This document shows, piece after piece, positions 1 to 64,000 of a DNA stretch of 64,000 nt (positions are counted from its first letter, which is position 1; each line of letters begins with the position of its first letter). This DNA is from Paramecium tetraurelia. Its lineage: Eukaryota. The translations under genes and the position numbers were made by a program. The notes under the pieces are model-generated. The model ran no database searches. It worked only from the letters and a program-made list of their open reading frames with translations, and was not told where the DNA came from. The DNA is taken from positions 372,001 to 436,000 of the forward strand of contig CT868263.1 in NCBI GenBank assembly GCA_000165425.1. The letters run 5' to 3'.

Positions 1-626
1 TATCAAAGTACTGGATAAGTCTAAAATCAATACTTTGATATAAAAATATGGTATATCCTGCTTTAATAATGTAGCTCAATTGGTTGAGTATTATGATTTC
101 TACAAAGACCCCATCAAAAACTATTTCCTCGATAAAATATAATTTGTTCTCTCAAGACCTGATACAATCAAATCCATGGTTTAACAAGACACCATATAAG
201 AGGAGAATGAATAAGAGAGCTACAATCACTTCTAGGTCCCAAAATAAATGACTGTTTCTAGAGCACCTTCTATAGCCGAATAAATAGATCGCAAGAACGT
301 GCTTAAAGGACTTGAACTTAATGAAAACCATTAGAAATCGAGAGGATAATAAATGAACTTGACTTTATAAATTTAGATGCTTAAAAAAGAGCAAGAACCT
401 TCTTTAGATAAATTAATGAATGTAATCATAATTATTAAATTAGGATTATAAATCAGAGACTGAAAAAATGGATCAATATATATAATCAGAAATGAAAATA
501 TAAACTGATGCTGTTTAACTGAAGTTAGAATAAAGAAAGAAGAAATTAGTGAACTAATAGAACAAATTATTTCGAACTGAAGCCTCTGATGATGAATCAA
601 CTCCTTAACTTTAACCATTTGAATGA
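1..626 (+). CDS. 3' part of hypothetical coiled-coil protein (5' end outside window)
   Basis: Ciliate-code frame IKVLDKSKINTLIQKYAQLVEYYDFYKDPIKNYFLDKIQ...EASDDESTPQLQPFE*. Two tiny GT-AG introns (~51-74, ~422-443); TGA at 624-626. Confidence 0.7.
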
Positions 627-989
627 AATATATATATAATTAACAAATTATATACAATTAAATTTATTTTTATTATCTCACTTTAATTAATCTTTAAGTA
701 AGTGTGAATAGATATTAAGAAATCATTTACATTTAATCTAAAATCTTACTTTTTTATATATTTATTTGATGGTTTGTTAATAGAAAGATTTTTGTTTAAA
801 GATATAAAAAAAACTATAAGATAGTATAATTCAAAATTAATTTAATGTCATAGTTTTACTCTAAACTTGATAATTATTTAGTTTTTCTACTGAAAACAAA
901 TAAAAAGAATTTAGAAAAAGGGGAAAATCAATGTGCATCTTTAGAATATAGGATAAAATATTATTCATGTAAAAAATAAATTAATCATT

Positions 990-2447
990 TCAACTTGTTT
1001 ATCTCAAAAAATTAATTTACAGAACAAGCATCCTCTTGCAACTAATCTAATATAGGTTCTTATTATCTCATTGTTATTGATAATAAATGTGAATCTTCAT
1101 CATTCAAAGTAAGATGATTCATTCCTAATTTATTAGAAAGATAAGAATAGATGCCCTGAATCAAAATAATTTTCGTTGACTTATGGTAATAACAGTTTTA
1201 TCCCTACTGAATGAGATTTCTTTAGATCTGATCTTCAAATTAGATGATCGAATAATGAAATACATTCTTGATATTTCATATAACATATTTAAATAACTTA
1301 ATTTGACTTCCATCTAATTCCTTATTTTTTTATAAAACCGTTTGTATTCTTTTATATCTAACTCTTTTTCTTTCAAAGTAATCTTTGTTATTTTCTATTT
1401 CCAATTTTTAATTATTGAAATATTCTTAAATTCTGGGTAATAAAATGATATCACTTCTTTTAGTATTTTTTGTTTAAGTTAATACCCATTAATTAAAATA
1501 ATTGCATGTTTTATCATGAAAAGAACTGATACAATAGATCCTATATTAGCTAATAGATCACCAGCAGTGGGATATTGAAAAATTGTTTTTGTTTAACTTC
1601 CTTTCATCAATATATAAAATAATGTTAAAACTTCATCACCATAAGTTTGTCTACAATATTCTATCGTATTAGTTTAAGATTGTATCGAAGATCCTACAAT
1701 ATATTCAACTTACTTAGGATTCCCAAATAAAAAAGCATCTTGAACTTCGTATAAATTACTTGATAAAAAAGTGCTTAAAGTGTAACAGTATTTCATTTCA
1801 ATCTATGCATAAAACTCTTATAAACTTGTCTATTCGGATCCATCCTTTGAATCTAAAGTTTTATAGTGAACTTACATCACTACAGTATTTAAAGCCTACT
1901 TAAAAAATTCATCAACTAATTCTTAAGAGGCGCATTTTTCATTTGGCTAAAGATATTTCTCAGAACATAAAACTATTTAAATATACATTTCTGATGTTGT
2001 ATATATCTCTCCATTTATAGTCTAAAATGCCAAATTCATTTTAGGTATGAGATATTTACTTGACCCATCAACCGTTGTTTCATTCGACATATTTATAACT
2101 TAAAGCTCAGTAAAGCTAAAATTTGTTGTATACATAACTAATGGTAATAGTATTTTGGATTCAAAGGGATCGATATAATTTTCATTGATTTTCCAATAGT
2201 ACAATTTGATAACATCATAATTTAAATCCAGCAAAGAAAAATCAGATACATGCATTGAGTTGGATATCTTTGGGCTTAGTTAATTGGTTTACCATTAGTA
2301 TAGCACCCAAATAGCATATGCCAAGCTGGCTGAACATATAAGTAAAGTAATTAATCCTCCAATTGCACTTTTATATATAGATTACTTTGGATCAATTTGT
2401 TGAATAAAGGGGACTCCAAAAAAATCAGCAGTTCGTAATACTTACAT
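990..2447 (-). CDS. Ciliate two-TM membrane protein with large Cys-containing loop, tandem copy 1
   Basis: Intronless span of 1458 nt. MQVLRTADFFGVPFIQQIDPKQSIYKSAIGGLITLLICSASLAYAIWVL (TM1) ... QYPTAGDLLANIGSIVSVLFMIKHAIILI (TM2). Confidence 0.8.
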
Positions 2448-3303
2448 TGTGTATCTAATAAATTAAATTGACGAAAGAAAATAATATGAATTTTTGAAAA
2501 TAGAAATAACATTTATATATTGATGTATTATTTATTTAAAACATTCTAGATCAAAAGGTTGACAAAAAAAACTATTCTTAAAGATTTCATATTATGTTAT
2601 TATTAATTAATTTACGATATACATTTTTTTCTTTCGATATCAAACTTAAGCCTAACAAACTCTCAGTGAAAAATAGAATGAAGAATTTATATTTTTTCCG
2701 AAACATAATATAATTAAACCTCTCAATTTCCAGAATCATCTAATTTTCTAATAAGATAAGATGTGGGATATAAAGTATCAAGCTTTTTAATTCACCAATC
2801 TTTCGTGCTTTATGGAAATATCTGGCCAGAAAATCCTTTGATTTTTACCTTAATTGTCAAAACTGAACTGATATTTCAAATATAAATTATTTATTAAAAT
2901 CAAGTGATAACAAAATAATATGTTGAATTACCATTTGGCAATGAATTTAAACAATGTAACTTTAAAAATATAAAGACAGCCATATAAATAGTAATAAAAA
3001 TTATAAAATAATTCTTAAGTTGTGATCAGTAGTTGCATTGAAAAAAGAACGAACAAATTAAGTACCTTTGCGATGCTTGACTTTATAATGGTAATTCTTA
3101 AAATAGATATACATTATGAATTGTTAGAAAGTCGAAAAAAATGAAATCTTATAGCATCAAGATTTTGAAATTTGTGGAAATAATAAAATGTCTATTTCGA
3201 AAGAATAGGTAATCCTAAGGATTTCATTTGAAAAGTCTTTACTATACTTTTATATTAATACCAAATTAAATACGAAATTGAATGAAAAATTATAAGTCAC
3301 TGT

Positions 3304-4758
3304 TCAAGATATTTTGTTATTTTCATAAAACTCATTTTCTATATAAATTTCATTTGGAATCTAAAGTTCAATATGCTGTTTAAAAGTATGAGAGAGTGAT
3401 AACAAATCAGCATCTTCATCATTAAGATGTGAAACGGTTGCTGATAATCGATTTGTCCAATCACAGTTTTGATTAGAATCAACAATAATTTTAGATTAAG
3501 CTAAATTAAGTTTGATTCCTATTTAATGAGACTTTTTTAATTCTTCCCTTTATTTAAATGATCTTATGATGAAATAAACCCTTGACATTTCATATAATAA
3601 ATTCAAGTAACTTAATTTATTTTCCATTTACTATTTTACTTTTTTATGAAATAGCTTAAATTCCTTCAGATCTAATTCTTAATGATTGAGAAATACTTTT
3701 GTAGTTTTAAATCTCCAGTTTTTATATATAATAATATTTTTAAAGTCAGGATAATAAAATTGGATTAATTTTTTTATTATCTTGTTATTGAGATTGTATT
3801 GGTTAAAGATGATAATTACATGTTTGATCATAAAGAGAACAGAAACAATTGAACCAATATTAGCTAATAAATCACCAGCGTGCGGATATTCAAAAATAGT
3901 TTTTATTTAATTTCCCTTCATCGCTATGAAAATTACTCCTAGTATATCATTTCCATAAGCTAGTTTACAAAATTCGACTGAATTTGTTTAGGATTATATA
4001 AGTGCTCCATTAATAAATTCAAGTTAAGTTGGATATCCAAATAAGAAGGAATTTTAAAGTTCATAAAAGTTGCTTTAAAGAAAAGTACTTAGAGTGTAAC
4101 AATTTTATTTTTCAATCTATATGTAAAACTCTTATAAACTATCTTAAACACTACCATCTAGTGAGTTCAATTATTTTTATTGTACTTACAAAACAATCGT
4201 ATTCAAGGGTTAAGAAAAAAATTGTTCAATTAATTCATCAGATGCACATTTTTCATCCTCTTTTAAATAAATTTATTAACATTTCACTATTTATATGTAC
4301 ATTTCAGATGAGGTATAAATTACACCACTAATATTTTAAAACGCTAAGCTTATTTTTGGTAAGTAAAATTATGTTCCATCAGTAGCAGTCTCATTTGATT
4401 TATTTATCACCTAAAGCTCAGTAAAGCTAAAATTTGTTGTATACATAACTAATGGTAATAGTATTTTGGATTCAAAGGGATCGATGTAGTTTTCTTCAAT
4501 TTTCCAATAATACATTTTAATAACATCATAATCCAGGTCCAGCAAAGAAAAATCAGATACATATATAGAACTAGATATCTTCGGGCTTAGTTTATTGTTT
4601 TGCCATAAGTAGAGCACCCAAATAGCATATGCCAAACTGGCTGAGCATATAAGCAAAGTAACGAGTCCTCCTAAAGCGCTTTTATATATAGATTGTTTTG
4701 AATCGATTTGTTGAATGAAGGGAACTCCAAAAAAATCAGCCGTTCGTAATAATTACAT
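3304..4758 (-). CDS. Two-TM membrane protein, tandem copy 2
   Basis: Span of 1455 nt starting MQLLRTADFFGVPFIQQIDSKQ; clear paralog of copies 1 and 3. Confidence 0.8.
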
Positions 4759-5540
4759 TGAGTATCTAATAAATTAATTTGATTAAAAAAATACAATAAA
4801 ATTTTATGATAGAAAGGATATTGATATATATTAAAAAAATTATCATTTAACACAACCTAGATCATAAGGTCGAACAACAAGATATTTAGGTTAAATTTTA
4901 TATTACTTAATTATTTACTAATTTACAATATACATCTTTGATCTCAATTTGTTCAGTTTAAAATTTATTATGCACTCTAATTATTAATCTTCATCTGTAG
5001 TAGAAAAATAGTATGAAAATGAAATTATTTTTATGAGAAAAAACTGATAAATATATTTAAACTGATCTTTGGGAAAGTATCAGGGATTTTATTTACCATG
5101 CATACTGAGTATGTTCATTTAAGATCAAAGTCCTTTTATTTTCAGACTAATTATCTCCAATAAATTTTTCAAGCAAAAAGGAGTTTAATATCAATAAAAA
5201 TAAATAAAATAAACAAGTACTAATTTTCTTTTTCCAATTTAAAAAAATTAAGCTTCATCATAATATAGAATAAATAAAGAATCAAATGAAATTCGATACA
5301 AAAATAGAAATCAAGATAAATTGAATTGTCAGAAAAAGTAAATAATTAAGAATAGAAATAAACTAAAAAAAGCAAAAGTAAAATCAGAATAGAATCAATC
5401 AATCATATTAAGATTTAGTAACTGGACATAATATTAGATAAGAATTCAAAAAGAAAACAATTATAATAAGAAGCTTATTTCAAAGATCAACATTAATATG
5501 GATTTAATACAAATTCAATTCAAAAATTACAAGTCATTGT

Positions 5541-6999
5541 TCATGATATTTTATTACTTTCATAAAAGTCGTTTTCTAATTCAATTTCATTTGGAATTTA
5601 AAGATGATTGTGATCTTTAGGATTATAAGAAAGGGATAATAAATCAGCATCTTCATCATTAAGATGTGAAACGGTTGCTGATAATCGATTTGTCCAATCA
5701 CAGTTTTGATTAGAATCAACAATAATTTTAGATTAAGCTAAATTAAGTTTGATTCCTATTTAATGAGACTTTTTTAATTCTTCCCTTTATTTAAATGATC
5801 TTATGATGAAATAAACCCTTGACATTTCATATAATAAATTCAAGTAACTTAATTTATTTTCCATTTACTATTTTACTTTTTTATGAAATAGCTTAAATTC
5901 CTTCAGATCTAATTCTTAATGATTGAGAAATACTTTTGCAGTTTTAAATCTCCAATTTTTTTATATAATAATATTTTTAAAGTCAGGATAATAAAATTGG
6001 ATTAATTTTTTTATTATCTTTTTATTAAGATAGTATTGGTTAAAAATGATAATTACATGTTTGATCATAAAGAGAACAGAAACAATTGAACCAATATTAG
6101 CTAATCAAATCACCAGCGTGCGGATATTCAAAAATAGTTTTTATTTAATTTCCCTTCATCACTATGTAAATTAAACCTAGAATATCATTTCCATAAGCTA
6201 GTCTACAAAATTCGGCTGAATTTGTTTAAGATTATATAAATGCTCCATTAATATATTCAAGGTAAGTTGGATATCCAAATAAGAAGGAATTTTAAAGTTC
6301 ATAAAAGTTGCTTTAAAGAAAAGTATTTAGAGTGTAACAATTTTATTTTTCAATCTATATGTAAAACTCTTATAAACTATTTTAAACACTACCATCTAGT
6401 GAGTTCAATTATTTTTATTGTACTTACAAAACAATCGTATTCAAGGGTTAAGAAAAAAATTGTTCGATTAATTCATCAGATGCACATTTTTCATTCTCTT
6501 TTAAATAAATTTATTAACATTTCACAATTTATATGTACATTTCAGATGTGGTATAAATTACACCACTAATATTTTAAAACGCTAAGCTCATTTTTGGTAA
6601 ATAATATTACGTCCCGTCAGCAGAGGTTTCATTTGACCTATTTATAACTTAAAGTTCAGAGAAGCTAAAATTTGTTGTATACATAACTAATGGTAATAGT
6701 ATTTTGGATTCAAAAGGATCAAGGTAATTTTCTTCAATTTTCCAATAATACAATTTAATAACATCATAATCCAGATCCAGCAAAGAAAAATCAGAAACAT
6801 ACACAGAATTAGAAATCTTTGGGCTTAGTTAATTGTTTTGCCATTTGAAAAGCACCCAAATGGCATATGCAAAACTGGCTGAACTTATAAGCAAAGTAAT
6901 TAATCCTCCAAAAGCACTTTTATATATTGATTGTTTTGGATCTATTTGTTAGACAAAAGGAGCTCCAAAAAAATCAGCAGCCCTTAAAATTTTTATCAT
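5541..6999 (-). pseudogene. Two-TM membrane protein, tandem copy 3, with 1-nt insertion frameshift (or assembly error)
   Basis: Starts MIKILRAADFFGAPFVQQIDP; span of 1459 nt is 3n+1. Extra C at 6106 (ctaatCaaatcacc vs ctaataaatcacc in copy 2) leads to a premature TGA. Confidence 0.7.
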
Positions 7000-7542
7000 T
7001 TTGAGATTAATATATCAATAATAAATGATTTAACTTTATTTTGGTTAAATATTATAATCTTGGTATTAAGCAATACTAAAGCTTGAATTAGTAATAAGAT
7101 TTACAATAATGGCTTACTAATTCTTGTTCATAGTAATTTCAAATAATTTTTAGAAATTTTGGAGAAAACAGTAATTAATTCAAAATTTTTTTTTAAATAA
7201 CTTATTTCATAAATTTTTCTTAAATAATATTGTAATGCATAAATAATAAAGTACATGTATAAATGTCAGTAATTTATGAAAGACATACTTTTGATTTGCA
7301 TTTAATCTTATGAAACCTTATATCAAGATCTTTATTTTTCACATTTAATTTATCTAAATTAGTATTTGTTTTACAACAGTTTAGCTCATTTCTTCCAAAT
7401 TAAAATTTTTTTGAATGATAATCGGTCTATATTTTATATTTTCTTAATTTATTGATAGTAGGTTCTAAGTTCTTTTCCTATATTCAAAAATATTATATTT
7501 AATTCAACCTTAGTAAAATTATATTATTATAAATATATATAA

Positions 7543-8881
7543 ATGCAAGAAAATAGAAAATAAATGCTAAAATCTTAAGATTCTGATAGAAGTATAAAGA
7601 ATGCAGCTGATAATATTACTAAAATAACGAACAAAAAAATTCAACAGTTGGCCTTTTTAACATAATTTCCATAATAAAGAAAATTTACAGTAGTTGATAA
7701 AGTGAATAAGCTGATTGATAAGACACAAAGTAAACTGAAGCATCAATAAATACCAAAGGATGTTCAATTTTATTAAAGAAATATAAAAAAGTTTGAGAAT
7801 TTGTCATCATTTATTAATTCAAAGGGATTACTGTCAGCTAATTTTAGTATGCCTAAATTAAGAGTAAAGGAGTAAGTAGATGATTAGGAACAGGAATATG
7901 TTGATTATTTGCTTGCAAAAAATTGTAAAATTATATTTTATTGTAGATAAGCTTTAATAAGAAAGACAAAGAAGAAAAAGTAAATAAGTGAAAGAGAACT
8001 ATGAATAATGTTGGGAGTTAGATAACTCAGACTATGATTTTGAGTCTCCAATAAACGTAGGTAAGGAGCTAAAATTGGCCCATTAAGATCAAATAAAAGG
8101 GGAAATAGAAGCAAAAGCGAAACTGTGGGAATTATAACAAATTAGGAAATATTAAAGAAAGCCAAACAACTTTGACTTTAAGAGTTCTTAAAGATCTTCG
8201 TAACACAAATTATAGGAAGAAGATGAAGTTGTAGTGGATTAAGGGCAATTAAATGCTTAGCACTATAAAGAGTAATCAGATAAGGTGATTAAAATGATTT
8301 GGAATGCAGCAAAAAAAATATACAATAAAAAGGAAGATCAGATAAAAAAAGAGATATTAATGCATTAAATAGAAAAAAATTACAGATAAAAATAGAGGGA
8401 GATGGCAAAAGAAGAAATCAATAAAATTTTACTTAGTATAATCATATGTTATATTTGAGCGGGTCAAAAACAGCATTTGATATTTGCTAAAACTGTCAGA
8501 CATTTACCAGAGAATGGTGATTCAAAATAAAATACAGAGCACTTTTTCAGAAAAAAAGGGCAAACCTCACGCAAAATATAAGCCCCATACTCATTGTCAC
8601 CACCAAGTTAGAACGAAGAACTGAAATCGAATAGAAAAATATCATATATTAATTCTAGACTGCATGATATTGTTCATCAAATTGATAAAATACCAGTAGG
8701 AGATTAAGCTTAAACAATAAGGAAAATGTAGAGTGAATAAATACTGTACTAAACATTGAGAGAAACTCTTTAACCTGATTAAATAAAAGATACATTAAAG
8801 GGTCTGTTTCTTCCAACAGATCATTTATATAAAAGGCCCTTACAATTCAACAAGAAGCACTTCTAAAATTAAATCTTATGA
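7543..8881 (+). CDS. Hypothetical hydrophilic/coiled-coil protein
   Basis: MQENRKQMLKSQDSDRSIKN...KRPLQFNKKHFQNQIL*; introns near 7925 and at 8436-8459. Confidence 0.7.
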
Positions 8882-8950
8882 CTCTTCTATTTATATTGTA
8901 AATTTAAATATAATTTATTGATTTTCACTATTAAATTAATTGATAAAAAA

Positions 8951-9701
8951 ATGTCCTCAGGAGAATTGCCTCAAGATAAGAAAACCTTATTTTTATCCCT
9001 CGTTTAGAAGAAGCATGCTGAAACAGATGCATAAAAAATTTAGAATCGTATATTGTAATTGAAAATGGAACATGAAAAAGTGATGAAACGCGTTCAATAA
9101 GATGAAGAAAGAGCTGATGAAATTTACAGACATAGAGTTGAGATATAACTAAAGGTTATCTATTCTTTATATTAATTTATAGAAGGAAAATAAGTTAAAA
9201 CAAAAATAAGCACAACCTCCTCCATTCTCACTGGCTGTATCTCATCATCAAAGACAGGTTCTGAAAAAAATTAAGGAAGATGATTTATTAAAAAAGAAAT
9301 CAGAAGCAAAACTCTTTAGAGAGCAGTTAAAAAAAGATTTTTAGGGCGTTTAAATGCAAAAAAGTCTGGAGTAGGAAGTTTATCGAATAAAAGCAATATA
9401 AGTAAAAGAAGAAGAAAGGCAATCTACTGAGGTGGCTGTGTTGAAAATGAAATAAAAAAGGGAAAAGGTTAGATACCAAATAGAAAATGAAAAGGATTAG
9501 ATAATTAAAGAAAAGAAGTTATATGATTTTAAAATATCAGAATTAGAGCAATAAGAACAATTAGCAATGATGGAGTTATAAAATTCATTAGCCCATCAAT
9601 AATTTGTTTAAAAGAAAATAGAACAAGCATAGAAATTATCACCTAGTGATTATGAGAAACAATATCAAAATAATAATAAAAACGCTGAGACCACATAATG
9701 A
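8951..9701 (+). CDS. Hypothetical coiled-coil protein
   Basis: MSSGELPQDKKTLFLSLVQKKHAETDAQKIQNRILQLKMEHEK...; one intron near 9155-9182; rich in K, E and Q. Confidence 0.75.
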
Positions 9702-9720
9702 TAATTATTAATATTTTTAT

Positions 9721-10223
9721 ATGCTAAACGAAAGTTTGGAATCTGATCAAGAAATAGACCCAGAAAGGGAAAGACAAAAGCTTATGCTAAAGAGGCAAAA
9801 GTCAATTGAGGAAAGTCTCTAATTAAATGTTAAGGATCATATTGCAAAATTAGAGGTATTGAGTAAAATATTCGAAGAATTATTTGGCTGAGCTTAAAAA
9901 GGACTTAGAAATTAGCAAAAAGGAAATGTCTAACTTAAGAATGGATATAGCGACAGTAAAAAATAACCACGGTAAATCAAGCGATGATCTATGTACTTTT
10001 ATATAAAATGATGTATAACTGATTGTAATAAACAAAGGCAAAAAGATAACTAAATGAGGCTTTAAAGAAATCTTAGGATGCTAAACATGATGCTGAATTT
10101 TTAGATGCACAATTAAATGTTTTAAAAAGTGATAAAGAAAAATTGTAGGATGTTAAAGATACATTAGAAAAGAGAATAATATCTTGTGAAACAGATGTTG
10201 GTTTTAAACATGTGTATGATTGA
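9721..10223 (+). CDS. Small coiled-coil hypothetical protein
   Basis: MLNESLESDQEIDPERERQKLMLKRQK...LEKRIISCETDVGFKHVYD*; tiny introns. Confidence 0.7.
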
Positions 10224-10235
10224 ATATTAACAATA

Positions 10236-11790
10236 TCACTTATTTAATCTAGATTTGACTTCTTCAATAATCCTTAAGCTTTCATCATAGGAATAGGCTT
10301 ATTTTGGTTTTTAATAAACAAGCTCCTATAGTTTTTCCATTTATAAGGTTTACTCACTTATAAAGGCTTAACTCAAATAGTAGGTGGGGATTTTCTCAAT
10401 ATTAGACTATAATTTAAAATAGAGAAATTATTTTACTTTGATTTTATTAAATTCTTCGACAAACTCTCCGTCTTTAGCCTCAATTTCTTTTTTAATTTCT
10501 TATTTTAGTATTTATTCATCTCTCATCACTTAAAATTTGACATCATTTCCATTGAATCTATAATTTCTTGTATCTTCTTCTTCTTTGGTCAATTTGATGC
10601 CTTATTATTCTAATTCTTTCTTCTTCAGTTTTTCTGCATAAACTATACCTTTGATAATATTCAAATTATTTGGTCTAGCTTAACCTGGATTTATTTCTTA
10701 ATCATCCTCAGTCATAGTTTAGCTCTCCAATGATCTCTCCCTTTTTTGTAATGGGGTTTCTGTATATACTTAACCTGTAGCCAGATTAACCTTTCTTCTT
10801 GAAAATTCTTAAATGTCATCTTCAATGCTAGTAAGTGATTTTTTATGATAAGGTTGAATAATTGAATTTGAGGGTAAGAGAACTAGAATTAACATGTTAA
10901 AATACGCATATGTTTTGCTGTTTTAATAGACCTTGTAACTTTCTTATGTTAAACTTCTGCTAAACTGGTTTGATGTCTATTCTTAATCTTGCCACTTTTG
11001 TTCAAAAATTAAACCAAGAATTCTGTATTTCTCCAATGAATATCGTAATTGTTTACTCTTCTGATTGGTCTTTTAGGTTAGGGATGATGATGATAAACAA
11101 CTTCATCACTAACCAATTCGTTTACATGTTCTAAATGATCTTTGGTGTTTATTAAAATGTCTTTCTACTTATCATGGTTTTTTAATTTCATATTATTTGG
11201 ATATTTATTAATTGGAACATTAAATTAATCCTTGCCAATATCTTATCTCAAAGCTATGTCCACTATCTTTTAAACAGTAAATTCCTCTCCGGGTGCCATA
11301 TAAACTAAACGAGCTTACTCATTATTTTTTAACAACTAGAAAAATGCATCATAACTTAATGGAATGCCTTTCTAATTTTTTAATTATTTAAATACTTCTA
11401 CACCATTTGTCAAAATCTCTTCTCTTGATAGTCCAGTGTCTTCTAATTCTTACAATTTCTTTGTAACTTGAGTTTGTATTTATTTCATTTATTCCTCTGA
11501 TAAGTTCTTCAATGCTCCTTTTGGACTGATCTGACCTTCAACAAATGTTTTAAACTTGCTTAATAACATTATGATATTACATTTTGATGTAAAGCATTTT
11601 CAAATGTTGGTACAGCAATATCTTTATATCTCAAAAGGGACTTAATATAAGGCACTTCTTTAGACTATCTATGTAATGTAGTAGGTGGTTTATGATCTAA
11701 AAATTAAGGATGGATTTTATCAAATTCAGGGTTGGTTAATAAGTCCTTCTTGATTTTTGAGAAGTGACGAGAGAGTCTTATAATTATCAT
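10236..11790 (-). CDS. MRPS18: Mitochondrial ribosomal protein bS18m-like, with long ciliate extensions
   Basis: Presequence-like start MIIIRLSRHFSKIK. S18 core: DIHWRNTEFLVQFLNKSGKIKNRHQTSLAEVQHKKVTRSIKTAKHMLLLP. Confidence 0.75.
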
Positions 11791-11970
11791 ATTTAAATAA
11801 ATTAGAAAATTTATTTTTGTTTATTAATCTCAATATTAAAGAGAGAATATTGACATCAATTAGGAGACCCTTGAAGTTGACTTCAAATTAAATTCAGTTA
11901 TCATGTCCATATGAATATTTTACCTTGACAATTAGAGGATCAATTTAACCACTCATTATAATATTATAAA

Positions 11971-12222
11971 TCATATATATGGATTTTCAATTTCTACCAT
12001 TCCATCAATTGCAAAACTATTTATCAAAGCTCCTCTGCAAATTACAAGTCCTAATATTCTTTGTGATGGCAATTCTCTCACTTCATCCAATACTAGATTG
12101 AGTTGATTATCAAATGATAACAAGGTTCCTTTGACTTATCTTCCTCCTTAAAATTATATAACAACTTCTTTGTTTATGTGTGATTACAACTTTATAATCG
12201 ACTCTTTTGGTAATTAATTCAT
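11971..12222 (-). CDS. LSM7: Sm-like protein LSm7
   Basis: MNQLPKESIIKLQSHINKEVVIQFQGGRQVKGTLLSFDNQLNLVLDEV...ILGLVICRG...GMVEIENPYI*; LSm7 signatures FQGGR and LGLVxCRG. Confidence 0.92.
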
Positions 12223-12241
12223 AAATTTTTTATTTATTATT

Positions 12242-12886
12242 ATGTCAACCATTAAACCATTTCAAATTTTCGATATTTTGGATTACAACAACATAAATTT
12301 AGACATCCTGACTGAGACAGTAACTATTAAACTAAATTCAGTTCAATGTTGGCTTTTATGGAAAGTATATTGCTAAATGGCCAGAATTTTGCATTTCCAT
12401 CAAAAACCACTTTGGCAATTTCTAAGGATATTGTAATATTTCTATTTATATTTAAGTATTGGGAAAGATTGAGGGAGAAAAAGCTAATAACAATAAGCAG
12501 AATTGGCATGGTCATATTAGTGTATAAAAAATACTACTTTATTAAGGCAATTACTGTAGCACCAGAATATAGAAGGTAGGGAGTAGCAAGGTTTTTGATG
12601 AATTATATTGAAGATGTAACTAATAGTTAAAATGGATGGTATGTGGATTTATTTGTTCGACCTTCAAATAAAATTGCTGTTTTGATGTATTAAAATTTTG
12701 GATATGAAATATATCAGACAGTGTACTAGTACTATAGCGGTCAAAATGGTAAATGTGAGGATGCATATGGTAATTGCCCTTTAATTCAAATTAGATATGA
12801 GAAAGTCTATGTTGAGAGATAAATAAAAACTAAAATAGAAACCAACTGGAAAAGTAATCAAACCAGAAGATTTAGAATTTAATTGA
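12242..12886 (+). CDS. NAA20: NatB N-terminal acetyltransferase catalytic subunit
   Basis: MSTIKPF...NNINLDILTETFNVGFYGKYIAKWPE...WHGHISAITVAPEYRRQGVA...VDLFVRPSN...EDAYDMRK; 4 tiny introns. Confidence 0.93.
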
Positions 12887-14179
12887 GTTTGTAAAATATT
12901 ATACATTAATAATTATTTCTTAGAGTTCTGTTTAATTTTAACCAATTATTCTTGATACTAAAATATATTAAATCAGATTTTACAAATAGCTATCTACTTT
13001 ATTAAATTATTTATCATAAAAAGAAAAATCTTTTGGATTCTTTTCGTCATAAATGTTTTCCTCTAAGTATAGGATTCTATAGAAACTTATTACTCTACAT
13101 TTATTTATAATTCAATCAGGCTTAAAGAGAGTGAAATAGTTATCAATACCCATTAAATCATTTTAATAACATTTTAGATGCTTAATAACTTCTAAAAATG
13201 CATAAAAGGCTTGAGAATATCATATATGCAAAAGTTAAAGATCTTAAGATTATTAATGTTGGATCGAGAATACTTAAGTAAAGGAGTATCCGATCTTTAA
13301 TTTATAAAAAACAGCTAAAGTCAAAATTCTTAAACATATCTATTATTTGTTTTCATTTCTAGCATGGAATTTTTTATAGCATCTAGCAAAAATTATATAT
13401 GTGTTTATCCAATACAAATTTATTAAAATATAAGATTGATTAGTTCACATATAGATTTAATGATAAACGACACTAAAGAGTTAAATCCAGATTAATTTGA
13501 ATTAACTATAAAATTAGATCGCTATAATTTATATGAACAAATTTAAAATAAATATCATTAATTAAATCAATAGGAAATTATGGGCTTAGAGAATTAAAAT
13601 TTCGAAAATTATTACTATTTAATATCATTATAAGAAATAGCAATGCACAATTATTTAATTCTCTCTTTTTAGTCATATAAAAGAACACTTAATTTATTAT
13701 GCATTTATTGAAAAGAGAATTCACAATCAAATAAACTAAGAAAATTGTTAAATTACTACAATACTAATCTAGGTTAAATCAAAAGTGTAATTCAAATTTA
13801 TATATGGAGCCTTGAGATTTGACTAAATAAATTCTCAAAAAATTTAATAAAATAATAGATAAAAATAATTGGAATTATTTATACAGTTAAGAGACTTGAT
13901 ATTGGAATATGATTTAAGATGAATATCAAAAGTTGGGTGATTTAAATATCTACTATGTATCCTTAACTTTTTTGTCCTTTAGAAATCTGTTTTTATGAAG
14001 TCAGTTACAAATTACGTTCTATTAGTTTAGGTTTTTGATCATGAATAATTCAAAATGATATACATTTGCTTGGAATGAGGTTTGGATTTTAGAATCGATA
14101 TAAACAATAGAAATAAATGGAACAAAAAATTAATTATTTTTTTGGATATTGATAATTATATTTATGATAATAATATTTA

Positions 14180-14967
14180 ATGTTTCTAAAGCGAATAGCA
14201 TCTTCTTTTTCAAAAAGTCATCACTTAGTGATACCATATTATAATAAGGGTATAATAGTTATAGTTATTGATAGGCTATCAAAATCCCATTTATAATGAA
14301 TTAGTGGCAAACTTGGTTAGGGATGGTTTGAAAATCAAAGATGTTGATGGATTTATCTATGCTTTTAATAATGTTATCGCTTCAGTCAAGCATGAAGATT
14401 TCAAAGAGTTCGCTAATAAGACTTGTGATTCTGAATTGGTGAAAGGGTTTGAAACAGGATTAAAAAGACTCCAAGATAATAATCAATTTATTGAACCAAT
14501 CTATGATCCTGAAATTGAGGAAGAAATTATTATTTCTGATATAACTTTTGGCTTTGAATTGAATGATTAAGTAAGTTACTATCTTTAAGTATGAAAATTA
14601 ATAAATTAGAAACCATTTTTTAAATTAGAATTTTCTTAAAACAAATTGGAATTTTACAATAGCTTAGTCAGGATGCTGAAGGATCCTATTAATTAATTGA
14701 GATTTGGTCCGAAACTTACACTTATTTTGGATTGCTATATAAAATGTAAGACTAGTATTAAAATATAAAACTTCGATGTATGTTATTAATTTAATCTATT
14801 AGTTACATCCTTATGCCTATCATGCAGTAAAATTCTAAGCGATCAAACACGAAAGCCAAAACAAAAATATTTTTTAGAGTTTAATTGGGTTGAGTATTGA
14901 TTAAATGGTCTTAGGATAGAATTATAATTGGAGAATAATTAATATCGATAATTTTCTGAAAAGATGA
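14180..14967 (+). CDS. Hypothetical, probably mitochondrial protein
   Basis: Presequence-like MFLKRIASSFSKSHH; frame continuous across 3 introns to NYNWRIINIDNFLKR*. Confidence 0.7.
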
Positions 14968-15038
14968 ATTATTTGTTGTTTTTAGGCTTATAGTAATGAA
15001 AATTAATTATATCCAACATGTATTAGATTGCAATGAAT

Positions 15039-16232
15039 TCAAACATTTAAAATTTAACATGATTTGTTATAACAAATACTCACTTAATCAACTTTAGTCA
15101 AAGACCATGATATATTACTAATTTCATTTTCTGCCTTGTACTCCAGTAGAGGATCTACATAAATATATAGGAATACCGATTGAATTTTAATCATTTTATT
15201 TGTTCTGAAGTTCTGAGAAGTCCCAGATCAAGGCTGACTAATCATCTGCAACGCTACATAAATGAGTGGTTGACTCTGGTGCCCATGCAATAGCATTAAC
15301 ATAGTCTTTGTGATTTTTTAATTTAGCCAAAGGTAGAAGTGGTTATCTATTGTAAAAATGAGTATGTACCTTGTATCCAGCAATGTAACATAGTTAACAT
15401 CCATTTCTATGATTGCTAAGTAATTGGTATCCATTTTATTCCATGCTAATCTTACAATTGGGTTATTGTTCTCTGTCTCAAATAACACTGTTGAATGATC
15501 CAAGGCTCTAAGAATTTACTAAAATTTAACCTTAAATCAAATTGTCTGCAACTACCATCTGCCCCTACAGATGCAAAAATTTAATGATCAACACTAAAAC
15601 AAATATCATAGACTTCCTTATCATGGGCAATGAGTTGAGTAACTACTGTTTATTTTTCAATATCCCAAAGTGTGCATGTTGTATCTATTGAAGCAGTTCC
15701 AATATAATTTTGTTATTTACAACTCCAATCAAATGAGGTCAATGGGGCATTAAAATCACTTGTCTATGTTTGGTTAGGATGTGTATTAAATACATTTTTT
15801 AAGTCCCACTTAATCTTAACTTGAGAATTTTGATCATCATATTCCCAAATCTTTAAATTTTCTCCACTAGTTGCCAGCAAATCAGGGTACTTGCCCTCGA
15901 TGTCAGGTATCCATAACACTTTAGTTGGGGCATACCTATGATTGAATTTAGCCTTTTTGCTAAATGTTTCTTGTTCTTTATCCAATTATAGTATGAAAAC
16001 CTATAAAAGATGAAAAAGTGCGTACTTCATTCTAAACATCTTCAATCATACTACAAATTGCAATACGAGATTGAGGACTGGGTTTCTATTGAAATCCCAT
16101 GGCGTAAATCAACCAAGGGGCTTTGTAGGTGAAAATCTAGTTTGAACTTTCTAATTGCATGGAGGTAGGCATTTCAGTAGATTGCATGACTTGGCTTTAA
16201 TTTTTAGTTGTTTAATTTTCTTGTTCACTCAT
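15039..16232 (-). CDS. DCAF7: WD40 protein of DCAF7/WDR68/AN11 family
   Basis: IFTYKAPWLIYAM, HRYAPTKVLWIPD, APLTSFDW, IDTTCTLWDI, QLIAHDKEVYDI, NAIAWAPESTTHLCSVADD. Confidence 0.92.
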
Positions 16233-16382
16233 TACTTAAAAAATATATATATATATATGAAATTTAATTGATTATATATTTTATTTTGGATATTGCTATA
16301 TTCTATTGCTTCAAGAAAATAGTTCATAGCCTATAAAGAATTGAAAAAAATGATTGTCTTTATGTATTAAATAATCTCTATT

Positions 16383-17403
16383 TCACAAGAGTTCACGAAG
16401 CTCATCATAATTTTGTGAATTGAAAAGCTAAGTGTATTCTTCTGTTAATTGACATCCCATTACTTTGGATAACAAAATCAATGGAACTAAGAAACTAGGA
16501 TCACCGATGATGGTGATATCATATAATTTCTTATATTCTTCCAATTAACTAACATATAAATGAAATATATATACTTAAAATGATCCTATGCTAAAAATCC
16601 TATACTCACCTAATTTGGAATATTAAGGAATTTAGTCATATAAAAATCACTTGGCAAATCTCCTAATAAAATTGTATTGTTTCTGAATTTAATTCCTGAA
16701 GTTTCTAATATTTTGGCTTTAGTTGTAGCTGTTACCAACATCTCCATCTTTTCTAGAGTATCATCTTAAAAAATCATTTCATTAGTATGCAATGTCATTT
16801 CCTCATAAGTGTCAATCTCATGAATAGATGCCAAAATTGTGTTTATCACTCTATCTAGTCCACCACTCACGATGTGAAATGGAACATGTTCTTCTACACA
16901 TTTATTAAAGAATGGTTCGAAAAGATATCTCAAATAAATGTGTGAAGTATTTAATATCTAACACGATAAAGACTTTGTGAATTTAGCTTCATGAAAGGCT
17001 TCTGATACTTTCTAATACCATTCGTGCATATGCTTATTCTTTTCCTCAATTTTTATGCTCTAATCCTTTTCGATAGGCACATAGTAATCATAATAAGATT
17101 GCATCTTATTTTTGAAATCCTAAGGAGATAATTCTGACATTCTACAATATTATTATTATTGTCAACCTAAACAAGCTAAAAGTAGCCGGGCTGAGGAAAG
17201 AAGATATCGTTTAGTCGAAATCAGTCACTATTTGAATCTACTGAGCACCTTCAGATATCATCTTTCCAATTTTAGATTTTAATTCTTCTGGATTTCGAAT
17301 AACCAGCTTTTCTTCTACAAATGAATTTGTTTTCTAAGAATATATGATATTTATAAACTTTTTCAGTCCAGTCACCAAGAGCAGGAAATCTCTATTTTTA
17401 CAT
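16383..17403 (-). CDS. NT5C3: Pyrimidine 5'-nucleotidase (cN-III, HAD family)
   Basis: QIQIVTDFDQTIS (HAD motif I), YYDYYVPIEKD...EEKNKHMHEWY, NTILLGDLPSD. Confidence 0.88.
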
Positions 17404-17688
17404 GTGTTATATTAATATATGTATAATTAAAATATTTAGAAATATCAGAATTTCTGAAAGGCATTTATAGTGTTTCACTAAAAAATTAATTTTTTTTCAA
17501 TTGTTTCATCACATTATTGTATGGATCAAGGAAACCTTACTTGAATAATATGATTATTATATGAAATTATAACTTTTGACTCTTGGCTTGGTATGCTATT
17601 TTTGTTGAATATTTGAAGATAATATTTACTTCTTTAAATATTCAAAGAGGCAAACAATAGAAAATTTTCAGTTAATATATTATAATAA

Positions 17689-18370
17689 ATGTTGTAAAAC
17701 GAACTTAAGAGCGTTTTCTCAGTGATATTTAAGTAAATTATAAGAAAAAAGAGTGAGATCTTAATTAAGAAATTATTTTAGTTACCATATTGCTATTTTA
17801 TTTGTTATTTCTTTTGGTTACCTCAATTATATATATGGTAAGGAGGGCATTCCCAAAGGAAAAAATCAAAAATGAAAGGCTATTGGAGAAACATTCGTTA
17901 TTTCTATTTTTTGTGATCCAAAAAATTGAAATGATTCTGAAGTCAATAATCAGATTTTGATGAATTTGTTGAATAGAGATTAAGCTTTTTTAATTATCAG
18001 AATTATTATATAATCAGTCCTTTTGAAAAAATTTTGATGGTTTTCTAAATTTGACTTTTTTCTTTTAAATAGTAATTGTAGGCAATTGGTTATCTTCACA
18101 AAAATTTCCGAGATCTTGTTATGGTTAGAAATTATGCTTCAAAATACCTCTCAATTAAGGACTTGCTACGTTCTTAGAAGTATCTGTTTCAGGTTATTAT
18201 TGTTGTTGTTCTTGAGGCATAGAAATTTCAGCAATTTCTTAAAGATATGCACACTCAAATGTAATTTATTACACCTAAGGGAAAGCTTGCATATCCGATT
18301 CTTCAGTTTTTATGGTGCAATTTACACATAGAGAAGAACCCATATAGTTATGAAATTAATTAAAAAAAAC
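17689..18370 (+). pseudogene. Decayed remnant resembling C-terminal domain of XPD/DinG/RTEL-type helicase
   Basis: Fragments in different frames, VRRAFPKEKIKNERLLEK and QQLQAIGYLHKNFRDLVMV (cf. motif VI QAIGRxIRHxxD), broken by TGAs and frameshifts. Confidence 0.35.
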
Positions 18371-18382
18371 AAATAACACTTA

Positions 18383-18914
18383 TCAAAATTTCATTTCAAA
18401 AGCTACAATTCCTCTTCTATTAAAATTCTCTACCAAAAGTGTAAGACCACCAATTAATGATCCTCCAACTATTCCTCCAACGAAAAATGGAACAATTCCT
18501 AAGATATCAATATTCGTTTTGTGTACCTAGTGTAGATTTGTATACAGCTCCTGAAATAGCGCCGCAAAGCATATTTTTTTTAAGTTAGTTGATATCAGCT
18601 AATTCATCTTCAAACAAGAGATTCATTCCTGCACCCACAAAATAATAAAGCATGCTGGCACTAGCAGCAGCTTAACCATATGTTGATGTGCGTTTTCCAA
18701 CAGCATTAAAGAAATTATTTAGAATCAATTTTTTGGGCATATTGAATTATCTTGGGAATCCCTCTATTGCCCCCTTCATTAATCCAATTGATGAGGCTAA
18801 ATTTATAAAATTCAATTTACCTAACATGTAACTGACACCAACGGTAAAGCTAATCTTATCACCAAAGTCTTATCCTGAATATTATTCAATTTAATTCTCG
18901 GCCTTGCTTCCCAT
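18383..18914 (-). CDS. TIM23: Tim17/22/23-family mitochondrial translocase, Tim23-like
   Basis: DFGDKISFTVGVSY...KKLILNNFFNAVGKRTSTYG...CGAISGAVYKSTLG; GxxxG TM helices; 2 introns. Confidence 0.85.
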
Positions 18915-19075
18915 AAATTAAAATTTATTATTAATTAACTTATTTTCATACCTCAAATAAGGGATTATATCTATAATAAATTTAATTCTAAGCAAAATAC
19001 ACCAACATTGTAAGTGAATTTCTCAAATTGAAAATTTATTATTAATATATTTAATAAATTCGTTTTGATAAAATT

Positions 19076-20460
19076 ATGATCTCATTTGATGATCTCTTAG
19101 AGCAGAAAATATAGACTGGTACCCATCAGTTTAAAACCTTGGGTATCATTGGCTTGGTCGAATTTTGTGATGGCATTGAATATGCATACATGTCAATTTT
19201 GATAGCAATAGTCTAAAAAGAATGGGATTTGAATAAATAACAAACAGCTTCATTGGGATCAATATTTTTGTTAGGCATAGTAATAGGAAACTGTTTATGT
19301 GCATTTATTGCCGATTTAATAGGACGAAAAACTACATTTACAATTTTCACCGGATTATCAGTTGTTTTGATATTACACAAGTATATGCAACTCTTTTAAA
19401 GAGATGATGATATTAAGACTATTTTTTGGAGTTGTTTTTGGAACTAGTTATCCTTTGGGGTATGTTTTCATCACTGAAGTTTCTGAACCTAAATATAGAG
19501 GAAGATTTGCATATACTATGGGGTTATTATTTGTAATAGGCAAGATTTATTTGGCTATTCTATGTTTCTTTTATCTTGAAGATTATACATCTGGAAATTG
19601 GAGAGGTTTGATAAGAGTGAATGGAATTCCAGTGGCATTAACATTCTTATTTTCTTTATTGTTTCTTAAGGAAACTGTCAGATATTATCTCAATAGAGGA
19701 AAATATTAGATCGCATATTAAGAAATTGAAAAGATACTTAAAGAGAACACTGGAATTGAAGAAACCTTAACAGAGGAAGAGGTATGAAAAACATATAATT
19801 TAGAAAAATGGATTAGTGATATGGCAAGAAAAGCAGAATAAACTCAATTTAGAATAATAAATAAACAAATATGGAATATTATCAAAAGAATATAGATTTA
19901 TCACCATAAAAATTTGGATCCTCTATATTTTAACCAATATGCAAAATATGAGTATTTATTTACTAATGCCTTTTCTATTTACAGAAAATAATTCAGGTTT
20001 AAGCTCAATGTTGTATATGTTTATTGTTGAGCTAATTTTTGCTATATCATTATACTATTTCATAGATGACCCTTATATAGGAGGGAGAAAGAAAGTTATT
20101 GGTTATTCAGCCATCTTACTTATTATAGCAAATTCCCTTCTATATATTCTCAGATAACGGTTCTTATTTATAGGGTTGCTCTTAATCAAGCTTGCTACGA
20201 GAGCCCTATACTCAACTCTTGGATTGGTATGCTGTGAGAGCTATCCTTTATCATTAAGGTCACAAGGCACGGCAATCGCATATGGAATAGGTAAATCTTC
20301 TGCCATTCCATCTCCATTTTTTTTATTTCCATTATTTTACATAGATCCCTATCTACCATTTGCTTTGATGTGTCTCTTCTCTATAATTATGTTGATCGTA
20401 GATTGCTTTATTGAGAACGATAAAACAATGAAGCCATTGGAATCTTTGAAGTAGGATTGA
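19076..20460 (+). CDS. MFS transporter (SV2/SVOP-like), with apparent frameshift at ~19372
   Basis: Motif A IADLIGRK, EVSEPKYRGRF, CESYPLSLRSQG, many TM helices; the frame changes between VVLI and YTSICNSFKEMMILR. Confidence 0.85.
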
Positions 20461-21542
20461 ATTATTGATTGAATATGTAAGTATATAGAAAATTCTAGTG
20501 ATATTAAATCTATCCCAAAAATAATTAATTTATAATAAATTAATTAATCAATTCAATCTAATTATATTGATGCTTGAATAATCTAACCTTATATATTCAA
20601 TTCAATTTAAAATTCTTATTAATAGAAAGAATATCCATCCTATTAAAGAATATTCATAAATATTAAATCAAATCAGACACAACATTAAAAATAGTTTTCC
20701 GATCAGAGTTATTTTATTTAGTTCCAGGTTATCAAATATTTATATCTTTTTTCAAAATTAATAATCATTATAAAGATTTTCATTCTAAAATAAGTTTAAA
20801 AATTGTATAGATAAAAAGATTGATATGATATACAAAGAAATGATTCATACATTCTGTCCAAATGATTCCTTTTTATATTCCATTCTAGCTCTATCTTAAT
20901 TAAATTTAATAATATTAGATTCTCTTTAATAATTTTTTACCAATAACCTTTTTTAGCCTATCTTTTGATTATTCACATAACAGCCATCAAATTATAAAGC
21001 AAAATATCATTTTTCCATGTTGCATTCCATAGATAAATCCTTCAACATTCACTATTAAGGCTTATTCCAATATAAAATCTTATTGTTTTGATTTTCTATA
21101 TAACCTATTTAGGAAATAGATCTTCTTAAAGATATATATGAACTGCTTTATAGAAATCTAGACGCTTTAAAATATGAATAAATATAAAATAAATATAATA
21201 CCCTTTTTGAGAATTAATAAGAATTGCGAAAATAAAAATTGTCTTTAAAGATTTTCCTTCTATAATCATCTTAAAAATTTTCCCAAACTTAATTTTAAGA
21301 ATAACAACATAATGTTAATTGGAATTACAACTTTATCCAGTTATCTTAGTTTGAATATTAGCTTCAATAATATATTTCAAATGCGAAAAAAAGATGATGA
21401 TAGTTAAATTCAATTGAAAATAGATTTGATAGCAAGAATTAGATAAACGTAAACTTGTGACCTAGTATTTAATTGAAAAATATAAAATTTAAGAGTGAAA
21501 TGTAATGTTGATGTAGATGAATAAAAATATTTAAATTATTGA

Positions 21543-22218
21543 TCATCCTTATTTTTAGATGGGTAAGAATAATTTAAATTCAGGTGGCAATTCCTCTTCA
21601 CTATATAAACGATCACTGAAATAGATTCTTCTAATTCTGCAATTGGCATGTATTTGAACTCTATTATATTTGCATCTATATGTACCGTAATGTTTCTATG
21701 TAGTTAGTACCATATGCTCTTCTAGTGAAATCAGATAAATTGAACTGAATTTAATTCCATCCTTCATCCAGTCTCATAGGCATAGTACAGATAAATGGTT
21801 TGACTCTGGTTGTCGACTAATAATGTGTTTTAAGATGTACTTGATAATTAGATGCTCTGAATCTTCTTCTGACATTTTTGTCATCCAGGACTTGCACTTC
21901 AAATGTAAAGTATTTTTTAAGCTAGATATTAAATATGACGATTTTACATTCTTAATAATCATTACTAAGAAAGGTAATTTGATTCCCAAAGTTTCTTTTG
22001 GATCAGCAGGAGCAGTAATGAAATTGGTACTTACATTTGTACCCATGATTTCTAGGACTGATGATTGAATATCTTAGTCTGTAATTCGCTTGATATGTCC
22101 ATTCTTAACTTTCATATTCGAACTAAAAAATACTTTGTTTATCCCAAATCTACAAGGGCTTTGATCCTATTGAATATAAAATTGAAAGAAATCCACTTTG
22201 GAATGAGTTCTTGAACAT
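21543..22218 (-). CDS. CFAP20: Cilia/basal-body inner-junction protein CFAP20 (Bug22)
   Basis: [27 protein letters not shown]...[41 protein letters not shown]...[28 protein letters not shown]. Confidence 0.98.
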
Positions 22219-22288
22219 CAGTTATTTTTTTATTTAATTAAACAGATATATATATATCACATGCCATCCAGCAATTTAATAATTATAC

Positions 22289-22956
22289 TCAAATTAAATT
22301 ACCAACAAAAGTAGCTCTTTTGTATTTCTTACTCAAAGATTCCCAATTCACCACAAACTTATCACTAACCCAATATAATAGTTTTCCACTTAAAGATAAA
22401 TTTTCCACTCTGCACCAACTCTCTATAAACAAAATCTTGCATCTTTTTCGAATGAATAGTAACTAAAATTATATTATGTATTACATATTGTGCAAATAAA
22501 ACAATAACAACTGGAATACATGTCCCTGGACCATTTGTGATAAAGATATCCAGGTCTCTGAATCTCAATAATATCAAAAAGGTATGCAGTGTTGCCTTGA
22601 TTGTTGTGATTATTGAAGACAGATATGATTATTTGACTTTCCTACTTCTGTGAATAGTAATCCATTCCAATTTTGGCAAAGCAATCTTTTATTTTATTGA
22701 GTCTGAATACCTTATTGTCTTCAATAAACTTAGCCACTCTTCCTGGTTCCTATGTATCAGCGAAGGAATGCATAAAATATAAATTCTGACATTTCCTTTG
22801 GAAATCATAATTCTTCAAACTCATCAGCATTTCATAAGTGTGTCCACCAGATCCAAATAAAACAAGCATATTGTATTTTTTGTTGTATTTCGAACGAATG
22901 CAGAATCTAAATCCAACATATACGAGCAGTAATATTATAATTGATAATATTAACAT
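22289..22956 (-). CDS. ALG14: UDP-GlcNAc transferase subunit ALG14
   Basis: N-terminal TM, LVLFGSGGHTYEM, HRSRKVKQS, ITNGPGTCIPV, FIESWCRVENLSLSGKLLY. Confidence 0.93.
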
Positions 22957-23062
22957 AAATAAATAAATCTATTTTTATTAGAACATCTATTAAATATTTT
23001 CCATTGAAGTCGAACTAGATGTGATTGTAAAATATTATTCTTTCTTTTATAAATATTTAATT

Positions 23063-24866
23063 TCATGATGAATAAATCATTTACTTAATATCCTTGAGCT
23101 TATTATTCAGTTCTTGAATTTGCTATTGATTTGTCATAAGCAATTATTTCAACAATTGATTTTATTGATTCTTAGTATCGATAAGGAGTTTGTAATCTTC
23201 ATTATCATTTTTTGTGCTTCTCTCTAAAGGAGGTTTGAGTGACAATTCTATAACATTAGTATTGATAGTCATAGAGCTGATGTAATCAACAACTCTTTGG
23301 TTCAGTTGCTTTTATGAATCTATAATACGTTGAAGTTAGGCTTTATTTTGTTCTAAAGATTGAATTTAATCCAATAGTTGTCTTTTTTCATCTTCATGTT
23401 TCTATTTTAAATCTTGCACTTCCTTGCCAGACATAATACTCTAAGCACTGGTAGCCAATGACATTGACATTGCTCTATTTTCAAAAGAAGTATCTTTGAG
23501 TTTAGTCTTTAAGCGTTCTATCTGTTATTGGTTATTCTTAAATAATCTTCTATTATTCTGCTTAAATAGAACTTTAATTTGAATAATTAGATTCTTTCTT
23601 AGATAACTACTTATTTTCCAAGGTCAAAGCATCAACTCTAGCTAGTAAAATGGCAATTTCTTCATTTTTTTATTGTATATACTTGTCTTTCTTTGAGTCA
23701 TCAGGTGTTTGCATTTATTGCAATTAAAACTTAAAGCTTTCAATTTCATTCTCTTTCAATGCAAGCTGTAATTTTAGATTGGATATTTCAGCTTTCATTT
23801 CATTATATTATGATTGATCCTATTATTCGATCATAGAAAATGCAACACTTCTAATTGACTAGGATGTGTCTCTAATTTCTACTTCCTGCCTAGGTGCAGG
23901 CATTTGCATCAGGTTTAATTTACTTTCTGCATCTTTTCTTCTCACATTCCTTAATATCCATAATTCAAGATCTTCATGGTTAGTATTCTTCAAATAAGTG
24001 CTGGCCAACATAAATATTGCAGACAATCCTTTAATGAATGAATCGTATTTTTTTATTAATTGTGTGATTAGAAATAGAGTGGTATCGAAATTGAACATGT
24101 TGATTGCAAATGTTATTAAATATCTCTTCAATCTACTTTGTAGGAATTATTTCAACAATGATTTTTCATCTTCTCCTAGACCATATCCTTTTACACAATA
24201 AGTTAATATGCTTACGATGCATTCATCAGGGGGTTTCTATTTGTAGATTATGCTTAATAATTGAAAAGTGGATGCCTCTGATGAAAAACATAATAGAAAA
24301 TTGGCCAAACATACTAATTCTGCTGAAAATTGCACTTCTGGATTCTTTGAACAAAATGTCAAACAAACATTCTACAGTTTTGCATTGTCTTTGCCCACAA
24401 GATAATAAAATTCTTTCAAAGAATAGTTAATATTGTCAAAACCACTTATTTCTGTTTTATCGAATCTTATTTTAGCACTCTCACGAGCATTCTTGTATTC
24501 TTGTTGACTTAGTGAACCTCCCAGCCATTACTTCGATAAAGTATCCACGCCATAAGCAATATGATTCTACTCCACAAAATTCTTTATCTGCTCTGATTCC
24601 TTGAATTAGACTTCCATATACCTCTTTACAGATTTTGCACATTCTATGCGGTTTAGTGGATTCCTTTGCCATCTTTTTTAACATGGTTAATCTTGAATGG
24701 AGAGCATCCCTCACATACAGCTCTTAAACATCTGCAATATGTTTTATTCATACCTTTTGCATTGATGTTCCCTTGTTGTGAAACTGAAACTTTTCTGACA
24801 GATTTGACATTTTGGAATTTTTCCACGCACTTCAGGAATATTGATATAGGTTATAAATTATTTCAT
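23063..24866 (-). CDS. FYVE-like zinc finger + degenerate TBC (RabGAP)-like domain + coiled coil; frame break at ~24665
   Basis: CQICQKSFSFTTREHQCKRCLRAVCEGCS...RMCKIC; LQNVCLTFCSKNPEVQFSAELVCLANFLLCFSSEASTFQLL; long C-terminal coiled coil. Confidence 0.7.
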
Positions 24867-24980
24867 TTTTTTATTAGCAGTTCAAGTAATTTTTATTTAT
24901 AATACTCGTATTTTCTTGATAATCTAAAATATCGATTATTCTATGATCTCATGCTTTCATATATCCATAAGGATAATAAT

Positions 24981-26578
24981 ATGATTATTTTATTATTACT
25001 TAATTCTGTAATCGCCAACAAACCAGAAGTCAAATTAAATGTTGAGAACAACCAACACACTTCCTTTACTGCTATCGTAGATTAATCTAAAATTTTATAT
25101 GAAGATCCATCATGCTTCTAAATTGTCTTATGGAAACGAACCTCCTCCGATTCTCATAAATATAAATTCACAGATCAAGATTATGACATATTAGAATAAG
25201 AAGAGCATAAGTTGTAAGGAACGTCGGGATGTGTTCCTATTTAAAAATCATTCCACGTTTCCCAACACCTGAGAATGGGATTGCCAAGCAATGAACAAAT
25301 CTTTTATACAGATTTAATAGTGCTGTAGAACAGAGCTCTGATAATCAGAAACGACTTCACCTTACAAGAAGTTAATGTCGCACACTCTTAATTCACTAAA
25401 ACTATAACTTAATAAAAATTGAAAATCCCTCACTCTGATATATCTCATCCAATCTTCTTATGGAATAGTCACAATAAGAGAGTTTACATAATATCCGAGA
25501 ATGGAGGTGTCAGTATACCTGATTGGATGTATTAATATCATTTTCATATCTTTCTAGATCAATTGGCGAGAACACTTTTTTTACCACCCCAGAACCCTTT
25601 AAATAAAGAAAAATCGTTTATGATGCCTATCTTAAAGATAACACAATCTATGTTGCGTGTGGCAATGAGGGAGTCGATGTATACAATTATTAGGACGGTC
25701 GACTGATGTATCTTAAAAATATAGACAGAATTGAAGAGAAACACTTGATAGCCAAAGACGTAAGCGGAGATGATGAGAGTAAAATTACTTAATTTAAATT
25801 AGACATTTACATTCTCGATCATTCATAGGGTCTATTAATTTGTGATTATGATTTTAAATTCAAATTCAGAGTTCCAATATTGATGGGAAGTGATTTCAGT
25901 CATTACAATAATACATTTATTGTTATTGCAGAGTCACAAAGAAGATAAGATTATGCTTTAGAAATCTTTTTAAATTTTACAGATAATTCCTATTATTTAA
26001 ATCACTATTATATTGATGAGATGTAATTTTATGATGTGAAAGTATATGAAAAATATGCTGTTTTGATTGGATATGAGGCACATAAAATTATATAGCATTC
26101 CATCTTTTCGCAGTTTATTAAATTTTCAAGTAACAATTATTTTGAATTCCCTTAAATGTTGTAACTCAAGCAATGGAATGACTCATTTGTTGGATTATCA
26201 AAAAGAGAATTAAGATTATTTAGTATTGACCAGTTAGCAGCTCACATTGAATGCCAATCTTAAGAACACTTTTAGGAAAGCTACTTAGTTGCATAATACT
26301 TCTTAAATTCCTCATCTCCTTTCATTGCAACTAAATCTCAATAAGTCTTTTAAATTGTATTCTCAGACACTAGAGTACTATCTAAAAAGAATGTTACACT
26401 ATTTGGGATTGCTCTCTTCCTTATATTTTTATGTTTATGGCTTGCTGTGCTTGGTTTAGCTTGTTTCAAAAGATTCAGAGATAGAATAAACAAGTTGGAA
26501 GATGACAAAAAAGCCTTGACTTAATAAGCAGATTAAGATAAAGAAGATGGGCCAGGACAGGAGTTATCAGCGATATGA
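24981..26578 (+). CDS. Type I membrane protein with predicted beta-propeller (LVIVD-like) ectodomain
   Basis: Signal peptide MIILLLLNSVIA; IYVACGNEGVDVYNY blade; C-terminal TM LFGIALFLIFLCLWLAVLGLACF and short tail. Confidence 0.75.
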
Positions 26579-26787
26579 TTTATTAAATGTGTATAATAAT
26601 ATTAATTTACTTATTTAATTCAATTCATGGATTAAATCATAATCAATATCTAGAGTAAATCTTAATTAAGGAACAGGAAATGTGTTCATTAGTCATGCAT
26701 CAATAATCTGTTACTTTTCGATATCAGACATATATTTAGTAATTATTTTATATAAATAAATGTTATAGTTTAATAATTTTTATTATA

Positions 26788-27575
26788 ATGAACTCTTAGT
26801 AATATCAATAAGAAATTTGGAATATGAGATTAGCTGTTAAAGTAAGTCTTCTAAATAGCAATATACCACCTTTGTACTTAATGATTTATAGATAACATTA
26901 TTTACTCTTCTACTACTAACAGATCTATGATGTACAAATATATGAATTAACCATTAGCATTTCAATTCCTACTCACCTTAAATTAATAAGATAAATCAAA
27001 TTACTTTTCAATATAAAAATACTATATTAACTTACTAAATACCTTTTGGAGTACTCATTGATTAATATAAAAGTGAGGATACATTCACTCCTATTGAATT
27101 AATATTAATCTATTAGAAATAAGCCCAATTTTTTACTTTAGAGGATGAAATCAAGAACCAAATCAAATTTAATCTCAAATGGGCATGCTTTGGCCGTTAT
27201 AACCATGAAGGTTATGGAGATCCAATTAAAAATTTAACTTAAAATGTTTCAATTAATGATGAAATATAAGCATTCAAACGAATCAAGTCATTTGAAGGTA
27301 AGGAAGACCTCTTTTAATATTATATGAAAATATTTGAAAAACCTAACACAGGAAAAATACAACTACCTATAAGAATTTATTTCAAAAAAGGAGGTCACTT
27401 TTAAACAATAATTGAAATAACAGATCAACAATAAACAATAGGATAAGCTCTAAATACCAAAATATAAGGGATTAATTTCATATTTAATGGATTACCTTTA
27501 AATACTAAAATTTCAGCTCAAGACTTCTATGATTACCTATATTCAATTGATGGTTTTTGTTATTTTGTGTGTTGA
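26788..27575 (+). CDS. ATG5: Autophagy protein ATG5
   Basis: EIWNMRLAV, PPLYLMIYRQHYL, LTYQIPFGVLID, FNLKWACFGRY (acceptor-Lys helix), LPIRIY, LYSIDGFCYFVC*; one intron. Confidence 0.8.
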
Positions 27576-28679
27576 TATATCATTGAATATTAATGCTTGA
27601 AAAATGTAAATGAAATTGAGATTTTTATATTAAAATATCATAATATTCATATTGATCAACATAGTTTCCTTTTGATTTCAAGAGTCATTTAATTTAGTCA
27701 CTGAGAATTTGAAAGAGTGTCATTAAACAATCCAAGTTTATTGTCAATTTGTTTATATATTTATAAGTTGCTATATGAATAAATTTAATGCATACCTAAT
27801 AATTAAATTATAAATCCATAATTTTGATTCTTCTTTGAAATTTATGGCTGATCCATTCAAAAGTAACATTTTGCCAATCAACTTAAGTAAAATGCTTATG
27901 AATTCTTGAATATCAGTTGATACTTTATCTAATAACTTAATAATTAGGCTAATTATGTTAAAAATTTCATAAATTTAAATTTATTAAATAATCATTCATT
28001 AATCTTATAAAATACATATATATGTTAGAAATTACTTGCATCTGCTAAAGCTATATAAATGTCTAATTATTAAATGAGGGATCATAAACTCTATAAAATT
28101 CTTTTTGATTTTTTTGGAAATCTTTTACAATTTCAATTCTGATCTCTTTGGATAACAGAAAAATACTTTTTGATTAATGAGTTTCACTGCAACTTTTCGA
28201 TTGTCATTTATAAATATTTATCAATTAATTATGGTTAAGTCTAAATTAAATCTTAAGTTTTTTCATCGCTCAATGTCACTGAAAGACATTCAAACTTTCT
28301 TTATTAAGTAATAATTTTCTATTTGTATCTTAGATGGCTAAAATAATTCTAATTTCTAATATTATGATATTTCTTATTAAATTACATATAATGTTAAGGA
28401 GATTTAGATTGAAAAAGAAATTGTTAATATTAGATATCTATTAAGTTGATTAATCATATCTGACACTGTTTTGAATGTTAAACTCCAATAAAATAAGAAG
28501 ATGTATACTATCAATAATGTTAAGTTACTGAAAAACGGGAACCACTATTTACAGTCATTATGAATTCCAAATCTCTGAGTTTAGGAGAACAGTTGATGTA
28601 TTATGATTTAGATGAGATTGATATCCTTGTTCTTAACAAATGTGTATATTATATTAATTATTATTCAAAATTATCTCGG

Positions 28680-29209
28680 TCACTTGGTGTTTTTTGGGCT
28701 GCACAATTTCAAAGTTAATTGTCTCTATTGACTAGAATAGTGAGAATGGTTAATACCTTTGCAACTGTCTTGATTTTAAGACTTGTCTCTTTGTCGTGTA
28801 GGATGTTCTACGAAGGAAATCATTTTATAACGGTTCTTCAGGCACTTTGTTGTACGACCGCAAATTTAATAGATAATTGAACTTTCTTTGATTCTGCAAC
28901 TGCCCACCTTCATTGCATCTGTGTTTTATAATAAATATCTACGTAATGTAAAAATCCCTTCCTGAACCATCATTGGGATAATGTTAGAATTTGGGGGTTA
29001 TACTAGGCAAACTGACTTGGACTTCCTTCTTTGCTAATCCTGCTCTTTCGTAAACTCCTTCAAAATGAGTTTGACTATCCTTTAATAGACCACCATTGGA
29101 ATATTGAACATAGTAGTCTCTGCCTTCATGTTAAATTGACTTGCATACCTGTGCCATTAGCATGGTACCTTGTAAAGTAACGAGGATCGACACATGATGC
29201 TGTAGTCAT
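28680..29209 (-). CDS. Small protein with two YxxxGxGRDxY(I/V)xxxxGG repeats
   Basis: RYHANGTGRDYYVQYSNGGL and HYPNDGSGRDFYITCNEGGQ; 3 tiny introns. Confidence 0.75.
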
Positions 29210-29228
29210 ATTAATATTATTATTAATT

Positions 29229-30904
29229 ATGGGATGCATTAGTGCCAAAGATGTCCAGTAATCCATCAACAAAAACATCTATAATAATATGAAACAAACG
29301 CATATCATAGCCTTTGATCAAGTAATTTGAGTGTTCATTTCGCAATAGCTGTTTTTGTTGCAATCCCAATGTCTAAGAGACCTCGATCTATTACAGAATA
29401 AGGTGATTTCTAGGCGGATCAATATGATCAACATCACGAAGGCTCATCTTCTCAACAACCCCAAATTGACTGACGCCTATAAGTTGTGGACTTGGGGGGT
29501 TTCGCTTTGCAACAAGGGAAATTCAAAAGGAATGAATGTACACTACAGTTTCAATAATCCTAACGAGTCCGTCGACAAGACTACTGCTTTCAATTACAAT
29601 CTGGGGTCCTGCAAAGAACTCAGGTTTCATTGGTTTGCTATCATCCTCAAGGAATATGTTGAATATGTATAAAATGCGAAATAATAATATCCAGAAGATC
29701 GTCTCAAGGCCAAAGACATTTATGAAAAATTAAAAACCATGAAGGAACAATCATCAATTTATTTAAACACTTTATCTCTAGCTGAGAGAACTGAGGCCTT
29801 TACCAACATAGAATATAACATGAGTAAAATCAACAAGGGGTTGTTCAATGCTGATTAGTTCTATAACAATTTAAAGGATTTAGACATAGAATTGGAAGCG
29901 TTGATCCAAAAGAGTTATCAATATGAAAGTGAAGCAGATCAATGGGGTAGAAAATTGTATCGTGATCTTGATGTGATTCCAATTGGCAACGATTCCTATA
30001 GAATGAGAGCCAAAATGAACAGTTTGGTGTTATTGTATCATCCAGGCAAAAAGAGAACCTAAGAAGAGGAGGATTACTATTACAACATCAAATTGGAAAG
30101 GTCGAAAATAAAGCCTAAGGTTTTGTTTAACGACGAGGATGACAAACAAAAGATATTTCTATTCAAAATAAGATGGACAGGGTGTTCTGAAGTGGATGAG
30201 AAATGGAGTGAAATTGCATTCATTTTAGAGAAACACAGTGAATAAATTAAGTCAATCAAGTAGATTAGAAACAAAATTAGATATGAATTATAAACCTATA
30301 AGTATGTGGATGACAATTTAATTGAGGCCTGGAAGATTTATTGTCTCTCCTTATTGACTGAGTTGAAGGATGTAAAGATTACATTAAACATAAGTGATTA
30401 GGAATCAGCAACTAAGATTCTTAAAAATTAATAAGTTTTGAATGAGAATTTGGAATTACAAACCAAATTGTTTAGTGAATACTTCTTCACAATTAGACCC
30501 TCGTAATAGAAGAAATTGAAAGAATATTGGAGGAAATTGGACTTTGACAAATAATGGATTCAGGGATCGTTCATGAAATCTGATCAATTCAAAATGATGC
30601 ATCACCAAAATCAATACAACATGATGACAAATCAGGCCAAGAACATCTATGAATTCACTACTTAGAATCCTTTGTATCAAGCCATCTATCAGAAGAGTGA
30701 GTTTATTATTAATATTTAGAATACTTGAAATTGGAGAAGGAGGCCGAAGATTTGTTCACCAAAGGGATAGCTATATTCGAGGAGATGGAGAGACTTTATG
30801 AGCAGTATAAGATAGACAAGGATGTAGACAAATTAATGAAACAAGAATTAAGGAGCAATGATGTTATTTTAAAGAAATAATCTAAACTTTCCAAATATAA
30901 TTGA
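29229..30904 (+). CDS. Putatively N-acylated (MGC) helical protein with internal domain duplication
   Basis: Starts MGCISAK; continuous ciliate-code frame with 2 introns; two similar helical units. Confidence 0.75.
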
Positions 30905-30957
30905 TAATTTATTATATATTTAGTACCTAATCAAAACATAGATAAAATTAAATTTGA

Positions 30958-31448
30958 TGGGGCAGACATGCAGTAAGAAACGTGAGGCCAATAAGTGCCA
31001 TTAGACTCAGCCATCAAAGGTGGTTCTTGGGGATTCACATCAAAATATACATACTAATCCAACTCTTTATCACCCTCAACAAGCGTTGAAGCAATTCAAA
31101 TAGCTTAGCATGCTATTGTCATTGGTAGGGAGTTTGGATCAATTAAAATAAAAGACCAGAGAACAGTTCAGATAGTTGTTCGCATAAAAAAACAATTGCT
31201 AAATAATCATTTAAAACACCATAAGAAGAGAATTAAGAATAAAAGGCTTAATTCGACCGCCTCAGCAAGATGACGAGGCTTTATTACTTCAGGACAAAAA
31301 GTTCAATAAATCGTTACAGACACAATTAATAATAGCAGCTGAAATCATTAGAACATTGTAATAAGATCAAGACTTTTAAGATATGTTCCCTACAATGTGT
31401 ATATCCTTTATGGAATTGGCAGACAGTATTCAATCCGACAATTAATGA
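30958..31448 (+). CDS. Hypothetical protein with MGxxCS acylation-type N-terminus
   Basis: MGQTCSKKREANKCHQ...MCISFMELADSIQSDNQ*. Confidence 0.6.
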
Positions 31449-31816
31449 TTTGTTACAAATTAAGTGATAAATGATTCACTACTTATTTTAAATATTTATA
31501 TTTTCAAATTTTGTTATACAGCTTTATATTCTAAATGTATAATTCAAATTAAATTCTGATATTCAAAAGAGAATACCCTCACATTTAAATCAGTTCCAAC
31601 TCCAAATTGCATTTAACCTCTCAAGTGTCTCTGTACAAAAATAATTACTATTTATGATGATACATAAGATTGACTAAGAATTAACCTCATAATATGTATC
31701 TTGTCATTTGATAGTTTATTTCCGAAGGTAGCAACTGATTGCTAAGCCTTTTTTATCTAAATTTGAATAAAATGTTATATCAAGTAGAAAAATCATTATA
31801 AATTATAAATGTAAGT

Positions 31817-31927
31817 TCATTAATGAACGTGATGCCGAAGAATTGCATTGGGTTTATTAATTTGATATTTGGTTCTTCTACTGTGTTTCTGTGAGAGTGT
31901 CGATGTTGTAGTGTGATAAGATTTCAT
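31817..31927 (-). CDS. Possible 36-aa microprotein
   Basis: MKSYHTTTSTLSQKHSRRTKYQINKPNAILRHHVHQ*; less AT-rich than its flanks. Confidence 0.3.
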
Positions 31928-31976
31928 TTTAGATTTAAGAATGCGATTATATGGAATAAATTTATATAATTTAAGA

Positions 31977-34900
31977 ATGGAACGTAAACTCTACTTCGGG
32001 ACTACACAACAATTGTAAAATAAGCAATACTAATATCCAACTAATTTTATACGGACAAGCAGGTATTCATTAATTCATATTTGAGGTACAATATGATAAC
32101 CTTCCTACCATATTCCTTAGCATTGCAATTCTAAAGGATGGCAAACATCTATTTTCTTATTATTGCTATCTTGTCTTTTTTTAAATCCATTTCCCCATTT
32201 AGCCCTATAAATTCTATTGCACCTTTGCTCTTTGTGGTGTCCTTGTCCATGTTAAGAGATGGATATGAAGATTATCAAAAACATCTTAGTGACAATGAAT
32301 TGAATTCATCTCCCACTACCATTTGGACTAGTGGGGGTTTTGTGAAGAAAACATGGAAAGATGTACTCATGGGAGATATAATAAAAATTGATGAATTGGA
32401 AATAATCTCTGCTGACATAGTGGTGTTATAAACCTCTTAAGACGGGATCTGTTTTATCGAAACCTCCTCTTTGGATGGGGAGAAGAATTTGAAACCGAAA
32501 CAAGCAGTCAAAGAGACCTAAACTATGGAATGCAGAGAAGGAGTTATTGAATGTATAAATCCGAATGCTTTGCTTTACAATTTCGATGGAACACTCTTTT
32601 TGGAGAGCAAGAAAATTCAATTAACACATAAGAACTTTTTATTGAGAGGATCAAAATTGAAAAATGTTAAATGGGCCATAGGAGTTGTGGTTTATACTGG
32701 AATAGACACAAAAGTAATGAGGAATTCCGAGAAGCAGAAAAACAAAATGAGCAACATAGACAGATTGATTAATGTCAGAATTATTTATATCTTGATTATG
32801 CAGACATTTTCTTGCCTAATTTTAGCAATTATCTATGGAATTAATTGCGACATTCATAACATAAATTTTGATTACTTTAGTAGAAGCTTTGCTGGCTATA
32901 CATCTTATAATGGAGATGATGATATCTATGATCCAGACATCCCTAATTGTGCTTTGGCTTCATTGATGACCTTTGCAGCCTATTTCCTACTTTTAAACAC
33001 TCTTATACCAATAAGTCTAATAGTATCTTTGGAATTTGTAAAAGTAGGTTAGGGAATATTTATGTAAAAGGATAGGGAAATGTACACTGCTGAAAATGAT
33101 AAGTATGTCAAAGTGTTTAGTACGACTATTAACGAGGAATTGGGGTAGGTTCAATATGTATTTTCAGATAAAACAGGTACTTTAACTTGTAACAAAATGG
33201 AATTCAAATTATCTGTCTGTGGAAATGAAACTTATGGAGATGTATCCATGTTTGATAAGCATGAAATGAGCACTTTTGTAGGTAATTAGATCATAAGAAG
33301 ACAGAGCACTTTGCATTCTAGAAGATCCACAGTTGTTAATGAAAAAGCTGGCATTGAATATACATTCTCTGGTGCAGTCATTTAATCGATCATTACTGAA
33401 ACTGATCCTATGAAGAATCCTAATATAGGTCTTAATGTGGATACCTATTTGATCAGAAATCAAGGAGATTTAGTCAAGGAAAACCTTATGTTGCTAGCCA
33501 CTTGTCATGAGTGTGTTCTTGAATTTTAAGATGATGGCACATTTAATTATCAAGGACCATCTCCAGATGAAATAGCATTAGTGGATGCTGCTAGAAGGTT
33601 AAACATAGTCTATAGAGGGATTACAATGGGTATGATGGAAGTAGATGTGCTTGGGGTTAAGGAAAAGGTTGAACTTCTGTTTTCCTTTGAATTTAATAGT
33701 GATAGAAAGAGAATGTCTGTAATCATTAAGCACAAGGGTGTGATTAAACTATATACTAAAGGCGCTGATGCAATTATCAAATAAAGATTGGGTCCGAATC
33801 AACCATTTCTAGCTGGGATTGATAAAAAATTGGATATGTTCTCAAGGAAGGGATTGAGAACTCTATGCTTAGCTATGAGAGTTCTTGATGAGAAATAATT
33901 CAATGAATTTTCATAAGCTATGAATGATACTCTCGGTGGGAATGACGCTGAAAAATAGTAAACTGAATTAATTAATAAAATTGAACAGAATCTTACACTC
34001 ATTGGAGCTACGGCTGTTGAGGATAAATTATAAGACGATGTTCCAGAAACATTAGCAGATTTTCTTAAAGCAAATATTAATGTGTGGATGTTGACTGGAG
34101 ATAAGTTGGAAACAGCTGAAAATATTGGCAGATCCTGTAATTTGCTATAAGAGTAAATGGATGTTTTCTTTTTAACTCCTGGTTGTGATATCCTATAAAT
34201 ATTTAATAGAATCGCAGATCATGTTATATAGAAACCTACTACTAAAAGAGCTATGATTATAGAAGGTATTGTATTGGCTGTTCTGAGTGAAAATGAAAAT
34301 CTAACTAAATATTTAGTTTTGTTAGCTCCTCATCTTCATACAGTTATTTGTTGTAGGGTAACTCCAAAACAAAAAGCAGATATGGTTAGATTAGTTAAGA
34401 ATGAATTAGGAAAGATTACTCTGGCAGTTGGAGATGGTGCTAATGATGTTAATATGATTTAGGAGGCACATATTGGTATTGGGATTTATGGTCAAGAAGG
34501 TATGAGAGCTGTTTAAGCTAGTAATTATGCTATTGGTGAATTTAAATGTCTTTGGAAATTAGTGTTATTTCATGGAAGATAGAACTACATTCGTATTTCT
34601 GAAATGATTTTATACTTCTTTTACAAAAATATCATATTCACTGTCCCTCAATTCTATTTTGCCTTCTTTTGTGGATTAACTGGAACCAGTGTGTTTGATG
34701 AATTGTATTATTTCTTATCATTTAACCTAGCTTTGTCTCATTTTACAACACAGTGTTTACATTCCTACCTGTGGTCATAAGAGCCATTTTTGATGAAGAT
34801 GTTTTCTATACACAATAAAGAAAGGAAACATTATTAGGCAGCAAAAGAATTACATAAGGAGTAGAGGAGAATGACATACTCAAATAAAGTTATCCATTGC

Positions 34901-35605
34901 TTTATTACATTGGACAAAAAAACACTATATTTACAAACGAAAAGTAATTAATGGGTTTATTATATATAGATTTTTTAAATGGTTTTCAATTGGAATTTTC
35001 TAAGGATTGGCATGCTTCTTTTCGTTTTACCTAGAATTAAATGATACTACTTTCATTAAACAATCTGGATATAACAATGATTTATGGTTCTTTAGTATGT
35101 CAATGTCTACTGCCATCATGATAGTAATCAATTAATTAATTATTAGCTAGTCACATTAAAACTAGCTTTGAATACTCAATTTTGGACAATCATAACATGG
35201 ATTGCCTATTTAGGAACCAGTCTAGGTACTTACTTTGCTTATATGTGGATATCCAACATTATACCTTCAGCTGCCATCTTTGGAACTACTTAGATGCTAT
35301 TTTCAAGCTATGCGTTTTATCTTAGTCTGGCATTATCTGTATTATCAATGTTTATTCTTGATTTATTGATGTTCACTATCAAGACATCAAAGGACACTTT
35401 ACTTAACTATATGAAAAGATAAGCTAGATAAAATTAACAATTAGATATCGCTAAAATATCCAAGTTAGAGAAAAAACTATAAGAACAAATTTCAGAAATG
35501 GAAATGCCTGGATTTGAATTGTTTCAAAAAAGAAGTTTGGTTGATTCTAGTTTCTCATTAAGTGATAATACTTCAAAAGATGGAGATAGAAAGGATAATT
35601 AATGA
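31977..35605 (+). CDS. P4-type ATPase (phospholipid flippase)
   Basis: [89 protein letters not shown]. Confidence 0.97.
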
Positions 35606-35742
35606 ATTCATTTAAAGTTTATTATATTTTAATTCAATAAATTATATCTTGAAATCGTTTTATATGTTATCTTCTAGACACCTGAACTATTTATGATAAA
35701 AATTTAAATTCATCAATTATAATTAAAATAAACCAAACAGAA

Positions 35743-35937
35743 ATGGGAATATGTAAATCAAAATCAAGTGGTTCAATAGAATCCCAATTACAAGGGTCCT
35801 TTGCATAAATTCTACATTAAGGACAAGAGAAAACTAAGATTGAAACTTTGATTAGAGAGAAAACACAATCTCAAGATTTATTCAATCCGTACCGAAACCC
35901 GATTCTTAACCGAAGGCTTAGACAGGCTCTAATTTGA
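35743..35937 (+). CDS. 64-aa putatively myristoylated/palmitoylated microprotein
   Basis: MGICKSKSSGSIESQLQGSFAQ...DLFNPYRNPILNRRLRQALI*. Confidence 0.65.
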
Positions 35938-36751
35938 TTGATTTTATTTATACAATGTTTATTGTTTACTTTTTGACAAGTTTGATAAAGTTTGCTCTTT
36001 ATGGAGATAATATTCATATTTTCGAGCTTTCATGTCGTATTATATTTATTTAGTATCTTCCGCATTTAATTAATTGGGAAAATAAGGGATCTCAAAATTA
36101 TATTAATCAAAGGTGTGGAGTACTAACTTTAAGAAATACTTATTATGGACATTTCACTAGTATTTCAAGCAATTTTGAGAGAAGAATAAAATTAATGTAA
36201 ATCTATAAAATTATTCAATAATCAAAAGATTATTAGATGGCTCTTCCATTCTAATTGAGAATTCTTTAACTTCTTCAATGATTGAAGTGTTCAATAAAAA
36301 GAACTTAACCATTTGTTTTTTTATTTAAATTAATTATATTACAGTATATTATCTACTGTTTTTGTTTCAAACTATATTATTTATTAAATATCTTGTTTCT
36401 CCTAAGTACTTCGTCTTATTGATCTTCGATTTTGCTTAATTTTCTTTGTCTTAAACAGTTTTCTATAGATTTTAGAATAATATATAATATATTTCAGATA
36501 CATCAAATTATTATAATATAAAAACTCCATTATAGGCAGCTATTTTTTATTCTTAAATTGAATTCGTCTCGAAGTATTTTGGTTGAGTATAAAGTCACTC
36601 CTTGTTGGGATTTTTGAATTGACAATTGATGAATTCTGGAATTCTTAAGAAATTCATTTCACAATTTTTCATTTTAACAATTAATAATTGAAATCAATGA
36701 TTGTGTTTTTAAATAAATAAATAAAAAGAAATAAAAATCAAATATTCAAGG

Positions 36752-37500
36752 ATGAGCTTGAGAAGGTTTCGAAGTGGAGGTATGCATGCAAATTCAGAAG
36801 AAGATTACTTAAGTGTATGATTTTTAGGAATTTCTTTTAGAAAATTGCCAAGGTGGAAAAAAAATAAAAGCAATTAAGCAATTGCTAAGTAGACGAATAC
36901 TTTGAGGATTTCATTGTAAATTCGTCATTTAGTTTTGATTGCATCCAGCAGCCTCAACTACCATAGATCACTTAAAAATCTCATTTCATTTTAATTATGA
37001 TTGACGACCTATAATTAAGTCCAAGAAGACTTTAAAATATGATAGAATACAGTAAATTTATGTTTAGAATATTTGTAGCAGACAACTGTGACACAATAAC
37101 CCAAAGTACAAATGACGACTCCTCAACATGGAGTCCTTAAATTATGAACTATGATTGCATAGTTCATACTTATACATAGGATTATGTGAATCACCTTTTT
37201 AACATATGGATAATAAATACTCCCATTATCAATTCAACATTTAAAGGTATATTAATAATCAATATTAGATTGCTATTTCCAGTTATTTGAAGCATTTATT
37301 TGTGTCAATAACGTTAGGAGTCTTGAATTTAAGGAATTATTTGAAAAAATTAAAGAGTTAAATAGCAAAGTTCAACAATTCCATCTGAAGGAATACGATG
37401 ATGTAAGCATTTTTGTTATTGTTAGGCTTCTCCAGAGAGAAAACAAATCAGTAATATTTAATAGATTTTAAAAACCTTGATCGACACAAGGACTTAATGA
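36752..37500 (+). CDS. Hypothetical protein, degenerate Ras/Rab-like fold
   Basis: Four tiny introns keep the frame open. HFILIMIDD, YDCIVHTYTQDYVNHLFNIWIINT and DCYFQLFEAFICVNNV echo Rab strands; no G-box motifs. Confidence 0.55.
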
Positions 37501-37609
37501 TGAAAGCAAGTTAAAATGATCTTTGTTTATTGTTTATGTTTCTATTTTACAACTGTTTATATATAAAATATACTATCAAATAATAAATTAATTATTTTAA
37601 TAAACTAAA

Positions 37610-37928
37610 ATGGCAGATCAATCATAGGCAGAATATTTGAACTTAAAAGTGAAATCCTAAGATGGTGAAGAGGTTTTCTTTAAAATCAAAAAATAAACTC
37701 AATTTAAGAAGTTGATGGATGCCTATTGTTCTAGGCAAAATGTATTATGAAGTGATTAATTTAGCTCCAAATCTAAAATGTTAGATTTTTATTTGATGGA
37801 GAAAGAATTTTGGAGACCTAAACACCAGCAGATGTATAATGTATTCCGTTATCTATTAGATTGGAATGGAAACTGGAGATGAGATTGATGTTGTAATTGA
37901 ATAAGTTGGTGGATATAAAATAATGTGA
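37610..37928 (+). CDS. SUMO: SUMO precursor
   Basis: [43 protein letters not shown]...VRFLFDGERI...EIDVVIEQVGG|YKIM*; 2 introns. Confidence 0.97.
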
Positions 37929-37959
37929 AATTATCATTATATTTTATAATATATAATTT

Positions 37960-40279
37960 ATGCTTACCATCTTTCTCTTCCTAGTTTTTTAGGTTAATTG
38001 TGGAGATATTTAATTGTATAACTAATACGGATCCATCCTTTAGGATAAAATTTTAGTACACTCAATATACATATAATAGATTATTACTAAAAATGGATAG
38101 ATTTACAATTATGATCTAAAGTTCTAATAGATTCTTTGGGTATCATAATTAGGGATCTCTCTTCAATCCGAGAATGTCAAAAACTCTACACACTACTTAC
38201 AAACTTATAGAGATGGCACATACTTACTTTACGATGATTTCCTATATGTAATTCTACAAACTAACTTAGGAAATAGAACAAGATGATATTAATCTATTGT
38301 TTAGCACTTGTAACATGTTTAAAAATTCCCTTGTTTTCAATAATAATCTGGCATTTTTTATGGATATAACAACAGGAAATTTAAAAAAACTAAATCAATT
38401 CGATGTGCAGTAGATTTTAAAGAAACCTAAACTTTACCAATAAGGAGTTCTAATCAATGTATAACAATAGTATATTTCTCATTTGGAATATGAATTCTCT
38501 CAGTTTTATAATTCTAGAGTCTATATTAATTTCTTATTGCAATAAATTCGAAGTAACTAAACATTTAAATCACATTCGAATACTACTCAAATATGGAAAA
38601 CTTAGAATGGAATTTACGTCAAATGGAACAACAAAACCTTTGATTTATATTTAGATAATGAGGTGTTTCAAGTCTTTGCATATGATAATTTAGATGGATT
38701 ATAATCTTTACCAATATACAGAGATCAAATAGAATCAAAAAGTTTAGCAATAATATCAATTTCAAATAGCAACTTTTAATGCGAACAAGATGGATAATGT
38801 TTGCAAACTGATTTTAAACCTACAACGGCTCTAGGTATCTACAAAGAGACAGAATTAAAATAGTGTTTAAATGAATTCTATTATGCAAAGGCCTCAAAAT
38901 TACCTATGGTTTATCAATAAAATACTCCTTAAACCATAGAATAATGCTTTGAGATTCACAATGATGATGGATCTTTCGCGATGATATTGCTGACTATAAT
39001 TGTTATTGGGTCTGCTTTATTGACAAGATTTAAATTTAAAAAGCAAAAGCAGAACTTTTAGATAAATGTTAAGGAATCAAATATAGAATTAAAATATATT
39101 TAATAGAATTAAATCTAATTCAATGAATTGGAAATCATAGGATAAGGTTCGAATGGAACCAATATTCACGAGGGTTTTTTTTAAAACAAAACAGTTGCTG
39201 TTAAAGATATAAATTTATTGAATATATCCTAAAGTATGCTCAGTGGTGAATTAGAGAAATCATTTGCTCAATAAATGTCTTTAACTTCTGAAAAATTTAT
39301 AAAACTATATTTCTATGAAAAAAGAAATAATCACTTATATTTAGCTATGGAAAAAGGTTTAATTAATTTAAAAGATTTTGTAAAATATGATTCTTGTAAT
39401 AAATTAAATGATTCACTCAAAATCAAAATAAAATAAAACCTTTTAGACCCTAATTTTTATAAGTCGTTTATACATAATTTATTAATTGGACTTTAAGAAC
39501 TAGAAGAAAAACAAATTAAACATCATGGATTAGATCAAGAAAATATCATATTTAATCAAGACCTGCAAGTGTACTTTGCTGATCTTGGAATGTCTTAGAG
39601 AGCTGATTATTATAGAAGTAAGACTAAATCAACTAACTCTCATTTCTTCCATAGTTATAATTTGAAGTAATAATTAGGAGCAATATTTTACTATTTACTA
39701 TCAAGAGGAGATGATCTTAAAAATTTATCCTAAATAAATCTTAAGGCTATTTTGAATAAATTTAAGAAATACAACATCAAAGAATTAGATATTAGAGACT
39801 TGACTCTGAAATTGCTTTTTGATGGGCCAATAATTGATTATGATAATCTACTTTCGCACCCTTACTTTTGGACAAAAGAAAGAAAACTAAAGTTTATTTG
39901 TGAATTTAGCGATTATATCGAAACCTTCCCATAAAAACCAGGTTAAATTACTTTATAGGAGATCTGCATTTAAAACTAAGTTTTTAAAGATAATTGGGGC
40001 AATAAATGCGAAATACTTTTAAAAGAACAAATTCGAGGATATGATAAGACCTAAGCCTTATAGTTGATAAGAGTATAAAATTAATATTATAATTAATAGC
40101 TTATTCGTAATACTAAGAATCATTACCATTAGCTTACAAAGAATAGTAAATAGTTATTAGGAAATTCTGATAGAGACTTATTTGATTATTGGAATAAAAA
40201 CTTTCCAAATTTATTCTTTACTCTTTACTAATATTCATGTGAAAATAACTTCAACTTATTAAGTATTAAATAAAATTGA
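37960..40279 (+). CDS. IRE1: IRE1-like membrane protein: signal peptide, luminal domain, TM, pseudokinase, KEN RNase
   Basis: IIGQGSNGT...VAVK, HHGLDQEN, ADLG, LLSHPYFWTKERKLKFICEFSD, GYDKTQALQLIRLIRNTKNHY, FPNL; 2 introns. Confidence 0.85.
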
Positions 40280-40743
40280 AATGATAATGTAATTTTTCAT
40301 CAATCTCAAATTTTATATGTATGATATGACTGAATTAATTTTTAGAAATATATAATTACATTACCAACATAAAATTGGTTTCTACCAAATAAATCTTTAT
40401 TATTGTTTAAATAGCTTGAAGAATGATAAAAAATAAAGAGAATTTTAAAAATAGAAAAGCATAAATTTCACTAAATAACAATCTCCAAATGCTTAGAAAA
40501 CTATCAATTCATCTGTTATGAAATACAACAGAATTAGTTTCTCAGATGCAAAATAATTAAGTTCTAATTAGTATTCATTTCTTTAAAAAAAGAGAAAATT
40601 AAAATACAATAAGTTTAAACTTTATTTAATATAACTAATAGTTTTTTTGTTTAAATAGTGATTATTTATAATTTTATCAAAGTTGAATTATATAAAATTT
40701 ATCTTTTTTGAATATTTATCAAAATAACGTAGATATAATGCTT

Positions 40744-41296
40744 TCATAATTTCCATATTTCTACTGACAATAAAAAGGTCAAAATGTATACCAATACCAT
40801 ATATAAAATTATTATAAGGTTTGTTCCTATTGTTATACACCTTTTTTTATCTTTGATTATTGTTTCTATGATGATTATCACAAGAAAAATTAACAATTAA
40901 TCAAAAAATTAAAATAATAATTATTTATCGACTTACTTCCTAATATTGTATTTTTTAAATGGCCGCAAACAACATGAAATAATAAAAATAACAATTCTTT
41001 ATGATGTGATTGAATATATACATTTAAGCTGCCCCATCAATAATTAAATATTAAGAGTAATAACGTATTGTTTTAATGATAATGATGCATTCGTCAGGTG
41101 AATTTTCTTAAGAGGAAGTCATTCCGGATAAAAAAAAACCACCTATTAAGGCACTCATCCCACATGTGATTAATAAGCAATAGCTCCAAGAATCAATATC
41201 CTCATCCCTCTATATATCTATGTTTTAATCCTAATTTCCATTTAATTATATCTAGGGAATAAAATGGTATTCTTCATCATTTTGATTATTCTCCAT
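40744..41296 (-). CDS. Small multi-pass membrane protein
   Basis: MENNQNDEEYHFIPQ...YCLLITCGMSALIGGFFLSG...IILYMVLVYILTFLLSVEIWKL*; assumes one intron. Confidence 0.5.
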
Positions 41297-41786
41297 TAAA
41301 GGAAAAAAAGTTAATTTAATATTAAGAATTTATTTATTTTATAAATAATTTCAAGAATTATTATTTTTGAAAACAATAAATAAATGGCCTTATAATAAAT
41401 CTTTTAAAGAGTAATTGTATAATAAAATAATAAGTTCAAATCAATGTGATAAGGATTGAATGATGTTTTTCAATATACACATAATAACTAATACAATTCT
41501 ATTAAAAAAGTTCAGCCAAAAAAATTAAAGAATTATTTGTGTTGATTAATCATGATATCTCTGTCAATAATAAGGAGGTCTAATTGATTTATAGTATTAA
41601 ATTTTTTAAATAATTAACCATTCTTTTTTAATGTGTTCTATATTATCATTCTATTTTCATTATATTATACTTATCAGATCTTTTAACAATATCTAATATT
41701 TAATTTATTTTTGAATGTTTATCAAGAACTTGTTTATTGATATATCAAATAATATAAAGAAATTATGTAATTTTTTTATTATTTTA

Positions 41787-42600
41787 ATGTTAGAAAGAGC
41801 CCTTACATATTGCTTATAAGAAGAAACACCTATTTCAATAGCTGATGTAATGCAAATATAACAGAACCAACAAATAAACAATAAATAACAAAAGATTTAA
41901 GCTTAACCTACTAAAATAGAAATTCAATAATTTCCATAAAAATTTATAAAACAGTCCTCAATTAAGGAATTGATCAATTAAGCAAGTTAAGATTTCAAAT
42001 AGGTACCTAAAATTGTCCAAGATTTTACTCCATACCAAAGTGGGTGGTAAAAAAATATACTTAACAAATATTATAACATCAAAACAGGAAATAATAGCAT
42101 TTTTTGCAACAGTATAAATTTATATACAATAGAAACAAGAAGGAGAGCATTTTCGATATAAATGAATTCCAAAAAAGTTAATTTAAGAATACGGGATATG
42201 TCGATGATTACTACGAGAAATTTTTAATAGGAAAATAATTGTTAGTTCTGATTTTTTAAATATCATAATAATTATAGATTTAATGACTTTTATTCTATAA
42301 TGATTTTGAGCACAAAACCGACTCTCTTATTTGAGATAAATTAAATTTATAATTTATAATTAGATTTCTTTAAATTTATACCTCTATGAAGTATCAAGAT
42401 ATATAAGAGAACTCTTAAACTAAGTAGTAAAAAAGTTAAAAATTGCTATTTTGGGTGAGAGATAATACCAAAAATGATAAAAACAAAGACATACCTATAT
42501 TTTCATAATAATTTTTAATAAATAATTTCTATTACAATAAATCAGAATAAGTGTCAGTATTAAAACATTCTATAAAAGAGAAATCGACAAGATGAGGAAT
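41787..42600 (+). CDS. Hypothetical Q-rich protein, possibly decayed; 3' end uncertain
   Basis: MLERALTYCLQEETPISIADVMQIQQ... open for more than 140 codons. Confidence 0.4.
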
Positions 42601-42714
42601 ATTTATGGAGAATTTTTATGATATTATAAAATTAACACTTATGTGATAATGTAAAATAACAGTAATTATTTCTACCAATAAATTGGTTTTAATATCTCTT
42701 TTATAATTGCTAAA

Positions 42715-43655
42715 TCAAATATTCCCTATGGCCTTATTGGATTCTCTTTCTATTTCTTCAATCGATTTTAATGTAAGTCTAATTTTTTCTTTATCTTTCT
42801 TCTTTAAAAACTCTGCCAAAGCTTTTTCTCCTTCAACTTTTTCAAATTCAGGCCATTCTTTTTCATCCTAAAAGAATTTTTCATTTAGAATAGGATGCAT
42901 AAGATCATTAGTATCTTCAAACTAAGAATTTAATTGCATTTACGTTATCTTTTAAATTGTCATATTCCCTTAATTTTCTTAATTATTCAGGATTCATTTC
43001 ATAAGATGTTCTTGTATTCAAAAATGTCAAATCTTTATGTCTAATTTCAGGTGGATGCCATACGATAGCAGGTCTTCTGCTAAACCTTTGGGCTCTCCTT
43101 GAGTATTTGTGAGGCCTAGCCTTTAAAACGTGAGGAATCTAAATGTTTAGGAAAATATAAAACTTCATAAGATGGATCATTAATTTTAGTGAGCATCAAT
43201 TATCTTAAATATTCACCATAAATAGAATCTAAATCTTAAGGTTTAGTCAATAAAATATAATTATCGAAACTACCAGCTTTTCGAATGCATTTCATTGTCT
43301 TAGCTGTTACTTTCACATGAATTCTTCTGCCTAATATTAGAGATTCATATGTTTATTTTTGAACATTAGGCATCCAAGATCGTCGAGTTCTATTTATGAA
43401 TAGATATGCTCACTTTTTTTCTGAAAAACAAGTTTGATTTCCTGATTTTGGTTATTTGCCATGCCAAAGACAAAATTGACTCATAATAGTATGTTTTGGG
43501 ATTTGCTTTTGGCAGATTCTTTTAATTAAGGCTGTGTCTAATAATTATCTAGGACTTAATTAGGATATGCTTTTGGTAGTTGGATGAGCCGAAAGCCAAT
43601 AATTGAATGTAGGGCGGTGACATAATTATTTCATACCTTTGAGTAGGACATTCAT
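42715..43655 (-). CDS. MRPL28: Mitochondrial ribosomal protein bL28m
   Basis: LWHGKQPKSGNQTCFSEKKTRRSWMPNVQKQTYESLILGRRIHVKVTAKTMKCIRKAGSFDNYILLT. Confidence 0.88.
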
Positions 43656-44157
43656 TATTTCTAAATAAATTAAATATCAAATTTAAGTTAATTTAGTAAA
43701 ACAATCAATTAATTGTTCCATGTATATATTAATATCGTAATAACTTCAAGAAAATCTAGAATTTGTATGAGGAATAATTATATATGTTTGTAAAATATTC
43801 AAATAATTCATTAATTTATAATTTGAAGAGAATCGATGAATAAGTACATGATTGATCAAACTTAGTTTGTAGAAAGTAGATAAACTTTGAATGGAGTTTT
43901 AGTATTTTTTCTGATATTGTGCTACTTTTTGAGAGAAGGTCAAGTAATTTGTGAAGTAGAATTCTGAACTGAGTATTTTATAATTAACAACTTCATAAAT
44001 TTTGATTATATTTGAAGTAAAGTTATTCGAATTGATCATTGAAAAAATGATTTGTCTGCTTCCATTTTTGAGTCATATTTTATAAACACACCTTCAAATA
44101 AATTGTTCTACTTATTATTAATATTTATTGATTAATGAAATATCAATAATATTAATT

Positions 44158-44478
44158 ATGGACTTATATTAACATTCTTACACCCTCCCACCAAAACGAT
44201 TGTGCAAAGAGCCAAAGTTGGCTATCTCTATTTTGAAAAGGAAATTCATAGAACCAATTTAAGACTTTGCTGGCGCTAGAAGAACTAGAACAAGTTTTTC
44301 ACCTCAAAGGAGAATGAAATCGATTTAAATTAGATAAAAATCTGCAATACAAACATTTAATTTTGAAGTTGGATAGATAATTGTCCCAAAAAGAAATTCT
44401 AGAGTAACACGCTTCTAAGGTCCTAATTTTCCATTTAATCTCAATTACTTGATAAAGTAAATGAATGCTTTAAAATGA
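44158..44478 (+). CDS. Small basic hypothetical protein
   Basis: MDLYQHSYTLPPKRLCKEPK...FPFNLNYLIKQMNALK*; intronless. Confidence 0.65.
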
Positions 44479-44498
44479 TTTATTTATTAATTTATAAT

Positions 44499-44849
44499 AT
44501 GTAAAATAACTTTGGAGTATAGAGGATTATTAGAACCGAAGGAGATTAGGAGGACAATCTAATTAAGAAAAACAGTTTGGCAAGGGGCCTTTTACCTAAA
44601 AAATAATCATTAACGAATATGCAAAAAGTTAGTTTTAGTACTCATTCTAAAGTGAAATCCAAAGAATCCATTATTATATCAATAAATAAAATGAGCTAAG
44701 AAAAACTGCTAGATTTACTATGTTTATCCACTCAGGATTTAAAAAAGAGATTTTTGAAACCGTCAACAAAACATGAAAAAATAAAAATAGTCAATACCAA
44801 ACATTTACCAAGGGATTTTCTTAACCTGTAAAGTGAAATAAAGTATTGA
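44499..44849 (+). CDS. Small basic hypothetical protein
   Basis: MQNNFGVQRIIRTEGDQEDN...KLLDLLCLSTQDLKKRF...LPRDFLNLQSEIKY*. Confidence 0.65.
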
Positions 44850-44901
44850 TTTTTATTGATTTTATATATTATATTAATTCAAATTTTAACTCCAATTTAG
44901 T

Positions 44902-45444
44902 ATGTCTGTGCAAAAAAGTAATAAAGAAAATTCTAAAAACAAGAAAGTTACAATATCAATAGAAGAAGGGATTGAAAATAGTTTTATGATTTTGAGTCCT
45001 ATTAAAGAACTCTCACCTATAAAGGAGAAAATTAAAGAAGAACAAAAATGTATAGAAGTCATTGAATTCGGATGGCAAAGACACAAAATAGGGAGTGAAA
45101 TACGATATTTGGACATATTTTATAATGCAAATCCAAATATATAAAAATCTGATATCTAGCGCCTAGATTTGAATAGTTGCCTTGATGAATAAGGATAACC
45201 TGTATATCGTAAGACAACTTAGGCATTAATGTAAAATATGGCATTAAAAATCTAATCTCGTATATCAATGGCAGGAGAGTAAATTTATTCTTCGATTCCA
45301 TTACAATAGGCCTGTTTGAGTGATTATCATTGTTTCAAAGGTGATTACGGTAAGGATTGGAAGGGGCATTAGATTATCAAGAGCAAAACCTTGAGTGGAG
45401 TAAAAAAAGGTTAGACATCAAGCAAAAAAATAATATAATAATGA
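44902..45444 (+). CDS. Hypothetical protein
   Basis: MSVQKSNKENSKNKKVTISIEEG...EFGWQRHKIG...; open to TGA at 45442-45444. Confidence 0.65.
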
Positions 45445-45455
45445 TTATAATTAAA

Positions 45456-46276
45456 ATGGGTTTATTATTGTTTTAATTTATACTCATAATTTTTGAAGTG
45501 CAGATTTCTGCTTTGAATTGGTAGAATTGATTGGTGGCTATCCATAACATATTGATTTAAGCTAAGAAAGATATATGATTTCAAAGTGAGATACGATTCT
45601 CTGTAAAAACTAATAAATAAAAAATGGACAGTCTAAAGGAGGGACAGGATTATTTTGGAATGAATTCAATTTCCTATGGTTCCATTTAGAATGGAGCTTA
45701 ATTAATTTTATGAGAGAAATCTCAAGAAAATATAATATAAACATATGTCAAAGCAAATTAAAAGAAGGAAGTAAAAGCAAACTCAAATACCAAAAACCAT
45801 TTATTTAACAATAATAATAGAAGGAGATAAAAATTATGCTATTCATTAAAATTTAATATTAGTAACAAAAAAAACATGAATCTAGAACTATTCATAGAAG
45901 AAAACAATATGAATTCTTTAAAGAAATCAATAATTTAAAAGTAGATTCTATTGAATTTGATTAATCAAAAGATAATTGTGATTCTAAAGATATTGAAAAT
46001 TAGAATATTCCATAAACTGATATATTAGAGGTTTAATAGAATGGAATGAGCTTTTAAGCATTTTCAGAATGTGATTTCTTAGGCATTTCTTATCAAATTT
46101 GGGGACCAAATCAGAGTATCCCAAAAGAGTTGTGGAATTTAATCTAATCTATAATAATACCTAAATAGATGAGAATTGCATTCTATAAAAAATAACAATC
46201 GAAATCCTCATTAAAGGAGATTAAGAATGCTTGCAAAGGCCATTTGATAATGATTGATCTTAGAAACAGCTGTTGA
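45456..46276 (+). pseudogene. Decayed secreted protein with C-terminal beta/gamma-crystallin-like segment
   Basis: Signal peptide MGLLLFQFILIIFEVQISA, then in-frame TGAs at 45528 and 45576. C-terminal AFSECDFLGISYQI...IQSIIIPKQMRIAFY resembles a Greek-key motif. Confidence 0.45.
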
Positions 46277-46344
46277 GTCATTAATGATAATGCATAATTA
46301 GATAAAACTTTTTTATTAAATCATTTAATAAATTATATATCATA

Positions 46345-46748
46345 ATGGCTGAAGGAAGAGAGAACTGGGCTGTAGACGAATTACTAAAAGCTGAGGAGGA
46401 AGCTAATAATATTATAAAGATAGCTTAAAAGGAAAGAGAGAAAAAAATCAAAGAAGCTAAAGTGGCAGCTGATTAGGAAATTGCTGTATTCCGAAGAGAG
46501 GAAGAAACCAAATATAATCAAGAAATACTTAGAGTAATATTAAATAATAACTTAAGCGTTTTGGATCAACCAAGGAGGAAGAAGAATTAGAAAGAAAAAC
46601 AAAGGCAGAAATTGATAAGATATATTAAGATTATGAAGCTAATAAATTGGCAGTTGTGGATATGTTAATTAAAAGGGTAATTGAAGTGAAATTGGAAGTT
46701 CCAAGAGTCGTAAAGGGATAATTTGAATAACCATAACAAAATTAATGA
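46345..46748 (+). CDS. ATP6V1G: V-ATPase subunit G
   Basis: AVDELLKAEEEANNIIKIAQKEREKKIKEAKVAADQEIAVFRREEE...NKLAVVDMLIKRVIEV. Confidence 0.92.
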
Positions 46749-46780
46749 GATAAGATGATGAATTCATATAATTATAAATA

Positions 46781-47774
46781 ATGAGTGGTGTAAAGATTTC
46801 TCATAATTTCTTTCTAACAAAGACAATTAATCAATCTAAGAGAGTGTTAAAAAGAGCATAGATCCCAATCTATTTATCAATGAACAAACCCTTAAATAAA
46901 TAGAGGCAGAAACCAACAAACATTTTTGGATCAATTACCTGACTCATTCCATAGTTACAACATTGGTTGCTCTTTTAACTACCTATAACTATCAGTTATA
47001 CCCCATTAAAATAAATATGGTGATAAATAAAAGATGAATCAGGCTCTAAAAACTTTGACATAATTGGTCAAAGCAAAAAGACACATTTAGCCTCATGAAA
47101 AAAGGAAATTTGAGTTACTGATTAAGAGTGGTGCTGTTTGAAGCAACAATCTAATTAGAGCTAGGCATTTTACAAAGGCAATTTGATTGGCATTATACAT
47201 TTATTGGCTAATTGTCATTTGAAGATTAATTTGTTATCTGACTTTGATTTTAGATTAGTGGCAACTGTTTCTATTATTGCCAGTAATCCATGTATGTTAT
47301 TTTCAATCAAGATTTATATTGTAAAATAGATTACCAAATTTTATTTGTATAAGAATTTATTTAGTGCTTTTAAAAAGTATGTTAGACATAAGAAAGAATA
47401 CTTTCAAGGGTCTACTACTTATTTTTATAAAAATAGTGTTGTCTTTTTGTTTCAAGTGGCGATATAATTCTCTTAAAATTAGAGTAATTCTAGATGCTAT
47501 ATTTGTACCTTCCCTACAATCTAATATATCATCCTTTTCTACCATTGTAAGAAGATTGCATATTTTAAGTATGTTAGAGTATTATTTTGAAATTAGTCGA
47601 CATTGCCCGGGTATGATACCTACAAGGTACTTAGGACCTTGGCATGGATTGAGATTGATAGCCCAAGAAGAAGGAGTCAAGGGTCTGGATAGAGGATTCG
47701 GCTTGTATTTTATAGGGAGTGGTCTATTGCAGTACATCATGTTCGGAACTAAAATAGATTAGGGAGATTTTTGA
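46781..47774 (+). pseudogene. Decayed mitochondrial carrier (SLC25)-family gene
   Basis: TIVRRLH...RYLGPWHGLRLIAQEEGVKGLDRGFGLY carrier signature; upstream part has TGA (47035) and several frame changes. Confidence 0.6.
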
Positions 47775-47793
47775 AATAATTTGTTTATAATTT

Positions 47794-50067
47794 ATGGCAT
47801 AGTCATTTGCAATCTTATAAAATTCGTTCAAACATTTTGGAGAAGGACATTACAAAGAATCTATGGAGTAATCTACAATTTAAGTCTAGGGAATTGCAGA
47901 AGTTTAAACAGCTTAAAGAGTAGTCTGATCAAAATCAATCTATGGTGCAAATTAATGAAAATATCATACTTTGTGAATACAATATAACTAGGGATGCTAA
48001 TGCTTGTTATTTAAAAATTAGATGAAATCATTGATGAAATTAGAAAACCCTAACTACAAAAAAGTAATAATTATAGCAAGTTTATCATTTTAGAAAAGAA
48101 ATAAGATGATGATAGTATTTTGCAATACAATAAAGCAATCATGCTATTCTTGAGCGGGAAGATTAGACAGGCTCATAACCTCTTGAAATAGTTGAAGGAC
48201 AACTATAACCTTGACATTTACTTAAACATTAAAGTAAATCTCCTTCTAGTGGAAACCTCATTTCAATTACAAGAATATGTTTATGCAAGCGAATTGTACA
48301 AGAAGTTATCCTCAGATGAAACCCTAAAATCACTGTAACAAAAACATCTTAAGCCCAATCAAATTGATGATTAACAATAACAACAATCCCAATAAAACTA
48401 TACATCGCTTTTAATTGGGTCTGATTTGCCTTATCCAGATTCACACCCCAATACATTTAGCAAGGAGGAATTCCTTTTTCTATTGAATGTTATTAAATGT
48501 CGATTTTATATTTTGTCCAACTAAAAAGATTAGAAAAAATAATTAAATCCTCTAGAATCGTCATTTAAAAACTATATGACCCAATTAGAGTAATCAAATG
48601 GAATATCATAAAACTCAGGGCCTTCTTTTTCATAAGACATACAACCTTATTTGAAATTGCATGCTCAAATGATTTTTAAGTTAATGAAAGCCTAAAGGAA
48701 TTTAACACTTAATGAGTCGGTTCATAAGTGTATTAAGATGATGACTCCATAATCTGAAATATAAAACCAACAAAATGCAGAATTCGCTCAATCCAAACAA
48801 TTCCTTTATTTGGCATAAATTTATAATAATCTTGGGTGTGTTCATGCCAAAGTGGGCAAATATGCACTCGCTGCTGTTTATTTTCATAAAGCTATATCCT
48901 AAACCAAATTAGTCTAATAATAGTAGAATCTATATGAAGGAATCATTATGAATAATGTGAACAAAGATTGTATGCCATGTATTAAAATTTAGCAGATGCT
49001 TTGTTTATGGATCAGTAATACTAGAAGGCACTCAATGTTTATAATCAACTATAGGATTTGTGTAATCAGAGTGCTAAGTTTTGGTACAATAGAGGAGTAT
49101 GTTTCATTCAAATTTATCATGAATCTATGCCTGACAAAAATGAATTATATGAAATTTCAGAGGATCAATCTTAATTGCATGCTCAAGATGAAGGCAAGAA
49201 GATCATTCTTCAAAGTAGAGAAATTTACAGTGATGCCGATGAGGAAGTTTAAGATTAGTTCTACAAAATTGATTAGAAGAATGAAGATAGTAAATTTGTG
49301 CAATCTAAGGCTAATAAGGAGTTACTAAACAATGCCATAAAGTAAGATAAATAAAATCTATTAGAGATCTTTTCGTAATGCAATAATCTTATCCAAAAAA
49401 GAAAAAAGAGAGGAAACCATTCATCTAGATCAAGAATAATTAATAATTTAAGGTACTTAGATATTTGAGTCTTCTATTGTATTTTTAACATATTCATTAC
49501 TATGTAGAGGAGATTATAACTTAGCATTATCTCAAGGTAAGGAAGCACTAGAATACAATCTATCAGATAATAATAAATACATTATTATACAATATGTTTT
49601 GGAAGCATACATTTAAATTTCAAAACTCAAGGATGCTATTAATTTTATCAACAGCAGCAGTGTCACTTAATTTTTAAATAGAATTAATAATAATAATAAT
49701 AATAGCAATTTATAATTTTAATGTAGAAACTTAGTAGGAATTCAGACAACTTGTATTTCAAATTATAACTCCAAAGCGATTTATCATTTTAATTTGTCAG
49801 CCCTTCATCTCCATAACAATAATTTGACTTAGGCTTGGAATTCAATTTAAACTATGATGAATTGCTGTGATATAAATATTAATGCAATCGATGCAGATAT
49901 TCCAGTTCCAATTTTAAATTTATTAATATGGTATTACTTAAAATCAGGTAACAAAGATTTCTAATATAGATAATGTTTAACTTGCAGTCCATTTAATAAA
50001 GAGAAGAAGATTATTAACAGGATAGATTGGGAAAAATAAAATATCTCTGTTAAATATTACAAAATGA
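47794..50067 (+). CDS. CNOT10: CCR4-NOT subunit 10-like TPR protein, with apparent -1 frameshift at ~48960
   Basis: ILQYNKAIMLF, IYNNLGCVHAKVGKYALAAVYFHKAI, YQNLADALF...SAKFWYNRGVCFI. Confidence 0.75.
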
Positions 50068-50091
50068 TATAAATAGTAAATAATAATTAAA

Positions 50092-51646
50092 TCATTCTTT
50101 ATATATTTCTAATATATGTTTAAATTCATAAATATTTAAAAATTATAAAAAATACTGAATAGTAAGGTTGTTGCACATTCTAAAGTTCATATCTCAAATT
50201 AATCTTAGGCTCCTGTTGGAATCTTGGATTTACCCTGGAGCAATGAAAATTAATGTTGGATTTATAAATATTAAATACAAGTCATTGATAAACTATCCTT
50301 GAATCAAGTAATGAGAAGGAACAAAAATTAATTAACATTATATACATAATATCTAATACTCATTATATCGTATCAGCAATTTAGATAATTAAAGGTGGAA
50401 ATCCTTTTAAATTGTAAAAATTCTCTAATTCTTATGCTGATTACAGCATCCTGTTACAAGTAAAACATATTTTGTTGTAATATTTTGTATTGGCTCTTAA
50501 ATAATTGATCAATTACTAAGACATTAATTAGATAGACTTACTTAATTTGAATTATCTAAAGTTTCTACTTCAAGACGATTATAAACTTGGTCTCTTATTT
50601 CCAAACATAATGGACAATGGCTTTGTTACTAAAGAGGTTTTATGGTAACTTTTTCTGCAGAACTCAAAACTGTGAAGGTAGTGGAAGGGAACCCTTCTTA
50701 CAGTTTATCAATAAATTGTTCAAGCAAATGATCAATATTACCTTGAGCTGGTTTCTAGTTTTTTATTATTGTAATATTACATTTTTGACAATGTTACTTA
50801 AATGTTGTCCTAAGATAAAATTTGGGAAGTTTATATTGGATTTTAATCTAAGGTAGTATAAAATATCCTTATTGAGCAATTCTTTAAGAGGATGCAATAT
50901 TTGTAATTTGTTTTAATTGAGAGGATAGGTAAATTAAAAATTGTATTTGGTTGCTGATTATAGACTAAGTCCTCTTCCCTTGGATAATTAGGAAAATAGA
51001 TCAGCTGCTAATCTTTGTCCATTTTAGCCAAAGCATATCTAAATTAAAGGATTGAACTTACATTTTAGTATCCATTTTTAATTGCATAGTCATAGATGAT
51101 ATGTTGTTTGATCAAACGAACAAAATCTTCCCTTGCTGATCCGCTTTCTGATAAATTATGAAGTTATTTAAGTAAAATTTAAGGATCTGGGTATATAGAT
51201 TGAATATCAACAATTTGGAAAGGTAATTTGCACTCATTAGTTACAAAGTTGGTGTAATCTTGGGGTTGCTTTTAATTTCATAATGTATAATTACATATTC
51301 TTATATAAATTCTTTCATAATAAAACTTTCATTTATGTACAAAACATGAACTTCAATAAACATCTTGCTTTTGTTGTGGGCACAAGTTGAGTGCACAACG
51401 TCACTAGCCATTTTGGCTAGAGCTGTTGAATTTCTTGAGTTAGATGAATAATTACTATCCTCCAGAGAAGCAAACCAATAACTTTTCATTTTTCTAGGTT
51501 ATGTTACATTTAAGTCTCAAAGACATTTTGAACATATGTTCGACATATCCAATAAAGCATTCTTTACAGACAGGGTCTTTTTGTATGATAATGTTTGGAT
51601 TGTTGGTTTTACACTTCTTGCAAAGCTTGGGTTCTTTTTATTACAT
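50092..51646 (-). CDS. CTU2: Cytoplasmic tRNA 2-thiolation protein 2 (Ncs2)
   Basis: LCKKCK...PVCKECFIGYVEHMFK...EKLLVCFSGGQNSTAL; LAAD..FS..IIQGRG; C-terminal CxxC motifs. Confidence 0.85.
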
Positions 51647-51662
51647 AAATAAATATTAAAAA

Positions 51663-53275
51663 ATGAAGGGAAAGAAATTGTTGGATGATGATGAGGAATT
51701 TTCAAGATCGAAATCACAGATGGTAATATAATAAAATATAGGATAGGACGTATTTCCTAAATGGCAGGAATTGAAACCTTTGGGTAAAAATATTCATAGA
51801 AGATCATATCATTCATGTGTGGCTCATGAGAACTAGTAAATATAAAACGAATAATATTAGTCTTTATGTATATGGAGGATATGAAACAAACGAAGGAATT
51901 TTGAGTGATTTTTGCAGAATTCCATCTCCTGTTTCTCCAAAGCCCTTTTGTTGGACAAACTTAATGAAGAAAGCTCCAGAAGATAATGCATAAGATTAAG
52001 TTCCAGGACCATTAAGAAATCATACAGCAGTAGTTCATTAGAATAAAATGTACATGTTTGGAGGGAAGGAAAACTTGATGTCACCAACTGCAAGATTGTG
52101 GATCTATGACTTTTAGGAGGAAGTATTTGTTGAGGGAAAGGAATGCATAATTGATGGCAAGAAGATGGCAGTGGAAGGACATTAAAGTTGTTTATGGAGT
52201 GAATAAGTAGAAATGCATACAAATTATTTTTAGTAATAGATGGTTGTCTTTGGAGGATTTTACAGTGATACTGGATATAGATCATCAATATTATTTTATG
52301 ATTTATAGAAGGAAATTTGGTCAATGGTATTCAAAGGAGATAATAATTCGGCATAATTTCCAAAAGGGGAGAGCAGAAGCAGGAGTTACATTAATTGGAA
52401 ACACATTGTATGTATATGGAGGATGCAATTATGAATCAAGATTTGGGGATTTTTTGGAAATTTGACTTGGAAAATAGATAATATGGGGGATTAATTGTAA
52501 CTGAAAAATCACCAGGAGTATATAATTTAATTAATAACTTATAGACAAGATCATCTACATCATTGCTAGTTCATCCATAAGGGATTATGTTATTTGGAGG
52601 AATTCATGATATAACTCATGAGAAAAACGACTTGTGGTTATACAGAGGGAATGAGTGGATTTAATTGGAAGAAGATACAAGTAGGAGACAAGTTGCTGAT
52701 GAAATGTTAAATGAGTCTGCCTTTGACAAAGCTAGTCAGGCAAGACCACAAAAGAAGGAGAAAGGTAAAAATGAACCTAGATCCTTTTTATTGTTGGATG
52801 ATGAACCTAAGAATTCTCTTCATTAAAGAAGAAACTCTGTGAAAAATCTAGATTAAAAGTAACCCACTGATACTAACAATAATTTCTAATTAAACAGTAT
52901 GGATGAATTGAAGAAGAAACGATTGCAACAAAAGAAAAACTAAATGCTGTATTGAAAACATTGTATAAAAATAGGGCTGAATTCGAAATGAATGAAGAAG
53001 AAAAATCAAAGTTTAGAAGTTCATCACCCACAACAGATTAAATTAAAAATTCAATAAGTGTGATCACTAATTAAGAAAAACAAGGAGGATAAAGAAAAAT
53101 CCAATCACCAACAGGCAAAAAGAATGCAATCTAGGCATCTCTTAGTGGCAAGAAACCATGTGCTAGGGATGGTCATAGTGCGATTGTAATGGGTGACATA
53201 ATGATCGTATTTGGAGGAGACAGAAATTTAATGTCCTTTAATGACATCTATATGTACTCGTTCAATTAGAAATGA
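51663..53275 (+). CDS. Kelch-repeat protein, with apparent +1 frameshifts at ~52367 and ~52453
   Basis: RSYHSCVAH..LYVYGG, PGPLRNHTAVVH..MYMFGG, LYVYGG, MLFGG, PCARDGHSAIVM..MIVFGGD. Confidence 0.85.
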
Positions 53276-53330
53276 TAATCTTAAATAACTTTAATATTCG
53301 AAATACAAAGTACGTATTAAATAAATTATT

Positions 53331-54676
53331 ATGTTAAAAATTCTTAAATACTTTGGCACCATCAAACATTTTAAGTTGCCTGACTTGGGAGAAAGTAAAA
53401 CCATTAATAATTACTAGAGATTAAGGAAGCCACTATTGTGAAATGGCATGTCAAAGAAGGTGATAAAATCTCAGAAGTACAATATGTCTCTCAGATAGTT
53501 TGATCCTGTCGCAGATGTATCCACTGACAAAATGTTCACTCAAATCCCTAGTAGCTTCACTGGAGTCATTCATAAGAGATATCACAAAGAATAAGATCAA
53601 TGCCAAGTTGGAGAGTTGTTTGTAGATATCGATGTTGACGAAGCCTCATCACTTTCCAACCACACAACTCAAACAACCCAATAACCATCACCAATACCAA
53701 TACCAAAACCTTAAATTGCCTCGAAACCTACTCCCTAAAGAGAATCATTACTTTAAAGGATTTCACCATCTGCTAAATATTTGGCTTAATTACATAATAT
53801 TGATATTAACGATGTTAAAGGTACTGGTATCTATGGGACAATCACCAAAGATGATATTTCAAATTATCAAAACCAACCTAAATAATAATAATAAACTACT
53901 TCGACATCATAATCATAAACTATTAAAATGAGTGACTTTTAAAAGGGCATGTAAAAATCTATGACTGAATCAAATACCATCCCACATTTGTATTTACAAG
54001 AAGAAATCGATGTCACGTCTTTAGTAATTCTTAATCCTCATATCATAGAGTTCATTTAGAGAAGAATTAAAGAAATAATAAAATATTACTTTTATGACCC
54101 TCTTTATTAAATCTTTTTCTCTCGCCTTACTTTAGTTCCCAATATTAAATTCAACGTATGATCCCAGTGCCCCTTTTCAATTTATCACTCATCAGGATCA
54201 TAACATTTCCATTGCCATGGATTCACCTAAAGGTTTAGTCGTACCAAACATTAAATAAGTCTAAAATCTCTCAATTTTAGAAGTTCAATAATAATTAAAC
54301 AAGTATCAAAGAATTTAGATAACCTTAGATTAAAAAAATTAGGAGATGAAAGTAAATTAGGTCCCAATGAGTTGAATAATGGAACAATTTGTATTAGCAA
54401 CATCGGAACTATCGCAGGTACATACGTAGGACCTCTAATTTTACCTCCTTAAGTATGTATCGTAGGAATTGGAAGAGTTGTTTTATAACCTAGATTTATT
54501 GCTGGATCTTATCAACCCAGAAAAATTGTAATCATTTCATTTATATATTACTTCAGATTTACACAAGCTTCGGTTGTGATCATAGAATATTAGATGGTGC
54601 TACGATTGCTAGATTTTAAAATACTTGGAAATAGTATTTAGAATAACCAGAATAAATGATGGTTAAATTAAAATGA
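53331..54676 (+). CDS. DBT: Branched-chain 2-oxo acid dehydrogenase E2 (dihydrolipoamide acyltransferase)
   Basis: Lipoyl domain FKLPDLGEKIKE...VSTDKMF, E3-binding SPSAK..VKGTG, catalytic DHRILDGA. Confidence 0.9.
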
Positions 54677-55297
54677 AGAATTATAGTATATTGTAAGGTA
54701 ATATCATTTAATTTATTTTAAATTATCTTTAAGACAAGAAATTTGGTCTAATTTATATTGTAGCTATCTCTCTCCCTTTTTATTAGTAATTGATCTCTGT
54801 TTTCTGCCTTTGAGTAATTAAACTCTAATTCTACTTACTATTCTTCTTTTGGATTCTATTCAAATTTATATCTTATGAGATTTCTATTCTATTTCCTAAA
54901 TGATATTTATCTAGTTTTATTAAATTCTAGATTCAACCTTTTTCAAATTATTATTTTTTAATATTAATTCTAAATTTTCATTTCTATTTCTTAATTTTAA
55001 TAGAAGTTTTCTGTTATGTATATTTGTATAGTTTGTCTCTTAGAAAAACCATTTCATTCAGATTTTCCTGTTTTATTTCTTTGATAGTCTTCATTTTCTA
55101 GGTCTGCCATACATGTTTCAAAAAAAGTTATCGTCTAGGAATTTAAAATAAGCAATGATATTGCATACTACTAAGAATAAACCCAATCCTTATGTTATTG
55201 AGAATAGATCTTTGATCGAAGATTCTTTCAAAGAGTTCCTTATTTTGAAGCGTGTTCTTAACAAAAGTTATGAAATTAATGACTTTTAATAATTAAA

Positions 55298-55549
55298 ATG
55301 AATATTAAATACTTGATTATATTAATCGTTTTGCTATTTAATGGTGGTAAGCAATTTAAAGTAACTATAGTTCTGGCCAGCAAAATCAAAGAATGTTAAG
55401 CCAAATGTGATTCATAAATAAATATCTGCATTTATACATGTGCATAATCTTAACTGAGATAATCATTAGAAAGTTAAGCTAAATGCAAGAAGATGTGTGA
55501 TGGAGTAAACAAGGAGTGCAAGACTTCTAAATGTTACTTGGAAAGTTGA
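55298..55549 (+). CDS. Small secreted cysteine-rich peptide (8 Cys)
   Basis: MNIKYLIILIVLLFNGVLA|SKIKECQAKCDSQINICIYTCAQSQLRQSLESQAKCKKMCDGVNKECKTSKCYLES*; intron 55347-55370. Confidence 0.75.
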
Positions 55550-56138
55550 TTGAACAAAGCTATGAAATATCAATATGATTTAAATAAATCAATAAAACTT
55601 CCTTGCTTCAATTCTTAAGCAAAATTTTTCGGTAGTCTCAAAAAAATGTCACAACCAAGAGACAATTTTTCATACATTCAGTTAATGTGACTTTTTGAAT
55701 TATCCAATTAAACAGAACTAGTCTCAGAAATTCCAGCAAAAACAACTTTGAATAAGATTTAAATCAACTTATATTAAGCAAAACTATTTTAATATTAATT
55801 GCAGTTTCTTTAAACACAGCTTTTCAATTACCTTTTCATAATTACCCGATAAATTTCCATTACATCATAATTTCAGATAGAAATGTTTTCTCTCTAATCT
55901 TGAAGATAAGAAGGCGGAACCAAAAAGCTTACTCATTGATCAACATTAATAATAGAAGAGTTTTCTAGTTTTCCTATTTATGTCAAAATTTGAGTTAAAT
56001 TTATTAAAAAGGCATTTCGGAGAATATTTATTGATATTTTGAGTCAGTTTTCTTCGAACTCAGATAGTATATATACAAATATCATATATTTATATTAGTT
56101 TTAAACAAAATTGGGGATTATTTGAAAAATTATACATT

Positions 56139-57439
<1,301 letters not shown>

Positions 57440-58422
57440 GCAACCATTTTAGACTGTTTACCACTAAAGCTCCATTTGTCTTCAATAACAAAAAATTAAT
57501 TATTTTATTTTTAATCAATAATGTGATACTGACTAAACTGTATTAAATTTCTAAAGCAATGTTGATGAGTTTTAAAAAGGATTAAGACCATACCAGTATT
57601 AATTCTAATGTTCTAGATGAATATATATGTATTTATTTTTAAGATATATATTAACTATTAATGATATGGGGATATCAATTCCTATTACAGTTATCATTAT
57701 TTGGAATCACTATTTGTGTGAAAGAACATCACTAATTTCAAATAGGTGTTTTCCTTTCTTATTATAATAATAATTTAAATAAGGATATATTTATTGTTTT
57801 AAAAAAACTATTCGCAATTTCTATAACTTTGAATCTTCTAGTTTATTTTGATGTTTGAAAAACATCTTTTGGATAACAAAAACATTGATGACAAAATTAA
57901 GAAAATAAGTTTTTAAATCAAAATTAATTTTTTTTGGAATTGCAAATTATTTTTGTTAAAGATTGAATTAGCTAATAATAATAACTTTTATTTATGTTAA
58001 GAATAAATCAAGCAGTTTATTTTATATTAAAACACTTTGGATCATCAATATATAACTTTATGAATTAAATCTTAAGGCAATTTTAAAATAATTATCTTTG
58101 TTTTATTTTTTTTTAAAGAAGTTAAATAAATTATGATATAATTTGCAATCCTTTCAGAGATATCACCTTAAAATTAATTAATTTAAAGAATCTATAATTT
58201 TTCATAACCCAAAGACTTATTAAGACCTATTTAATTCTAAATATTTCATTCTTAGAAAAATATTAAAATGATCAAGTTTGCTATAAGTAACTACTCAAGG
58301 TTCACAGTTGCACTCTATTTACAAATTCTCCAACCTATAACATAAATTTTACGCAAATAATGTTTTCAATTTTCTCACTTTTATATATAATAGGAATAAT
58401 TATATTAAATATTTTAAAAAAG

Positions 58423-59719
58423 ATGCAATTTTTGGTAAAATCTTCAGGAAGAGTGGGATTCTTCGGATTTGCTACAGCAGCTGCTACTCACAAGGATATT
58501 GCAGGAAAGAATTTCTTAAAATTCCAAAGCAAGTATGCAGAGTATGTCACTCAATTCAATCAAAAGCTGTAAGAGCATATTCTTAATCATGTTAGTGAAG
58601 CTATTGAGAAAGAGAATAAAGCACCAAATGTTGCACCTTAAGGCAAAGCATTCGAGCATCCATACAATAATCCACACAATCCAGTGAACATGAGTGGTGT
58701 AAGTGTTGAATACTATTTCGTAGATTAAATCATCTGAATTGTTTTACAACTTCATTGGACCAGAATAAGTCTCTCCACATTATGAAAATTTCCTTGTTGC
58801 AAGAAAATATCTGCTTCTCACTTATGGAGGATTGATTGTTATTGGATTTGCAGCAGGCACTACAAACCTTCATTGGATTGCTAAGTCATCCTTCTTGCCA
58901 TTCTTATTCTGGATGCAAATCATGTACTTCTACTTGGAAGGTCGTAAATCATTTATGAAACCATTGCTTGCTAGATTTTACAGAAGAGTTGCTGGAAATG
59001 AATGTTTCTAATTAGATCAATATTATCATGAGAATATGTAACTCAAAATTAGAACACTCCTTGAAGCAGCCAAAGGATAGATTGAATATGGGTAATTACA
59101 CAAGGAATTCAAAGATGTTAAAGCAGAATTAATTAATACTGTAAAATAATATAAATAATCTTTAGTTTCTTATGAATGAATAATTAAATCTATAGAGACA
59201 CGTTGCTGAGAGATCTCAAAACATCCTTAAATCAGTTTAATAAGCAGAACAAGTAATATTATTTAAAGATAATAACTTAGATTAATTAAAATAGATTATT
59301 ATAAGAAATTATTGAAGCTGCTTAGAAGTCCTTGGAAACTAATTTAAATAGTAACCTTCCAGAAATCTAAAAGGCATTGTTTAAGTCTGCTCTTAAAGGG
59401 TTAGCATAAGGAAAAATGACTTATGAAAGCGATCCTTTAATTGAGATGATTCTTAAAACAATTAAAGAACATGTTAGCAAAATTTAAAATTTATCTCCTG
59501 CTGAGTAAAATATTGATTAAGGTTATTTAGATAGAAGAAGTTGATTTCACTTAGCAAAGATTAATTAACAGCCATCTAAGCAAATGACAAAAAGTAACTA
59601 ATATGATTGATTAATATAATAGAGCAAAGGAAGATTTCTTGAGAGCTGAACCTAAGATCGATTAAACCTTAAAAAACTATGAAAATGTGAAGAGATAAAT
59701 TGCTTCATGGGGACAATGA
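58423..59719 (+). CDS. Ciliate mitochondrial ATP synthase peripheral stalk subunit b
   Basis: AFEHPYNNPHNP, FIGPEQVSPHYE, WMQIMYFYLEGRKSFMKPLLARFYRR and terminal IASWGQ* match my recollection of Tetrahymena ATP synthase subunit b. Confidence 0.85.
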
Positions 59720-59835
59720 AAGTGAGTATTTATTCATGATATCAGAATAAATATAATATTATTCAGAATAAAGATTTCATAACTATAGATTTATACTATA
59801 TTTAAATATTCATACTTTTAATACATAATTTCATA

Positions 59836-60378
59836 TCAATATGTGATAAAATCAGAGTTTAATTCATCTACTTGTTTTTGGAACTCCTAAATTTTAACTG
59901 CCATTTCCTTATTTATTTGGTTAAGCTTTATTAGTTCAATCTTGAAAATTTCCTCTAAATCAGTGTATTTCTACAGTCATAAATAAATCAATACTTATTT
60001 AATGTTTATAAACTAGCATATTAAATTAAATTGCTCGTAATTTTCATGCAATTGTTGCCTTAATTCAATGTGCTAATTATCAACATTTGCAATTGAGTCT
60101 TGTATTTTCAGACAGATATCAAAAATTACTGTGCTTAATTCTTTTAATTTTAATTTTAAATTTCCATGGATGTTTTTTTCAGCCAATTTTTCTTTTAAAA
60201 CCTATAATTAATCAACTTCAAAATCTTTGAACTAATAATTATTGTTCAAAAATACTTAATGAAACTCTCCAAATGAATAGTAATCATCTGTGTGCTATCT
60301 AACTTTATCTAAGTCAGGTACTGGAAAGCTTTTTGAACTTGTAAACTATTTGTAATAATAAGGAGGAGGAATAAACAT
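59836..60378 (-). CDS. MED7: Mediator subunit MED7-like
   Basis: MFIPPPYYYKQFT...PVP...DDYYSFGE (PPPP-Y-K-F...Y..FG signature) followed by helices. Confidence 0.6.
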
Positions 60379-60571
60379 TTGATGTCTAATTTTTATAAAT
60401 AATTTCTTATTTTATAAGTGATTATATTTTTAGTTAGTTACATATTACATTGTAAGTGAATGCGAGCATTAGATCAATAAATAAAAGAGGTAAAGGATAT
60501 TAGTAATTAAACTTAAATTGAAGCAAATGAAATTAGTTTGTTATAATTAATTTTTGATTTAATATTAAGCT

Positions 60572-61633
60572 ATGCTTTAAAATAAACCATCTAGGTCACT
60601 GTCTCATCATACTAAAATCACAGATTATATGAAAAAATTTATTGAAACTAATTATCGAGTATCGATCCCATCGTCCATGAAATAGAGTAGATAAAATAAG
60701 CAGAATAGATCGATTGATAAAACATCCAATGTTTTTAAAGTATTTGAATGGTTAAAATAGGTAGACCTTCCAAATGTCTAGCAGAATGTTTGTCTGAAAC
60801 AAAGTTAACACAACAAATAAGAGAAAGAAAGAGAGTTATTGATTCTAAAAGCACTCCAAAAGTATCATCATCCTTGCATTATAGAACTGAGACATCATTT
60901 TATGAATAATAATCAAACAAATATGCTCTTTGATTTTATGCCCCTAAATCTCACTTAAGTAATTTAGGGACACAGGTAGAGAAATAAAGAAATTCCTCTA
61001 ATATTAATTAAATCATTCGCATTTTAACTTCTAAGAGCAATTACTTAATTACACGAATGCCAAATCTGTCATAGGAATATACAGCCAGATAATATCCTAA
61101 TTAATAATAATACCTTTGAATTAAGATTGGCAGACTTTTCACAAGCGAAGTTTTTAATTGAAGGAGAAGATTCCATTAACAACGTTAATAATGTAAAATA
61201 CAGAGCTCCAGAATTGTTACTTGGAACCACCAAGTACAATAACTCAATTGATTTATGGGCTTATGGCTGTGTAATTTATGAGATGTGGACATTGAATGCT
61301 GTTTTTGAAGGCAACACACCAGAGGAAGTTATCGCAGAGATAATCAAGATTCTAGGAGTGCCAAAGAAGCATGAATTATAATCAATGAAGAGTTAATTTG
61401 AGGATATTAAGATGCCTCAAATAAAGAAAAAGGAATGGGAATTCAGTGAAACAATGGAATTCATAAAACAGTTTATTAAATACAATCCAACTTATAGAGG
61501 AAAGGCTCAATAATATCTGAATCATTCATTCTTTAAGGATGTTCTATCTGGTTAGATTCGTCTAAATGGAAGGGAATTGCCAAATATAAAAAACCTTAAA
61601 CCTTATGAGTTAGAAATATTAAGGCTAGAATGA
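60572..61633 (+). CDS. GSK3-like (CMGC) pseudokinase
   Basis: KERELLILK, HPCIIELRHHF, IPLILIKSFAFQLLRA, ICHRNIQPDNIL, LADFSQAK, YRAPELLLG. Confidence 0.8.
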
Positions 61634-61782
61634 AAATCATGAATATGATACTATTAAAAATAATTTAATGAGTGAAGAATTAATTAATTTACTAAATCCT
61701 ACATTTTGAGTTAAACTATATTTTATCTGTTAATTGTTTTTTTGGTTTGTCTCTTTATTTCGCATTAAATTTAAAAATAATA

Positions 61783-62214
61783 ATGCAATCTAATGTTTAA
61801 ACATATGCTTTCAAAAAGATTTCAAGTGAAGTAGCCGTAAGATCAAGGGGAACGTCAATTGAGAGATTTCAAACATAGGATAATGCTTAATTGTTGTTTT
61901 AAAACTAGAGACTACGCACCTAATTAGTAGTCAGTAAATAAGGCAGTGATAGTAATATTGGACTAATGAATGGAGCTTAAAATAAAAAAACCACTTTAAA
62001 AATAACTACTCGCATTTACAATAATTATTTACTTAATGGTTGTAGACCAAATAAGAAGAAATCACTTCCCATACTTCACATTTCACCAAAACCTTTACCA
62101 TTATTTTTATTACCAAACAGCAAATCCTCTTCGTAAAAGGCTTGTACCACAAGAACTTGTTCTTAAGCTGATATAAAGAAATTTTAATTCAAAACGCTAT
62201 TTAATGATATATGA
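61783..62214 (+). CDS. Small basic hypothetical protein
   Basis: MQSNVQTYAFKKISSEVAVRSRG...KKFQFKTLFNDI*. Confidence 0.6.
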
Positions 62215-62237
62215 TAAATAATTTTATTAATAAAATA

Positions 62238-63118
62238 ATGTCTTCATCAAAGATTTTATACTCTCCATCAAGATCAAAAGTTACCGTTGGAGGTGCTGAC
62301 AGAGCACTTTCACCTAGTAGAGCCAAGATTTCATAACTATCAGAAAAATTATCAAATCTTTAGCACTAAGTTGATGAGGATTAGGCTGTAAAATAAAATT
62401 ATAATTCAGTTTAAAAAAGAGACTTTTGAAAATAGAGTAAAGATTTTGGAAGACAAGGCTACTAAATAAAGTTAAGCTGATGATTCAAAATTTCAATTAT
62501 TAAGAGAATAACTCTCGAAAATTGATGAAGGAGCTTAAAATGAAAAAATAATTAGAGAGGTAATCTTTTGAAAGAGATGATAGGCTGGCGATGAGAAGTT
62601 AAGATCCAAAGATTTGAAGTTATTAGAAGGGTTCTTAGGAAAGGAATTGCAAAATGAAAAAATAAATAGAAAGGATTTCGAAGTTAAGATTATTAAAAAT
62701 ACTGACGATAAAGTCTACAGCTTAAGATTGGATTTAGCAAGATAGAAGAAATATAGAGAAGAAACTGAGGAGAAAAATTCTTAAGAAATTGGAGATAGAG
62801 TATTGTAATTATAAGAAGAGGTTGAAGAAGAAAGAAGATAAAGGTATATCTTATATTTATAATATTAGGGAGGAGTAAAATCAAAATACTATAAAAAGAC
62901 TAGGAGATTCTATTCTTAAATTATAGGAAATTTTAACGAATGAAAAGAAATAAAGAGAATAAGCTCAAGGTTAAATGTTTAGGATGTTGGATGAGATGAA
63001 TAATTATTTAAATCATGAACTGTAAGATGAGAAAAATGAGAGAGATGCCACTGAAGAAAGTATAATTAATTTAATTGACCAAACTTGCAATAGAGTTGAA
63101 AACTCACTTAGAAAATGA
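62238..63118 (+). CDS. SF-assemblin/beta-giardin family striated (kinetodesmal) fiber protein
   Basis: SP-rich head (YSPSRSK, LSPSRAK), coiled-coil rod, terminal EKNERDATEESIINLIDQTCNRVENSL. Confidence 0.8.
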
Positions 63119-63181
63119 ATATGATTATATTTAAAACCCTAATTTTGCAATTATTAATGTTGCTAATTTTTTCATATAATT

Positions 63182-64000
63182 ATGAAAAATTTATTTATTT
63201 TTGGGGTACTAATTGGAGTATTCTATTTCATTGATAAACAATTGAACATCAAATTTATCGAATCAGAAATACTTAAACGAAACTGTCAATATAGCTAATA
63301 AGGGGACAATGAAAATATAGAATATTGTGTTTTCATTTGGAATTCTAATGAAACATTGGCAACATTTTATTTTTTATATTCATTACCAGTCGACATAACA
63401 TAAAACATCAAGATTTACTATTAGCAATTTCAAACTTCAAAATAATTAACTTTTTCGAATGTATTTTTAGAAGATCAAAAAAACTCAACATTCCCATTTA
63501 TTGATTCTGAAAGCATTAAATAAGAAATCTAGAGTTCGCATAATTTAAATATGCTCGATTTTACATTGAAATTAGGCAATATCAACAATAATGAATATTA
63601 TATTATGACTACTTAACTATCTGCTGTTTGCACTTATGCAATCTTCACAAAAAGTTTAAATTTAGAAATTACAGCATATTTTAAAAATAATCTGAAGTAT
63701 TTAGAAGATGGTTTTGTTGCATTTCTTTGCCTTGTTATTATGTTTCTAGCGAATTAGTTGAACAAACTAGAGAGTGCTACTATGATCCCTTTAGGAAACT
63801 ATATCAAACAAAACAAACCCCATATGCTTTTAATCATAATTTTAATTGCTTAACCTTTAAGACCCTTATGTTATTTCCCTGAATTTGAAGCAATAGAATG
63901 GCTAATTGGGTAGACATGCTATGCAATAGGAGAGTTTTTGTTTTTAAGGTATTTCTTATAGATTCTATCCTACTTATAAGGATAAAATAATAAAACTAAC
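63182..64000 (+). CDS. Multi-pass membrane protein, truncated by window end
   Basis: MKNLFIFGVLIGVFYFI...; open to the end of the window, with later TM segments (FVAFLCLVIMFLA). Confidence 0.65.

Follow-up and report, generated by a model that had tools for sequence, protein, structure and literature searches.

A Paramecium tetraurelia IRE1 ortholog with a predicted pseudokinase and a conserved KEN RNase active site

IRE1/ERN1 (yeast Ire1p, human IRE1alpha) is made of a signal peptide, a lumenal domain, a transmembrane (TM) helix, a kinase fold and a KEN (kinase-extension nuclease, HEPN) domain, in that order. The kinase of the RIDD-only Ire1 of S. pombe is active. RNase L, a cytosolic protein, has an ankyrin/2-5A sensor; the Asp is still present in its catalytic loop (HQD), and its DFG motif reads DFD. 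RNase L is described as devoid of kinase activity, and as a protein in which an activation segment is not recognisable (PMC3082173). Its ATP binding is canonical, and RNA cleavage by the enzyme is promoted by ATP (PMC4718504). For IRE1, engineered mutants and ATP-competitive ligands show that the RNase can be activated with phosphotransfer bypassed, but that proper shut-off requires it (PMC3082173). The yeast double mutant Ire1(D797N,K799N) of Rubio et al. 2011 does not transfer phosphate. It still oligomerises and cleaves HAC1 mRNA, but it fails to switch off properly (PMC3082173).

Degenerate IRE1-like proteins occur in Antonospora locustae (VYNNIAPDN at the catalytic loop), Tanacetum (HGNLKPDN, partial sequence) and Rumex (HEITPEN/HGDISPQN, a tandem protein without a lumenal domain). 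As in the Paramecium protein described here, their catalytic-loop Asp is replaced and the KEN R-N-x3-H motif is intact. These lineages are unrelated, however, and their substitutions differ from those of Paramecium. We found no publications on the three proteins. A literature search that was thin on subscription journals likewise turned up nothing published on the substrates of ciliate IRE1 or on an IRE1 pseudokinase from Paramecium or any other ciliate.

Gene structure and descent

The window analysed is a 64,000-nucleotide stretch of P. tetraurelia contig CT868263.1, and all features below lie on its forward (+) strand. The IRE1-like gene (P. tetraurelia GSPATT00012822001) occupies 37960..40279, with the ATG at 37960 and the TGA at 40277-40279. 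It encodes 748 aa after splicing in the ciliate code; all 748 codons are open, and TGA is the sole stop. The preliminary description had placed the gene between exactly these ends. It had also read the gene as nearly continuous, and this needs amending, since there are four exons separated by three short GT..AG introns. Exon 1 (37960..38055, aa 1-32) matches the P. octaurelia ortholog without gaps. It is followed by intron 1 (38056..38079, 24 nt), exon 2 (38080..38247, aa 33-88, lumenal domain) and intron 2 (38248..38269, 22 nt, frame-shifting). Exon 3 (38270..40072, aa 89-689) holds the remaining lumenal domain, the TM helix, the pseudokinase and the start of KEN. Intron 3 (40073..40099, 27 nt) is in frame, and exon 4 (40100..40279) encodes aa 690-748 plus the stop. 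The earlier reading ran through intron 3, which inserts nine spurious KEN residues between LQLIR and LIRNTKNHY and leaves the motifs unaltered. The P. octaurelia ortholog served as the guide for placing the introns; the spliced protein aligns to it over 748 aa without a gap at 90.1% identity. Exactly 24, 22 and 27 intron bases are missing from the contigs of run X3, a run for which no RNA origin is recorded, and intron 3 is also missing from the annotated protein.

The spliced protein is identical to GSPATT00012822001 over 660 aa, from EIEQDD onward. The public annotation describes merely an uncharacterised kinase-domain protein, and the N-terminus of the public gene model is in need of correction. 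Oligo-dT stranded RNA-seq detected the gene in three of three runs at low coverage (0-6x in bins) and on one strand only. We rejected a pseudogene at 37960-40279 because the frame is open, the introns are spliced precisely, and the gene is expressed and conserved.

The N-terminus resembles a signal peptide (MLTIFLFLVFQVNC, 37960-38001), an assignment made by eye on the basis of its hydrophobic stretch. It is followed by the lumenal domain (38002..38974, aa 15-323), which is split by introns 1 and 2, and in which the T-x-x-G...W, DG and D..TG motifs line up with those of IRE1 lumenal domains. An AF2 model built on the lumenal part of P. octaurelia (91% identical) was of low confidence (pLDDT 59.5). 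Its best Foldseek matches were human IRE1 LD 6shc (E 1.3e-6), PERK LD and yeast Ire1 cLD, and nine of the first 10 rows were named IRE1 or PERK lumenal domains. The TM helix FAMILLTIIVIGSALL (38975..39022, aa 324-339), read off the sequence, is followed by the basic stretch RFKFKKQK, which by the positive-inside rule suggests a type I topology. With moderate confidence, we assign the lumenal part to the IRE1/PERK-type fold, alongside a single predicted TM helix.

The cytosolic part matches yeast IRE1 (3fbv) by sequence at E 3.1e-18. Together with the Pfam E values given below and the open frame of 748 codons, this lies well outside what chance would produce. A profile of five aurelia proteins hit IRE1 kinase-RNase chains in one continuous stretch (E 7.7e-34 to 4.9e-27), and RNase L is missing from the best 60 rows of that search. 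On these matches, IRE1 appears far closer in sequence than RNase L. The gene falls into one clade with the P. bursaria IRE1 in a tree of 74 rows. The AF2 model of the cytosolic part (pLDDT 90.0, pTM 0.89) was aligned to yeast Ire1 3fbv with VIA-align at Z 30.0 and an rmsd of 3.4 A; the 356 aligned residues take in both domains. The corresponding values for RNase L are Z 26.0 and 4.7 A over 337 residues. A Pfam search of the Paramecium protein gave no match to ankyrin repeats. IRE1/ERN1 is thus the best match in sequence and fold, and the gene is an IRE1 by descent and fold, not an RNase L. The RNase L pseudokinase arose separately from the Paramecium one, so the likeness between the two is convergent. 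Other searches added little. An alignment-based protein search was dominated by generic kinases and gave only three KEN-bearing matches, all from Paramecium. A search of representative proteins at E <= 1e-30 gave two, P. sonneborni and a Rumex protein; this search is incomplete, as it missed the P. bursaria protein.

The kinase and KEN domains

The pseudokinase domain comprises aa 372-617 (39119..39856) and is supported by Pfam Pkinase, AF2 and VIA-align. The Pfam Pkinase match (E 2e-9) covers profile positions 2-159 of 263 and ends near the DFG region. The Gly-rich loop GQGSNGT (39140..39160) and VAVK with the β3 Lys (39194..39205) are kept. The catalytic loop reads HHGLDQEN (39521..39544) in place of HRDxKxxN and aligns without gaps to HRDLKPQN of yeast. 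The catalytic Asp is replaced by Gly and the Lys by Asp, and the Asn is kept. Across 74 IRE1-family rows, the catalytic Asp column holds D in 66; Gly occurs only in six aurelia rows, and two others have Asn. The Lys is likewise present in 66 of the 74. DFG is changed to DLG with the Asp retained (39581..39589). The activation segment is reduced to a remnant of 28 residues without GTxGWxAPE (39590..39673); counted from the alignment, the corresponding distance from DFG to LG is 38 residues for P. bursaria and 41 for Stentor. The remnant is also the lowest-confidence part of the cytosolic model (means of 64 and 62 over 10-residue blocks). There is no APE/P+1 segment ahead of QLGAIFYY, and the αF Asp that precedes LG is missing (QQLG vs D-x-F-S-LG).

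Unlike IRE1/ERN1, the Paramecium gene therefore lacks the catalytic Asp and Lys, the DFG Phe, the activation/P+1/APE segment and the αF Asp. At the level of sequence, what makes an IRE1-family kinase catalytically competent is not found: the Asp of HRD, the Lys of the catalytic loop, an activation loop bearing autophosphorylation sites, and APE. For this reason we call the gene an IRE1 ortholog by descent with departed enzymology, rather than a standard member of the family. With the Asp, the Lys, the activation/P+1 segment and the αF Asp gone, the kinase is predicted to be incapable of phosphate transfer. The trans-autophosphorylation that couples sensing to activation and shut-off of the RNase could then not occur.

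The residues expected to hold a nucleotide have fared differently. The catalytic-loop Asn (74/74 IRE1-family rows), the β3 Lys (73/74) and the DFG Asp (72/74) are nearly invariant in the family, and the Paramecium gene carries each. The partner of the β3 Lys, the αC Glu, aligns poorly: the P. bursaria Glu is matched by Ser in the aurelia proteins, in which Glu occurs two and four residues before this position. Nucleotide binding is uncertain because this residue does not align cleanly.

The KEN domain (39857..40276, aa 618-748) is split by intron 3 and was identified by Pfam, alignment, AF2 and VIA-align. The match to PF06479 Ribonuc_2-5A has an E of 1.1e-15 and scores 58.3 bits, where the cut-off is 23.3. 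Exon 4 encodes R-N-T-K-N-H (40106-40123), which retains the Arg, Asn and His of HEPN; these three residues align with catalytic residues of yeast and are present in all 74 of the family rows. The catalytic Tyr (40040..40042), found in 73 of 74, is also present here. K907A inactivates the human IRE1 RNase. The position of K907 is occupied by Thr in Paramecium, and a Lys is present one residue later. Lys is not universal at this position in the family (K 61/74, T 6/74; K absent in 13/74).

The catalytic Tyr aligns with yeast Y1043, a numbering that we derived from the yeast alignment and the residue numbers given in PMC8104961. The residues at yeast positions 988/992/1059 are K/E/K by a gapless yeast alignment. 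D/E at 992 with K/R at 1059 is the S. pombe-like, RIDD-enabled interface, and the vast majority of species are said to have this RIDD-type pattern (PMC8104961). The pattern shared with the S. pombe enzyme discriminates little for that reason, and we take it as a weak pointer.

The preliminary description had proposed an IRE1 homolog in the membrane whose kinase is catalytically dead and whose KEN active site is intact, and this anatomy agrees with the Pfam, alignment and fold results. The signal peptide, lumenal domain, TM helix, kinase fold and KEN were all recovered (Pfam, alignment, AF2 and reading by eye). The motifs that it had quoted (GQGSNGT, VAVK, HHGLDQEN, DLG, the missing GTxGWxAPE, the KEN Tyr and R-N-T-K-N-H) lie at the coordinates given above, and the alignment bears out its Thr at the K907 position. 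Its phrase "RNase L-style" holds as an analogy. Both proteins have a kinase fold without phosphotransfer residues and without a recognisable activation/P+1 segment, fused to an active-looking KEN, and in RNase L, too, nucleotide-binding residues are kept. In place of the RNase L sensor, the Paramecium protein has a lumenal domain and a TM helix, and in sequence and fold it is an IRE1 (Z 30.0 vs 26.0).

Paralogs and timing of the kinase losses

Two old paralog groups are found in the P. aurelia complex, group A (five species, including the present gene) and group B (four species). HHG is present in nine of the nine genes seen. Group A has HHGLD with DLG, and group B has HHGITPDN with DFG. Both lack the activation segment, P+1/APE and the αF Asp, and both have the same intact KEN residues. 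All nine retain the β3 Lys, the Asn of the catalytic loop and the Asp of DFG. In P. primaurelia and P. pentaurelia, Lys stands at the third Gly of the Gly loop. The P. bursaria ortholog, on the other hand, retains HRD, DFG and a GW..RE segment, with the catalytic-loop Lys already changed to Arg. The kinase loss is thus lineage-specific and conserved, as nine of nine aurelia genes have HHG while P. bursaria keeps these motifs. The full lumenal sensor, the fixation in both paralogs and a canonical-looking sister lineage (P. bursaria) that dates the loss distinguish Paramecium from the other degenerate IRE1-like proteins.

KEN is the best conserved domain among group A orthologs, with identities of 95/90/75%, as compared to 87/77/64% for the kinase C-lobe and 91/79/69% for the lumenal domain. 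Between groups A and B, the kinase is 45-47% identical at a KEN identity of 65-67%. Canonical IRE1 pairs in the same KEN band have a median kinase identity of 59% (range 46-74%, n = 51 pairs). Judged by these identities, and with KEN as the yardstick, the pseudokinase appears to evolve faster than the kinases of canonical IRE1 proteins, under relaxed constraint, yet not neutrally. It had been stated beforehand that canonical orthologs together with a neutrally evolving or unexpressed copy would speak against the proposal. One ortholog, that of P. bursaria, does have HRD/DFG and GW..RE, but the present copy is spliced, expressed and conserved in five species, and a second HHG group exists.

Protein searches found two P. 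tetraurelia IRE1 homologs, this gene and its HHG paralog; a third, kinase-active paralog may exist. A metagenome scan for intermediate Paramecium lineages matched 379 stretches, of which none was confirmed. A degenerate DNA pattern for PNLFFTLYQ gave 24 metagenome loci, and none of the 24 encodes IRE1 (tblastn, codes 1 and 6).

Mode of action and meaning for the IRE1 family

The P. tetraurelia IRE1 ortholog is, in our view, likely to be a type I ER-membrane pseudokinase with a catalytically equipped KEN/HEPN RNase that works by a kinase-independent mechanism. The lumenal IRE1/PERK-type domain would sense unfolded protein or the release of a chaperone, leading to dimerisation or oligomerisation. 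The cytosolic pseudokinase would then serve as a back-to-back dimerisation scaffold and transfer no phosphate. A bound nucleotide probably still stabilises it, because the aurelia copies retain the Gly loop, the β3 Lys, the Asn of the catalytic loop and the Asp of DFG. Dimerisation would assemble the KEN active site from Tyr, Arg, Asn and His for RNA cleavage at the ER surface. The targets would most likely be ER-bound mRNAs, in a RIDD-like manner, with a transcription-factor mRNA as the alternative. As there is no autophosphorylation, the enzyme would have to be switched off by means other than the kinase-dependent attenuation known from yeast. The phosphorylation-independent, luminally triggered RNase activity suggested earlier is a reasonable inference; for the suggested defence role we found no support.

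An experimental parallel is yeast Ire1(D797N,K799N), which is disabled at the two catalytic-loop positions that are lost in Paramecium and retains its residues for nucleotide binding. The yeast mutant is engineered, whereas the Paramecium state is natural, is fixed in a species complex and includes loss of the activation segment. The shut-off defect of the mutant implies that Paramecium would have to attenuate in some other way.

A variant that differs from this mechanism in one step is that the pseudokinase binds no nucleotide and is a dimerisation platform only, so that lumenal clustering alone activates the RNase. The poorly aligning αC Glu, the Lys at the third Gly-loop position in two species, the Leu in group A DLG and the faster change of the domain relative to KEN would all fit such a pure scaffold. 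An unused pocket would, however, be an odd place for the β3 Lys, catalytic-loop Asn and DFG Asp to persist in nine of nine aurelia genes next to lost catalytic residues, and we regard this variant as unlikely. Much less probable still is an atypical active kinase, in which phosphotransfer proceeds through a non-canonical arrangement, for example with another acidic residue as the base. The retained nucleotide-binding residues are compatible with this, and group A has an Asp two residues past the lost catalytic one (HHGLD). This Asp is absent from group B (HHGITPDN) and is thereby ruled out as a substitute base; the activation segment, P+1/APE and αF Asp needed for substrate handling are gone in both groups, and the Pfam kinase model matches just to the DFG region. 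That this copy is a non-catalytic regulator or decaying duplicate, with another paralog as the real sensor, fits its low expression (0-6x) and the longer branch of group A in the 74-row tree, but is the least credible reading given that both paralog groups share the kinase losses and the intact KEN residues, that KEN is the best-conserved domain (95/90/75%), that 748 codons are open with three introns precisely removed in the X3 contigs (RNA origin not on record), and that the only homologs found in P. tetraurelia are this gene and its HHG paralog.

Beyond the single gene, there is about an even chance that the whole P. aurelia complex runs its IRE1 branch without IRE1 kinase activity, both paralogs having been pseudokinases since before their duplication. 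PERK is absent in ciliates (PMC3218828), and IRE1 would therefore be the only kinase-type ER stress sensor of the aurelia species. If this is so, the IRE1-to-RNase L transition would have been repeated independently in Paramecium, in a membrane-bound protein. The aurelia state would likewise be nature's equivalent of the yeast D797N/K799N mutant, and would imply that IRE1 can be switched off independently of its kinase. Which of the two RNase L lost first, kinase activity or the activation segment, is a question raised in PMC3082173. Paramecium offers a natural series, from P. bursaria with HRD/DFG/GW..RE and the Lys already Arg, to group B with HHG and DFG and group A with HHG and DLG. The purpose of the IRE1 kinase has long been debated, and Paramecium IRE1 is a natural test of the need for it. 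Paramecium is genetically tractable, and RNAi by feeding is routine. The Paramecium series could show sensor function and attenuation without autophosphorylation, as well as the cleavage targets of a ciliate IRE1.

Gene model and expression

The IRE1 gene lies on the plus strand in AT-rich DNA (GC about 21–33%). It runs from the ATG at 37960 to the TGA at 40277–40279, exactly the span given in the preliminary description (37960–40279), and its frame is open solely with the ciliate code, in which TAA and TAG are Gln. Comparison with orthologs identified three plus-strand GT..AG introns: 38056–38079 (24 nt), 38248–38269 (22 nt) and 40073–40099 (27 nt), the last of which is in frame. The preliminary translation had read this third intron as coding, adding nine false residues to the KEN domain; the motifs it reported are right and are untouched by the error. 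The spliced coding sequence is 2247 nt (748 residues) and aligns without gaps to the P. octaurelia ortholog (P0004, 748 residues) at 90.1% identity. From EIEQDD to the C-terminal end (660 residues), the protein is identical to the public P. tetraurelia entry P0003 (GSPATT00012822001 / A0D2P7), annotated merely as uncharacterised or 'protein kinase domain-containing'. The public model (719 residues) begins at an out-of-frame ATG at 38093, without exons 1 and 2. This leaves it with 59 incorrect N-terminal residues and without the signal peptide or the beginning of the lumenal domain. The 748-residue model is backed by orthologs of four other species and by contigs from run X3.

The X3 contigs span 37968–39333 and 39324–40177 and are short of exactly 24, 22 and 27 bases where the introns were predicted, which is most simply explained by an origin in spliced mRNA. 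Coverage of the gene was sparse (0–6x per bin) in all three oligo-dT RNA-seq runs (X20–X22), for each of which about a third to two fifths of the reads were used. All first mates mapped to the minus strand and none to the plus strand, as expected when a standard stranded library is made from a plus-strand transcript. The gene is thus expressed, at a low level, and is not a dead copy; the preliminary description had named lack of expression as counting against its reading.

Two neighbouring genes were noted. Directly upstream (about 37756–37927, plus strand) is what appears by eye to be a SUMO/ubiquitin-like protein (...FLFDGERI..TPAD..., C-terminus ...GDEIDVVIEQVGGYKIM and stop), with a 26-nt intron at about 37834–37859 suggested by loose read ends. 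Its transcripts, which stop about 30–50 nt ahead of the IRE1 start codon, are very abundant (80–106x in X20 vs 0–6x for the IRE1 gene). T>C differences stand at 37874 and 37880 in the X3 contig and in the majority of reads from each of the three RNA-seq runs, and at 37860 the loose-end consensus departs from the window too. The likely source is strain variation in the SUMO-like gene or a near-identical paralog of it, rather than editing. At 31895–35605 (plus strand), long open frames with the P-type ATPase motifs DKTGTLT and GDGANDV resemble a P4-type phospholipid flippase.

Architecture and fold

The protein is an IRE1, not an RNase L, by descent, architecture and fold. Pfam recognised the KEN domain (Ribonuc_2-5A, E 1.1e-15, 58.3 bits, cut-off 23.3) and a kinase (Pkinase, E 2e-9) covering only profile positions 2–159 of 263, thus ending near the DFG region. 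By sequence, the closest solved structures belong to the IRE1 proteins of yeast and mammals (3fbv, E 3.1e-18); a profile from five proteins of the P. aurelia complex gave E 7.7e-34 in a single stretch across kinase and KEN. For the cytosolic 390 residues, AlphaFold2 with a 74-row alignment gave a confident model (pLDDT 90.0, pTM 0.89), whose only weak stretch is residues 171–190, the remnant activation segment. With VIA-align, this model matched yeast Ire1 at Z 30.0 (3.4 Å rmsd, 356 residues, 24% identity), RNase L at Z 26.0 (4.7 Å, 337 residues, 18% identity) and ordinary kinases at Z 21.9 or less, over the kinase part only. The likeness to RNase L is convergent, as the preliminary description proposed, and partial.

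FAMILLTIIVIGSALL forms the TM helix, with RFKFKKQK after it. The lumenal part shares the motifs T-x-x-G...W, DG and D..TG with IRE1 lumenal domains. Because introns interrupt this part in the window, we folded residues 1–323 of the P. octaurelia protein, whose lumenal domain shares 91% identity; confidence was only moderate (pLDDT 59.5). Foldseek ranked the lumenal domain of human IRE1 first for this model (6shc, E 1.3e-6), the other best matches being PERK lumenal domains, IRE1beta and the cLD of yeast Ire1. Of the ten leading matches, nine bear the name of an IRE1 or PERK lumenal domain, and unrelated beta-propellers come in no earlier than E ~7e-3. Pfam, the fold models and the lumenal motifs bear out the luminal domain, kinase fold and KEN of the anatomy first described; its signal peptide and TM helix are read from the sequence.

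Kinase and RNase active sites

The alignments show an ER-membrane IRE1 with a complete RNase site and a kinase predicted to be unable to transfer phosphate. The 74-row alignment comprises the window protein, six other Paramecium proteins and 67 chosen proteins; the tandem protein P0011 of Rumex salicifolius was excluded. Yeast HRDLKPQN aligns without gaps to HHGLDQEN. The catalytic Asp, kept in 66 of the 74 rows, is Gly in six, all of them aurelia, and Asn in two (Antonospora locustae P0287 and Tanacetum coccineum P0045). The catalytic-loop Lys (66/74) is replaced by Asp in the four rows of paralog group A, to which the window protein belongs, by Thr in the two of group B, by Arg in P. bursaria and by Ala in Antonospora. 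The GTxGWxAPE/P+1 segment is absent from the aurelia proteins, as is the alphaF Asp (QQLG where the family has D-x-F-S-LG), and the DFG-to-alphaF stretch counts 28 residues, where P. bursaria has 38 and Stentor 41. The losses first read by eye (Asp and Lys in HHGLDQEN, DLG for DFG, no GTxGWxAPE) thus hold in the alignments. The catalytic-loop Asn is invariant (74/74), and the window protein keeps the beta3 Lys (73/74), the DFG Asp (72/74) and all three Gly-loop glycines (69–72 of 74). Judged by these residues, phosphotransfer and substrate-handling elements are lost and most nucleotide-contacting residues retained. The exception is the alphaC Glu, which has no aligned counterpart (aurelia proteins have Ser where P. 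bursaria has Glu, and Glu two and four residues upstream); this weakens the case for nucleotide binding.

The RNase looks intact. Residues matching yeast Y1043, R1056, N1057 and H1061 are all present, as the preliminary description had it, and these columns are conserved in 73, 74, 74 and 74 of the 74 rows. The Thr it placed at human K907 is also correct (Lys in 61 rows, Thr in six aurelia rows), with Lys following at once (R-N-T-K-N-H). K907A inactivates human IRE1, so this Thr is a caveat for the RNase. Positions Sc988/992/1059 at the RNase–RNase interface are tied to substrate promiscuity by Li et al. 2021 (PMC8104961). Mapped via yeast Ire1, Paramecium has K/E/K, which fits the 'S. pombe-like', RIDD-enabled pattern described there. 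This weakly points to an mRNA-decay (RIDD-type) output, as most species carry that pattern according to the same authors.

Kinase loss in the P. aurelia complex and its probable consequences

HHG occurs in all nine aurelia-complex IRE1 genes seen. Group A (HHGLD.EN, DLG) was found in tetraurelia, octaurelia, primaurelia, pentaurelia and sonneborni, and group B (HHGITPDN, DFG) in tetraurelia, octaurelia, pentaurelia and sonneborni, with one copy per group per species among these genes. The groups are about 51% identical and have HHG and the shortened activation region in common, so kinase loss is older than their duplication. There may be a third, kinase-active paralog, as the representative-protein search is demonstrably incomplete. 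The P. bursaria protein (P0009: HRDIRPDN, DFG, GSIGWRAREV, SDVFSLG) is by its motifs essentially canonical, save Arg for the catalytic-loop Lys; Stentor has HRDIKPMN. This Arg, and ARE in place of APE, may be an early relaxation step in the genus. A FastTree phylogeny of the 74 rows recovers a monophyletic Paramecium, with a long stem between the bursaria split and the aurelia clade; two metagenome scans found no intermediate Paramecium lineages.

Identities of tetraurelia to octaurelia, primaurelia and sonneborni within group A, and between A and B, are 95/90/75% and 67% for KEN, 90/69/69% and 53% for the kinase N-lobe, 87/77/64% and 43% for the C-lobe, and 91/79/69% and 50% for the lumenal domain. 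At KEN identities of 0.6–0.7, eight A-vs-B pairs have kinase identities of 0.45–0.47, against a median of 0.59 (range 0.46–0.74) for 51 canonical pairs; at 0.7–0.8, three aurelia pairs have 0.65–0.66, against 0.71 (0.58–0.82) for 12. By this measure, the pseudokinase changes faster relative to KEN than canonical IRE1 kinase domains, which argues that constraint on the fold is relaxed, not abolished, as expected for an enzyme turned scaffold.

A competent kinase is a canonical IRE1 feature that the Paramecium protein lacks. The Antonospora, Tanacetum (partial) and Rumex IRE1-like proteins also have degenerate catalytic loops with KEN R-N-x3-H intact, so kinase loss appears rare in the family but not unique. 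Rumex P0011, the best non-Paramecium match (E 3.7e-34), has two kinase–KEN units in tandem and no lumenal domain. In the literature searched, with subscription journals mostly outside its scope, we found neither a published description of the Paramecium pseudokinase nor a paper on a ciliate IRE1 substrate.

By analogy with IRE1 and RNase L, clustering of the lumenal domains would set the pseudokinases back to back, these would assemble the KEN dimer, and the dimer would cut ER-associated RNA. A bound nucleotide may add stability to the active-like fold, as PMC4718504 describes for RNase L. Experimental precedent makes this mechanism plausible: according to PMC3082173, yeast Ire1(D797N,K799N), mutated at the two catalytic-loop positions lost in Paramecium, keeps oligomerisation and HAC1 mRNA cleavage and fails in normal switch-off, and RNase L has neither kinase activity nor a recognisable activation segment. 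Given that switch-off failure, Paramecium IRE1 would need an attenuation route other than the kinase-dependent one. One kinome survey (PMC3218828) records ciliates as lacking PEK/PERK but makes no such entry for IRE; thus, IRE1 may be the ciliates' only kinase-type ER sensor.
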